This document shows, one piece after another, positions 1 to 64,000 of a stretch of DNA of 64,000 nt. Under the pieces are notes generated by a model. The model ran no database searches and had not been told where the DNA came from. It saw only the letters and a program-made list of their open reading frames with translations. A program made the position numbers and the translations under genes. Within the stretch, counting starts at the first letter, position 1; each line of letters opens with the position of its first letter. Source of the stretch: Lama glama (lineage: Eukaryota); the NCBI GenBank assembly GCA_028534125.1, contig CM052820.1, positions 50,964,001 through 51,028,000 of the forward strand, in the 5' to 3' direction.

Positions 1-1214
1 CTAGTGTACAAATGAGATGGCAAGAGGAAGTAAGTGGAGAGTGTTGCTAACATGATAGTCAATTCATGCTGCAGCTTCGAGCTGCCCTGGTTAACTGTGC
101 ATTTAGACTGCTTGTCAACATCTGACTGTGGTCTGGTCACATCCCATTAGCTACCTGGTTTGTAGCAAAGCCTATTTGAATTAAATATTGCAGTTACTTA
201 AGCTGGTGAAATAAAAATGGGAAAATAATAATTTGGCTCAATTTCTCAAAATTAAAATAGGATCATGTATTTTCAAAGTAGAAGCATGGGTTGCCTACAA
301 TGGTTTCATTCCACGACATTGGCATTGCATGCACTGTTGTCACATTTGATCTAAACACCACTTATTCACACAAGCAGAAGTGAAAGCATATTAGGATCAA
401 TACACTATGCAGACCATCATATGAAGACGATGTTCATTTAAACCTTTGCTGACTATACCCTAAAGGACTCCTCTTGACCCAAAGCCTTGCTCACCGGGGA
501 GAATATAAATGTTCATTGAATTGAGTGGACAAATGGAAGATCTTCCCTGTGGACATTCTTATGGAGGGTTATGGAGCAAAAAGATGCTTCGTTGGAAAGA
601 AGCATTAATTTCTCTATTTGGAAAATAAAAACGTGAGGACTGTGTAGGCCTGAGTCCCAGGAACTGCAGCCTGGGTCCCAAAGTGTATTGGATGCAAGCA
701 CACATCCTGAGAGAATCTCTGAGGCATGCAACTGGGCACTTGTCCTGAAAGGCGCTGTCAAGGTCTCCGCGCTGTAGTCTGCCTACTCCCCAATTTATCC
801 ACTACAGCAGGCAAGATGCAACACTAGCTTTTCCCTGATAAGAAGGGAACCAGTTCCAGGCAATCTGGGCAATAGAAGCTCACCATGGACCACTAAGCTG
901 CCCCGAATAGAAACACTCCACATATTTGACACAACCCAGCTGAAACAGAAAAGTCACAAACACCTCATAAGAAATGCACAAAGCCAAGGGCAGGCTTTTC
1001 TGATTTGTATTTTGTTTTTTTGTTGTGGATCAGAACGGGAACACCATCTTCTGAGCTATGCTGCTCTAAGTACGAGGGGCCTCAGTTATGCTTTCTTGTA
1101 ATAATAACTTAATCAAAATCTACAGAGAAATTTGCTAGTACAAGTAGTTGTAAAGCCCTCCTCAAACTACCCTCCAAATTCATCTTCTCCTTCAGCTTTT
1201 TTTTTAAACAATGT

Positions 1215-1480
1215 ATCATTTATCCAACGGATACTTACTGAGCACCTACTTTGTATTAAGCACTATGCTGAGAGCTCGGTGTCCCAAATCCCTGCTAGGG
1301 TCTGTAGTCCTGTTGGGAGACCTGCTAGACCACAATTACAATACAACGGTTGTGGTTTGCTAGTGGAGGGTGTAAAGACTGTAGTGGAAATTTAGGGAAA
1401 AGAGCCTCAGGGTTGGCCAAGGATCAGGGAAGGCTTCCTGGGGGAGTTGCACTTGAGCTGAGACTTGAAGATTGAGGAAT
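1215..1480 (-). mobile_element. L2 3' fragment
   Basis: CATTTATCCAACGGATACTTACTGAGCACCTACT...GGGAAGGCTTCCTGGGGGAG...TTGAGCTGAGACTTGAAG. Confidence 0.65.
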
Positions 1481-2166
1481 AATGCTCCAAAGTTCCCAGG
1501 GCCACTCCAGATAATGTAACAATAAACAGAAGGGTTTAAAGGAATGATACATAAGGATGGGTTTGGAGAATTATCTGTTGTTCACTATTGCTGAGGCATT
1601 AAAAACAAGTAATTTAGGGAAAAGTAACCTGAGTAGAGGCTGGAATATGAAGGGCTTTGTTCTCCATCCAAAGGAGTCTTGACTTTGCCCTATAGTGTCT
1701 CCCATGAGGTTCAGGGTTCATGAGATCCCTGTGACCATTTTTATGTTTCTGTTTCAATGATAATTTTATTAATAATAAAATGGGAGAAGCTGTGGTAAAA
1801 ACACCTTCCAGATAATCTGTATGACCATTTGCCACATAATTTTGGTGCCCATACTTTTGTTTATTATTAAACTGGCACCAAGCCAACAGAGATATACCAG
1901 TTAGAGGCCAAAGGAGATGTTGTTTGAACAAAGAGATCATTCTCACTGAAAAAGTAAAGTAGGGGGAGAACTGAGTCACCATATATGGGTGCATGGTAGT
2001 AACGATAACAAAATAATTCAAAATAATCTGTGCCATCATGCTCTGAAACATATTCATATTGCAGAGGACAACTGAATTTCACAAAACAATGTGATTTGTT
2101 ACATTAAATTAAAGCTGCTTATTTGAACATCGCTGGTTTTGTAGTTTTTTCATAATACATGTTTTT

Positions 2167-2293
2167 AAAAAAAACTTCGGGGGGTAATTAGGTAATTATT
2201 TATTTATTTTATTTTAATGGAGGTACTGGAGATTGAACCCAAGACCTCATGTATGCTAAGCATGCACTCTACCACTGTGCTATACCCTCCCAC
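2167..2293 (-). mobile_element. tRNA-derived SINE (camelid vic-1-like)
   Basis: Minus strand has A box TAGCACAGTGGTAGAG, B box GGTTCAATCTCC and an (AAAT)n tail; TSD TTCATAATACAT at 2149-2160 and 2294-2305. Confidence 0.85.
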
Positions 2294-3251
2294 TTCATAA
2301 TACATATTTTTCCGTTTGGGTTTTATAGTTCTATAAATATAAATGACAAGGAATGTCTACCTAGTTTCATGTTTTTTAAACCAATTTAAGAAACATTTAA
2401 GATTTAAGTAAACACAAATCTGCAGGAGTTCTCTTTTTCTCTAAATAGGTCTATGCGTTACCCAAGTAGGAAAGACAGGGCCAAAGATGACGTAAGAAAT
2501 CTGAGCATATTGGTGTGAGCCGGTTACTGTTAGGAGACCACCATGGTAGTCACACAGAGGAAGGACAGCATGGAGACCAACGGAGATGAAAAGACCACTA
2601 AGGGGATGACTGCCTGAGTCCTCTTATTTAAAGAACCCATTTGCTGGATACCAGAGGGCTGCTCTCGGGCACATGCCAGAGTGCTGTGGAATTAAATGCT
2701 GACCTGACAAACCAAGCTGTACCTGTGTTTCAGGGTATGCAGATCTAGCTCAAAGACACCCCAAACTTCTACCTGTATCGTCTATCAGAGGGTTCTGTGA
2801 TGATGCCAGAACTAAATTAGGACCAAATCCCAGGTTTTACTAGAGAGCTTCAAAGTACACAAGAGAAGTTTCTATGTATCTAGTAACAAAAAAACAAACA
2901 GGCCCATGGCATATACTTCTGAAGGCCAGCTGGAGCTGAAATCTGTCTTCACCAAGCCGTGTGTCCCTGGAGCTGCATCTACCCAGGGAAGGTGATTTTT
3001 TCTAATTTACACAAAGGCTGGATGAACTTGACAAGTCATGACCCTTGGAGAGGGCCGCATCTTCTGGAGAGGGTATTGTATGAAGGTATCTTATGGGCCA
3101 GCTATGACTTAATCCTGCTTTTCTGAGATTAAGTGCCATCAATATCACTCACCAGAACTCTCACAGTTCAATGAGAACAAAGGATTTTCTTCTTCCTGAA
3201 AGTTTTGTGACACATAATTCCCCATAAAAAGGCAAAGCACCAACGCTCTCA

Positions 3252-3377
<126 letters not shown>

Positions 3378-3413
3378 TCACAACTGGGCAGTGAGCAGAG
3401 GATGATGCTAGAC

Positions 3414-3736
3414 CAGGGATGGTCAAACTTTCTCCATAAAGGGTCAGACAGTAAACATCTTAGGCTTTGTGAGCCTGAGGCTCTGTCACAACTACTACTC
3501 AACTCTGCCACTGTCGTGCAAAAGCAACTTAGACAACACAGAAACAAACAAGTGTGGCTGTGTTTCCATAAATGTTATTCATGGATGCAATATAATTTTC
3601 AAGTGTCATAAAATACTCTTCTTTTGATTTTTTCCCCAACTATTTGAAAATGTAAAAATCATTCTTCACTCACAGGCTACACAAAAACAGGAGGCTGGCT
3701 GGATTCGGCTGACAGGCTATAGCTTGCCAACTGCAG
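3414..3736. mobile_element. hAT-Charlie MITE, MER58B-like
   Basis: CAGGGATGGTCAAACTTTCTCCATAAAGGGTCAGACAGTAAA...ACTCAACTCTGCCACTG...TAGCTTGCCAACTGCAG; about 50 bp from the exon 6 acceptor. Confidence 0.8.
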
Positions 3737-5936
3737 TGCAGAAGGATGCATCAATCTATCTAAATCACTAGAATATTTTTTTTCCTAATGAACATTCCTA
3801 TCTATACTGCTGCAGAACTGGAATCAAAAGAAAACAACAAGAACTAGGATCAACCCCAAATATCTTCCCATTATATTTCCAAAAAAAGCCACGAGACATT
3901 TTTCTTAAAATGGTGCTTATTTTAGGGAGGAAGAAAATGTATGTGCATTATCTATAATAGAGCATCAGTGTAGACTTAAAAAGTTTTCAGTGCCTTATCT
4001 TACCTAGAAGCCTAGAAACCTGTCAAGAAAAACATACTTGTCAAACGGAAAAAGAAATTGACTAATGATATCACTATATAGGGCTCAGTGCTGGGGACCT
4101 GAATTTTAATATAATTTCAATGTACTCTGCCTTAGTCTTCAGCCAGCCCGCTTCTTTTACAAGGGATGTAACGGTACACAGGATGACTGGGCATCAAAAG
4201 ACCTGTTTTCCACCCCAATTATGCCTTTTTCTAATTGCATGACCTTAAGCAGACAACTGCACTCTGAGCCTCAGTTTTCTCATCTTCAAATTGGGGATAA
4301 TGTTACTCATTAGACCTAACACAAAGTGTTCTTCTTAAATACCAAGTAAGAGAACAAATGTGAAAAGAATGTATAAACTTAAATTTTTTTAACAATTACA
4401 AGGTATTCTTTTATACCAAGCAGAAGTCTAACTCAGCACCTAAGAGAATGACAAGGTGCTGTTGACGATGAGAACTTAGAAACCTGGATATGTGTACTCA
4501 TCAGCAAAGAACACACCTTTGAAAACATCAGGCATAGATTTGCCAAGGACCTATGGATTGTTTTGGTGGAGGAATAGTTGTTGTACTAACCATTTGCAAT
4601 CTTATTCTTTATTAGGAAGCCAAAGAGGGCTCTTTAAACTCTATTGGCCATGGATAATTTCCTATTTTACCAAGTTCTCCACTACAATTTTGATTTCTAA
4701 AAATTATACTTTTCTGTTATTAATTTCTAGACATTTCTTTCACAGCAACGGGAAGATCAGGAACCTTCTGCTGGAAGACTAGGAGCCTTCACCCTCATGC
4801 CAAATCACAAAGCTAGTGAGTGGATAAATCAGCTTTAATCTCCATCCTTATCCTTCTAGGCTCTTTCCCACATAACATATTCATTGCTCCCAGATTCTGT
4901 GCAAAATCTGTCTCTGATGGTATGCATACAGCACATTCGTAGAGTTATACCATTTCTTAGAAAGAGGAGCTTAAGACTTGAGCAAAGTGCCCCTCTGCTA
5001 TTTTTTCCAGTTTTTTAGTAAATAGACCAGTACACTTAACGTAATTTCATTTACTTTGGGGTAATTTCTTCTGAGCAAATTATTCACTGTTACATTTTAA
5101 CACTGAATTTCTTCTTACCAGTAAAACAATGAACATTCAAAATCATCAATCTTTTCTCCTACTATGCTGCTATTGATAAAGAACATTTTTAAAGTGCTTC
5201 TGTAAATGGTTCCTCATTATTTATAACAATCATGCTGAAGTACTAACTGTTGTTGAACTAATTTAGAAGATTAAACCAATCAGTAGACTTAAAAAGGAAA
5301 GCCAAATGGTTTGTTGGTTTGCGACTATCAATCCACGAGTGTTGCAAGGAGATATTTAATAGTTCTCTGGCCTTCGGTGACACTGCTCTGACACTGCTCT
5401 CTCACACTTCCCTTTCCTGTTCATGTTTCCAGTTCAAGCAGCCTCACAGGTAGCAGCAAGAATCAAAATTTAAATGGATGTTAGCTTCCAGACCCAAAGG
5501 ACTATTTTACCTTCTGCTCACTGGGGATAAGTATGCCTAAGGCTAGAGAAAGTCATTTGAAAGACCAAACTGCTTTCTCTTTTCATATGCAAAAGAAGAA
5601 ATGGCAAAATGTAAATTATAGATGATTGCCCTGAGATGTGAAATCCTTCCCAGAAAACCCAAGTTTTTCCGCCAAATTCTTTTGAAGCACTTTTATATTC
5701 TATCTTTAATAAAATTGCTTCTAAAGTTGAAAATAGAGTAACAAACAGCATCTCCTAGGGTAATCCATCTGGTGCACCCCCCACCCTCCAGCCTGTGTGG
5801 GACTCCAAAGTCCCCCCTCCCCCACCCCACCCCCGCCTTTGGTGTAGAAGAGAGGCCTCAGTCTTCTGAGACTGCAATAAATTGTTGCCTTTGGCTAAAC
5901 CGCACACATCAAGAAAACAAACGACACAGTCATTAC

Positions 5937-6036
5937 CAAAGTCAACGAGCTTAACTCCTCCTTCTGTTGTCAGAAGAATGTTATTCCCCTTGACATCACG
6001 GTGGATGATTCGGTTATTGTGCAAATGCTGAAGGCC
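5937..6036 (-). CDS. MYO3B: MYO3B exon 5 (catalytic loop HRD and DFG)
   Basis: catgcag|GGC CTT...TTT G|gtaatg; 100 nt; [33 protein letters not shown](G). Confidence 0.97.
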
Positions 6037-6271
6037 CTGCATGGTGTCCCACCATCACCAAACACCAGGAAAGAGAAAGGGAAAATTTGCACGGTTACTT
6101 TTAAACAATTACCATGCTATTGACATTCTAATCAAAGTCCACATTTGGCTACACCTCCCCGCTACTGTACACCTTGCAGACCATAAGGCAGTTTCCCCTT
6201 GTTAATATGGTATGGGGTGCCAAACAATGACAAACTGCCCCCTCTGCCTCCAGCTTGATGGGCGTGCTTAC

Positions 6272-6376
6272 CAAGAGGGCCCCGTATAAGATGTATGAGA
6301 TCACTGCTTCATCCAGCCGCTGGCCGCACCTGAGTAGACCTTTGACCAGCTCGGTGACGGAGCCCCCATTACACAG
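6272..6376 (-). CDS. MYO3B: MYO3B exon 4
   Basis: cttgcag|CTG TGT...CTC TTG|gtaagc; 105 nt, phase 0-0; [35 protein letters not shown]. Confidence 0.97.
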
Positions 6377-7197
6377 CTGCAAGAGGAGGTGCCGGGGAGA
6401 GAGACAGCAGAACATAGAAAAAAAGAAAAGAAAAAGATGTGAAGAACAAAAGGCTACTGATTATTGACCCAATGGAGTAAATTTGCAAATCACAAAACTT
6501 CAGGTTGGAACAATTAAATTTCAAATTTCCATTACACAGTCAAATCTAGTTCTTTGTGAGTCTGTGTGTATGTGAGTGTATTTATTCAAGGTGATGATTT
6601 ATGAGTGAAAGTGCACATCCAAGAAGTCGATTTTTTAAATTGTCAAGTGAAATATAAAAGCACAAGTCATTATTTAGAAATTGAAAAGAGAAAGTATATA
6701 AGTAATCATGGTGACTGATATTTTTCATTTTACATGAATACTATCTTTAAAAAAACATGCATTTTGAAAAAAAAAAAAAAGACCAAAAGAGGCGAGATGG
6801 ACGCCTTTGACATGTGGGAAGAAGTAAGTTTTATCTCAAACCGCCCCGGCTCCCGTGCTGGCACTGCAGCATCAGAAGTCCAGCCAGCAGCTCCCTGCAG
6901 AGTTGACACCGCATGTCAGATGTATGGAGTGAAGCTGCCTCACATGTGCGTTCGACATTTTCATATTCAACTTTAGGAGTTCAGCAACTTTACGCACTTA
7001 TTTTCCATTGTAATTAAAAACACTGTAAAAGCATATCTTTCACATTTGCTCTTTGCTGTGTGTTGTGTATTACTGAGATGTGAGAGTACATAAACCAGGT
7101 ATACTATTCTTTCACAGCACCTTAAGGGTTTTCCAGGATAATTTTTACTAACTGCAGAAGGCAGTGTGCAGGTTTGGGTTTGCAACATGCCGTCTTA

Positions 7198-7357
7198 AAT
7201 CAAGGGTTCTTAACTGCTGTGAGTAGGACATGGAAATACCTTGAAATTGCAGGAGGCACATTGTACATGCATCTTGCATTTTCTGCGGAGAAAATTCAGA
7301 GATTCTGTCAGATTCTCAGAGCCATTCTGGTCCTTCTAAAGGTTAAGACCCTGCTTT
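7198..7357. mobile_element. hAT MITE (MER103-like)
   Basis: CAAGGGTTCTTAAC...GTTAAGACCCTG inverted termini; TCAGATTCTCAGAG core. Confidence 0.55.
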
Positions 7358-8129
7358 AGAGACCTCGGTTCCTCCTGCCACTTTGTCTGCAATTTGGGAA
7401 TTAACTAGTGAACAGTAGGGGAGTCCCCAGGGTTGTGGCTGCCTGAGTCAACTGACTTTTCTTAAGTAAGGATATCTGAGGAAGTACAGATTAGCACCTT
7501 TCCTAAAAGAAGACAACTCTTTATTAGGATAATAATACATTAGGATCTATTCAACTCTAGTTGTGAACATCTGCAATGTTTTAACAAACGGTGCACAGAT
7601 GTTTTTGTTTGATATGTGTACCATTCCCAGCTACATATGAGGCAGAGACCTTGCACACACATTAACAATCAAGATAACCTGGAGCTGAATCTGCTCTTGT
7701 TTTTACAATTTAAGTTGCTCATAAATAACAGTATTTGACTTAAAATCTAATACAGAATTAGAAATCTTCAAAACTAGGAGAAAATTACTATCTCTGAAGA
7801 TGGAGTGAAATACATGGAGAGCTATAATGGTCCCATGAGTCTTGGCTTATATAAAGTGTCCTTGGAATCCACTCTCTATCAACGACAGGTATAACTTGTA
7901 ACTCAACACTGATCACTCACGTCCCTAATGTTGAGTACCAGGGTAATGTCTTCCAGAGGATTCTACAGTCTTCTGATTTCAACTATGTCTTACGTGACCG
8001 TGAAAGGGCAAATAACATTCAGTGTTCAATCTAATACTCTCTTGAGCAATGAATGCATTTTCAGTGTCATCATTCATAGAACAGTCTTAAAAGCTAAGCT
8101 TCTGACAAACATAAAATAATTTTCTCAGG

Positions 8130-9058
8130 ACTCCCCAAATTTGATTCCATATTTCAAGGAACAAAACTTGGAGAACTGACCCCAGAGTCAAATAATGATC
8201 ACAAAAGAATGTAGGACATGAACTAAGGGAAGTTCTTGATCCAAAAACAGAAAAGCCTTTCTGGGGCTGACGGCACAGAGCTTGGAGAGCTTGAGAGAAT
8301 AAGGTTAGAGTGAGGATGCCTCCTCCTGGGGAGAAGGTCTGTATAAAGGAATAATGATAATGAAATTTCATTTCTTATGAAGCTCTCTTTATTTGGGAAT
8401 CTAAGGGGAGACCCCTTCACAGGAGCCTCGTGCCAACAAAGAGGTATCCATGTTGAGTGGGAATGACAGCAGAGGATGATGAGACTCAGCAAGCCTGGGA
8501 CTGTAACAGTTCCCTACAGCCTGTCCATGACTTGCAGGAGATTCAGAACTTTATGCCCCATTTGGGGACAGGGAAAAGGCTGGATTAAATGAGAAGGAAA
8601 GACAGTGAGGACTTCATGATAAGAAGGAACACCAGGGACCAGGGACATGGGGAGACCCCAAAGGCAGACAGTAGAAGGACTCAGGGGTCACTACACAGTT
8701 GGAGGCCCCTGCCCTCACTGCCATGGCTTTACATGAGCACTTGCTATATCCAGACCCAGATGTCACCCCAGAGAAGCAAAGAGGAAGAGAAAAAGAGAAA
8801 ACCATTAGAGAACGAAGTTCTTACCTGAATGACTAAGCTTTGAGCTGGATTGTGAAAATGGGATATAAGTTCTAGAACTTGACCCTTCCCAAAGAAACCA
8901 CTCAGTGGACTAAGTTTAACAGAAAGAGTTAAAATCAGCTATCTCCTCTAGGCAGGCTGGGGGCTCAAGGACAAAGTTGAGTTCAGTTATCAAAAAGCAG
9001 TTTACCTCTTTGCTCTCAACAGTGTGTGACTGTCCAGTTTTTATGACCCATTATTGCA
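8130..9058 (+). mobile_element. Ancient LTR (LTR78-like)
   Basis: 3' portion GGGGGCTCAAGGACAAAGTTGAGTTCAGTTA...GTGTGACTG resembles the LTR78/79 end; weak recognition. Confidence 0.35.
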
Positions 9059-12000
9059 TCATGAATGCATCACAGTCCCTGCTGAGGTAGGGTGAAGAGG
9101 GAAGAGTCTGGGAAATCTCCCCAGAGAATGGAACATATACAGTGAGTCCAAAGGACAAAGGAGCTTATGGCCAGTGAACGAGAAGAAGGGCAGCCCTGGA
9201 AAAGGAACACTGTGTGCAAACGAAGGGAGCACAAAAGACCGAGGGAGGTGTGCGTGTCTGTCTGCATGTGTATATATGTGTCTGTGAACTCTAAATGCTC
9301 TGCTACTGTTAGGACAAAGGGCCAGATTCCCAGAGCAGGGGGATGGGGAAGAAAGGTGGGGGACAGGAGATGACAGGTGTGCACTGCTAAGGAGTACGGG
9401 CTTTATTACTATACACACACTCATAACACCGTAATACACCATTAGATAGGAATGGTAAGCTATCGACAGGTTTTAGGTAGAGGTCTCTGTTCAGATTTCT
9501 AGACAGATGACTTTGGTAGCAGATTGGAGGGTGGGCAGAATAGGAAGACCCTGGGAGCTGGACACCTAGTGGGAGATACTGAAGCAATCAAGAGAAGCAG
9601 GGTCAGAAAGTCAATAGTCTTGAGGACGCAGAATCAGGGGCAGAAAAGGGAGGCTTTTATGAAATAGAATTGACAGGAATTTCTGACCAACTGGATGTCG
9701 AAAGTTAAGAAGAGACAGAATCTAGGGATCTTGTGAGAATAAGAATATCGATAAAGTTCTTTGATTCTCTAAAGCCAAAGCAGTAACAGACCTGCAAAGC
9801 ACTTTAACACCTTCATCAGAGCCACTTCTCAGCCTGGCTTCCATCTAAGGGAGACACACGCTTTACTGAATTGCAAGCGTGCTATTAACCTTCTACCCAG
9901 AGAAAACTTCAAATTAAATGCTGGGTGATGAGTCAAGCTAACTCAACCCTGGAATTTTCCCCTGAAACCTCATTTTAAATTTGCCCTACTTTAAATCTGG
10001 CCACTTCTGCAATAGGAGCCTATTCAGTGGTATTTTATATAGGCAGCTAATTTATAAACTTCCTTCATAGCTCTGGAACCTATGGAAGGATTAAGAGCAG
10101 CAATTTTGTCAGCAGGATCAAAACTGAGCTGTGGACTTAAGAACAACAAAAGGATCAGAACCAATCGGTGCTTTTGTTCACTAAATGTCAGAGTTTGAGA
10201 GCTGTCTGACTTCTTGCGGTTCACAGAAACGTAATTAAACTGCCCAGGGCACCTTTAGAGAAAATGGTCCTGTGAAGCTGATAAATCTACCAGCAAGGTT
10301 TTAAAAGGGCAGCCCGTGGGAACAGGGAAAGGACTTTGGGTACTTGGATATAAAAAAGGAAAGCAGGTACATACTGACAATTGTCTAGTCAGAGTAAATA
10401 TTCAGTGAAAGGGACTGAATATTTTAAAAGCATGACAAAGAATTATATTTAAATGCCTCAAATAAAATAATCCCCTTAGAGTTTTAAGTAGGCAGCCAAG
10501 CCTCCTACCCTACCCCTGAGGGTTGGCACCTGCAGGCTTTTCTTCCCTCCCACTCTGCCAGCCATAAGATTCAAATACAAAGGTGTATCTCCATCCCTGC
10601 CTTTCTCCCTATGCCCTCAGCATTCAGGAAATGTGGCAGCTGGATGCATCTAGAACTTAATGAACATCTTGCTCCAAACCAAGAAAAATAGAAAAATCAT
10701 TTACATTCCACATCTATTTTCCAAAACATCACTGAATATTGATTCAATCACAGTGTGTGCATTTGCTAAGATGGTCATAATTTCAAGCAATAAAATGTTC
10801 CTTGCTCAATAAGCCATCAACTTTCCTCCATATTATTAAAGAATGGCCTATGCAACACAATCATCAGAGCTTTATTCTAGTCAAAGCTCCAACTTTCAAC
10901 TATATACTGTACTGGCATGTTGATTTGCCCTAGTCAGAGGGCAGAATTAAGAATTTTTCAGTCCCTTTTGTTCAGTGCACTTTATCTCTCAAGGATGTTA
11001 GGTTCTACAGAGGGCATAAAGCAAAAAGTCAAGGATCATCAAAATTACTCTAGAAGATGCCTTAGAGAGGACCACATTGGACACTGTCCACCTCTCAGGC
11101 CAAAACATGATTTTTCCTCCACACTATTGAGACAGATTGTGTTTATTTTACTGATAGCAGGTAAAATTTTCTGGCAGGGTGGGAAGACGCTCACACTAGG
11201 AGAGGGAGGAGGGCCCAAGACTTCTACCTCCCATTTCGGGTTCTCTCCAGGGCGCATGCGTAGAATGGTGGGTGGGCAGAATCACTCCCATGCCTTGGCT
11301 TCTCACTCTTGCTTTTGCTGAACACATACAGCACACGGATATAGCAGGCAATTCAGTTGCATTTCAAAGTTCCTCCCTTCTCCACTCCCAAGTGTTCTGC
11401 ACATTCCTCTGGGCCCCCAGCATGTCAGTGACTCTCATTTTAGAACCCTGCCAGAACCTGCTATCTGAGTCAGCAGCATTCAGTGCTCCAGCATCTTCTA
11501 ACCATCTCTGACCAATGAGAACTGCCCAGGGCTACGCTCCAGACCATCAGAGTGCCGCTGTGACCCTGCTTTGTTAATGTGATTCACTTGATTCACGCCA
11601 CATTATCGATGGGTGAAAATGGTTTAAAGTGTTAACTTGCAATGATATTGGGGCCTAGACTGGACTTTTTAGAGCCTTAAGTAAAATGCAAAAACTGAAC
11701 AGAAGTATCTTTTTCCCCCTCTGGCTTCTAGATACTGAACTTATACACAGATCTCTGGGGGGAAAAACAGATTTAAAAAATGATTCTTTTATCTGGTTTT
11801 AAAATATAAGGACTGTTCTTTTGTTTTTTTGTTTTTACTTTACATTCTTATTTATTAACACTCTAAACCCTAAACCAATTCTTTTCATTTGAACATGTGA
11901 TGATTCATGTTGAAATGAACAGTATTCACATACTGAAGGTTTTATATTAAAAGGAAAAAAGAAAAAACATATTTCATGTCTTAGCACATACTAGGTATTT

Positions 12001-12578
12001 TTTCTGAGTACTGTGCTTTTCTTAAAGGTCTTATATCTTATTATATTTCATTTAGGTAAGAGACAATAGGACTTACAGATTTTTCAGATTTAATATTAAC
12101 TTAGAATAAAATTTATTCACAAATTTTCCAAAACATTATTATGTATGAGTGTTGTCTCTCCACATCTTTCTCATATAGTAGGTATCTGTCATGAAAGAAA
12201 GCTTTGCCTTGCTTTCTGCTAAGAATTAGTAATTAATTTCAGAAATGACATATTTATTTGCTTTTGTTTTCAGAGTTGTAGTGATTTAAGAGGGTTATTG
12301 ATAACATTTTCTATCCTCTAGAATTGCTCTGTGGAATAGCTTCTCACTGTCCTTTCATCGTATTTGGGAAGGAAAGAGCAAAGGCAACATAAATTTAATC
12401 TCAATACACAGGATGAGGGGGACAGTATTAAATGGATCATAATTTTATTGTGCAAGTCTCCTAAGGCACTCTTTAAAAAGGTTGCAGATGGAGCAACATG
12501 GTCAAGGTGCTATGACCAAGGACTGTCATCATCTGCTCTGCGTGTGCTGGAGGTGTGTGTGTATGTGTGATCAGAAAC

Positions 12579-13223
12579 TGTTAGAGCAGGCAGATAGCTA
12601 GATATGAGCAGAGAAAGGGAGACACAGGCCAAATGGCAGGAATTGGGCATACAGGAGGCGCAAGAGCCAAATGCAGGAAACCATACATCATGTAAACAAG
12701 AAGAGTCCCTGAGTAGAGAAAGAAAAGCAGGAACCTCTCGGCTCATAAGCAGCCATTTTGAGGTGGCAAGTGGCCTGGAAAGTGGCCAAAAAAGAAAGGG
12801 GGCAAAAGGCAGGAATCTCCAATGTCCAAATGTAATATTTTGCTTATTATGCCCTCATTTTAATAAAATTAGCCTTGCAGATTAGAAGTATCCATCATGC
12901 AACGACGCCATGACACTTCCGATCCAGGCTAAATACGGACAAAAATCCCTCCTCCCTTTGGAAAGGTGGAATTGGGATGAAAATCAGGGAATATGACCCC
13001 AAACCCTTCCCTCCCCAATGAATATTCTGCCCATTCATTTTTTACACTTTAAGTAAACAATTTGCCAAAGAAACTCAGGGCAGTCCCTCATGAGAGTCTG
13101 CCTGCTTTCCCCTTGAAAGTGTTCTATCTATCCCTTAATAAATCCTCACTTTACTTTTTTAACTTCCACGTCTTGTCTCTAAATTCTTTCTGGGGCAGGA
13201 AAAGAACCTAGTCACTGGCAACA
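12579..13223 (+). mobile_element. ERV1-class solo LTR (MER50-like 5' end)
   Basis: TGTTAGAGCAGGCAGATAGCTAGATATGAGCAG...AATAAA (about 13137)...GGCAACA; TG...CA termini; flanks AAAC/GAAC suggest a 4-bp TSD. Confidence 0.7.
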
Positions 13224-14795
13224 GAACTACTGCCATCCCAACAAGAGGTCCAATGTTCCCCAGACTCCAAAGGCAGTGCCACTGACAGCAACAGCACATG
13301 ATGGGAGAAAAATGCTGAACTGTGGTTTTCCTCCAATTCTGCCATGGAACTCATTATGTGACCATAGGCATGTCACTCCTTCTCTGGGTCTCCTTTCATC
13401 AACTGGACACTAGGAGAGTGACCTGAAGGAAGGCCAAGTTCTGGTCAGCTCTAGGAGCTCAGGAATCCCTGTATCTATAAGCATATTGGAGGCACTGGAT
13501 AAAACCTAATCCCCAGCAGCCTGGCAAGGACAGACCACTCTGGGACAGAAGAGACTGAGAACACTTGGTTCTCCATGCCACCAACTCTGGCATGGGCCAA
13601 CACAACCTGCAAAAGGCAGAATAACAGCATATTGTATTGCTGAGGTATGAATAATTCAGTGTGCCAGAGCAACCTCATTATCTGCACGTCGTCACCCTGA
13701 AAAGCAAGGATAGTCTGCAGGGGAGCATCTGTACAAGGCTCAGCTCATAGTTCTGGCTTCCTTCTCATCTTTCAAGGCCAGGTGTGGCCCTTTCTGGGCT
13801 TATATCTGGTCACTCCTCCTCAGGAAGAGCATTTATTCTCAAGGTGATCACAGATCTGAGCAGCCCATTGGCCCACCTGGTGACATGGAGGAAGGGAAGA
13901 CCCCTTTTTTGACCTTGGAAAATTCCTGGAAGTTCCAGTTTTCTATGTCTGAATGCAGAGTCTTTTTGAGTCAGGGGGTAAAATGAAAAGAAACTAAGAC
14001 TTCTTGGTCACTGTACTTAACATTATCAAATCATAATGAGGTTTAAAACACAGAGATCTTACAGAGCTTAAGAAGAATATAATCAGAGACCCTGGAAATG
14101 ACACTTTCCATGTCTCATAAAAATCAGCATTCAAAAAACTAATGTTATTCTAGAGCTTCATTGGCAGGGTAAAATCTGTAATATTCTCAGGGAGGGGTAG
14201 GAAATATTAAAATCCAAAAGATGACACTTTGAGAATGCGTTACATGACTTAAAAGCCAACTAAACAGACAAAGATGGTTTCTGAAAACCAAAACCCCTTA
14301 AATCTTTATATTCTGAGGAAGGCAATTGATGTGACAGAAAAGTTCAAGACAGTTTCCCTGCAGATTATCCCCCTGGAACAGAATAAATGAATTCCCCATA
14401 CATTGTTGCTACGGCAGCCAGTATACATTGTCTCATGCTCAGGCACTCCCAGAGCCAGGTGGAAGGTTTTGACAAGAGACCCCAGATGGTGGGTGAATCA
14501 AGGGCTGGCCTCTCCTTTGCTGCTTCTCTCTTAAAGCTTTCACATATGTCCCTGGGCTCCTGGAACACATGTGTGACCTCAGGCATGGAGGCATATGCTG
14601 GCTCAGAGGGGTGGAGTCCAGAGCAGAACAGGGTGGGCCTAGTGAGCATGAGGCAATATAACAGAGCTGTCCAAAAATACTGATTTCATATGTTGTCATT
14701 GTGTCTTTGCCATTTTAGGCCCGTGGAGGAAATGGACTTGTGGGGAACAGACTCTTCTGCATCATACCCATTAACAAGGGAGAAGAAAAGCAAGA

Positions 14796-15191
14796 CTACA
14801 GTGGATACAGTGGTGCTCCCTTCAGAGCACATGCTGCCAGGAATATCAGCTGCTCCCTGTTCCCAGGTCCCAGTGGCACCTCTCACCAGGAATTGTGCCC
14901 AGCTACAGGGAACTCCCTCCCCCAAGGCCACACCCCCTCCCAGGGTGGCATGCAGCCAGTGACCGTCCGATGCAGAGATAAAATCCAGGAGAACCCTGCA
15001 AGAGCATCCCAGGCCTTTGTTTCCCTGAGGACAGGCTGAGACCTCTGTGGCCACCACACTGCTGTTCAGTGTCTCCCTTCCCTAATCCCACCTTCCTCAC
15101 GTCCTTCCAGGTCTAGCTCCTGCAGGAGCACTCCAATACCCTGCCATACACAATTCTTAGAGTCTGTTTTCAGGGAATCCAACCTAAGATG
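14796..15191 (+). mobile_element. ERVL LTR16-like solo LTR
   Basis: Starts ...GTGGATACAGTGGTGCTCCC and ends AGAGTCTGTTTTCAGGGAATCCAACCTAAGA. Confidence 0.6.
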
Positions 15192-15577
15192 ATGATTAGT
15201 GAACATGAATGGGCTGATTCAAACTTGGCAAACGAGTAAACCTTGGGTTAACAGTTTTAGAAAACGAGTTCCAATCAATTGGAACATGTTTTCTATGAAA
15301 TGTTTCCAGCTTAGGGTAGAAAATAACATTTCCAACTGTATTCCTCTGTTAGAAGAAAAGATTATTAAACTTTTGAAGCAGAGAAATGTGAACATTCTCA
15401 GCGCACAGACTACCTGTAAGAACTGCGGAGAAGGACACCACATCTGGTGAGGTACCTGTGACATGCAGGGGGGACCACCTCCCCAAATGTGTGTCTTCTA
15501 CAATTTAGGCAACAATGGCTCTGGCTTGCCCTTGGCACTCTGTCTGAATCGCTGTTTACTCAATGGGAGCCTCTTAC

Positions 15578-15712
15578 CTCCAGGACCAGCCACAGCTGTC
15601 CTCCCACACAGTGATCCGTTTTGTAAAACATCCCATAAAACTTTACAACGTTGGGATGATTTGGAAGAAACTGCAAAATGTTGTATTCTGCCTCAATCTC
15701 TTCATCCATATC
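15578..15712 (-). CDS. MYO3B: MYO3B exon 3 (alphaC helix to hinge); absent from the ORF track
   Basis: tgtgtag|GAT ATG...CTG GAG|gtaaga; 135 nt, phase 0-0; [45 protein letters not shown]. Confidence 0.97.
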
Positions 15713-16440
15713 CTACACAAGGTACAAAATGCATGTTGGATTAGGTATAATGTGTGGGGAAGGGTACAGGTATGATATCATGATCAAGCAACCAGTTAAT
15801 AAAGCATATTTAGTCTGCATTTTAATGGCATCATTACCATATTTTGAAAAAACCTAACACTGGATATTTAGAGCCCAACTAAAGCTTTCTAACTATTATA
15901 TCAATAAAATATCTTCATTATATATTTTAATAATATTATAAAGATTTTTTTTAATTTAAAAATGTCTGAATATGCAAAGCAATTATGGAGAAATAGCTCA
16001 AAGGGACCCAACCAGGATAGGGCACATAACCACACTGTGCAAAACAGTGCACAGCATTATAACCTCGGTGTTCAGTATTCTGAAATAGGATGCCAAGGTA
16101 AGATGACTGAATACCACAAGTCTGGGTGACTTTGTAACTTACTGAGAGACCAGCCTCTGTATAAGCCAAATATATCACTCTTTCCAAGAGAATAACTTTT
16201 GAAGAGCCCAGGGGACCAAAACCAAAACAACAGTAAAATGGACAAAAAAGGGAAAATCAAGGACAGTTTTAACTCCAAATGGAGTCCGTTCATTCAGATG
16301 ATCTGACTCATAACTCATTTTGAGATTTTAAGTCAGGTTTTATTATCCCTAGAAAATTATCCATAGAACCAGGAAAGAAGTTGAAAGCTCAGTGTGCATG
16401 AAACACTATACTGTGGTTATAATTTATAACCATTACTTAC

Positions 16441-16624
16441 ACTGATTGGATCTAGAATTTTTACTGCGGCCAGGCTCCCATCTCTCTTGTTAGTTACTTT
16501 GTAGACCTTGCCATAGGTGCCTTTACCTATGGTCTCTATAATTTCCCAGGTATTTGTAGGATCTGGAAGTGACTCAAGTCCAAGCATTGTGGGGTTGTAA
16601 TGAAACAATCCATACAGATGTTTC
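16441..16624 (-). CDS. MYO3B: MYO3B exon 2 (kinase Gly-rich loop and catalytic Lys)
   Basis: ccaccag|G AAA CAT...ATC AGT|gtaagt; 184 nt; [61 protein letters not shown]. Confidence 0.97.
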
Positions 16625-16709
16625 CTGGTGGGAAGAAGAGTTTGTTATGTGCAGCAGATCACAGGATTATTAGCACCAGTGGGCTTTTGGAAAAAGAATA
16701 TTTTTTTTC

Positions 16710-16876
16710 AATCTACCATATATCACAGAGAACTATATTAAATATCTTGTAATAGCCTATAACAGAAAAGAATCTGAAAAAGAATATGTGTATGTATATG
16801 TATAACTGAATCTCTTTACTGTACATCTGAAACTAACACAACATTGTAAATCAACTATATGTCAATTTTTTTTAAT
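16710..16876 (+). mobile_element. L1 3'UTR fragment, under 100 bp from the exon 2 acceptor
   Basis: ATATCTTGTAATAGCCTATAA...CACAACATTGTAAATCAACTAT, same family as the other L1 ends. Confidence 0.85.
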
Positions 16877-18379
16877 GGAAAAAATATATTTATTTCTTAA
16901 CCAACAACCCTGTGATACTTTTGTTTTCTTTTCCTGTTCTGTTTTAACTAGATTTTTTTAAAAGGGATTTGAAGCCTCCTTAAGACATGAGGGTAGAAGA
17001 CAGAGAGGTGGCGGACATAATTCTGAAACATCTTTGAAAACACAATTCTAAAAGGAGGGAGTAAAACGGCCAAAGAGGAGGTCCAGTCATGACCAGACAA
17101 TCATCACTCTAGGTTGCTGAGTGGTGGCTGCTTTTGCTGCCAGCAAAAATGGCTGAAAGCCATAGGTCTAAGATCTTTGTGCCCAGGTTACAGTACCTAG
17201 ACCAGGCCTCCCTGATGGTCACTGGAAACCAGTATCCAACCTCTATGTGCAAAGTCTGGGCTGTTAGGAAGAAGGATCTGGTGCCCGTACCAGGCATCAG
17301 TCCACTGCCATCCAGGTCTTGGGTCCTGCAAGGATTAGTCAAGCCCAGGCCCCATCCACACAGCAACAGCACAGTGTGGGAATCGCACTGAGTGGTTAAC
17401 CAGAAGCTGCAAACTCACTCTGCCTTAGCAGTACTTGATTTAATAAGGACACAGCTCCATGGAGTTTAAGACCTTTTAAGTACCAGCAGCAAGCTTGACA
17501 GGCAAACAAAGTCACCTGAGACTGATCCCACAAAAAAGCCCCGTTGCTCCCAGGCTAGAAGGGTCCCAACCCCAGTCTGCTTCTAACCCCAGGGAAGGGG
17601 CCATCAGGCTCCAACAGCACGAGCCACAGCATTCACCCCTGACACCATGGCTGAGTGTCCGCCCAGGGTGAGCATTTCTGCCTCACACTGGGCAATCCAA
17701 TTTGTACTTCAAATTCTAATTATCTTCTAGACTGCAGTCTCTCAAGACACACACAGCCTTCTGACTTGGAACAAAAATCTACTTTTTATCCTTACTCTTT
17801 CTGATGGGAACATTTCAAAGATACTGAAAACCATTACCAAAACAAAACAAAACAAAACAAAATCCCAATAGCTGTGGAGTTGATACTGGAAGGGAATCTG
17901 TCCTTCCAGGGTTCACCTGGCAGGTATACCATGCTCTTAAGGGTCCTCCAACCAGCACCTCGAGAGACCAGTCCAGGCTCACCCTGGGCTGAGACACTGA
18001 CCATAAACAGTCAACTGGACACACACCTCCTGCCTTTCAACCACTATTTCAAGATTGGAACAAACAAACCTTTCCTCCTGGCCAGCATTTCACAAAATCA
18101 ATCTTTCTCACCAGGTGTTTCACAATTTTTGACATGTGTACATTACCTGCAATATTAGTTACTAACTACATGTATATTACTTGCTTCTGCATACAAACAA
18201 ATGTCCTTTAAAGGCACTTTATATCCCTACAATAAATCATTTGCCATATATCAAAATTATTGCAAAAAGATGATTATGCTAAAAACAATAGTTGTCCAAG
18301 TCCAGCCAGATGCTGCTGCCCTCTGTTCTGTTGGAGAAAGGAAGATCATGGAGTGACAGGGTGGAATTAAAGACTAGCA

Positions 18380-18738
18380 AATCTAAATCTCTAGACTAGA
18401 ATCTAAAAAAAAAAAAAGATAAAAATTCTATTTACAAACCAGACTCACAGACATAGAAAACAAACTATGGTTACCAAAGGGGAAAGGGTGGGGAGGGATA
18501 AATTAGGGGTTGGGGAATTAACAGACATACATTACTATATACAAAATAGATAAACAACAAGGTCCTACTGTACATAACATAGGGAACTGTATTCAATTTC
18601 TTGTAATAACATATAATGGAAAAAATCTGAAAAGAAAATACATATATATATATGTATATGTATAACTGAACCTCTTTGCTGTGTACCTGAAACTAAGATT
18701 GTTAATCAACTACACTTCAATAGAAAATTTTTTTTTAA
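18380..18738 (+). mobile_element. L1 3'UTR fragment
   Basis: AGACTCACAGACATAGAAAACAAACT...CAACTACACTTCAAT, similar to 50590-50870; TSD AAAGACTAGCA at 18369-79 and 18739-49. Confidence 0.88.
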
Positions 18739-19798
18739 AAAGACTAGCACAAACTTTTCCCTAACATCATCAGAAGAACGTAAAAGAGAATCAGCAAGGG
18801 AATAATTTTGGCACCATACGTTTCAGTGTCCTTTATTGCAAGGTCACCAAAACCCCTCAACACTTTGAGAACTCCTCTAGGCTCAGCTTCTACAAGAGCA
18901 GAAAGCAGACTGGCTAGGGGTGTTGGTCAAGGCCAGACAAGAAGGGATACAGAGGGGAGTGAGATGTGCTTCCTAGAGGGAAGAACCGGGCTCATCAGCC
19001 TACATAGACGGTCCCTGTGGCCCCATCAGAAGGGACACTTGCATCTGGGCTCAGTGCCTTGACACAGAGGCGCTCAAGTCAAATTGCCTGCAAAACCCGG
19101 GCCCCGCCCAGACCAGCTCTGAGAGTAGTCTCATCTCTTTGCGCCCCATCATGGTGCTGCTGCATCCTACTTCACAGAGTCACTATGTGAGGATGAGGGG
19201 ATGATGATAGAATAAAGTGGGCACAGTGAACACTCAGCAAGTGTCATCTGCCATCACAAGGGCACAGCACCAAGTTGGGCTTCAGAACAGGCAAGGCTTG
19301 ACAGAGCTTCCTGCTGTTTTATTTCACCCTGAGCCACACACCAAATGAGAACCAAATTCGTTTTTCTCCAATCAGTTATGTGCTTCAGACCAGTGGCTGG
19401 AATTGGTGTGTGCGTGCAAGTGAAATTAAATCAGGGAATGTGGCAGCGGGAAAAGACTGCAGAGGCCATCGAATCAAGTGGTTTGCTAATTATTTTTGGC
19501 CACAACATCCTTCTGTTAAATGAAATCTCACTTAGAATGCTGATGGACAAGCTGAGAGAAGCAGTGCAGCTCCGGCTGAGGCGGGCTGGGGAACCAAGTG
19601 CCTGTCCTGTGCCTCCTTCAGGAGACCAACAGGGTGACCAACCACTCCGGTCTGCCTGGGGCTGCCTCAGGTTAGCACTGGAAGTCCGTGTCCTGGGACA
19701 CCTCTCAGAACTGGGTTGGTCACTCTAGTCTCAGGGGTCTCCTCAGAGCATTAGAAAACCATTGATTGAGCGCCCTGCACCAACGGCACCTCACCCCC

Positions 19799-20171
19799 TG
19801 CTATGGGCTGGTCTGTATCCTCCCCAGTTCATATAGATGGTGAAGTCCTAACCTCCAGTACCTTGGAATGTGACTGCATTTGGAGACAAGACCTGTAAAG
19901 AGGTGATTCAGGTAAAATGAGGTTACAAGGCAGGGGGAGCTAATCCACATGACTGGTGCCCTTACAAGATGAGATCAGGGCACAGACATGCACAGAGGAA
20001 AGACTACGTGAAGACAGGGGAAGGCAGTCATCTGCAAGCCAAGGAGGAAGATCTCAGAAGAAATCAATTCCACTGACACCTTGACCTTGGACTTCTGGCC
20101 TCCAGAACTGTGAGAAAACACACTTCTGCTGTTTAAGCCCCCTAGCCTGTGGAAGTCCTAGCAAGCCAACA
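19799..20171 (+). mobile_element. MaLR MLT1B-like LTR
   Basis: TGCTATGGGCTG...GAATGTGACTGCATTTGGAGA...GGACTTCTGGCCTCCAGAACTGTGAGAAAA. Confidence 0.85.
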
Positions 20172-21989
20172 GACTCTCAACTTACAGATGAAGAAACTGA
20201 ATCCAAGACTGGTGACCCACCTGTTTAGAGGCAGGACAGGTATGAGAATCCAGGCCTCCCTAGGCCCAGGACCTTTGCTCCACAGAATAGAATGAAGGGA
20301 GTCAGCTAGTTAACAATGGTTATTTCTGACCAGCTACACCAACTATTGACAAGGTATGCGGGGGAAATACCCTCAAACACATGGAGGCTACATGCCTCAC
20401 GGATCTAATGGACAGCAATCCCTGCAAAACAGGAACAACTCACCAGAGGGATTCATCTATAGTTGGCACCAATAGTGAGTGAGCAGTAGGCAGACCAGTC
20501 AGGTTCCTCCGCCATGCCCATCACGTCGACCTGGGCATTCAGAGACAAGGTTAAATAAAGGTGTAACAGAACAGGTGCACATTAATCGGATTGCCAGTCT
20601 TCTCTCTTTAAAATCAATACGTGACTCTATAAACTCTCTGATGATTGATTAAACAGTCAGCCCTATGAAGGTGGTGATAATCTGCTCGGGGGAGGCAGCT
20701 GGAGCAGCCCTTCTGCCAGCTGAAAAGCCGCTCTTGGCCAGAACATTAACCCTGAGGGTAGACTGCACTTCTGCCTATGTCCGTGTGTGTTTGGGGCATG
20801 ACAGGGCTGGGGCCCCATGGAACTAGCCAGAGTTGACCAAAATAGGGCCAGGAGCAGTTTGGAGTGAAAGGGAAGCACCTGGGACCTCAGGACTCTAGAA
20901 CCCTCAGAAATCCCCTCGGAGACAGATGGGGCCTCTGTCCTTTATTTGGACCTGAAATGATAGGGTAACCTGGGAAGGCTAGAAAACTCAGGTTTCACAG
21001 GCTACTCTCACTGAAAAACAAAGAGGATGAATCTATCTGGGAAGAGATGAGTGATGGCACTTGTCAGCATAGGGGAAGCTCGTGCAGTTTACAACCCAAT
21101 GCTGAAGGCCCACGGGCCTGGACATGTTTGTGTGTGCAGCTGCTCTAGAGTGAAGACTTGATGAATACTCTGACTCTGCATATAATAGTATTAAGTACAA
21201 GTCAGTGCCACAAACGGATATCTGATCTACCCTCTCAGAGCAAGATTCTGCTGTCCCCCATCTTCCTGCTGCATCCAAACCTTTCCACTACTTGGAACAG
21301 CTATTAGCAAGGCAAAGAGGACATCACCTAGGAAAGATACCTCACCTCCATTCAGCAGGTAAGAGTAAAGGTATTAAAGAAATATTTTCCTATCTTTGCC
21401 TACATATCATTATTAATCAAATATCTAGGAAATACTCAAACTTTTCATTACTTAGGCCACTAAATAGATAGACAAGCAGATAGATATTTAATAAGAGACT
21501 TTATCCTTGTGGTAACAGAGACCCTTGGAAGTTAAGAACAATAGTCTTTTTCCTTGTTTTGTTTTGCTTTGTTTCATCTTTAAAAGGCAAACTCCTAGAG
21601 TCAGAGGCCGCATCTCTTTATGGCAGCTGAGAAAGCAGGCTGTCAATAACATTCTTTCTGCTGATAAGTACAAATGGACTGAAAATGACCCCTGTTTGCA
21701 ACTAATAGCAAGGGCAGGTCCTGCTCCACCAGAGAACAGCTCAGCTCCAGGTTACACTTGCCAGGTTACACTTCACACTGCAGTGAGGAGTTTCATGTAT
21801 GGCTGTAAACTAAAAGCACATCTGCTGCTCTATCTTATCAGGATTGAATGCCTGTAGACATCCTTAGGAATTTTGGTTTCAGTTATCAGCAGAGGACACA
21901 CTTTTAAAAATAAGCTGAAATAGTCCATGGCTAGGTTTTGTCAAACATTACATCATAGAGATTTTGATTCCACACATTTCTAGCATCAC

Positions 21990-22640
21990 AAAAAGGAAGT
22001 TAGGCATTATGAATCCTGATGGAAAAACACACCACTACCTAAGAAAAAGTGACGCCAAAAAACTTAAACCTGAATCTGACCAAGCTTCTAGATTACCAAT
22101 TTATAGGAATGACACAGGTCAGAGCAACATGCTAGACAACACCGTGGGTGCACAATACACAAAATCCAGACCAAGGAAGAAACCCTCAAAGACAAATGAC
22201 CCAACTTCTTCAAAAAAAATTTTTTTAATAAAAATAAATAAGTTGAAAGGGTAACCTGGATTAAAAGAGGCTTCAGATACACACCAAATGTGAAATGAAG
22301 TCTGGATTCACAGAAAAGCTAAAAAAAATAAGTTATGAGATAATTAGAACACTGACTATTTGATGATATTAAAGAAGTTATGTTTTAGTTGCAATAATTG
22401 TATTTGTGATTGTATTTTTAGTCCTCATCTTTTAACAATAATACATCCTGAAATATTTACAGGTACAACAGGACACTGTCTGGAAAAATATGAGTGGAAA
22501 AAGTAAGGGGCATAACATGACACAAGACTGACCATAGAGGATTCTTATTGAAGTTAAGTACATGGGGGTTCATATTATGTTCTGTTTACTTTTGTATGTT
22601 TTTAAATTTCCTATTACAGAAATTATTAAAAAGTTTTTAA
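21990..22640 (+). mobile_element. Old L1M (L1MC/L1ME-type) 3' region
   Basis: AAACCTGAATCTGACCAAGCTTCTAGA...CAAAATCCAGAC...GACAAATGACCCAACTTCTTCAA and a typical A/T-rich 3' end. Confidence 0.65.
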
Positions 22641-23845
22641 AAACTCTGTGTAATTAATATACGTCAGTGCACATCCTGGCATTCATATACCTGGTCAATC
22701 CCACCCCTCCCCGAATTGTTTTCCCACCACCAGGTTGGGTGATATTCTAAGAAAGTCTCAAAGTCTCACATGGGCTAGTACTTTACTCATGTAAGAAATC
22801 GTAAACCACTAATATAAGGCCGAAAACAACCAAAAAAACACCCTGGCATTTGATTCACTTGTATTGTCAGAAAGTCACCTTCCCAATCCACCTCTAGGTG
22901 ACTGAAGCACAATCAGTCCCCCTTGGTGGCTGATGTCCTGGCCCAAACTGCCACTAAACGCAGAACTGTAGTTAGGAGAAACTAATGAACCGCTGAATGG
23001 CACAGGAAAATCAATAGGCAGAAGAAGGCGACCTTGCCTTCTTCTGCCCCTGCAACTTCTGTTCTTTCTTCCTGAAGGAGAAAAAGAGTAAGAATATCAA
23101 TACACAGACACTGAAATGAACAAAGAGACTCATCACCACAGAGACCTGTAATCTTTTTCATCTGTTACCTGAAAAAGAAACTGCCCAATGTCATGAGGCT
23201 GGATCTGCCCAAGGCTAAACACAGTGTCACATAAAGAAGAGAAAAACATCCACTAACTAGCTGGGTGGGTGGTCAGTGAAAGCCTAGAGGGAAAAAAGTG
23301 AAGAACAGTCCAAGGTGAGCCTTGGCTTTGACAATAAAGGGAACAAATTTCACATGGTGTCCTTAAAACTGATGTGTTTAGTGAAAAGGGAAAAACGAAT
23401 CCACAGGAGAAAGGCACTCCTGATAAATTCCCTGCTCATTCACCTGTGTCTTTTTGGAGGCCCTAAGAGCTGATATACCAGAAGGGGCCAAGAGCAAATA
23501 GATGAGCTCTGTGCTTCTGGCACTGAAGTGAGCACTAAGCATCCCCACTGTGAAGTGTGGCCATTTCCTCCACGTCCCACTGCTCTGTCCTGGTGCTTTG
23601 CCCATCACCTCCTTGGATTAATCAAAACTAGACTTGGTGACTCCAAGGTGACTGTACATCATCTCCTCTTCTTCCAACAATAGGCCATAAATTAGACCAA
23701 ACTACCATAAAGTTTATTATTTGTGCACTAAGTAGTTATTAAATGCCAATTGTATGCAAGCTCTGGACTAGGTTCTACAAGAAATGAGGAAGAATAAGAA
23801 ACTTAGCTCTGCTTTTCAGGTTCTAAACTTGTTTAAAAAACCTTT

Positions 23846-23950
23846 GTGGGGGGATGGGTAACAACTCAGTGGTACAGCATGTGCTTAACATGCATGAGGC
23901 TCTGGGTTCAATCTCCAGTACCTCCATTAAGACAAACAAACAAACAAATT
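23846..23950 (+). mobile_element. tRNA-derived SINE (vic-1-like)
   Basis: AACTCAGTGGTACAG...GGTTCAATCTCCAGTACCTCC, (CAAA)n tail; TSD AAAAACCTTT at 23836-45 and 23951-60. Confidence 0.85.
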
Positions 23951-24684
23951 AAAAACCTTTCTGACCTCTGGGGTGAGACAGAAGGGTGAAGTCAGGTATC
24001 AAGTTTCCCTAAAACTAAGTGAATGTACATTGTTAACAGCAAAAATATTGAAATCGAGCAAACAAAACAAAAAAAAGTATGAGCATTAATCAAACAAAAG
24101 AAGGTATATAATTTCATGCCATCATCGTTGAAATAGCATCTGGGGAAAGTGAGAGATGGAAGATCCCAGGAATCACTGCTTGTTCTCAGCCCAGCTCTCT
24201 CTCTTCTCTGGGAAGTGTGGTAAATTTTGGAGACAGAGATTGGACAAAATTGTGAGAAACCTCAATAACCCTCCCTATTTAGAGAGAAGTAGACAGAGAG
24301 GGTGAATCACCAACAGGGAAATAAGTTCAGGCTCATCACTTACATATTTAGTAAGAATTTATTAAGAATCTGTTTGCCTACATTACTCAAAACTAGGCTT
24401 CGTGGGTCATTAAAAGAAGTAAAAGAAACAATCAGGCTCTATTCTAAAACAAGTTACACTTCCAAAGGTATGCAGGAAAAGATGTCTCCTGCCAAGTGGA
24501 ATAATGCTAGCACAACATTTTAAACAATATTTTGGAAAGGAGAGCAAAGTCAAATTCCATCAAGCATGATTGTCCCTAATGTCCAACACCCATACATCTG
24601 AGGGCAAAGTGAACAGCCCACACAGAAGATTCTTGGTAAAATTACTGAATATCTAGGCAGAGAGAATTTTCAGGTATAGAGGAG

Positions 24685-24736
24685 ACACACACACACGCAC
24701 ATGCACACACACATGCACACGCACACGCACACACAC
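24685..24736. repeat. Imperfect CA/CG microsatellite
   Basis: ACACACACACACGCACATGCACACAC..., alternating purine-pyrimidine. Confidence 0.85.
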
Positions 24737-24769
24737 CAAAACAAAATGAAAAGCAAGTAAAACAGAACA

Positions 24770-27270
24770 AAAACTCTGGCTTCTCTCCATACCAACATTC
24801 AATACCCAATAAGGGAAAACATGTCATTTATGCGTACAAAGTTCTCAGGGAGAAAAAAATGTGAACAAATATTTTTATATTTAGCCAAAGTGTTGTTCAA
24901 ATATAAAGACAACAACAGACATTTTCAGACATACAAGAGCTCAGTGACTCCATGGGTCCTACTTGAAAAAAAGAAAAACAAAAAAAAGATTTGAGTCCCA
25001 AACCCAGCAAACCAAGAGATAAATGTGGAGCTCTAGTAAAAAGTCTGACAGGAATAACTGACCCATTTATATTTAGAAATGATGCTAAGCAACAGTATGA
25101 AGTACATTTACAGAAGGAAATGGTTATATATTTCAATAATAAAAAATAATAAACCAAATTCAGAGGAAGGCGAGGGGAAGTTTCTTCACTTTCTAAAGAT
25201 GATAAATCAAGAAATTGAGATTTAAATATACTATTTAAGGTTATAAAGTTAACCAAGTGAAATGACAATAATAACAAAAAGGAGAAAGTATATGTGTTAA
25301 TTTTCTTACTCATCTCACCAAGTCAATAATCAATAAATTTATAAGCAGAGGTTAAAACCACTATATAAAGTGATAAAAGGAATCTCTAAAAGACCAAAAA
25401 AAAGACTATAAATCTTTGACATTATCATTTAAATGTATACGTATATAGACACATACATATACCATAGGAAGAAAAGACAATCCATATGGTAAGAGATGGA
25501 AGGGAGCACTAAAAATAGAAAATATAGACAAACAATAAGGTCCTACTGTACAGCACAGGGAAAGATATTCAATAGCTTGTAATAACCTATAATGAAGAAA
25601 ATACATATAAAACTGAATCACTATTCTGTATACCTAAAACTAACACAACATTGTAAATCAATTATATACTTCAATTTAAAAAAAGAAAATTTTAAAAATA
25701 GAAAATAGAATATAAGTTAAGAAGCATTAAGACTGAAAAGATTTATTGTATCAATAAATACAGGATTCTTTGATGAGGTCAAAATACAGAACAAACCAAA
25801 TCTATAGAAATCCACATTAAAAGAAACTCTCTAAGAATCTCTATGACTCAGAAAGGTTAAAAACAAAAAGGAGATAAAAGATAACAGTCAAATGGTAACA
25901 ACAACAACAAAAATAATCATAATATTAATATCAGAAAAGAGTAAATTCAAGTCAGAAACTACTAAAGAACACAAAGTGTTATTAGTACATTCGATAATGA
26001 TAATTGAGCAATTACTATGCATCAGGTACTGTTACAATGACCAAAGTTTAAATTAGTAATGAGCTTATAAGTGGTATAAATCTTTCAGCACCAAAAACAA
26101 AGCATTAAAATTCATAACAACATTACCCTCTAGAATCAACAAAACACAATAATAGTAACAGATACTGTCAACCATGACAGAACAAGGAGACAAAATAATA
26201 AAAAATATGTATAATATAACCAATACGGTTAACCCAGTAGATACACATCAAAGTGCATACCTAACATAAAACTTCAAGTACTGATGAAATATTTAATTTT
26301 AAAAATAAAGAATACATTAGTCCACAAAGTAACATCTCAGTGCATTCCAGGAAAGTGGAATTAGAACAATCTTCCCTGGCCACACTACAATAAAACTAAA
26401 TATTAATAATAAAAACAAGAAAAAGCCTAGCCATCTGAAAATTTTAAAACTCTCTCAAATCTTGATGCAAAAGAAAAAGTTAAAATTAGAATATATAAAA
26501 AAATAGCAATACTAAAGATACTACCTAGCAAAAAACTTAGGAAGCTGGGCTTAAAGTAAAACCTTATAGTTGTGAACATTTTACCAACCAAACTGTAGTA
26601 AAAATGAATGAAAAACCATTGTATTCAAAAAGGTAGAGATGGCTCAACAAATGTAATACAAAATCAACCTAAAGAAAGTATAATAAAAAAAAAGCAGAAA
26701 TTGATGAATTAGAAAACAAAAAAGTAATAAAATACATAATTAAAGGTATAGTTCTCTGGGGAAAAACAAAATAAAACATAATAATTAAACAATTTAGTCA
26801 AAAAAAAAGATTATTTCTAACAGAAAACAAGATACAACGTCAAGGTCCATGGTTATGGAGAGATTATATAATAAATCATAATAATTACATAAAATGAAAT
26901 ATCATCTAACCACATGTAAATACTTAAAGAAAGAAGATAAGTTTTGTTTTAAGTAATATGGAAAGAATGCCAAAATACACAATTATATGTTTTCAAAAAT
27001 ACTGAACATTGTGTAAAGGTAACTTTTGTGTAAATAAAAATATTTACATGTACAGCCATTTTATGTACATGTTTATGTGTGTGCATCTCTCTCTCTCTCT
27101 ATCTTTACATATTTCCCAGAAGGCTATAAAACTCAAACTTTAGGGAGAAGTACTAAGAGTCAGAGAGGCTGGGAAAGAGAGAAATTAATATAATTTTTTA
27201 AAACCTTTTATCTTTCCATACTAGTCTTTTTTTTGCTGGTGCATATATTATTTTATTTTAAAAGATAATT
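24770..27270 (+). mobile_element. Highly decayed old L1M fragments
   Basis: Strongly A-rich plus strand with ORF1/ORF2-like remnants (GACCACACTACAATAAAACTAAATATTAATAA; GCAGAAATTGATGAATTAGAAAAC). Confidence 0.6.
25522..25692 (+). mobile_element. L1 3'UTR fragment nested in an older L1
   Basis: AAGGTCCTACTGTACAGCACAGGG...ATACTTCAAT; flanked by TAAAAATAGAAAATA direct repeats near 25510 and 25693. Confidence 0.82.
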
Positions 27271-28149
27271 CTGTTGAACAAATAAGAAATCTCTACAGAG
27301 GAGATTATTCTGGCCCAGATGCATGCTGAATATATGCAGGAACAAAAACCACATGAAGGTGTGGAAGGCCATCTTGGGAAGAAAAAGAAAGCCGAGATAG
27401 AAAAAACCAAAAGGACCATGCTTGGGGAGGACTGGCGAGGGGGTGCACTACGAATTCTGTATCCAGGCCCTCTGAGGCCTGCTGAGCTTTGCTGCCTATC
27501 CTTCAAAATCCATGAAACTTCCTACTGCATTCTTTTAAAAAAGCTCGCCTTTCCACAAGGCATTTTAGTCCCTAACAGGCTGGTTTTAGTTCCTAACAAC
27601 CCAAAGGAGCCCGGCCCTCACCCTAACTGAATACCCTGCATTATCCCCTAAATGAATGGCCTGCATTATCCCACAGTGGAAGTACAGCCTTACCTTGCTG
27701 AAAATAAAGCAATCTGAAGCTCGTACCCTGTGAACTCCTGTGGTCAGTCATGCCTAGCGAGTATGACTTAAATAGAAACTTGTCCAGCAACATTTTATAC
27801 TAGTGAGAGAATTCATGATGAAGATTTCCATTCCTGAGTATGTTACTCAGAATATTTTGTCTAAATGTTATAGTATGTTCTATATGAATCACAAATCATA
27901 AAAGAATGATTTCAAAGCTAGAGAACAGCTTTTAAAAAGAAATCAGAAAAGTGAACAGTTAAAGTTCAGAGGAAATTCAGTACAAATATTAAATGTAATG
28001 AGTAACCAGAGATACAAAAAGGTAAAAAACACAGACTACATAGGCACGAACAAATTAGAGAATAATTCTAAACTAACATATAAACAAGTACACAATACAG
28101 TGGCAAAAGCTGCTAAGAGACTAGGTCCATTTGTAGGAACTGGTTTCTT

Positions 28150-28598
28150 TTTTCTTTTTTTTAATTTCTTTAATCAGTTTTATTGAGGATATATTTACAC
28201 ACACATATAACCGATTTTAAGAATTAGTTCTAACAAATATCTAATCTATATTTATATCCACTCATATAACTGAAACCACAACCAAGATACAGAACATTTC
28301 ATCATCTCAAAAAGTTCCAACTGACTATACTTCAATAAAAAAAAAAATCACAGATTTAAAAAAAAAAACCTTAGATAGTAAAGAATGTCTTAAATAGCAC
28401 AGGTAAAGCACTAAACTAAAAAAGAAAAGATCAATAAATATTCAACTTGATTTAAAAAAAAAGTTCCACCATGCCCCTTTACTATAAATTCTTCCAACCC
28501 CTACTTTTAGCTTCGGTCAACACCTAATCTACTACATGTTACTCAAGTGAATTTTTGTAAAACACAATCCTTATCATGTCACTTCCTCAATCAAACAC
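28150..28598 (-). mobile_element. TSD-flanked composite insertion (poly-A, L1M-like 3' end, L2-like piece)
   Basis: Perfect 19-bp direct repeat TTGTAGGAACTGGTTTCTT at 28131-49 and 28599-617; T tract and TTTATT at the left end. Confidence 0.7.
28320..28457 (+). mobile_element. Extreme L1 3' terminus with probable 3'-transduced flank
   Basis: ACTGACTATACTTCAATA11, then about 106 nt, AATAAA (28433) and A9; TSD AAAAAGTTCCA at 28309-19 and 28458-68. Confidence 0.7.
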
Positions 28599-29179
28599 TT
28601 GTAGGAACTGGTTTCTTCACAAACAACCTATGTGCACAGGGCTAGATGGAACCCACTCAAGTAGAGCTCAGATGTCATCACTTCTAGGAGGGCTTTCCTA
28701 ATCTTCCCTTTAGAGGTGGCTCTTAATGGTCTCACTGTATCGTGTATTCTTTCCTCACAGTTGTCACATTGTACATCATCTACTGTTTACATGTTGGTCT
28801 TCTCCACCAGTGAGCTCCTGGAGAACATAGGCCATGCCTTAATTTTCTCTGCCTCTTCAGCAAATACTTACCATATATATTAAGTGCTCAGTAAATATTT
28901 GTTTATTTACAGGATTAAAAATCAGAATTTTAAAATCCAATGAGGTTTTCTTAATTTAAAAAAAAACAGTTGTAGTTTCACAGAACACTAAGAAAATACA
29001 GAGAAATAAAATAAGAAAAATACTGCAACACTCATAAAGTCCCATCATCCAAACATAATCTCTCTCAACTGTAAATATCATTGTAGATACAAACATACAC
29101 ATGCACACACACACTCATATATACTCATACAAAGACGTATGGCCATATTTGTTCGTTTGTTTCACAAGGCAGTGGATCT

Positions 29180-30430
29180 GGTTTTTAGTCCAATCTCCCT
29201 ATTGAATTGCTATTTCAAAGATCTCTATCAGTCATGAAATTCAAGGCACTTAATCCTCATCCTCCCACCCTCCATGGCATTAGCCCTTAGCTTTCTAAAA
29301 CACTTCCCCCTTTTCTTTGTTTCCTTCACACCTTACTTTCCTGGTTCCTATTCTGCCTCTCCACCTCCTGGACCAAATTCCATTCTCCCATTAATGTGAA
29401 CATTTAAACTGAAGTCCTGCCTTCTGTCCTCCACTTGTCTTCCATCTAGCTCATCTACACCCAAGGTTTTAACTACCATGTCTTGGAAGGTGGTGCCATC
29501 TTTCCAGCCCTATTTCCATTCTGAGCTCCAGCCCAGGAGTACCAACTGCTTGCCACACATCTCCACTTACATGCACATCCTAATCCTCAGACATAGCATG
29601 TATAAAACTAAACTGACCACCTTTGGTTCCCCAAAACCTCTACTCAACTCCTAATGTCCATCAGGGGTCCCACTGTTTTCCTGGTAGCCCAAGCCACTGC
29701 CTCAATCTCACATTAGTCAGTCACTAAGCCACGTCCATTCTTTGTTCATTTCTATCCCTCCTTTCTATATCCACCACAGCCACCTCCGTGGATCTCACAA
29801 GGGATGGTTACAAAAGCCTCCTAACTTGTCTCCCTTCCTCTGGTCTCCTTTTATTACAAGTCCTCATGAACCTTACAACCAGACACAACATCCAAAACCA
29901 TCAATTCATTCATGTTATCACCGTGCCTAAACAATCTCTGATGGCTCCCTTTTCCAAAAAAATTAAAGACCAAATTCTTCAAATAGTTAAGAGCTCAGCA
30001 ACCTAAATGCAGCCTTCCATTCCTTTCCTAAAACTCCTTTCATTTCCTTGTATCAAGCTTATGATGAATTTCAACCTAACCTCTTGCCATTTCCTGAACC
30101 ATCCTTGGATGTCTGCACCTCGGTAATTCTGTCCATGTGATTTTTACCCCCAAGAGTGCTCATTCCACCATATCCATTCATCAAAAGTCCTGCCAGCCCT
30201 TCAAGAGGCAGCTCACATTCCCTAATCCCTCCACAGATAGGCAGCACCTACTCCTCTGAAACTATGTGAGGCTCATATATGATGAGCTACCCAGTGGTGT
30301 CCCTCTGTGAATAAACCTCAACTCCCCAATAGGGCCCCAAGCACCTTAAAGACAGGGGCTGTCTGATTCATATGAGTCCCCTCTGTCACTCATCAGACAT
30401 CTGTGAAACAACAGGTGCCACTGAGTGCAG
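29180..30430 (+). mobile_element. L2 fragments
   Basis: C/T-rich decayed L2 motifs (CTGAGCTCCAG...CAACTGCTTGC...ATCTCCACTT; GCCTCCTAACTTGTCTCCCT). Confidence 0.6.
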
Positions 30431-31409
30431 CTGAACAGAGAGGGCTGAATCTCAGAGTCTCAAAGCAATAACTTAAGTTGACCCTAGAAAAAGCATATGC
30501 CTTGGATTAGCAGGGGTTGTGGAAAAGACATTCCAGGGAAAAAAAAATTAGTGGAAGCATTTTGGGCATTTTCAGTAAGAAAGTCCTTCCCCGTTCAGGG
30601 CTGTCCTGCACACATCAGGACTGTGCCCCTAGCTCACTGTCTGCCAGAACCCCTTCCACTTTGACAACCAAGGACAGCACCTGGCCCAGCTGCCAGGTGA
30701 GAAGGGTTAATGCAAGGTGCTGCAGAGCAAGCTGCGTGAAGCTGGAGAGGGAACTGCTGAACCCTGACAAGATGTGACTGGAGCAAAAGAATTACTTCCT
30801 CCGAGGAGGTGAGAGGAACACCCAGCACCATCTATTCTCCAAACCCTTGTGCTGCTGTGGAGGCAATAAAGCAACTGACAGCCACTCCTGCCTTTTCTCT
30901 TCCACAGCTTCACTCATGCACACAGTGAAAAGCAGTGAAAACTAAGGTGAAGAGCATGGTCTCCAGCCCTGGATTCCAATGGCAGTTTTTACACTCACTA
31001 GCCGTGCTGGAAAGGGGAGACCTGCTTAATCCTCTGCACCTCTGCTTCGTCGTCCGTTAAATGGAAATAATGAAAGTCCCTACCTTTCAGATTTGTGTGG
31101 TAGTCCCAGCCAAAAGAAAGCACAACACACAATGTATATTACTTCACCTTGAAAAAACCCACTTTCTAGAAAAGAGAAGACTAGCACCATTACCCTTTTA
31201 GTAACCAGTAAAACCTCATCTATCATAGAGAACATTTCCTGAGTAAACACTAGATGCTGGACACCATGCCAGGTGCCATACTGCCACAAGGCAGTAACTA
31301 TTACTATTTCCACTTTTCAGACAAGAAAACTGAGGTATCAGAAGTTTAAGTAAGTTAAGCTCAGAACCAGGATTTAAATCTTTTTGTTTATCCAACTCTG
31401 ACACATTGA

Positions 31410-32030
31410 TTTTACCAATATTTAATGAGCATTTACTAAGTGTCTGGCATTGTTCTAGGTGCTGAGGATACAGCAATGGTCAAAACAGGCTACAACCATG
31501 CCTTCATGGGGCTTATATGCTAGAAGGGGGAGAGAGACAATCTACACATACATATGTGATGGGTACTGATCAACTGCTTGGAGAAAATAAAGTAGGAAAG
31601 GTGGATAGAAAGTTAAGAGTTGTGGTACGCAGGGGAACTGCAATTTTAAATAGCATGACCAGAGAGGTCTCATTGAGCAGGATGCATTGGAGAAATGACA
31701 GGAAAGTGAAGAAAGAGTAAAAATCGGGGCAGGGGAATCATTCCAGACAGAGGGTACAGGAAATGCAAAGACCCTGAGGCAGGCGTTTGCCTGGCTTATT
31801 CAGAATATAGCAAGAAGCCAGTTCAGCAGCAATAGAATAAGCAAGGGAGAGAAGTAGTAGGTGGAGTCACAGAGATATGGGTGGGGAAGAGGGAGATAGA
31901 TTAGTAGGTCTTCATCAGCCCTTGTAAGGTAAGGACGTGGCTTTCACTTAGACAGAAAGCTGTTGGTGGGATTTGAGCAGAAGGGACATGATGTGACATA
32001 CGTTTTAACAAGTTACTCTTGTGGCCGTGT
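31410..32030 (-). mobile_element. L2 3' fragment
   Basis: ATATTTAATGAGCATTTACTAAGTGTCTGGCATTGTTCTAGGTGCTGAGGATACAGCA...TGCAAAGACCCTGAGGCAGG. Confidence 0.78.
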
Positions 32031-33730
32031 GGAGATCAGACTGAAGGAGATGTCACTTGGAGGTCCCTTAAGAACAGCCAAAGTTATCACCAAGAACAAA
32101 GAAGCAACAATGCCTTCCTCAGCTCTAGCAGGTGTGATCATATGGACTTTTTTTTCCAGAGCAAAGTGTTTGGGAAGCCTCTTTCCACTCTATCTAGGAT
32201 GTCTTACTGAATGCATAGGTTATAGGGAACTGTCATTCAACTGTACTGTAACTGGAAGCCTTTCTAAAACAGACTGACAGCTTGCACCCGTAGCAGCTGG
32301 CTGGAAACTGCTGCATTCTCACTCCTCACTCCTCAGCCAAAGCTGAGTACAGAACTGGTTGGCTAGCCTAAGTATAAGGTATGCCTGCCAGGACTGGAAC
32401 ATTTAGAACATAGTCAAGTGGTAGGACAAAGTCCAAAGAGAGCTAGGCTTACACTTAGCCAGACATTCCACAAAATGCATAGCAACACCTACTCTGAGCA
32501 CATCATTAGAAGACTTTAAAATGAATCAAATTCAGTCCTGACCTAAGAGGGCAAACTGTTCAGTATGTGAAAGGATAGGATTTGAACACAAGTTACTACA
32601 CAGCAGTAAATATACACTACACGTGACACACTATCTAGTATCTGGTCACTTGATTATAAGTAACCACACTGCAAAATGGAAAGTGACAAATGTCTCATAA
32701 GGAGGGAGATGGTCCATCCAGCCTAGAGGATCCGGGGGTGGCATTTGACTTGAGCCTTAAAGAGGAAGCTGCAGCCAGAGACACACAGATAGACAGAAGG
32801 TGTGCCAGGCAGAAGGAGCAGATGGAGAGACTGGAAAATGGAGGACTCAGGACAGGAGCCATGGTTGGGAGAGTTTGAGAAGAGACCAGCAACTCTCATA
32901 AAAATCTTCCAGCAACATATTTTAAATGGTTGAGAAACACCAGTAGAGAGAAGTTAAAACCTCCCCATGTGAAGCAGTTTTCCTTATTATTCTCTCTCAT
33001 ACAATCCTGTTTATTGCCTCTACAGCACTAATGGTCATAGATACTATTGACGTACCTGTTTACTTACCAGGATACGAGCTCCATTAAGTTACTGACTTAT
33101 AAAATGGGGTTAAAACTGGGGCTAAATACCACCGAGCAGGTGAGGCAGAAGAGGGTTAAAGAAAAGTCTGGAATTTCTTCTTCAAAAGAAGTGTTGTGAG
33201 GAGGCTCCAGGTGAGAGTCTGGAGAGAATGGTCAGGATTTGAACCACCTCGTCAGCGAGCTAAAAGCAAGTGTTCCCAAGTGGCCTCTAGGCAGCATGGT
33301 CGCCCTGTCCATAGAACTGCACCTTGTGGGGCAGCTGGGGCCAGCTCATCGTCACTCAGCCTGGAGAACGGGTCTGAGCTGCAGGGACCCTGTGCTCAGA
33401 GTGGCAGGCAAAGATAATGAGTATGCGCCAAACATTTTTTTAAAAGACTTATAGAAAAATCAGACAAAAGTCATAGTTTTCATGGGCTAGTTAAAAAGTC
33501 ATTTGTCACTTAGGCCTCTAACTTTTGCAAAATGGCTGCTGTAGATGAAAAAGTTTCATTTAGCAACCTAAAAATATATTTCATTTGTGGAAGCGACCAT
33601 ACTTTACAAAAACCATGAGTAAATGAAAAAACATTAATAAGCAGAACACATTGTAAAATCCTTGCTTTCACTTACAGAAATAATTCTATTTTTCTGTGGT
33701 GAAATCTTTCGCTCTGAGGCAAAAAGTCAC

Positions 33731-34086
33731 TGCTATGAACTAAATGTGTCCACCCAGAATTCATATGTGGAAGCCCTAATCCCCAATGTGATGGTATTTG
33801 GAGGTGGGGCCTCTGGGAGGTGAGCAGGTCTAAGAGTGGACCCTTCATGCATACATGGGGTTAGTGTCCTTACAAAAGACTCTACAGAGAGATGATCACT
33901 CTCGCCCTGCCATGTGAAGACACAACAAGAAGTCCAAACCAAGAAGTGGGCTCTCAACAGAACCCAACCATGCTGGTACCCTGACCTTAGACTTCCCAGC
34001 CTCCAGAAACTGAGAGAAATAAATTTCTGCTTTTAAGCTATCCAGTCAATGGTATTCTGTTAAAGCAGCCTGAACAGACCAACATA
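33731..34086 (+). mobile_element. MaLR MLT1A-like solo LTR
   Basis: TGCTATGAACTAAATGTGTCC...GATGGTATTTGGAGGTGGGGCC...CAGCCTCCAGAAAC; 5-bp TSD GTCAC at 33726-30 and 34087-91. Confidence 0.88.
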
Positions 34087-34419
34087 GTCACCAAGCTATA
34101 TCACAGATCAAACTAGAAAACCATCTGATTTCATCATTGAGGGCTATATACTGAAGGGAAGGAAATCTTTAAAATTTACAAGATTTATCCTAACAAGTTC
34201 TAAATCACTTCATTAGTATGTAACTAATAAATAAGCACTTTTTATTAACAATCAATGTCCAGTTAGCATTATTCTAAAAATATATTCCTGAATCCAGATA
34301 CCTGTCACCACTGCCACCAGAGCCACCACAGCCCCTAAGGAACCTTCTGGGCAAATTAGAGAAAGGACTCCTTATCACCTCCGTTAGGCAGACACTTCCA
34401 ACAGGACACTACATGCAGC

Positions 34420-34995
34420 CCCGCTACCTCCTCCTCCAGGGTCCAAGTCACCCGGTCCCCTACCCAGACCACAGTCACGGCCTCCCCTCCTGTCCCGGCT
34501 TCTGTTCTTGCCCCGTTCCCAGCAGTCAGTTCCCCACACAGCTACAAACAAGATCTTTTTAAAAGTTACACAAAATGTCACTGCACTTAGAACAGGATCC
34601 CACCTTCTCCCACTACGGCCCACAAGGCCTCTCACTGCCTGGGGCCTTCTCGAACTCTCGTCACTGGCGTGCCGCCCCCGCCACCTCATCACCTCGCTGA
34701 ACCCGCCACGTCGTCACCTGGCTGTCCCCACGGCACCCGGAGCTCGCCCCCCTGAGAGGGGTCCCGGGCGGCTCCCCCAGCGGAAAGCACCCCCCACTCC
34801 ACCCCCGAGAGGCAACGCGGCAACCTTCCCATCACCCAGGGCCCTGCTTGCCTAGCTCATCCTCAGAAGAAGCTTCTGGAACTATCCGGTTTATTGCGGT
34901 TCCCCAGGGGTGAGAAGCAGTGTGCGGGACGGGCCGGGGTCCGGGGACGATTCACGCTCAGAGGGACAGAGGACAGAGTTGGCACAGGTGTGACG
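34420..34995 (+). mobile_element. CpG-enriched L2 remnant overlapping the CpG island
   Basis: Ordered L2 landmarks: CCAAGTCACC, TTCCCCACACAGCTACAAACAAGATCTTTTTAAAA, GGCCCACAAGGCCT, GTTTATTG, TTGGCACAG. Confidence 0.55.
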
Positions 34996-35420
34996 AGGAA
35001 GATGGCCGCTGCCTTTTGCGGGGACGCCTGAGCGGCGGAGGTGGGCGTGGGGGGGGCACCTCCTGCAGAGCCCAGCGCAGCCGCAGAGAAAGTGAACAAC
35101 CAGTTCTTTTGCTTTTCAACGGTTGAGTCTTACCTGAGACCTCCGAGGGAGCAGGGGATGACCCGAGGTGGGGGTGGGGGTGCGACAAGGGTGGGAGGGG
35201 GCGAGGAGGCGGGAAGAAGCCGGGGTCCTACCCGGAAGGCGCCCCCTCCCGCGCCAGGCGGGCTCGCCGCGACCCGCCCGGGGGCTGCTGAGCGCCTGGG
35301 CCCGGCGGCTTCTAGAGAAGGAAAAACCAGGCCTTTCGCATCTGGGGTGGCGGAAAACGCTCTGAACCAAAACCCGGGAGACCAGGTCTGGAGCGGCGGG
35401 CTTGACTTCCTGCGATTCTG
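34590..35420. promoter_or_regulatory. CpG island, probable alternative MYO3B promoter
   Basis: The only extended GC- and CpG-dense tract in an otherwise CpG-depleted window; GC-box-like motifs; minus-strand donor CAG|GTAAGA at 35134/35133. Confidence 0.8.
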
Positions 35421-36365
35421 CCAAATCTCTTAAGCCTCTTCACCTCTTTGTGCCTCAGTTTTCTCATCTGAAAAATGAGACGGTTGAACTAATCACTGTT
35501 TTCCAGAGTTTGTTCCAGGAAACACTCACGGTACTGGCTCAAACCCAGAGCTGCTGATACAGAATCTCCAGGGCAGAAGCTGGACACTGGCATTTGACAG
35601 AGCTCCCTAGACAATTCCAGTGATTTCTAGGTTTATCTCTAAGTTCCCTTCCCCAATGTTCTATTAATTTTAAACCTTAAAACTGTACAAATGCCGGGGG
35701 TAGGGGGCTAGAGTCACGGCATAATTGAATTTATCTAATATCGTTCAAATTGACCTTACCAAATCACAAAGCAGTCACGATGTCACAGTCACTAAGGAAC
35801 AATACACACCCACAGCTATGACAAATGATTAACTAAGTGATCAGATTTTTCACTTCCTCACCCAACTATGGGGAAATTTATCTTAGCTTTAGCTGCCTTA
35901 AACCTGAGTGAAATACATTAAAAGCAACTGCAAATTACTGATGACTAATGCCCTCCAATTTGACCTCAAGCTGAGAAATTCCACGCAGAAATAAAGTGGT
36001 TTATAATCCCACAGGTCCGTTCTGTTATAAACTGCAAGTGGCAAACCAGGTGGCTATGAACTATTCTCCGTGTGTGTGTGTGTGTTGTGTGTATGTGCGT
36101 GAGAAAAATCAGTGTTCAAGGAGGGTACTTCTACACTCCTTAAATGGGAATTTAACAGTTCAAACAAAAGGCAGATGCTAGTCTTGACAACCCAGGAATC
36201 TGGATGGCACCTGACAAGGGCCTGAGGCTAGAATGTCTGTCATCCCCCACCTCCCCCGCACCCTGTCACCTGCCCCCCAGCCAGGGCAGCTGCACCTGCC
36301 CTTTGCAGAAAAGCAATCAAGAGCAAGCACATAAGAAAGCTGGAAAGAAAATAACTGCAACTCAC

Positions 36366-36367
36366 AT
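36366..36367 (-). CDS. MYO3B: MYO3B probable exon 1, coding part (AT of a split ATG)
   Basis: Minus strand reads GGTCATCAAT|GTGAGT, a strong donor. Exon 2 begins G-AAA-CAT, so the junction gives ATG AAA CAT CTG = MKHL, the MYO3B N-terminus as I recall it. Intron 1 would be 16625-36365 (19.7 kb). The 5' end of the exon is not defined. Confidence 0.8.
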
Positions 36368-37040
36368 TGATGACCTATTTTCTGAATCCGGCTTGTCTGA
36401 GGTTGGATTGTCATCCCGCCCCAAAAAAAAAAAAACAGCCGAACACTTCAGGCCCGGGAAATGGCGTCTTTGAGGAGTGCCTGGGCCAGAATGTATGACA
36501 CCTTGTCACCAGAGGACTTTCTTCCGACCCAGGTTCCAAGTGGTGTTAGCCTGTCAGGGCTATTGTGGGAGCAGCTAATAAATCTACCAAATCCTTGGGG
36601 GCACTTCACTATTAGCCAAGATTAACGTGATGCTAATTGGTAGTGAAACTGATCTAGTTAGCGTCTCCTACCAGCATAAGCAGCAAAATCAAAACCATCC
36701 TCCCAGGCTCCAAGTGCACATCATGTAATATTTCCAATGTTGTATTCCCCCAACTTCTGGCTGTAATGCCCCTTCATTCCAGACACTGCACAATCAAACT
36801 AATCATCTTTTCCTGAGTCAAGAACTCAGTCGAGGCCTGCACACAGGTTCACTTTACTGAGCTGTAGTTGCACCTGGGGGGAAATGCCATGCAGTTCTGA
36901 TCTGAATTCCTAAAGAAAGAAAAATGACTGTTCAACAGCATTCACCACCACACTCCGGGCTCTGTGCAGAACCCTGGGCTAAGAGGAGAGGGCAGGAGCT
37001 AGGAATAGGACTGCCATTCCAATAACCCTGGATTAGCTGG
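36368..37040 (-). promoter_or_regulatory. Exon 1 5'UTR and putative proximal promoter
   Basis: Non-repetitive sequence 5' of the exon 1 donor; contains TTAATCT (36619-25), CAATTAG (36633-39) and CTAATCC (37030-36) on the minus strand. TSS not determinable. Confidence 0.45.
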
Positions 37041-39579
37041 ATCTATAAGTTGTAAGGAAGAGTCTGTTCAACCCAGGGCCCAGACTTCAGTGGGAATGCT
37101 TCCCGGAGCCAGAAAATTTAGGTATGGTTTTGAAGGAAAAAGTGAAAAGGATTCAAGTAGATGAGGCAGGAGGGAAATACAGAGCCAAGAACAGCACTCA
37201 GGGGATGCAGATGTAAGAGGATGCATTAGAGAATGCTCATATTATAGTTTGTAGATTCATAACATCTGATAGCTGGACTGAACTTATTCATCACCCCATC
37301 TATTTGCTGAATGAATAAATGGATGAAAGGAATAAATGAACAGGATACAAAAAAGACCAGATTCCAGTAGAAGGGTCATAGACATAATCAAAAGATGAAG
37401 TTCAATCAGAATATGGAAATCAGCAGACAGCAGGGCTTTCAGTGTCCTGGAGGGTTCAAATTTGAATCCAGAAGTGTTAGGGAGCCACACCAGATTCTTA
37501 AGCAGTGGAGTGAAATTGAAAATTCTCCTTGAGAGAGATTGCCCTGGCAGTTTTCACAGGAGAGAGCAGAATAGGAATGCCAGCAAGACACAGTCTCAAA
37601 GGTCGCTGACAGCCTGCTCAGGCCCCAGCAAAGGAGGGCTGACTAAATACATCTTTACCAGGGATTTGCCCTGGGCCCTCCCAGACGATAGCACCCCAAT
37701 AATTTATCCTACCTTTTTCTCTCACCTTCCCACCCCCTACCTCAGCCCCGACAATACTTGTTAGCTCAAAAAGGACTGTCAGAAAGAAGGGACATGCTCC
37801 TGCATATGGCTGAGAGCCTGATCTCCGGAGAATTGTTTTCATCTAAGAAATGAGTTACAGCTCATTCCCAGGGTGAGCACAGCAGCAACAACGTGACAGC
37901 CATTTGCATAATTTCTCTTGTGTAACAGGCTTCAAAATAACAATAGGCCAACTAGATAGAATCTATTAATTTTAAATTCGCTTGAGCTGCTAGCTTTGAT
38001 GGAGCTAACGACTAAAGCACCGTAAAGATTTCAAATCCACAAATTATGTAGTGTATCATCTGTTCCCTCCAAGGAGACATCTGGAGGAATTTATGTTACT
38101 AGAATCAACAACTGATTCTGGGATGTCCACTTCTTGGATGCACTGATAAGGTTGGAAGGTAGCTTGCTTAGAAAGTTCATCTAAGAGTGGCAGAAAAAAA
38201 TAGTATCAAAAATAGTATAATGGTATTAAGGTAATAACAATGATGTAATAAAAGGTATCAAGAATAAGATACACACATCAAGTCAGCAATGGCTCAAGAA
38301 CCCAGAAGCAAAGGAATGTCACAGGTGACTTTTGCAGGTGCTGGTATCACTACATGGTCTCCAACACTACAACAGGGACTGTGCCTGCCAGGTCCACCAT
38401 TAAGTGTCCCAGGCTTAACACAGGGCTTGGTATGTGGCTCTAATGTTGAAAGAATTGACTGACTGGATGAATGAATAAATAAATGGAGAATGAATGTGAT
38501 TTCTTTACATAACAAAGGCAATTAAGATACCTAAAAATTTATGAAAAGATTTATTTCTCAAAATAGCTAGAATCAGCAAAAATTTCAACAGATTCATTCC
38601 TCAGCATGCATGTCCACGTGTACACACAAGTGCACACGTATATGGCAAGTAAAAACACCTTCGGAAGGTAAGGACTTCAAAAAAAAAAGACTTTAGTTTT
38701 TTAATTCTTTACACAGCAGAAACATTTCACAACTAGCAAAGCATTTTGTAAAACTTTAAAATGAATTACCAGAAGTTAACCTTTCTGTCTCCTCCATCCA
38801 CTTATAGACTGCCAGGCACTGCATTTGGTGGCTGAAAAATTGCAAAGGAAGGAAAAAACAGCTAATTTTTGGGTTCCTTTCCCTCGATAATTTTTCCAAA
38901 GAATATCCCCATTATGTTTTACCCTAAATAGATGCATTTCTGGCAGGACCAAAATAATCCATTTTCTGCTCTATTTTAATATCTACATTTTCATTTCATG
39001 GATCTTATCCCTCAATTCCAAATGACATTTGAAGTTAAGTGAGAACTTAACCAAAGTCATCAGCTGGTACTTTTTTCAAAAGACAGATCTTTGTGGTAAA
39101 AGAAGAAAGGATCTCTGGATATTAAGTCTGTCGGTGCCATTGAAACACAGGGCAAACAATGTATTCAATTTGAGATTTTTTAAATTTGGGTGGTCTGGAG
39201 TTCACCTGTTTTATAGCACACAAACATACACAAACCAGGCACATACAGAGCTCACCTGTGTCTGAAAGGACATGAGAGAAAGACTGAGGACTGTGGTTTT
39301 GATATGCGTCATGTTCCCAGGGTGCTGTTCCTACACTTCTATACTTCTGTCCATGTAAAGGACCATCTTCCTTCATCTTGAATGCTGGGGGATGTACTAC
39401 GATGTTGCCAGACTACTGCCCCAGTCATACTTTGGATAACATCATGTTGAAATCCTTTGGTACTCGTATTTTTTTCATTAATCCTTCTAACGCACCCTCT
39501 GATCAAAGCACAGTTGGATCCAGTCTGTCAGTACTTAGTGTCCCGTGGTGTGACAGATCTTGGTGAAGCAGACCCCTTG

Positions 39580-39843
39580 TGGGTCGGGGGAGGGATAAAT
39601 TAGGAATTTGGGATTAACATATACACACTACTATATATAAAATAGATAAACAACAAGAACCTACTATATAGCACAGGGAGCTATAGTCAATACCTTGTAA
39701 TAACCTATAATGGAAAAGAATCTGAAAAAATATATATATATGCATATGTGTGATTGAATTCCTATGTTGTACCCCTGAACATAATACAACATTATAAATT
39801 AACTATACTTCAATAAAAAGAAATAAAAATTTAAAAAAATAAA
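39580..39843 (+). mobile_element. L1 3'UTR fragment
   Basis: GGGAGGGATAAATTAGGAATTTGGGATTAAC...AACTATACTTCAATAAAAA plus A-rich tail. Confidence 0.85.
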
Positions 39844-39910
39844 GGATACCTCTTGTGTTCAGGAATGTTACAGAAAAGCTGCCGTGGGGCCCAAGACAGA
39901 GCTAATCCAG

Positions 39911-40281
39911 CCCAGGGGGTGTGTCCCCAACTGGACTGCACATTGGGATCACCTGGGGAGAGTTTTAAAAACTGGTTCCTGGGTCCCACCCTTAGAGATG
40001 CTGATTAGTCTGGAGCATGGCTCTGAGCATCAGCAGTTTTCAAAAGTCCCAGATGAGTCTAATGTGGCGCAAAATTGAAAATCATTGCTGTTGAGAATCA
40101 TTGGTTTTCAAACTTTAGGGGGTGTCAGAATCCCCTGGAGTGCTTGGAAAACGGATTGCTAGGCCCCAAACCCAGAGTCTCAGACATTAGTTGCAAAGAA
40201 GAGCCCCAGAATGTGCATTTCTAACAAGTCCCCAGGTGATGTGGCTGCCCCTGGCCAGGGACCACACTTGGAGAAGTGCTG
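39911..40281. mobile_element. Two adjacent MER5-family MITEs
   Basis: CTGCACATTGGGATCACCTGGGGAG... (39911-40087) and TCAGAATCCCCTGGAG...TGCATTTCTAACAAGTCCCCAGGTGAT (40099-40281). Confidence 0.78.
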
Positions 40282-42197
40282 TTCCCAGGGGTGGGGGGGA
40301 TCGGGTGAGGAGGTGAGCTGAAGGGATGAGAAAGGAGGGAATGTTCCAGGCAGAACAAAGAGCCTGAGAGGAGAGCGCCCAGGGGCAAACACACATTCCA
40401 GGGACTGAAAGATCTGTTATTGGCCCAGACTTTAGGAAACAAAGAGAGGGTCATGCAGCTGGAAGCTGAGAGGTAGGTGGGCACACACCCTGTTCCTGCC
40501 ATCCCTGGTTTTGCCTGAGGAGAAAATTACCCCAGGAGGCAAAAGAGTTTGCAGTTTTTCACAGGGACCAGCCCCAGCAGTTGTATAATCAACAGCCCCC
40601 TTAAGTCTCAGGTTATTACAAATCCAGGCTAGCGTATCATTAAAAAGTATTAATACCCTCTGCAGTATAACATTCCATAGCTTTCATGACACTCTCAAGA
40701 ATGTTATCTCATTCAATTCTTACATAAGTTCTGGAAGGCGAGAAGGGCTGGCACGCCTGTCTCCTTTTGCTGATTCCTTTTGCTGACAAGGGAAAAAGGA
40801 AACCAATGGTGGGGCCAGGTCTCAAACCCGAGCATTCCAGCCTCCAGGTCTGGTGATCCTCTACAGTTCATGACCCTTCAACTTTTAGCCCTACCCCCAA
40901 ATGGAAAAGCCCAGTGCCCTAGGAAAGTTGTTCTCAAAGTGCTAAGAGAAAAAAAAAAGAGAAGTTAAGGAAAAACCAGCTCTCCACAGAGATTAGGTAA
41001 CACATACACCTGCTCATAGCCTTTGTATGTGTGTCAGCATAGAATATTCCACAGGGCCCTGGTATGTTTGGACAACTATTAGACTCTCCAGAAATACAGT
41101 CAACTGTAAAGTTGATTTGAAAGAGAACTAAGGTGTTTGTCATTACATTCTAGATGACTTTATTAGGCCCTGGTCCTGAAATTTGAGTAGCTGCCACAAG
41201 GGATCTGTAATGTTTAAGTACGTTCTACTGTAAGCCAAAAAGCTGGGATTTCCTGAACTATGGATAACTGAGAGATTGCATGAAGCAATTCAGAGATTTA
41301 TTGTTTTATCGCTTTTTTCCCTGTCCAAATTAATACTCTTTAGCAAAGATTGACTCCTACTTTAACTTTTGCAACCTTCTTAAATTCAAGAATGTGTTAT
41401 TTCCTTTTCTCTGATTATAAAGTAGTACACGTTTGTAGGCAAGATACTGGAAAAAACAAGGACATAAGCAAAAATAAAATCACCCATAATCTTGCTCCCA
41501 AGACTAATCACTATCAATGTGTTAGTATTCTTCCTTCAGACATTTTTTTAAATGTGCATATGTTTACCAATGTTGACCATCTACTGTTTGACATTTGATT
41601 TTTTAAAAATATTACACTTGTAGGTTTCTACATCATTTAATCATAATAGTGATTCTTAAAGGGGGATATGCCCACTATCAGGGTATCAGAATCACCTGGG
41701 AAGGCTCTTTTCAAATCACAATTTCTTTCCCAAGCTCCATCCCAGCCAACCCCACCCTCAAATTAAGACTGTTCAGATGAGTAAGATCATCACATGCCTC
41801 TCCTATGAGAACCTACATATGTTACTGACCTGTTCTCTTTCCATTATGTGGCTCTGCCAAAACTTGGTTAACCAATCTCCTGTGAACATTTTGTTGTTTC
41901 CAATTTTTCCATTTTTAAGGACTATTATAATCAACATCTTCACATTCTTGGACAAATCCTTGTCTAAGAACCTGATGATTTCAAGCTGAAGTCCAGGACA
42001 TAGAATTGCTGGACCAAAGGATTTGAATATTTCTAAGATTTATGCATAGCTTTGGGGGAAAGATGTGGCATAGACTAGAGAATGATCAAGATAAATAGAA
42101 ACATTTAAATATATTAAGAATATTTCTCATACTGAATGAGTGATTTTCAATCACTGGTTCTTCTAAGGAAAAGGCAACCATAGACTTACTCTTTCTT

Positions 42198-42514
42198 TTT
42201 TGTTGGGGGGAGGGAGGAGTAATTAGGTTTGTTTGTTTGTTTGTTTGTTTGTTTAAATGGAGGTACTGGGCACAGGAAAGTATACACAAGATCTTATGGT
42301 AACTCACAGAAAAAAATGTGACAATGAATATACATATATTCATGTATAACTGAAAAATTGTGCTCTACACTGGAATTTGACACAACATTGTAAAATGATT
42401 ATAAATCAATAAAAAGTGTTTAAAAAAATTTTTTAAAACGGAGGTACTGGGGATTGAACCCAGGACCTCAGGCATGCTAAGCACACACTCAGCCACTGAG
42501 TTATACCCTCCCCC
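42198..42514 (-). mobile_element. tRNA-derived SINE (vic-1-like) interrupted by an L1 3' fragment
   Basis: SINE head at 42436-42514 and tail at 42198-42270; same family as the copies at 2.2 and 23.9 kb. Confidence 0.85.
42271..42435 (+). mobile_element. 5'-truncated L1 3' end nested in the SINE
   Basis: ...GTATAACTGA...CACAACATTGTAAA...AATAAAAA; 16-bp TSD AAA(T/C)GGAGGTACTGGG at 42255-70 and 42436-51. Confidence 0.85.
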
Positions 42515-44793
42515 TGCCTCTTTCTTACTTAGGTGCCAGAACACTCTAGATTTCATGCAGCTCCCGGGGAAGCTCTCACATCTACCTCCACTATGACTTC
42601 AGAGATACTTTGGCATCTGAAATCTTAAGTACCTGCTTATGCATTTTCTGGAAGACCCATTAGTTAGCCTCCTTATATTCTCTCCGAAGTACCTCTGGCA
42701 CTCTGTAACCGCCTGTCTGGTCCCTTCACTGGGAAACCTTCAGTTTCCTGTCCTTTTAAAGTCAGAATGGAAAGGCTAAGCATGATGATACGCATGTCTG
42801 CACACCCACAGCCCCACACTTATTTTTTTCAATCAGGAAATGTTTCCTTGGCAACCATCTATGTCACTGCCTCAACTCCTCTGCTAAGTAAGTCCCTGAT
42901 ATTGGTAAAGAGCAAGACTCTTTCTCGGGAGCTGGAGTGCTCTGTTTTACTGCTTCCCCACCCCCACCCCTCAGAGTATTTCTCCTTGTGGGCAGGAACA
43001 GGCTGCTGATCTCCCATTGTCTAGCAATAGTTCACAAAACATGTTTGCTAAATGAATAGATGAGATTTATCGACCTCCCTTTGGTATGTAAGACTTGTGA
43101 AATTCATAAGCACTTTGAATATTTAAAAACAAACTTGACCCACACAAAACAGTTGCAAACAGCCATATGGTGGTTTCCTCACAGGAGTTGGGAAGAATGA
43201 AAATATCCTAGTTCTTCTAATTTGATCTGAACTGAATCAGCAATGCACCCATTTGAAGTAACTTGTAGGAACCCATAGAATAGATGTGCTATTTCCCCAA
43301 CCAGATTACAAACTGGGAGCTGTTCTTACCACAGTTGCTGAGTATGACTGGGGAAGTCGTATGCTGCCCAAAGTCAGCCAGCCAAGGAGACGAGCGGGGG
43401 CTGCAATCTAGCCCAGGCTCTGCTCACTGACACATGGGCCCTGGCATAGGGCCTTATCTACCCAGAAAAAAGGGAACTTTTTCTAATGGTCACAAAGGCG
43501 CACACTCACCAAGTTGTACAGCATTTTGTAACTCACACAAAAGCACCAGATGGGTTCTTACTTTTATTTGTGTTCCTCATGTAGCAAAGTCCTTAAATGC
43601 GGCAAGCGCGCCATCAATATACATCAACTAAACTGTGTATGTTGTTAATTGGTAATTAATTGATGGTTTTATTAAGACTACTCTGAGGTTGGATGAAAGT
43701 CCTAATAGAGTTATGGTTCACTCATTTGGGATCAAATATCATTTTAGCAATTGAAAAAAATTCAGAAAACATGTCCTAATAGGAAAAAAGAAGCCTCAGA
43801 GAGTCGTGTAGATTACTGGACTCTTAGAATAGCACTCTTAGGGCAAGTCAGATATAAATTAAATTCTCCACTAATCTAGACTCTAAAAAGCCCCTCTGGT
43901 AAAACCCTTAGTCCCCAGCTAAGCATGATAACTGAGCAGCTTTGCAATTTTATTGGGACTTTGAATTCCAACTGGGTCATTATATTGCATGAATGATTTT
44001 TTCATAACATCAAGATATTCTCCTAACTTTCAAAATGAACTCTGATAGAAAAGAAATAAATCAAACTTTTATAAGATCTAATAGACATCAGTGTTCATTC
44101 CTTGGCAGGAGTGCTAATTCTTTTTTGGAAAAAAGATTAATCACCAAAGCAACTTAGTATAAAATGGAAGCTCCTCATTTATATTAAATTCATATTACTT
44201 GACACTTCTATCAGCTCTAAAGGGGTTATTTTCTATATTGAATTATTTATATTCTCTTGTAATCCGATATCTGATAAACTTTTAAACATTTATACATCCA
44301 CCTAATTCAAAGATGGTAAGTGAACGAATGCTGAAAATGCAAATCTGCCTGTCAGAACTCAGAGTGCTACAGAATTTGTGTCTGTTTATCTGCTTGCCTA
44401 CATCCCTGCTCACACACCTATATATGATCATGCTGCAGAGTAGGCACCTGATCATCGTTAAGTGAATGATGAATATATGTAATAAATAGTGTGACGTAAG
44501 ATGGCAAGTCAGATAATGTCCACAATAGTAGAGAAAGTAATATATTACCAAGTTACTTCAGCACTCTATGAATTTTAATGCAACCTATCTTGTTTGTTAT
44601 TGCCATTTCTGTAGAAAAGTCCTGACAGTGTTGGATTTCTCCTATAGTACTAAGATTCTTATAATACAAGCATATGTTAATTTGGTTTTAGCCATAAGGA
44701 TTCCTAATTGAGATATAAGCTATTAAAAGAGAATTAAATTTGCTCCTTTAAAGTATCAAGAGGATAATTTATGTATTGCTTAACCATTCCACC

Positions 44794-45263
44794 TGTATTA
44801 GTTGCCTATTACTGTTGTAAATTAGCACAAATCTAGTAGCTTAAAATAACATAAATTATTACCCTACAGTTCTAGCAATCAGAAGTCTGAAATAGGTGTT
44901 ACTGGGCTAAATTCAATGTGATGGCAGGGCTGTGTTTCTTCTCGAGGCTCTGTGGTAGCAGAGACTGTTTCCTTGTCTTCTCCAGCTTCTAGAGGCCACC
45001 TGCATTCCTCAGCTTGTGGTCCCTTCTCATCCTCAAAGCCAGCAGTATAACATCTTCAAATCTCTCTCTGACTCTGACCCCTGACAGTCCTACCTCCCTC
45101 TTTCCTTAAAAGGGTCTTGTGTTGACATGGGGCCTACCCAGATAATCCAAGGTAACATTCCTATCTCAAGATCCCTAATTTAATCAATCTGCAAAGTCTC
45201 TTTTGCCCCATTCTGGGGATTAGGACATGGACATCTTTGGGGAGCATTATTATGTCTTCCACC
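44794..45263 (-). mobile_element. MaLR MLT1C/D-like LTR
   Basis: TGTATTAGTTGCCTATT...CAGTTCTAGCAATCAGAAGTCTGAAAT...GGATTAGGACATGGACATCTTTGG. Confidence 0.85.
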
Positions 45264-45304
45264 CATTCTAAAATTGTGGTTGGCATTTAGCATCGAGCAG
45301 TGCC

Positions 45305-45535
45305 CAGTGAATAAAACACATTTTGGGAGTGAAGGAGACCAGTGTTTGAATCCTGGCTTTGGCCACTTACTAGTTGCATGGCCTTGGCCACTACACTCAA
45401 AATCTCTGAGCTTCAGATTTTTTCACTTGTAAAATGGGGCCACAGTGCCTACTTCATTCTGTTGTTACAAGGATTAAGGAGAAAACAAACATAAAGCATC
45501 TGGCTCCCAACCCACAGTAGGTGTTGAATAAATGT
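45305..45535 (+). mobile_element. MIR
   Basis: TTTGAATCCTGGCTTTGGCCACTTACTAGTTG...CTCTGAGCTTCAG...TGTAAAATGGGG. Further MIR pieces near 4.2, 13.3, 31.0, 31.3, 35.45, 54.8, 55.3 and 59.1 kb. Confidence 0.8.
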
Positions 45536-46434
45536 GAGTTGATTCCTCTCACCTACATGTTGAAAGGGCACAGCAGCATTAAAGCCAGCTGCATGCTGAC
45601 TTGTATTATATTGACATGAGGTCAATTACTATTAAATTCAATGTAGAGAGGATTTCTCTGACCTGGAAAGGTAAGGAAGAACAGTCAATTATGGGCTTTC
45701 TTTGTTAGCCAGCACTATTAAATATCAGCAGGGCTGCTTGCAAACCTGCACTATTCAGTAGCTTAAAAAATGTCAACCTGATTTAAGACCATGGAAAGGA
45801 TTTCTCTTTATCTCTGATCCTCAGTTACCTTCTAGGTAAGATACTTATAGCCAGGAGTTACCAACTCATGTTTGAAACCTACAGAAAATGATACATTTTG
45901 GTGAAATTCATATCAGAGGGCAATTCATATTAAAGGGCAAGTTTCCAAATAATTTTTATTATACTTTCTAAATTTAGAGCTTACAGATGCATAATACATG
46001 TTGCGTTGACAAAACTGATGGAAGAAAAGAATGCAATAACTATTCAAATGTCATAAATTGGGATGTCATGGACATAGCATTACATTTGGAAATAGATGAT
46101 TGCAATTATCAGGAGACCCATGTCCAAGTCCTGCCTATACCACTCCCTGCTGTGTGACCTCCAGTGTTTCACATTACCTCTCTTCTGGTCCTTATCGATA
46201 AACTCACAGGGTTACTACATAGATTTACTAAGATTTTGAATGTGAAACCACTACCTGAGTATAGGATATTGTTATTCTTTATTCATTCAACAAATACTTA
46301 TTCTTTACACTGTGGTAGACACTAAAACAAAAAGAGTAAAAAAATGATTAAGACTCTGTTGCCTACCCTCCAGGCTCTCTCAAGCTAATGGGGAAAGGGT
46401 CAAAAACATGTAGTTTTTATACAATTTCCCCTCT

Positions 46435-46997
46435 TTTTAATGTTTATTTTTTCTTTGAAATATAATTTACTTAGAGTGAAATGCTCAGATCTCACATGCA
46501 CTGTTCAATCTGATTTTGTCAAGTACATATCAAGAGACAAAACATTTCTACCACCCCAGAAAGTTCCCTTGTGCCCATTCCCAGCCAGTCTCCACCCCTT
46601 TCTTAAGTAACAGTTGATCAGATTTCTATCTTCATAGGTTAGTTTTGCCAGTTCCAAAATTTCATAGAAATGAAATCATACAGTATGGGCTTTTTTCTGT
46701 TAGGCTTCCTTCATTCAGCATGTTTTTTTGTATTGACCCATGTTGTTGCCTTTACCAGTAGTTCTTTTATTGTTTGTTGGTTGGTAGTTTGGTTGCTTTG
46801 TGTCCTTTGTTGAGTACAATTCCTTTTCTAGATAAATCACAGCTTATCCACTCTCCTGTTGATGGTCATGTGGGTTGTTTCCAGTTTGGGACCAATATGA
46901 ACAGAGCTGCTATGAACAGTCTTGTGCAAAGCTTTCTTATGGACATATGTGCTTCTTTCTCCTGGTCAAATACCTAGGAGTAGAACTGATGGGTCCT
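46435..46997 (-). mobile_element. Old L1M 3' end
   Basis: TTTGAAATATAATTTAC...AACATTTCTACCACCCCAGAAAGTTCCCTTGTGCC...GGTTGTTTCCAGTTTGGG...ATACCTAGGAGTAGAA. Confidence 0.8.
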
Positions 46998-48460
46998 AGG
47001 ATTTCCTTTCATTTTGAATTTAAATTTTATGCTCTTTTCTATAAGCTTAAAGTACTTTAGAATTTAACATAATTTTAATTTTTAAAAATTATTTTAAAAA
47101 ACTATTTTGTAATTATTGGAGCAAATTCTAGTTGTGATAGAAATAACCCTAAGAACTTATTTTTTAAAACCATTACAGGTAAAATACCCTTTTCAAAGAT
47201 AAAAAGAGATGACTGGAGCTGGGGGAGGGGGAGTGGAATCTATACAGCTAAATCTTTTGGAGGAAGCTGTAGCAGTTTCTAGGGGGGGAAAAAAAACACA
47301 TTGTTGGCCTGGTTACCAGAGGCAGCAGGTGAGGAACTCCCCTGTTCAAAGGGCTTTCTCTGGCCTTTCCATTCATAACTATTCTCCATTGTGCAAGATG
47401 GAGTCCCCGATGTTGAGTTTTTATTCAATGTCTACCTTGTCTGTCTTGCTCCCTTTATAACCCCATTGCCTAATACAGTGTCTGGTGCATGAGAGGAGCT
47501 CAGTAAAATTTTGATGAATAAATGAAGGAATGCATGGTGGGCTGAGCAAAATGAGGAGCTGACACTAAATAGCACCCAAACTGCTCTATCATCTTTTATC
47601 CAGAAATCAAGTAGCAACCATCCCTTCAACTGTCAAATTACTTCTCCTGAGCAGAAGTAGAGATACGAGAATCACCACTGTGGCTCTTTTCAAGTCACGT
47701 ATGCCCACCCTACTCTTCCCCGCCACCCCCAGGTTCTAATCGCTCTTCCGAGAGGGCGTGGCCGCCTGGTTGAGGATAACTGCAGCGATAAACCCTTGCC
47801 TTCCAGGGGCGCGTGTTCTGCCCCTCAGATTCAGAAACTTTGCTCTACATTCATCCATTCCGTGGTTGTAGAGTGTGAATGAGGGGCGCAGACAGCAGGG
47901 GGAGCCAGTGAGAGGAGCACTGTTGTGCTGGTGTCTTGACGCACAGCAATGGTTCCCCCCATTTCCAGATAGACTCATTTTCCAAATTTCACACATTTTT
48001 CACTCTACCTCCTACCAGAACTGACACTGTACTTTCACTATCTGGTATTGGAGAAACATATTCACAAACTAATATGAGCTTAGTAACACTTTCAAATGCA
48101 TTTCTGTTTTATTCTTTACAGACACTAGAACATGGGCTGTGTCTGTTTTATTTCACTTACAACCCGTTCTGAAGGGACTCATGGATCTGTTGTCTCTTTG
48201 AGGCACTGCTGTAGCCCGGGATCTGAGGTCTAAAGGTGGGGGGGTGCAGGAGTGGGACACTCCAAGAGAAAAAGAGAACTCTGCACTAGAGAAAGAGTCC
48301 ACATAGAGCAGCCTTCATAAGCACAGGAGCAGCTCTGTGGAGTTAAGTGTTCCATACTGGGTCTCAAAGCAAGGAAGGCCTTGCTGCTACTGCAAAGGCA
48401 TGTATAGGCTCTGAATACACCAAGCCTGGTCCTTTGCACACACAAAGGCACAAAGCAAAA

Positions 48461-50895
48461 CTAAATTCTACAGCAATCTGTAGACTCAGCGTAATCCCTA
48501 TCAAATTACAAATGGCATTTTTAAAATAGAACTGGGACAAAAAATGTTTAAATCTGTATGGAAATACAAAAGACCCCAAATAGTCAAAACAGTCTTGAGA
48601 AAGAACAGAGCTGGGGGAATCGTGCTCCCTGGCTTCAGGTTATACTACAAAACTACAGTAAGGTAGTAGCACAAAACAGACACACAGACCAATGGAACAG
48701 GCTAGAAAGCCCAGAAATAAACCCATGCAGTTATGGCCAATTAATCTATAACAAAAAAGGAAGGAATATACAATAGAGAAAAGATAGTCTCTTCAATAAG
48801 TCGTGCTAGAAAAACTGGACAGCTACATGTAAAAGAATGAAACATTCTCTAACACCATATACAAAAATAAACTCAAAATGGATTAAAGACCTAAATGTAA
48901 GACTGGATACTATTAGGCTCCTAGAGGAAAACAAAGGCAGAACACTCCTTGACAGAAATCACAGCAGTTTTTTTTTTTTGAATCCCTCTCCTAGAGTAAT
49001 GGAAACTAGAGCAAAAATAAATAAATGGGATCTAATTAAACTTAAAAGCTTTTACACAGCAAAGGAAACCATAAACAAAATGAAAAGGCAACCTATGGAC
49101 AGAAAGAAAATATTTGCAAACAATGTGACTGACAAGGGATTAATTTCCAAAGTATATAATCATACAGCTTAATATATAAAAAAAAATACAAAAAAAGCCA
49201 ATCAAAAAATGNNNNNNNNNNNNNNNNNNNNNNNNNNNNNNNNNNNNNNNNNNNNNNNNNNNNNNNNNNNNNNNNNNNNNNNNNNNNNNNNNNNNNNNNN
49301 NNNNNNNNNNNNNNNNNNNNNNNNNNNNNNNNNNNNNNNNAGTCAGAATGACCATCATTAAAAAGTCTACAAATAATAAATGCCGGAGAGGGTATGGAGA
49401 AAAGGGAAGCCTCCTACATTGTTAGTGGGAATGTTCATTGGTGCAGCAACTATGGAAAACAATATGGAGGTTCCTTTAAAAACTGAAAATAGAATTACCA
49501 TATGATCCAGCAATCTCACTCCTGGGCATATATATGGAGAAAACTCTAGCTCAAAAAGACATATATACTCCAATGTTCATAGCAACACTATTAATAATAG
49601 CCAAGACATGGAAGCAACCTAAATGTTCATCGACANNNNNNNNNNNNNNNNNNNNNNNNNNNNNNNNNNNNNNNNNNNNNNNNNNNNNNNNNNNNNNNNN
49701 NNNNNNNNNNNNNNNNNNNNNNNNNNNNNNNNNNNNNNNNNNNNNNNNNNNNNNNNNNNNNNNNNNNNNNNNNNNNNNNNNNTGAATGGACCTAGAGATT
49801 ATTATACTAAGTGAAGTAAGTCAGACAGAGTAAGACAAATACCACATGATATCTCTTATGTGTGGAATCTAAAAAATGATACAAAAGAACTTATTNNNNN
49901 NNNNNNNNNNNNNNNNNNNNNNNNNNNNNNNNNNNNNNNNNNNNNNNNNNNNNNNNNNNNNNNNNNNNNNNNNNNNNNNNNNNNNNNNNNNNNNNNNNNN
50001 NNNNNNNNNNNNNNNNNNNNNNNNNNNNNNNNNNNNNNNNNNNNNNNNNNNNNNNNNNNNNNNNNNNNNNNNNNNNNNNNNNNNNNNNNNNNNNNNNNNN
50101 NNNNNNNNNNNNNNNNNNNNNNNNNNNNNNNNNNNNNNNNNNNNNNNNNNNNNNNNNNNNNNNNNNNNNNNNNNNNNNNNNNNNNNNNNNNNNNNNNNNN
50201 NNNNNNNNNNNNNNNNNNNNNNNNNNNNNNNNNNNNNNNNNNNNNNNNNNNNNNNNNNNNNNNNNNNNNNNNNNNNNNNNNNNNNNNNNNNNNNNNNNNN
50301 NNNNNNNNNNNNNNNNNNNNNNNNNNNNNNNNNNNNNNNNNNNNNNNNNNNNNNNNNNNNNNNNNNNNNNNNNNNNNNNNNNNNNNNNNNNNNNNTGTGT
50401 GTGTGTGTGTATACACATACATACACAATGGAATATTACTCAGCCATAAAAAAGAATGAAATAATACCATTTACAGCTACATGAATGGACCTAGAGATTA
50501 TTATACTAAGTGAAGTAAGTCAGACAGAGTAAGACAAATACCACATGATATCTCTTATGTGTGGAATCTAAAAAATGATACAAAAGAACTTATTTACAAA
50601 ACAGAAATAGACTCACAGACACAGAAAACAAACTAATGGCTCCCAAAAGGGAAAGGAAGGGGAGGGATAAATTTGGAATTGGAGATTAATGGGTATACAT
50701 GACTATGTATAAAAATAGATAAACAAGAAGGACATACCATAGAGCATAGGGAACTATATTCAATATCTTGTAATAACCTATAATAGAAAAGAATCTAAAA
50801 AGAATATATATATATATATGATTGAACACTTTGCTGTACACCTGAAACATTGTAAATCAACTATACTTGGACAAAAAATTAAAATTAATAAAATT
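48461..50895 (+). mobile_element. 5'-truncated L1 (degenerate ORF2 C-terminus plus 3'UTR), spanning three N gaps
   Basis: ORF2-like peptides ([34 protein letters not shown]) broken by stops and frameshifts; TSD ACAAAGCAAAA at 48450-60 and 50896-906. Confidence 0.92.
49212..50395. other. Assembly gaps
   Basis: N runs at 49212-49340, 49636-49782 and 49896-50395 (exactly 500 N). Confidence 0.99.
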
Positions 50896-52404
50896 ACAAA
50901 GCAAAATGAAAGGAGGATCTTTTAACCTTTTTGTTTTGTTTTTAAAATTTTTAAATGTCATTATATAAGCTACCTTAACCAAAAGGAGAAATCTGTTACT
51001 TACAAGCTGGCTGTAGAAACAAAAGGGTTCATTTAAATAAGAATGTGCAGGCCAATGAGACCAAGAGAGACAAAGGGAAGGAGGAGAAGGGGAAGCCAAA
51101 AGACCTTTTTGTAGAGTGTTTTTATTATTTCCAGTGCAGGTACAAGGAAAACCAAGAACACAGATGTGGAGACAACATTTGGCCATAGCAACTAAAAAGT
51201 ATATATATTCTCTAACTCCTTTAGAATAAGTCGTATCTTCTCCTTATAACCTTATTTTTGTCCAGAGCTCAAAACTTTTGTAACTCCTGCCCAGACCTCT
51301 CCTCAAGGAGAAATAGCAAGCTGGGTGGTTTATTCCTGGCTGCACATTGAGCTTTTAAAAACACAAGACCTGGCTTCAATCTCAGCAATTCTTATTTAAC
51401 TGGACCAGAGTGGACCCCAGGCAACCGTCCACCATGGCTGATGTTATTCATAACAACAATAGTATCTTGATTATACAGAAATGATCTTACTCAAGTAGTT
51501 CATTAAGACTCTCACCATGTTTACTGTTATTTACTGTGCAGTTAGCAGACCAGATGCTTAGAGCTGGGAGCTACTGTTATGTATGAACAGATTAGAGAAA
51601 AATGAGCAGCACCATGCGTTTTATACTATTAGCATAACCTGAAAGAGAGCACAGAATTGGCGGCACCTTGTACAGTGAAGTCTGCTGCTCTCATCCCAGA
51701 TGCCGGGGTGGGGAATGATTGTGGCGCAGACCCAGAGCAACTGACGTGCTTCTGTAAACAGTGCAGAATTAAGGTCCCACAGAACTTTTTCCAGGTCAGA
51801 ACCACTGTGGGACAGAAGAAGAACACCAGACTGGCAGTCAGGAGACTTGGGTTCTACTCCTGGTTACCTGCCGTGTCATCTGGAATTCAAATCAGGTACT
51901 AAGCCCCTCCAGGGAAAGGGATGATGCCTGGGTAGATTTCTTTTTTGGGGTTAAATTTGAAGGACAAATAAAAGCTCAAAGTTTGCAGAGGACATAAGGA
52001 CTATTCCAGGCAGAGGGAATTTAGGTAGCAAAAGTAGGAAGCGTAAATGGCATGATATGCTTGGGGAACCACAAGCACTTCAGCAGAGCTAGAGCATGAA
52101 TACCAAGGAGAAGCAGAGGCAGGATGTGGGGACTTAGGCAGACCCGTTTCTGAAGGCTCCCATGGGCCATGCCTGGAAGCTCCAGCTGCATTCAGCATAG
52201 GCCACTGGAGAGACATCAGAGAGTTACCTTAAAGAGCACAACAACACAATCATAATGTTATGTAGAAAGATCACTCTGGCATCAAAGAGAAAGGATGAGG
52301 GAAGGGAGCAATCCCAACTTCGTGGTAAGAATTCTAATTAAGAGGGTCATGCAGTCACTTCACCTCTCTGCTCTCAGTATTCTCGTGGATAAGATGGGGA
52401 GTGG

Positions 52405-52920
52405 ATTAGGATACCGATTGTAAGTGACAGAAACATAACTTCAACTAGCTTTTTTCAAACTAGTGTTTTTTTTTAAAAAAAGGTAGTTTCTTATTTCACA
52501 TTCCAGAAATGTCTGGAATTGATGGATTTTAGGCATCATTCAAAGAATTTAATTGGTGTTCCTCTCTCTCCATTTTTCTAAAAGGATCTTTCTACATGAA
52601 AAATCAGATGGCCACCAGCCACCCACAGTGTATAATCCTATACACCCCACAGTGGACTAACAGCACCAAAAAATGTCCCAGGGAGGACTCTGACTGATCT
52701 GGCTCGGGTCACATGTCCAGCCTTGAACCAATCACTGTGAATCAGGAAGTGAAGCTCTCTGATTGGCCAGGCCTGAGTCAACACCCACTGCTGTGAGATG
52801 GGGACAGGGTGGACTGCACTCAAGCCACATGGAATGAGTTCTCGGTAGGAAATGGGGTTTCCTAGGAGGAAAGGAGGAAAGGAGAAAGGATGCTGACTGT
52901 GCAAATTTATAACAAATGTC
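52405..52920 (-). mobile_element. Old MaLR LTR (MLT1J/K-like)
   Basis: TGTAAGTGACAGAAAC...GGGTCACATGTCCAGCCTTGAACCAATCAC...CTCTGATTGGCCAGGCCTGAGTCA. Confidence 0.55.
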
Positions 52921-53093
52921 CCCTAGAAGAGATTGTGGTCTAAGATTCCCAGGCTGTAAACTATGTTTTTACCATAATCCCTTTCCCCTTCTCCATCAGG
53001 CCAGGCTCTCTGAGCCCCAAGCCTCAGTCCTGGAGAGGAGTTTAGACATCTCTTACTGATATTGGCTAAAGTCTTGTTTTTTGAGAGAAGACT

Positions 53094-53098
<5 letters not shown>

Positions 53099-53140
<42 letters not shown>
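53099..53140. repeat. (CA)21 microsatellite
   Basis: Perfect dinucleotide run. Confidence 0.97.
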
Positions 53141-53144
<4 letters not shown>

Positions 53145-53922
53145 CGTGTGCTGAGTAGGAATAATAAACAGAACCTGATGCCTCCTTTAGTCCTCATACA
53201 ATTCATCTTTACACTAAAAGAAAGGGGAGGAGGATAGATTCCAATAAGGCAAGTTCCCTTTAGAAAAGCACTAGGTATCAAACTCCATTTGATAATGTTC
53301 GTCGTGAAACTAGAGAGAGTTGAACACAGGGCCACAAAATTAAAATCATAGAAAATAAGCTCCTGAAAAAAATTCAAGGATTTAGGATTTTTTTCAGCAC
53401 AAAGATTAAGAATATGAAATGAATGGCTTGTACCGGAAAGGTGACTCAGTCCCTATCTGCAGTATTACAGAGTTGTACTAGGCGCAGAAATAACTGTATT
53501 TGTTTCTGCCCCTTTTCCTCCTTTCTTCCCACTCTGCCTTTTGATAGGAAGATTTGGGGGTATCTTAAAATGATAGATATATTCCTACTAGTGAAAAGGT
53601 ATTGGAAATTAGAATAGTTACTACAGAAAGCTAAGTATTAAGAAAGGAAAGAAGGAAGAAAGGTAGGAGGGAGAGAGGGAGGAAGGAAGGGAAGGAGAGA
53701 GACTCTTCCACAGATTCCATGGACAGGTTTGAAACTGCTGGTTCTTTCCAAACACAAGGAAAACTAAATAATGCCGAGGTTTCTTGAGCCTCTATCTGAT
53801 CTTAAAATTTAATTAGGTGATAATTTAAATTCTTTTCATTTGACTTTTGGCCATGTTTCAAAAAAAATTTTTTAAGCCCTCCCTCATACATTAAAATATC
53901 CAAATAGGAATAATTTAGTTAA

Positions 53923-53993
53923 AAGATATTCTATTTATATATCATTTAATGCTTCCAAGATAATCTATTTATACATCATTTAATGCTTCAAGA
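53923..53993. repeat. 34-bp tandem duplication
   Basis: AAGATA(T/A)TCTATTTATA(T/C)ATCATTTAATGCTTC, two copies. Confidence 0.85.
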
Positions 53994-55930
53994 AAACAAT
54001 AAAGTGTTGTAACTCTAACATCTCATTTGCAAGTACCAAATAGGACAAATGCATTGCTAATTAAAGACTTTACAACTTAAAAAAAAGGAAACAAAAATTT
54101 CACTAAAAAACCAAGTAGCAATCTTGTTACTTTTAATCTCATGTTCGCTATTTTTGTTCAAAGTAGTTTATGATTCAATCAACTGATGTTTACAGGACAT
54201 CTATGATGTGCCAGAAATTATCCCAGACACAGTGGGGAATACAAAGAAGCAAAAGGTAGGGTCTCTACCTCCATGAGTCATATAATTAAGTTGTGTAGAC
54301 AAATTGTTAAGTATTGTGACAAGTTAAACAAAAATGCACAAGCATGCAATATAAGGAATCACACGCAGGTCATAATTAATTACAAAATGAGTGGGACAAA
54401 TGCTAAGTCCCAGGCAGGAAAACCACTGAAGCTAGGAGATTGCGTGGAGATGGGGACTCTTGAAGGCAACCTGGAAGATAGATAAGAGCACAGGAGAGGG
54501 AGGGCTGGGATCTGGAAAGCACAAGGTATGTTTGCTCAGAGAATGTTTGCCAGCAGAGAATTTCTCTCCGGGAGCAGTGGGGTCAGGCTGGATAAATAGT
54601 TTGGGATCACCCTGGCCTTGAATCCTTCGAGGTTAAGAAGAGTCTTAAGAGAATTCCTGAATCAGCATTTTAAGACCATTAGTCTGGTCACAATTTACTT
54701 ATTTTCACATATTGCTTATTATGTTGCAGATACAGCTCTAAGTGCTTTATAAGTATCAATCCTCATGGCAACCCTTTGTGGTAGATACCAGGAGGCTAAA
54801 ACACAAAGAAGTTACGGTCACTTGCCTGCAGCCGCACAACTAGGAAGGGGTGGGGCCAGTATTCCCAGCCGCGGTCTGGCTCCAGTCTGTCCTGCCTGCC
54901 TCTGTCGTGCCCGCCTTGGTACTACATCCTCCAAAGAACTAACAGGAAGGAGTGTGCCTCCTGGAAGCAGATCAGAAATCCCTACCTAGGGGCTGAATGC
55001 TGGGTCAGGAAGGCAGTGGCAGGTGAGAAGGGACCCTGTGGAGGAACCAGACGAAATAACAACTGGTTGAATGTGAGCGGGAATGGAGGATAAAGGAGTG
55101 GGGTTAAAGACGATAAGAAAGGAAACGTCAAAGAGAACTCAGAATTTTTTATTTTTATGCTTCCCCTGGAGAGATGCAGGTCTGTTCAGGGAAGATGGTT
55201 CCACATGTAGACATGAAAAATGTGAGCTCCTTGAAATCAAACAGTCCTGGGTTTGAATCTGGCTGTGTGACTTTGTGCAAGTTACACAAACTCTCTGTAC
55301 TCCTCTTTCTTCATCTGTAATGAGAACAATTTCAGTAACTGAGATGATGTTTAGCATAGCCTCTGACAAGGAGAAAGCCTTCCATTCAATGCTCCCAGGA
55401 CACTGGAGGTGTGGAACCCAGGACAGATCAGTTCATCGCTGGAGAATGTGGATTTGAGGATAGAGGGAAGGAAGAACTTAAAATAATGAAGGAAGAGAAA
55501 TATGACAGCCGCTGTGCTGGGCTCTTCAAGCGCCTTGTTATATAGAATTCTCGCAACAACCCAACAAGGCTATTTACCACGTGGCTTACGAAGATGGAGT
55601 GGGAACAAGATTTTCTATTCTGAGTCTGCCTCAACTCCAAACTCCTCAATCCCCTCAGCTTGTTGCCTCCCCAACAACTGCGGAGCTTTGGAGAGATACA
55701 CCACCAAGCCGGAGAATATCAGTCGGGGAAGTGGGGTGAGAACTGAACACTGGGGAAGGGAGACCAAGAGGGAGCCACTGGAGTGTCTGCCCTGCCCCAG
55801 CGTCTTGTCGTCATGGCTGCCACCTGCAAATCACTGGTACAAGCTGGCAAGCATTGTTGTTCTTCAAACATCTAGAAGTCAAAAAAGGAGAGGACCTTGG
55901 GCAGCAGTGACCTTGTCCACACAGCCTGCC

Positions 55931-56800
55931 TGTGAAATGACAGAAGAAAATCTATATATTGGTCTCTGTTCCCTGGTTCCTGGTCTGTGCCCCTTATCAT
56001 TTCCCAAATCATAAGAGCACTGGGAGCATCTTGTGTTCTAATATTTGGTCTTTGACCTTGGTTCCTGACAATAGAGCTGCTAAATCCCTTGGAATTTCCT
56101 GGGTGATAGAAGTGTCTTTAGTTCTAATGAGGCAACTCTGAGTGGGTTCCTGGGTGGCTCCTGGGTGAGGGCTGGTCACCAGAAATACCCAGCCATGATT
56201 AGAAGCTTGGAACTTTCAGCTCCATCCCTGAGAAGGAGAAGGGGATTGGAGATCGAGTTAACAATCGATCATTCCTGTGATGAAGACTCCATAGAAATCC
56301 CAAAAGTATGGGCTTTGGAATGCTTCCAGGTTGATGAACACATACATGTTCTGGGAGGGTGGTGTACCCCAACTCCACAGAGACAGAAGCTACTGCATTT
56401 GGGACCCTTCCGGACCTTACTTTATGTTTCTCTCCATCTGGCTCTTCGTCCATATCCTTTATCATATCCTTTATTAGCCAATAAGCCACTAAATATAAAC
56501 AAGTGTTTCCCTGGGTTCTGTGAGTTGTTCTAGCAAGCGATCTAATCCAAGGAGGAGGCCATGGAACCTCTCTGATTTACAGCCAAGTCAGGCAGAGGCT
56601 GTGGGTAACCTGGGGAATCTATTACTTGTGACTGGCATCTGAAGGGAGGCTGGCGGGCAGTCTTGTGGGACAGGGCCCTTAACCTGTGGGATATGGTTAA
56701 GTGTCAGAATTGCCTGCGGTAGAAAACTCACACATCTGGCCTCAGAAGTGTTGTGAGTGTGGCAGTAGTATAAGAGTAAAGGAGAAACAGGGAGTTTTCC
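55931..56800 (+). mobile_element. MER21-like LTR
   Basis: GGTTCCTGACAATAGAGCTGCTAAATCCCTTGGAATTTCCTGGGTGATAG...TTCCCTGGGTTCTGTGAG...CTTGTGACTGGCATCTGAAG. Confidence 0.75.
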
Positions 56801-59199
56801 CAAGTCATTACCCCCATGTGAAGGCTGTCCAATCAACTGCACATGGGGGGCCTGTTGCATGCCTGGTACCCAGGAAAAGCCCAGTGCCATACCCTGGACA
56901 GCCAACTGGGAGCCTCCTTTTTCTTCTCGCTGCCAATCCCAGTCCCCAGACTGGGTGGGTTTCCCTTTCACCTCTGAAGACTTGATCAAATATAGCCTTG
57001 CTCTGCTTCTGAAATCCCATATCTGCACTCTACCCTCTCAGAGACATACTCCCATCCTGCCCCCTTAACAGCAATGGGCCTGCAATTGGACTGGAATTTT
57101 CCATTGCTTTTTGGCTAGGGTGTCTAGCCTGCTGGCCATTGGCCTTTATCTGGAAAGGGGCAACCACTTCTTCCCCAGGGTTCTCCCTATCCTCTTAAGC
57201 CCACACTCATTTTCCCTGCATGTCTTGCAGACTATGTTAATCCCCTTCTGGAAAATATTCCTGGCAGAAAGGCTCAGTGGGGATCCAAGCCAAGGAGAGC
57301 AGAATTTCAAAGAAAATGTGATCAGTCGTCTTTAGGGCTACCAGAAGACTGAGGACCAGGAAAGGCCATTTGACTTAGTGAGAGCTAAAGGTAGCTTTCA
57401 AAGATGCAAAGCAACTGAGGCAGAAGCCACATTACAGGGTTGAACAACAAAGCACTTTCCCCCCACAACTCATCAATGACAGGAAGGGAGAAATAAGATA
57501 AGGAGAAAGGGGCCATGTGATCAACTAAAACTTTTTCTCAAGGTAGGAAAAAACCTAGGATGATTTTCCAGCAGAGGGTAAAGAGATCAGAGTATGAAAC
57601 CAAAGTCCAGTGTACAATAAAATTTCTCTCTCATTGATGAAATATTTATGTCTGTTACAGAATTAAGAATTAACTTCACTTTCCAAAAGCTTTAGTGAGC
57701 AGGTAAAGTATATATAAAATAGGTAGTCTTTCACTTGGATTTTTGGATTTTGAAATGATGCACATAAAAGCTAATATATGCAAATCCTTTTAAAATTATA
57801 AGCCTTGTATTCTCTGATCCCTTTTGATTAAATTCGACTGGCATGAAAAGCAGTAATTGAAGTATTAAGAATCAATTAACAGTGATCTGGCTGATTGTCA
57901 TTACACCTTTAATTAGCAGTATTGGTTTCAGTATCACAGGGCAATGGTTAGTGGCTATAAATGAAATGATTGCCCAGACACCAGCTGACATTTTGAGAAC
58001 CTTGATACATCATCACTTTTTCCCTCTGCTAATTAAGATTTGTATCTTCCACTGTATTAATATTGCAAAGTCCTTTGTGATGGAGGCAGCAGTTTTTTCC
58101 CGCTGCCTTTGTGTCCGCAGGTCTCACCAGTTACAGTGTTCGCACTCTGGGACCACAGGCTTGTAAACTCCAACCCAGGGACCAAGTTTAAAGTGGATTC
58201 TCTGCTGATTCATTCAACAAACACTTATAAAAGGACGACCACGTGCAAATCACTCTGCTAAATGCCAGGGCCAGGGAGGAGGAGAGAAAGGAATACCAAG
58301 ATGAATAAGACACTCATCCTCAATTTAAGAAGTTATCATTTCCAGAGGATACACACACCATAAGTACCCTGTATTACAGTAGGATGCAAATCACAGTTGG
58401 CTAGAAATAATGTGAATAGGGGCACAGAAAATGGAGCGATTGGTTCTGATTTCCAATAAGTGACTTTTAAAAATGCTTATGTCGCAAAGATTCAAGGGCT
58501 AACCCCTAAGTCACAGAACAGGAAAAGGAACTTTTATTGGGTAATTGCACGGCCAGTCTGGACATTCATGAAAAAGCAGCTCATCCATCTCCAGCCATAA
58601 TTCCCCCTCTGCAGGGAGCAGGGACTGGCACAGCCTGTTTGTGGCTCTGGTTTGGCTTTGCAACCATTGGTCAGAGGGTTAGTGCCTGTTCCTTGCAGGG
58701 CATAACTTTACCCTTCCTTCCAAAGCAGCTCAGTGCCAACTGTTGCTTATTTAATTATATAGGCGCCACTATAATTAAATCAACATGCATAAGAATCACT
58801 TTGGAAGCATTTTTAAAAACCCCTTTTCAGGCCTCACTGTGAGAGATTGTATTTAAACTGATAGCCTAGGTTATTTTGATACTAGAAGTCTCCAAACCAA
58901 GTTTTGAGAAATATGGCCAAACCCAGCTTTCTAGCTTTACAATTGAGGAAACTAAAACCAGAGAGGTGATTGCCCTGGGTCTCAGGTAGTATATGACAAC
59001 AACCAAGACTTATGTAGCTCTCATTACAAGCAGGTATAGTTCCAGATCCCTTACACATGCAGCAGTGCTTCCTTTAATCCTCACAACAACTCTATCAGGT
59101 AGAGATAGGTATCATCTCTTTTTACAGATGAAGAAACCGGGGCACAGGGAAGTAAACTAAGTTGCCCGCGGTCACACAGTGAGAAAATATCAAATCTAA

Positions 59200-59521
59200 G
59201 CCTCTGAGGACACAAATGAACTTATTTACAAAACAGAGACAGACTCACAGACATAGAAAACATACCTATGGTTACTGAGGTGAAAGCGGGTAGGGAGGGT
59301 TAAATTGGGAGCTCAGGATTCATAGATACACACAATTATATATAAAAGCGATAAACAACAAGATTCTACTCTACAGCACAGGGAACTATTGAATACTTTG
59401 CAATGGCCAATAATGAAAAAGAGTATGAAAAGGAATATATATATGTCTAACTGAATCACTTTACACCAGAAACTAACACGTTATAAATTGACTATACTTC
59501 AATTTTTAAAAATGAAAAAAG
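59200..59521 (+). mobile_element. L1 3'UTR fragment inserted in a MIR
   Basis: ACAAATGAACTTATTTACAAAACAG...GACTATACTTCAAT; short flanking repeat AAATCTA. Confidence 0.85.
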
Positions 59522-60824
59522 AAATCTAGTCTTTGAACCCAGACTTCCCACCATAATTACTACCCCATGGGCAAATGTGGATCAGAACCCAGTTGTCTGA
59601 GTCCCAGGTCAGGGCACTGTCCATCACACTTCATTGCCTAGAAAGCTGCAATTCTCAAGCAAGGACTTGGGGGTTCTTCTGTTGGCCACTGAGAGCTCCA
59701 GTGGTTTTTCCTTCTGGGAAGAGCTGACTTGTTTTGGAGATTTGCCCACATGACTTCTCTTCCTTTGCAACACTCCGCGTTCTCATTGCTTAAGAGCATC
59801 TTGAGAATCAGAGGGCTCAACTTCAGGGCTACAAGTAAGCTGTGACACATTCTTTGGGCAATTAAACTGATGCATCTATTAGCAGTTCCAGGAGGCCCAG
59901 GAAAGAAAAAGACATCATATACCCATCGCTGAGTGTGTGCTGAATATTAGAACTCCCAAATTATACTTCCAACTCTGCCTCATCATTGAACTTTTTTTCT
60001 GCCTGATCTGACTGAGAGACCAAATTTCTTATGGAAGAGCTTGGGAAAATCAGAAGTTCCGGGCCATTAAGAAGAAAGTAGGGGAAGTTGGGTTGACAGA
60101 AATAAGCTCCAAAACAGAAGGGCCTGACTACAGATTCAAGTGCACCCATCTGCACGAGAGAATAACCTTCATGAGACATTTCTCTTTATGACTCTGCTGT
60201 TTGGAATCTCCGGCAGGCTGTAACATCAATTAAGCAGAGCCTTTTATTTCTGAGTCCCTTCATTTAAAAAAAAAGAAAGAAACACAAATTCTCCCTGGTC
60301 TCTAACTTGCTGCTTTGTTGCTTGGTGCTGAGAGCTAAAGGTTCCATTCCAGCTGGGTCTGCAGCTTGGACTCAACTGCCAGCTAATTCCCAACATTCAT
60401 CTCCAGGTCCCTGCTGCTCTCCTGCATGTGGCTGATTGCTAGCTCTGATTCCCACGAGATGCCCTGGCTCAGCCCAAATGCCAGCTTCCTGCCACCCGGC
60501 CTCGTTCTCAGAGCCTCTGTCCTTGATCAGCATAGTGCTTCTCCACCCACCTCACGTTCTTTTCACCATGCTGGCCCTGCACGATGTCGTTGTCATGGTC
60601 AGAGAGCCAGTGTGCAGTCCTCATGCCAGTGCCACACAGTATAAGAAGCAAAGCCCACTTTTGTTACACTTTGCTTTCACCAACTGCTGGCCTCTGGATT
60701 GTTAGAATCAGTGCAGTTGTGGGAATGGTGTCCCCTGGGATGTTACTGCTGGACCACGCACAGCAAGGAAAGCAGTTGTCATGCAATGTGGCCTGGGATC
60801 TAAGTAGTCACCATTGGTCTTGCC

Positions 60825-62070
60825 ACATTCAAGGCTTTTGTAAGTGCACTTTAACAGGTGGAGGAAATTCCCCTCTATTCCCAGTTTGTTGCAAGTTTCT
60901 AATCATGAATCAATGTTGAGTTTTATTTTCAAATACCTTTTCTGCATCAATTGACATGCTCACATACCTTTTCTTCTTTAGACTGTTAATAGGATGGATT
61001 ATGTTGATGGATTTTCAAACATTGACCACCTTGCTTCCCCAGGACAAACCCCATCTGGTCATGATGGAGTATTCTTTGTTTATATATTGGATTTGACGTG
61101 CTAATATTTTGTTGGGGATTTTTAGGTCTATAAGCATATTGGTCTGGAATATTCTTTTCTTGTCCTCTCCTAATCTAATTTTGGTATCAGGGTAGTGCTG
61201 GCCTCGTAAAATGAGTTGGCAACTGTTTTTTCCTCTTCTATTTTCTGAAAGAGATTATGTTGGATTGATTTCTTCTCTAAATACTTGGTGGACTTGGCTA
61301 GTGAAACCATCTGGTTTTTGGAAGATTTTTGATTATGAGTTCAATTACTTTTGATGGCTATTCGGGCTAATCCATTTCATCTTGGATTAGTTTTGGTAGT
61401 TTTTGGTTTTTTGAGAAACTGGTCCATTTCATCGAAGTTGACAAATTTACATGCATAAGAAACTGAAGCCTCAGTCCTGTGGCCTCAAGGAGATGAATTC
61501 TACCAAACAACCAAAGGAAGCTCTTCCCTCCCTGAGCCTCTGATGAAACCACGGACCTGTATGTAGCCTGGTGAGATCCTGAAGAAGAGAATCCCGCTAA
61601 GTCATGCCCAGTCTTCTGGCCCCCAGAAATGGTGAGATAATAGATGTGCGTTGTTTTAAGCAAGTTTGTAGTAACCTGTTATGCACCATAGAAAGCTAAT
61701 AGAATCTTTCCCCATCCTTTACCTGTATGACTATATTTGAAGTGAGTTTCTTATAGACAGAGTATAGTTGGTGTGTTTAGACCATTTACATTGAATATAA
61801 CTATTGATAAGTTTGTGTTTAGGTCTACAATTTTAGTATTTTCTGTTTGTTCTTTTTTTTTTAATTTCTCTGTTCTTGTGCATGCATTTTTAAATGCATT
61901 TTGGCAATCTCTGCCCTTCATTAGTATTAACTGGAGTTAGGTTCTTCTTCTCTGCCTTCTTTTGGGTTATTTGAACATTTTTAGTATTCTAGTTTAAATT
62001 TATCTACACATTTTCTTACTATAAGTTTTTGTGTAGTTTTTGCAGTGGTTGCTTGAGTGATTACAACTTA
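60825..62070 (-). mobile_element. Old L1M ORF2 fragments interrupted by an MLT1 LTR
   Basis: T-rich plus strand with L1 antisense motifs (TTTTCTGCATCAATTGA; TTTTGGTATCAGGGTAGTGCTGGCCTCGTAAAATGAGTTGG). Confidence 0.75.
61458..61702 (+). mobile_element. MaLR MLT1 LTR 3' half
   Basis: GCCTGGTGAGATCCTGAAG...CCAGAAATGGTGAGATAATAGATGTGCGTTGTTTTAAGC...ATAGAAAGCTAATA. Confidence 0.75.
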
Positions 62071-62855
62071 ACCCACATTCCACTTGAAATGGTAAAACAC
62101 AAGTAGACTGTGAAACCAAATATGAAGTATGAATTCATATTATCCTTCCTTCCCTCCCTCCCTCCCTTCTACCTTCCTCCGATATTTATCAAATATTCAC
62201 TCCATGCCTGGCGTTGTGTTAGGCGCTGGGACATTTGTGGTCTAAGAATCATTCTGTAAGAGTTAAAGAAGCCTGGTGCCCATTCTTCCTTTGTGTGCTT
62301 ATGTGACCATAGCTGGGCACATGGTTAGACTGACCTCCCAGTCTCTACTGCTGTTACGTGTGTCCACGTGGCCACATTATCTCCAGTGGGAAGTGAGATG
62401 TAATGTGTGCCACTTAAGAACAAATCTTTTAAGAAGTAGATGTTTCCTCTTCTATCCATTGGGTACCAAAATGAGAGGACGGCCAGGCCCCAAGAGGGAA
62501 AGGAAGTAGACTGACACCCCTGAATCTACGTGTGAATGAGAGCCACTCGACCAGCGGTACATGTGTGCTTGTCTGTTATGTTTGTGCCATTACACATCTC
62601 TAGGGTTCCTTCCCCCAGCAGTGAAGCTACCCTGACGCAGAAATTGGCATCTTAAAGTGGGGAGCTGCTGTTTGAAAACTGCGTTGAGCACTGAGAACTG
62701 GCTTAGTAGTTTGGTACCATATAGCACAGAAACGGATATAGCAGGCTGGAAAGCTGGAAATTCCTCTTATCCCATGGGCAAAACATGTGATAAAACTGTC
62801 CTCTGTGTTAACTTATAAGGTTAATTCAATACCTATCAGGTCTGTAGCTCTAGGG

Positions 62856-63075
62856 AAGGGGTTAGCAAACTATGACTTATGGGCCAAATTCGGTCTGCTG
62901 TCTGGTTTTGTAAATGAAGTTTTATTGGAACACAGTCATGCCCATTCCTTCACATATTGTCTATGGTTGCTTTTGCACTCTAAGGGAAGTGCTGAGTAGT
63001 TGCAAGAGGGACCCTTTGGCCCCCAGAGCCTAAAATACGACCTGGCCCTTTGGGAAGAAGTGTGTCAACCTCTGG
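62856..63075. mobile_element. hAT-Charlie MITE, MER58A-like
   Basis: AGGGGTTAGCAAACTATG...TTTTGTAAATGAAGTTTTATTGGAACACAG...GTGTCAACCTCTG, with inverted termini. Confidence 0.82.
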
Positions 63076-63286
63076 TATCCTGGGGTTGACAGTGACCATG
63101 ATGGGACTTGGGTGATGATGGAGAGAGAGAATAAAAAGTGCCTGGTCCCTGAATCACTGTGCGAGCAGAGGCCCATCCCCCAACCAGGACTTGTACTGTT
63201 AAATGAATGAGAAATGAACTTCCACTGTATTTGGGTCATATTGTGCTTTGAAAATATATTTCTTCCAGCAATTTATCTTGCCCTAC

Positions 63287-63740
63287 CTTAGGCAGATTGA
63301 TGGCAAAAATGGCTCCAAATCCTCACTCCTCCCTGGATCTCCTTTCTACATAACTTTGTAGTGCTTGCCCATTGTGGGTGGGGCTTTCTGTCCCAACCCT
63401 CGACTCTGGGTTCAGCCATGGCTCTTACTGTGGTCACTGGATATTAGCAAACACAGCAGAAGCAAACACCTGAAAAAACATTTGCACATTTTCACTTTCT
63501 CTCCCTTGTTGCTCTGACTCTATCATGAGAACAAGCTCAGGCTAGCCTGCTGGAGCATGAGACACATGAACACAGCTGAGTTGGCACAGTTGTCTCAGCC
63601 AAGGTCCTGGACACATGAGAGAGGACAGCTAAGATCAGCAGAGCCACCCATTCAACTTATTAAGTCATAAATAAAAATAAGTGTTTATTGCTAAAAGCCA
63701 CTAAGATTTTTGTGGTTGTTTGTTACACAACACATCATTA
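63287..63740 (+). mobile_element. MaLR MLT1G/H-like LTR
   Basis: GGCAAAAATGGCTCCAAAT...GGCTAGCCTGCTGGAG...AAGCCACTAAGATTTTTGTGGTTGTTTGTTACACA. Confidence 0.65.
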
Positions 63741-63741
63741 T

Positions 63742-64000
63742 GGTAACCGAGCAGGATTCTATGGGGCCTCCTGGGTACAAAAGCTCCTCCATGTTCCTCA
63801 TTATTTGTAAAAAAAAAAAAAAGGCTTTAGTCTCCTAGGCCTTCCCCAAGTGCCAAAGAGCAGACTCAAGCAGTTACTAGCTAGGGAAGCGAAGGAATGC
63901 AGAAACAAAGGAAAAGCAGTTGAGCAAGAAAAGTAATGATAGTTGAAAAAATAGTTCAGCAATAAAACAAAGTCACAGGACCCCTAGTTCCTCCTCAAGG
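63742..64000 (+). mobile_element. 5' part of an ERV1-like LTR, truncated by the window end
   Basis: GTAACCGAGCAGGATTCTATGGGGCCTCCTGGG...GGAATGCAGAAACAAAGGAAAAGCAG; interrupts the end of the MLT1. Confidence 0.5.

Follow-up and report, generated by a model that had tools for sequence, protein, structure and literature searches.

An overlapping upstream open reading frame in a predicted first exon of llama MYO3B

Among human MANE 5' UTRs, 42.5% contain an upstream AUG and 15.0% an overlapping upstream open reading frame (oORF; PMC11057154), a class that is depleted genome-wide through purifying selection (PMC7889888). An overlapping upstream open reading frame (uORF) and the main open reading frame are mutually exclusive, the latter being reached via leaky scanning (PMC10275272), and overlapping uORFs repress and can yield N-truncated products from a downstream AUG (PMC3486843, PMC10275272). 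In TP53BP1 a uORF shifts initiation downstream (PMC10193022), and where a weak annotated start is followed by an in-frame AUG, ribosomes often initiate at the latter with no uORF involved (PMC7397870).

Two further arrangements bear on uORFs that end beside a start codon. The AUGA overlap is a known stop-start arrangement (PMC5972666, PMC10275272), and a 29-codon uORF in the cellular gene SLAMF1 overlaps its start and carries a TURBS-like word (PMC5972666); an overlap of one nucleotide is described as likely to preclude ordinary reinitiation at the overlapped AUG (PMC5972666). Reinitiation is said to work best at 80-90 nt, yet it was measured over 42 nt for p53 (PMC6614817), and in CEBPA the long and short isoforms are controlled by a 6-codon uORF that ends 7 nt before the long-isoform AUG (bioRxiv 2023.01.16.524343).

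The uORF and the split start codon

The window, a stretch of 64,000 nt of the Lama glama genome (contig CM052820.1, positions 50,964,001 to 51,028,000), had been given a sequence-only reading in which a uORF in the leader of MYO3B ends on a TGA shared with a splice-assembled start codon. We could confirm the host gene, as the exon 2 peptide matches mammalian myosin-IIIb (90-98% identical to most mammalian matches, best 98%), with exons 3-6 at about 15.7, 6.4, 6.0 and 3.4 kb of the window. The geometry was likewise borne out provided that 36366 is joined to 16624, a junction taken from protein homology (models in which a start codon split by an intron is followed by lysine, written M/K below) and from splice consensus. 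The uATG at 36414-36412 on the minus strand opens a frame translated as MTIQPQTSRIQKIGHQ up to the donor CAAT/GTGAGT (the slash marks the exon end, 36366). Joined to exon 2, this frame meets TGA directly after its sixteenth codon, and ATG AAA CAT (MKHLYG...) begins one base earlier; with the intron retained, the frame extends to 78 aa.

The uATG lies 47 nt 5' of the start of the coding sequence (CDS), in its -1 frame and thus out of frame, and is the sole uATG within 60-140 nt 5' of the main ATG. In the predicted spliced form the TGA occupies positions +2 to +4 of the CDS, and no in-frame stop lies wholly inside the leader. An upstream, out-of-frame AUG whose stop overlaps the CDS places the uORF, in that spliced form, among the oORFs. 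Its context (GGCGGG-ATG-A) had been called good and is better described as moderate, since it has G at -3 but A at +4. The context of the main ATG (Met1) is weak, as had been claimed (-3 T, +4 A), and the ATG at 16587 is in frame (Met14). An additional ATG at 16613, formed by the Tyr-Gly codons of KHLYG, lies between Met1 and Met14, where it would capture ribosomes that leak past Met1 or rescan. The coordinates of these and other features are collected in Table 1.

Table 1. Features of the MYO3B 5' region (window positions unless stated otherwise; a slash marks an exon end)
Feature	Position	Strand	Remarks
Upstream coding exon pair	L002:6822-6816 + L002:6662-6617 (contig 51034822-51034617, outside window)	-	intact
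TAAT/ATTA homeodomain-like word cluster, putative promoter	36579..36637	-	4 in 200 bp vs ~0.8 expected
T13 tract just 5' of uATG	36423..36435	-	without effect on uORF frame
uORF, 16 codons (MTIQPQTSRIQKIGHQ) plus T of TGA	36366..36414	-	uATG 36414-36412, -3 G, +4 A
AT of split main start (36367-36366) plus donor GTGAGT	36360..36367	-	best-scoring donor in 36000-37000
CpG island, intron 1	34251..35750	.	0.6-2 kb downstream of donor
Alternative upstream exon end (LQIALFSAR; donor AAG/GTAAGG)	27694..27719	-	same phase into exon 2 in horse, pangolin, primate models
MYO3B exon 2: G completing ATG, then KHLYGLFHY... into kinase N-lobe	16441..16624	-	
Out-of-frame ATG in uORF frame	16611..16613	-	-3 T, +4 G; 9 nt past uORF stop; opens 25-aa ORF
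In-frame ATG (Met14)	16585..16587	-	-3 A, +4 C; 35 nt past uORF stop

Comparison of the genome with its own segment 36300-36700 returned one match only. Three runs of N (49212-49340, 49636-49782 and 49896-50395) are far from the uORF. Repeats derived from tRNA, including a tRNA-Ala(AGC)-like sequence, occur near MYO3B and resemble a camelid SINE.

Alternative first exons and the putative transcript carrying the uORF

Sorted by regular expression, the N-termini of the 120 listed homologue models, which are annotation models and not expression data, comprised 38 of the MAAASEVSS type, 20 starting M/K, 10 of the MLQIALFSAR type and 52 others. The M/K start, shared by the curated human sequence NP_620482.3, requires a donor exon ending in AT. 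The stretch from the upstream exon pair to exon 2 contains eleven sites of the form AT/GTRAG; the one at 36366 has the highest local CpG count among them, and its donor scored highest in its neighbourhood with a simple custom matrix. From its sequence, the exon ending at 36366 is likely the AT/G exon of MYO3B.

The sequence-only reading had taken this exon to be exon 1 of the gene. Its part as the AT/G exon probably stands, but a second, intact pair of coding first exons skips the uORF altogether. This pair lies 34 kb 5' of the uORF. It begins with a 7-nt coding stub (ATGGCAG/GTAAGG) in strong context (-3 A, +4 G), with no uATG in the 150 nt preceding its ATG, and continues after a 153-nt intron into a 46-nt exon whose acceptor is a tandem CAGCAG. 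Together the two exons encode MAAASEVSS..., in frame with exon 2. The same N-terminus was found in bat, pig, rat and marmot models, and similar ones (ASEVSS/AENTAS-type) in birds, reptiles and frogs.

A further exon, ending at 27694, matches the MLQIALFSAR models of horse, pangolin, primates and rabbit. Its llama counterpart is without an in-frame ATG in the region 27694-27793, which may reflect a lineage-specific loss or an assembly error. This exon ends in AG, not AT, and its -1 frame runs through the exon 2 junction without a stop; out-of-frame ATGs at 27793 and 27751 on the minus strand open ORFs of 62 and 48 aa that overlap exon 2. Separately, the N-terminus of a badger model derives from a region matching 34617-34513, and the CpG island may hold a further start. 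At about 93.0-93.4 kb (L004, window-extended coordinates) we additionally found matches to N-terminal exons of the hippo and sperm whale MYO3B models, one of which has an in-frame stop in the llama genome. This map of alternative MYO3B first exons is a more useful by-product of the analysis than the uORF itself.

The existence of an intact, strong-context start upstream raises the possibility that the uATG is absent from any meaningful share of mRNA, either because transcription starts 3' of 36414 or because the AT/G exon is minor or unused in the llama while the MAAASEVSS promoter dominates. The uORF would then be translationally silent, and the fact that the AT/G exon is one of eleven candidates would agree with this. 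We nonetheless regard silence as rather unlikely. The human NP_620482.3 and 19 other listed models begin M/K and need an AT/G donor exon, and the donor at 36366 is the best of its kilobase, stands beside a CpG island and is the most CpG-rich of the eleven candidates. Furthermore, a leader of under 47 nt, as a start site 3' of the uATG would imply, would be short. The cluster of TAAT/ATTA words upstream of the uATG offers a weak hint, from sequence, of a promoter signal. Ten of 22 sequencing runs held part of 36340-36640 (one of them RNA on record, with a share of 0.18, and five with a share of 0.89); these shares were not counted as evidence.

Chance expectation of the overlap and searches for orthologues

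Both the shared stop and the ATG-TGA of the unspliced RNA had been presented as special, splice-made features, which our analysis does not uphold, as a Met-Lys start and the donor consensus GTRAG suffice to produce them. Any start of the form ATG-A holds a TGA in the -1 frame regardless of the sequence upstream, and among 119 matched homologues (matched by regular expression from 120 listed, one being unmatched) residue 2 was K in 113, T in 3 and R in 3, so that a codon with initial A (K or T) is present in 116 of the 119. Thus, the Met-Lys start forces a stop in the -1 frame, and with it the ATGA overlap. Likewise, placing AT before GTGAG, GTAAG or GTAGG invariably gives Met-stop, and we rejected the unspliced ATG-TGA as a design feature because it follows from the donor consensus after AT. 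The 78-aa unspliced ORF was rejected in the same capacity; it would presumably sit in nuclear pre-mRNA with a 19.7-kb intron.

A uORF ending on such an ATGA is also frequent in random sequence. It arose in 19.7, 21.1, 26.7, 25.1 and 19.7% of dinucleotide-shuffled leaders of 60, 100, 140, 200 and 300 nt, respectively (5000 trials each), and in 564 of 2920 random 100-mers from the window. Among the eleven AT/GTRAG sites only that at 36366 is preceded by an ATGA-ending uORF, which is within chance (about 2 expected) and is no argument against function. This random-sequence null overstates the survival of oORFs in real leaders, because oORFs are under purifying selection (PMC7889888).

We consider it somewhat probable, from the sequence, that this out-of-frame overlapping uORF, situated in the leader of a single predicted first exon of MYO3B, is incidental; its ATGA overlap follows from the Met-Lys start. 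The word incidental is based on the chance rate. A weak Met1 followed by an invariant Met14 counts against it, because such a layout has been linked to real downstream initiation (PMC7397870).

Searches for orthologues of the exon were made mostly in microbial or protein-only collections, so that their blanks say little on conservation of the uATG. A pattern scan of metagenome contigs for orthologous exon 1 DNA gave 19 loci, with best alignments of 23-29 nt that are essentially the pattern itself, and 2 bacterial genome-contig and 73 viral-contig loci, none aligning at E<=0.01. Among longer proteins there were no candidates for orthologous ORFs of the uORF-frame or main-frame leader translations, and no N-terminal extension in the homologue set could be placed on the 36.4-kb exon at E<=1e-3. 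One representative-protein match to a leader frame, a 999-aa repeat protein with 14 residues matched, was taken as spurious. In one protein recorded under Pasteurella multocida, mammalian MYO3B exon 2 (95% identity) is joined to unrelated sequence, which is probably host contamination of that record.

In the literature we found no report linking MYO3B with a uORF or upstream open reading frame, at the level of titles and the opening of abstracts for the MYO3B leader. MYO3B was absent from the supplementary files searched of PMC11057154 (3 files), PMC7889888 (11 files less one zip) and PMC7397870 (8 files, file 1 excluded), none of which appeared to be a complete gene-by-gene catalogue of uORFs. 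Occurrences of 'AUGA' in PMC10193022 were dismissed as a precedent for the overlap, the string being a codon label there.

Predicted effects on initiation and comparison with described systems

The scanning rules suggest what an overlapping uORF of this kind would do, on the premise that transcription starts upstream of 36414. Part of the scanning 40S pool would initiate at the moderate uATG, translate 16 codons and terminate at the TGA overlapping Met1. The terminating subunits would be unable to start there, as they would already cover Met1 without having had time to acquire a new ternary complex. Recycling would remove most of them, and the smaller part, resuming scanning, would restart either at the out-of-frame 16613 or at Met14. 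Full-length protein from Met1 would require leaky scanning past the uATG and then initiation in a weak context. On balance, the AT/G isoform would yield less protein, with a tilt towards a form 13 residues shorter with its kinase intact, while MAAASEVSS-start transcripts from the upstream exon pair would be untouched. Judging from these sequence features, the uORF belongs to an ordinary class; it would probably repress one isoform mildly and may move some initiation to Met14.

The diversion of ribosomes to 16587 proposed in the sequence-only reading thus stands in part. The in-frame ATG is present, but the out-of-frame ATG at 16613, which had been missed, comes first. Repression of Met1 with diversion to Met14, as in known overlapping uORFs, is plausible for any mRNA that includes the uATG. 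Met is found at the Met14 position in all 119 matched vertebrate homologues (120 listed), and database models of mouse, sheep, dog and vampire bat start there. A Met14 product would keep the kinase, because human MYO3B has the first Trp of its kinase N-lobe at residue 27 and the start of IGKGTYG at 33, both downstream.

These features would also suit a selected switch of the C/EBP type, in which the uORF is retained because it masks the weak Met1 and passes ribosomes on to Met14, and so determines the ratio between protein with and protein without a conserved 13-residue N-terminal segment. A short uORF of 16 codons, a weak Met1, a better-context Met14 35 nt past the stop, the invariance of Met14 together with the four models that start at it, the resemblance of the layout to CEBPA and TP53BP1 and the p53 measurement over 42 nt all speak for selection. 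However, the same geometry is expected from chance, the ATG at 16613 would intercept rescanning subunits before Met14, and conservation of Met14 may serve the residue itself or leaky scanning from Met1 without any uORF; the protein collections yielded no orthologous ORF, which is weak evidence. We therefore think such a switch unlikely. A fuller version is improbable: a mammal-conserved uORF, whose stop exists only after exon 1-2 splicing, acting as a promoter-specific switch that shadows Met1 and feeds the invariant Met14, so that photoreceptors or hair cells make MYO3B with or without the 13-residue pre-kinase segment, and the upstream promoter makes only the extended form.

The suggestion of coupled termination-reinitiation fared worst. 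Ribosomes that finish the uORF would move back by a single base and begin again at Met1, as happens at viral AUGA/UAAUG stop-starts, and the proximity asked of a TURBS stop-start (about 20 nt or overlapping) is indeed given by the AUGA, although this overlap is forced by Met-Lys. The TURBS core UGGGA (motif 1) is absent from the 154 nt upstream of the uORF stop. A CGGGA 52 nt before the stop, overlapping the uATG, matches it at 4 of 5 positions, but is paired inside a stem and not exposed in a single-sequence fold prediction. The review that describes SLAMF1 calls its mechanism undetermined and states that the cellular cases tested are without a TURBS (PMC5972666). Coupled reinitiation is, in our view, very improbable.

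As it stands, the uORF is of little consequence, as uAUGs occur in about 42% and overlapping uORFs in about 15% of human 5' UTRs (PMC11057154) and the overlap is forced. Were it conserved and active, it would explain N-terminal proteoforms of a sensory-cell myosin kinase, and the 5' UTR would be worth variant checks.

Among described systems, the calicivirus and influenza B TURBS share with MYO3B the AUGA stop-start overlap (PMC5972666, PMC10275272), but there the overlap comes after a long coding ORF, and reinitiation depends on a UGGGA motif 1 that paired motifs 2/2* expose. At MYO3B no UGGGA is present in the 154 nt before the stop, and single-sequence folds place the CGGGA word inside a stem. 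The long isoform of SLAMF1 is similar in having a short cellular uORF with a stop that shares bases with the main AUG (PMC5972666); it differs in its UGAUG, where the AUG follows the stop, and in its TURBS-related word, whereas in MYO3B the AUG begins one base before the stop and only CGGGA is present. In CEBPA, too, a short uORF ends beside the first of two in-frame AUGs (bioRxiv 10.1101/2023.01.16.524343). The CEBPA uORF, 7 nt from its AUG, is conserved in length and spacing and experimentally tested, whereas that of MYO3B is a prediction from sequence; a start at Met14 would cost only 13 residues, and an out-of-frame AUG stands in between.

The closest likeness in kind is to the mammalian oORFs or VuORFs, with a uATG out of frame and no stop inside the leader (PMC11057154, PMC3486843, PMC7889888), predicted competition with the main AUG, and possible N-truncated products from a downstream AUG. 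MYO3B differs from these in that its overlap is the 4-nt minimum and that its stop comes together only on splicing, since an intron divides the main ATG as AT/G, a distinction that makes no difference to the ribosome once the transcript is spliced.
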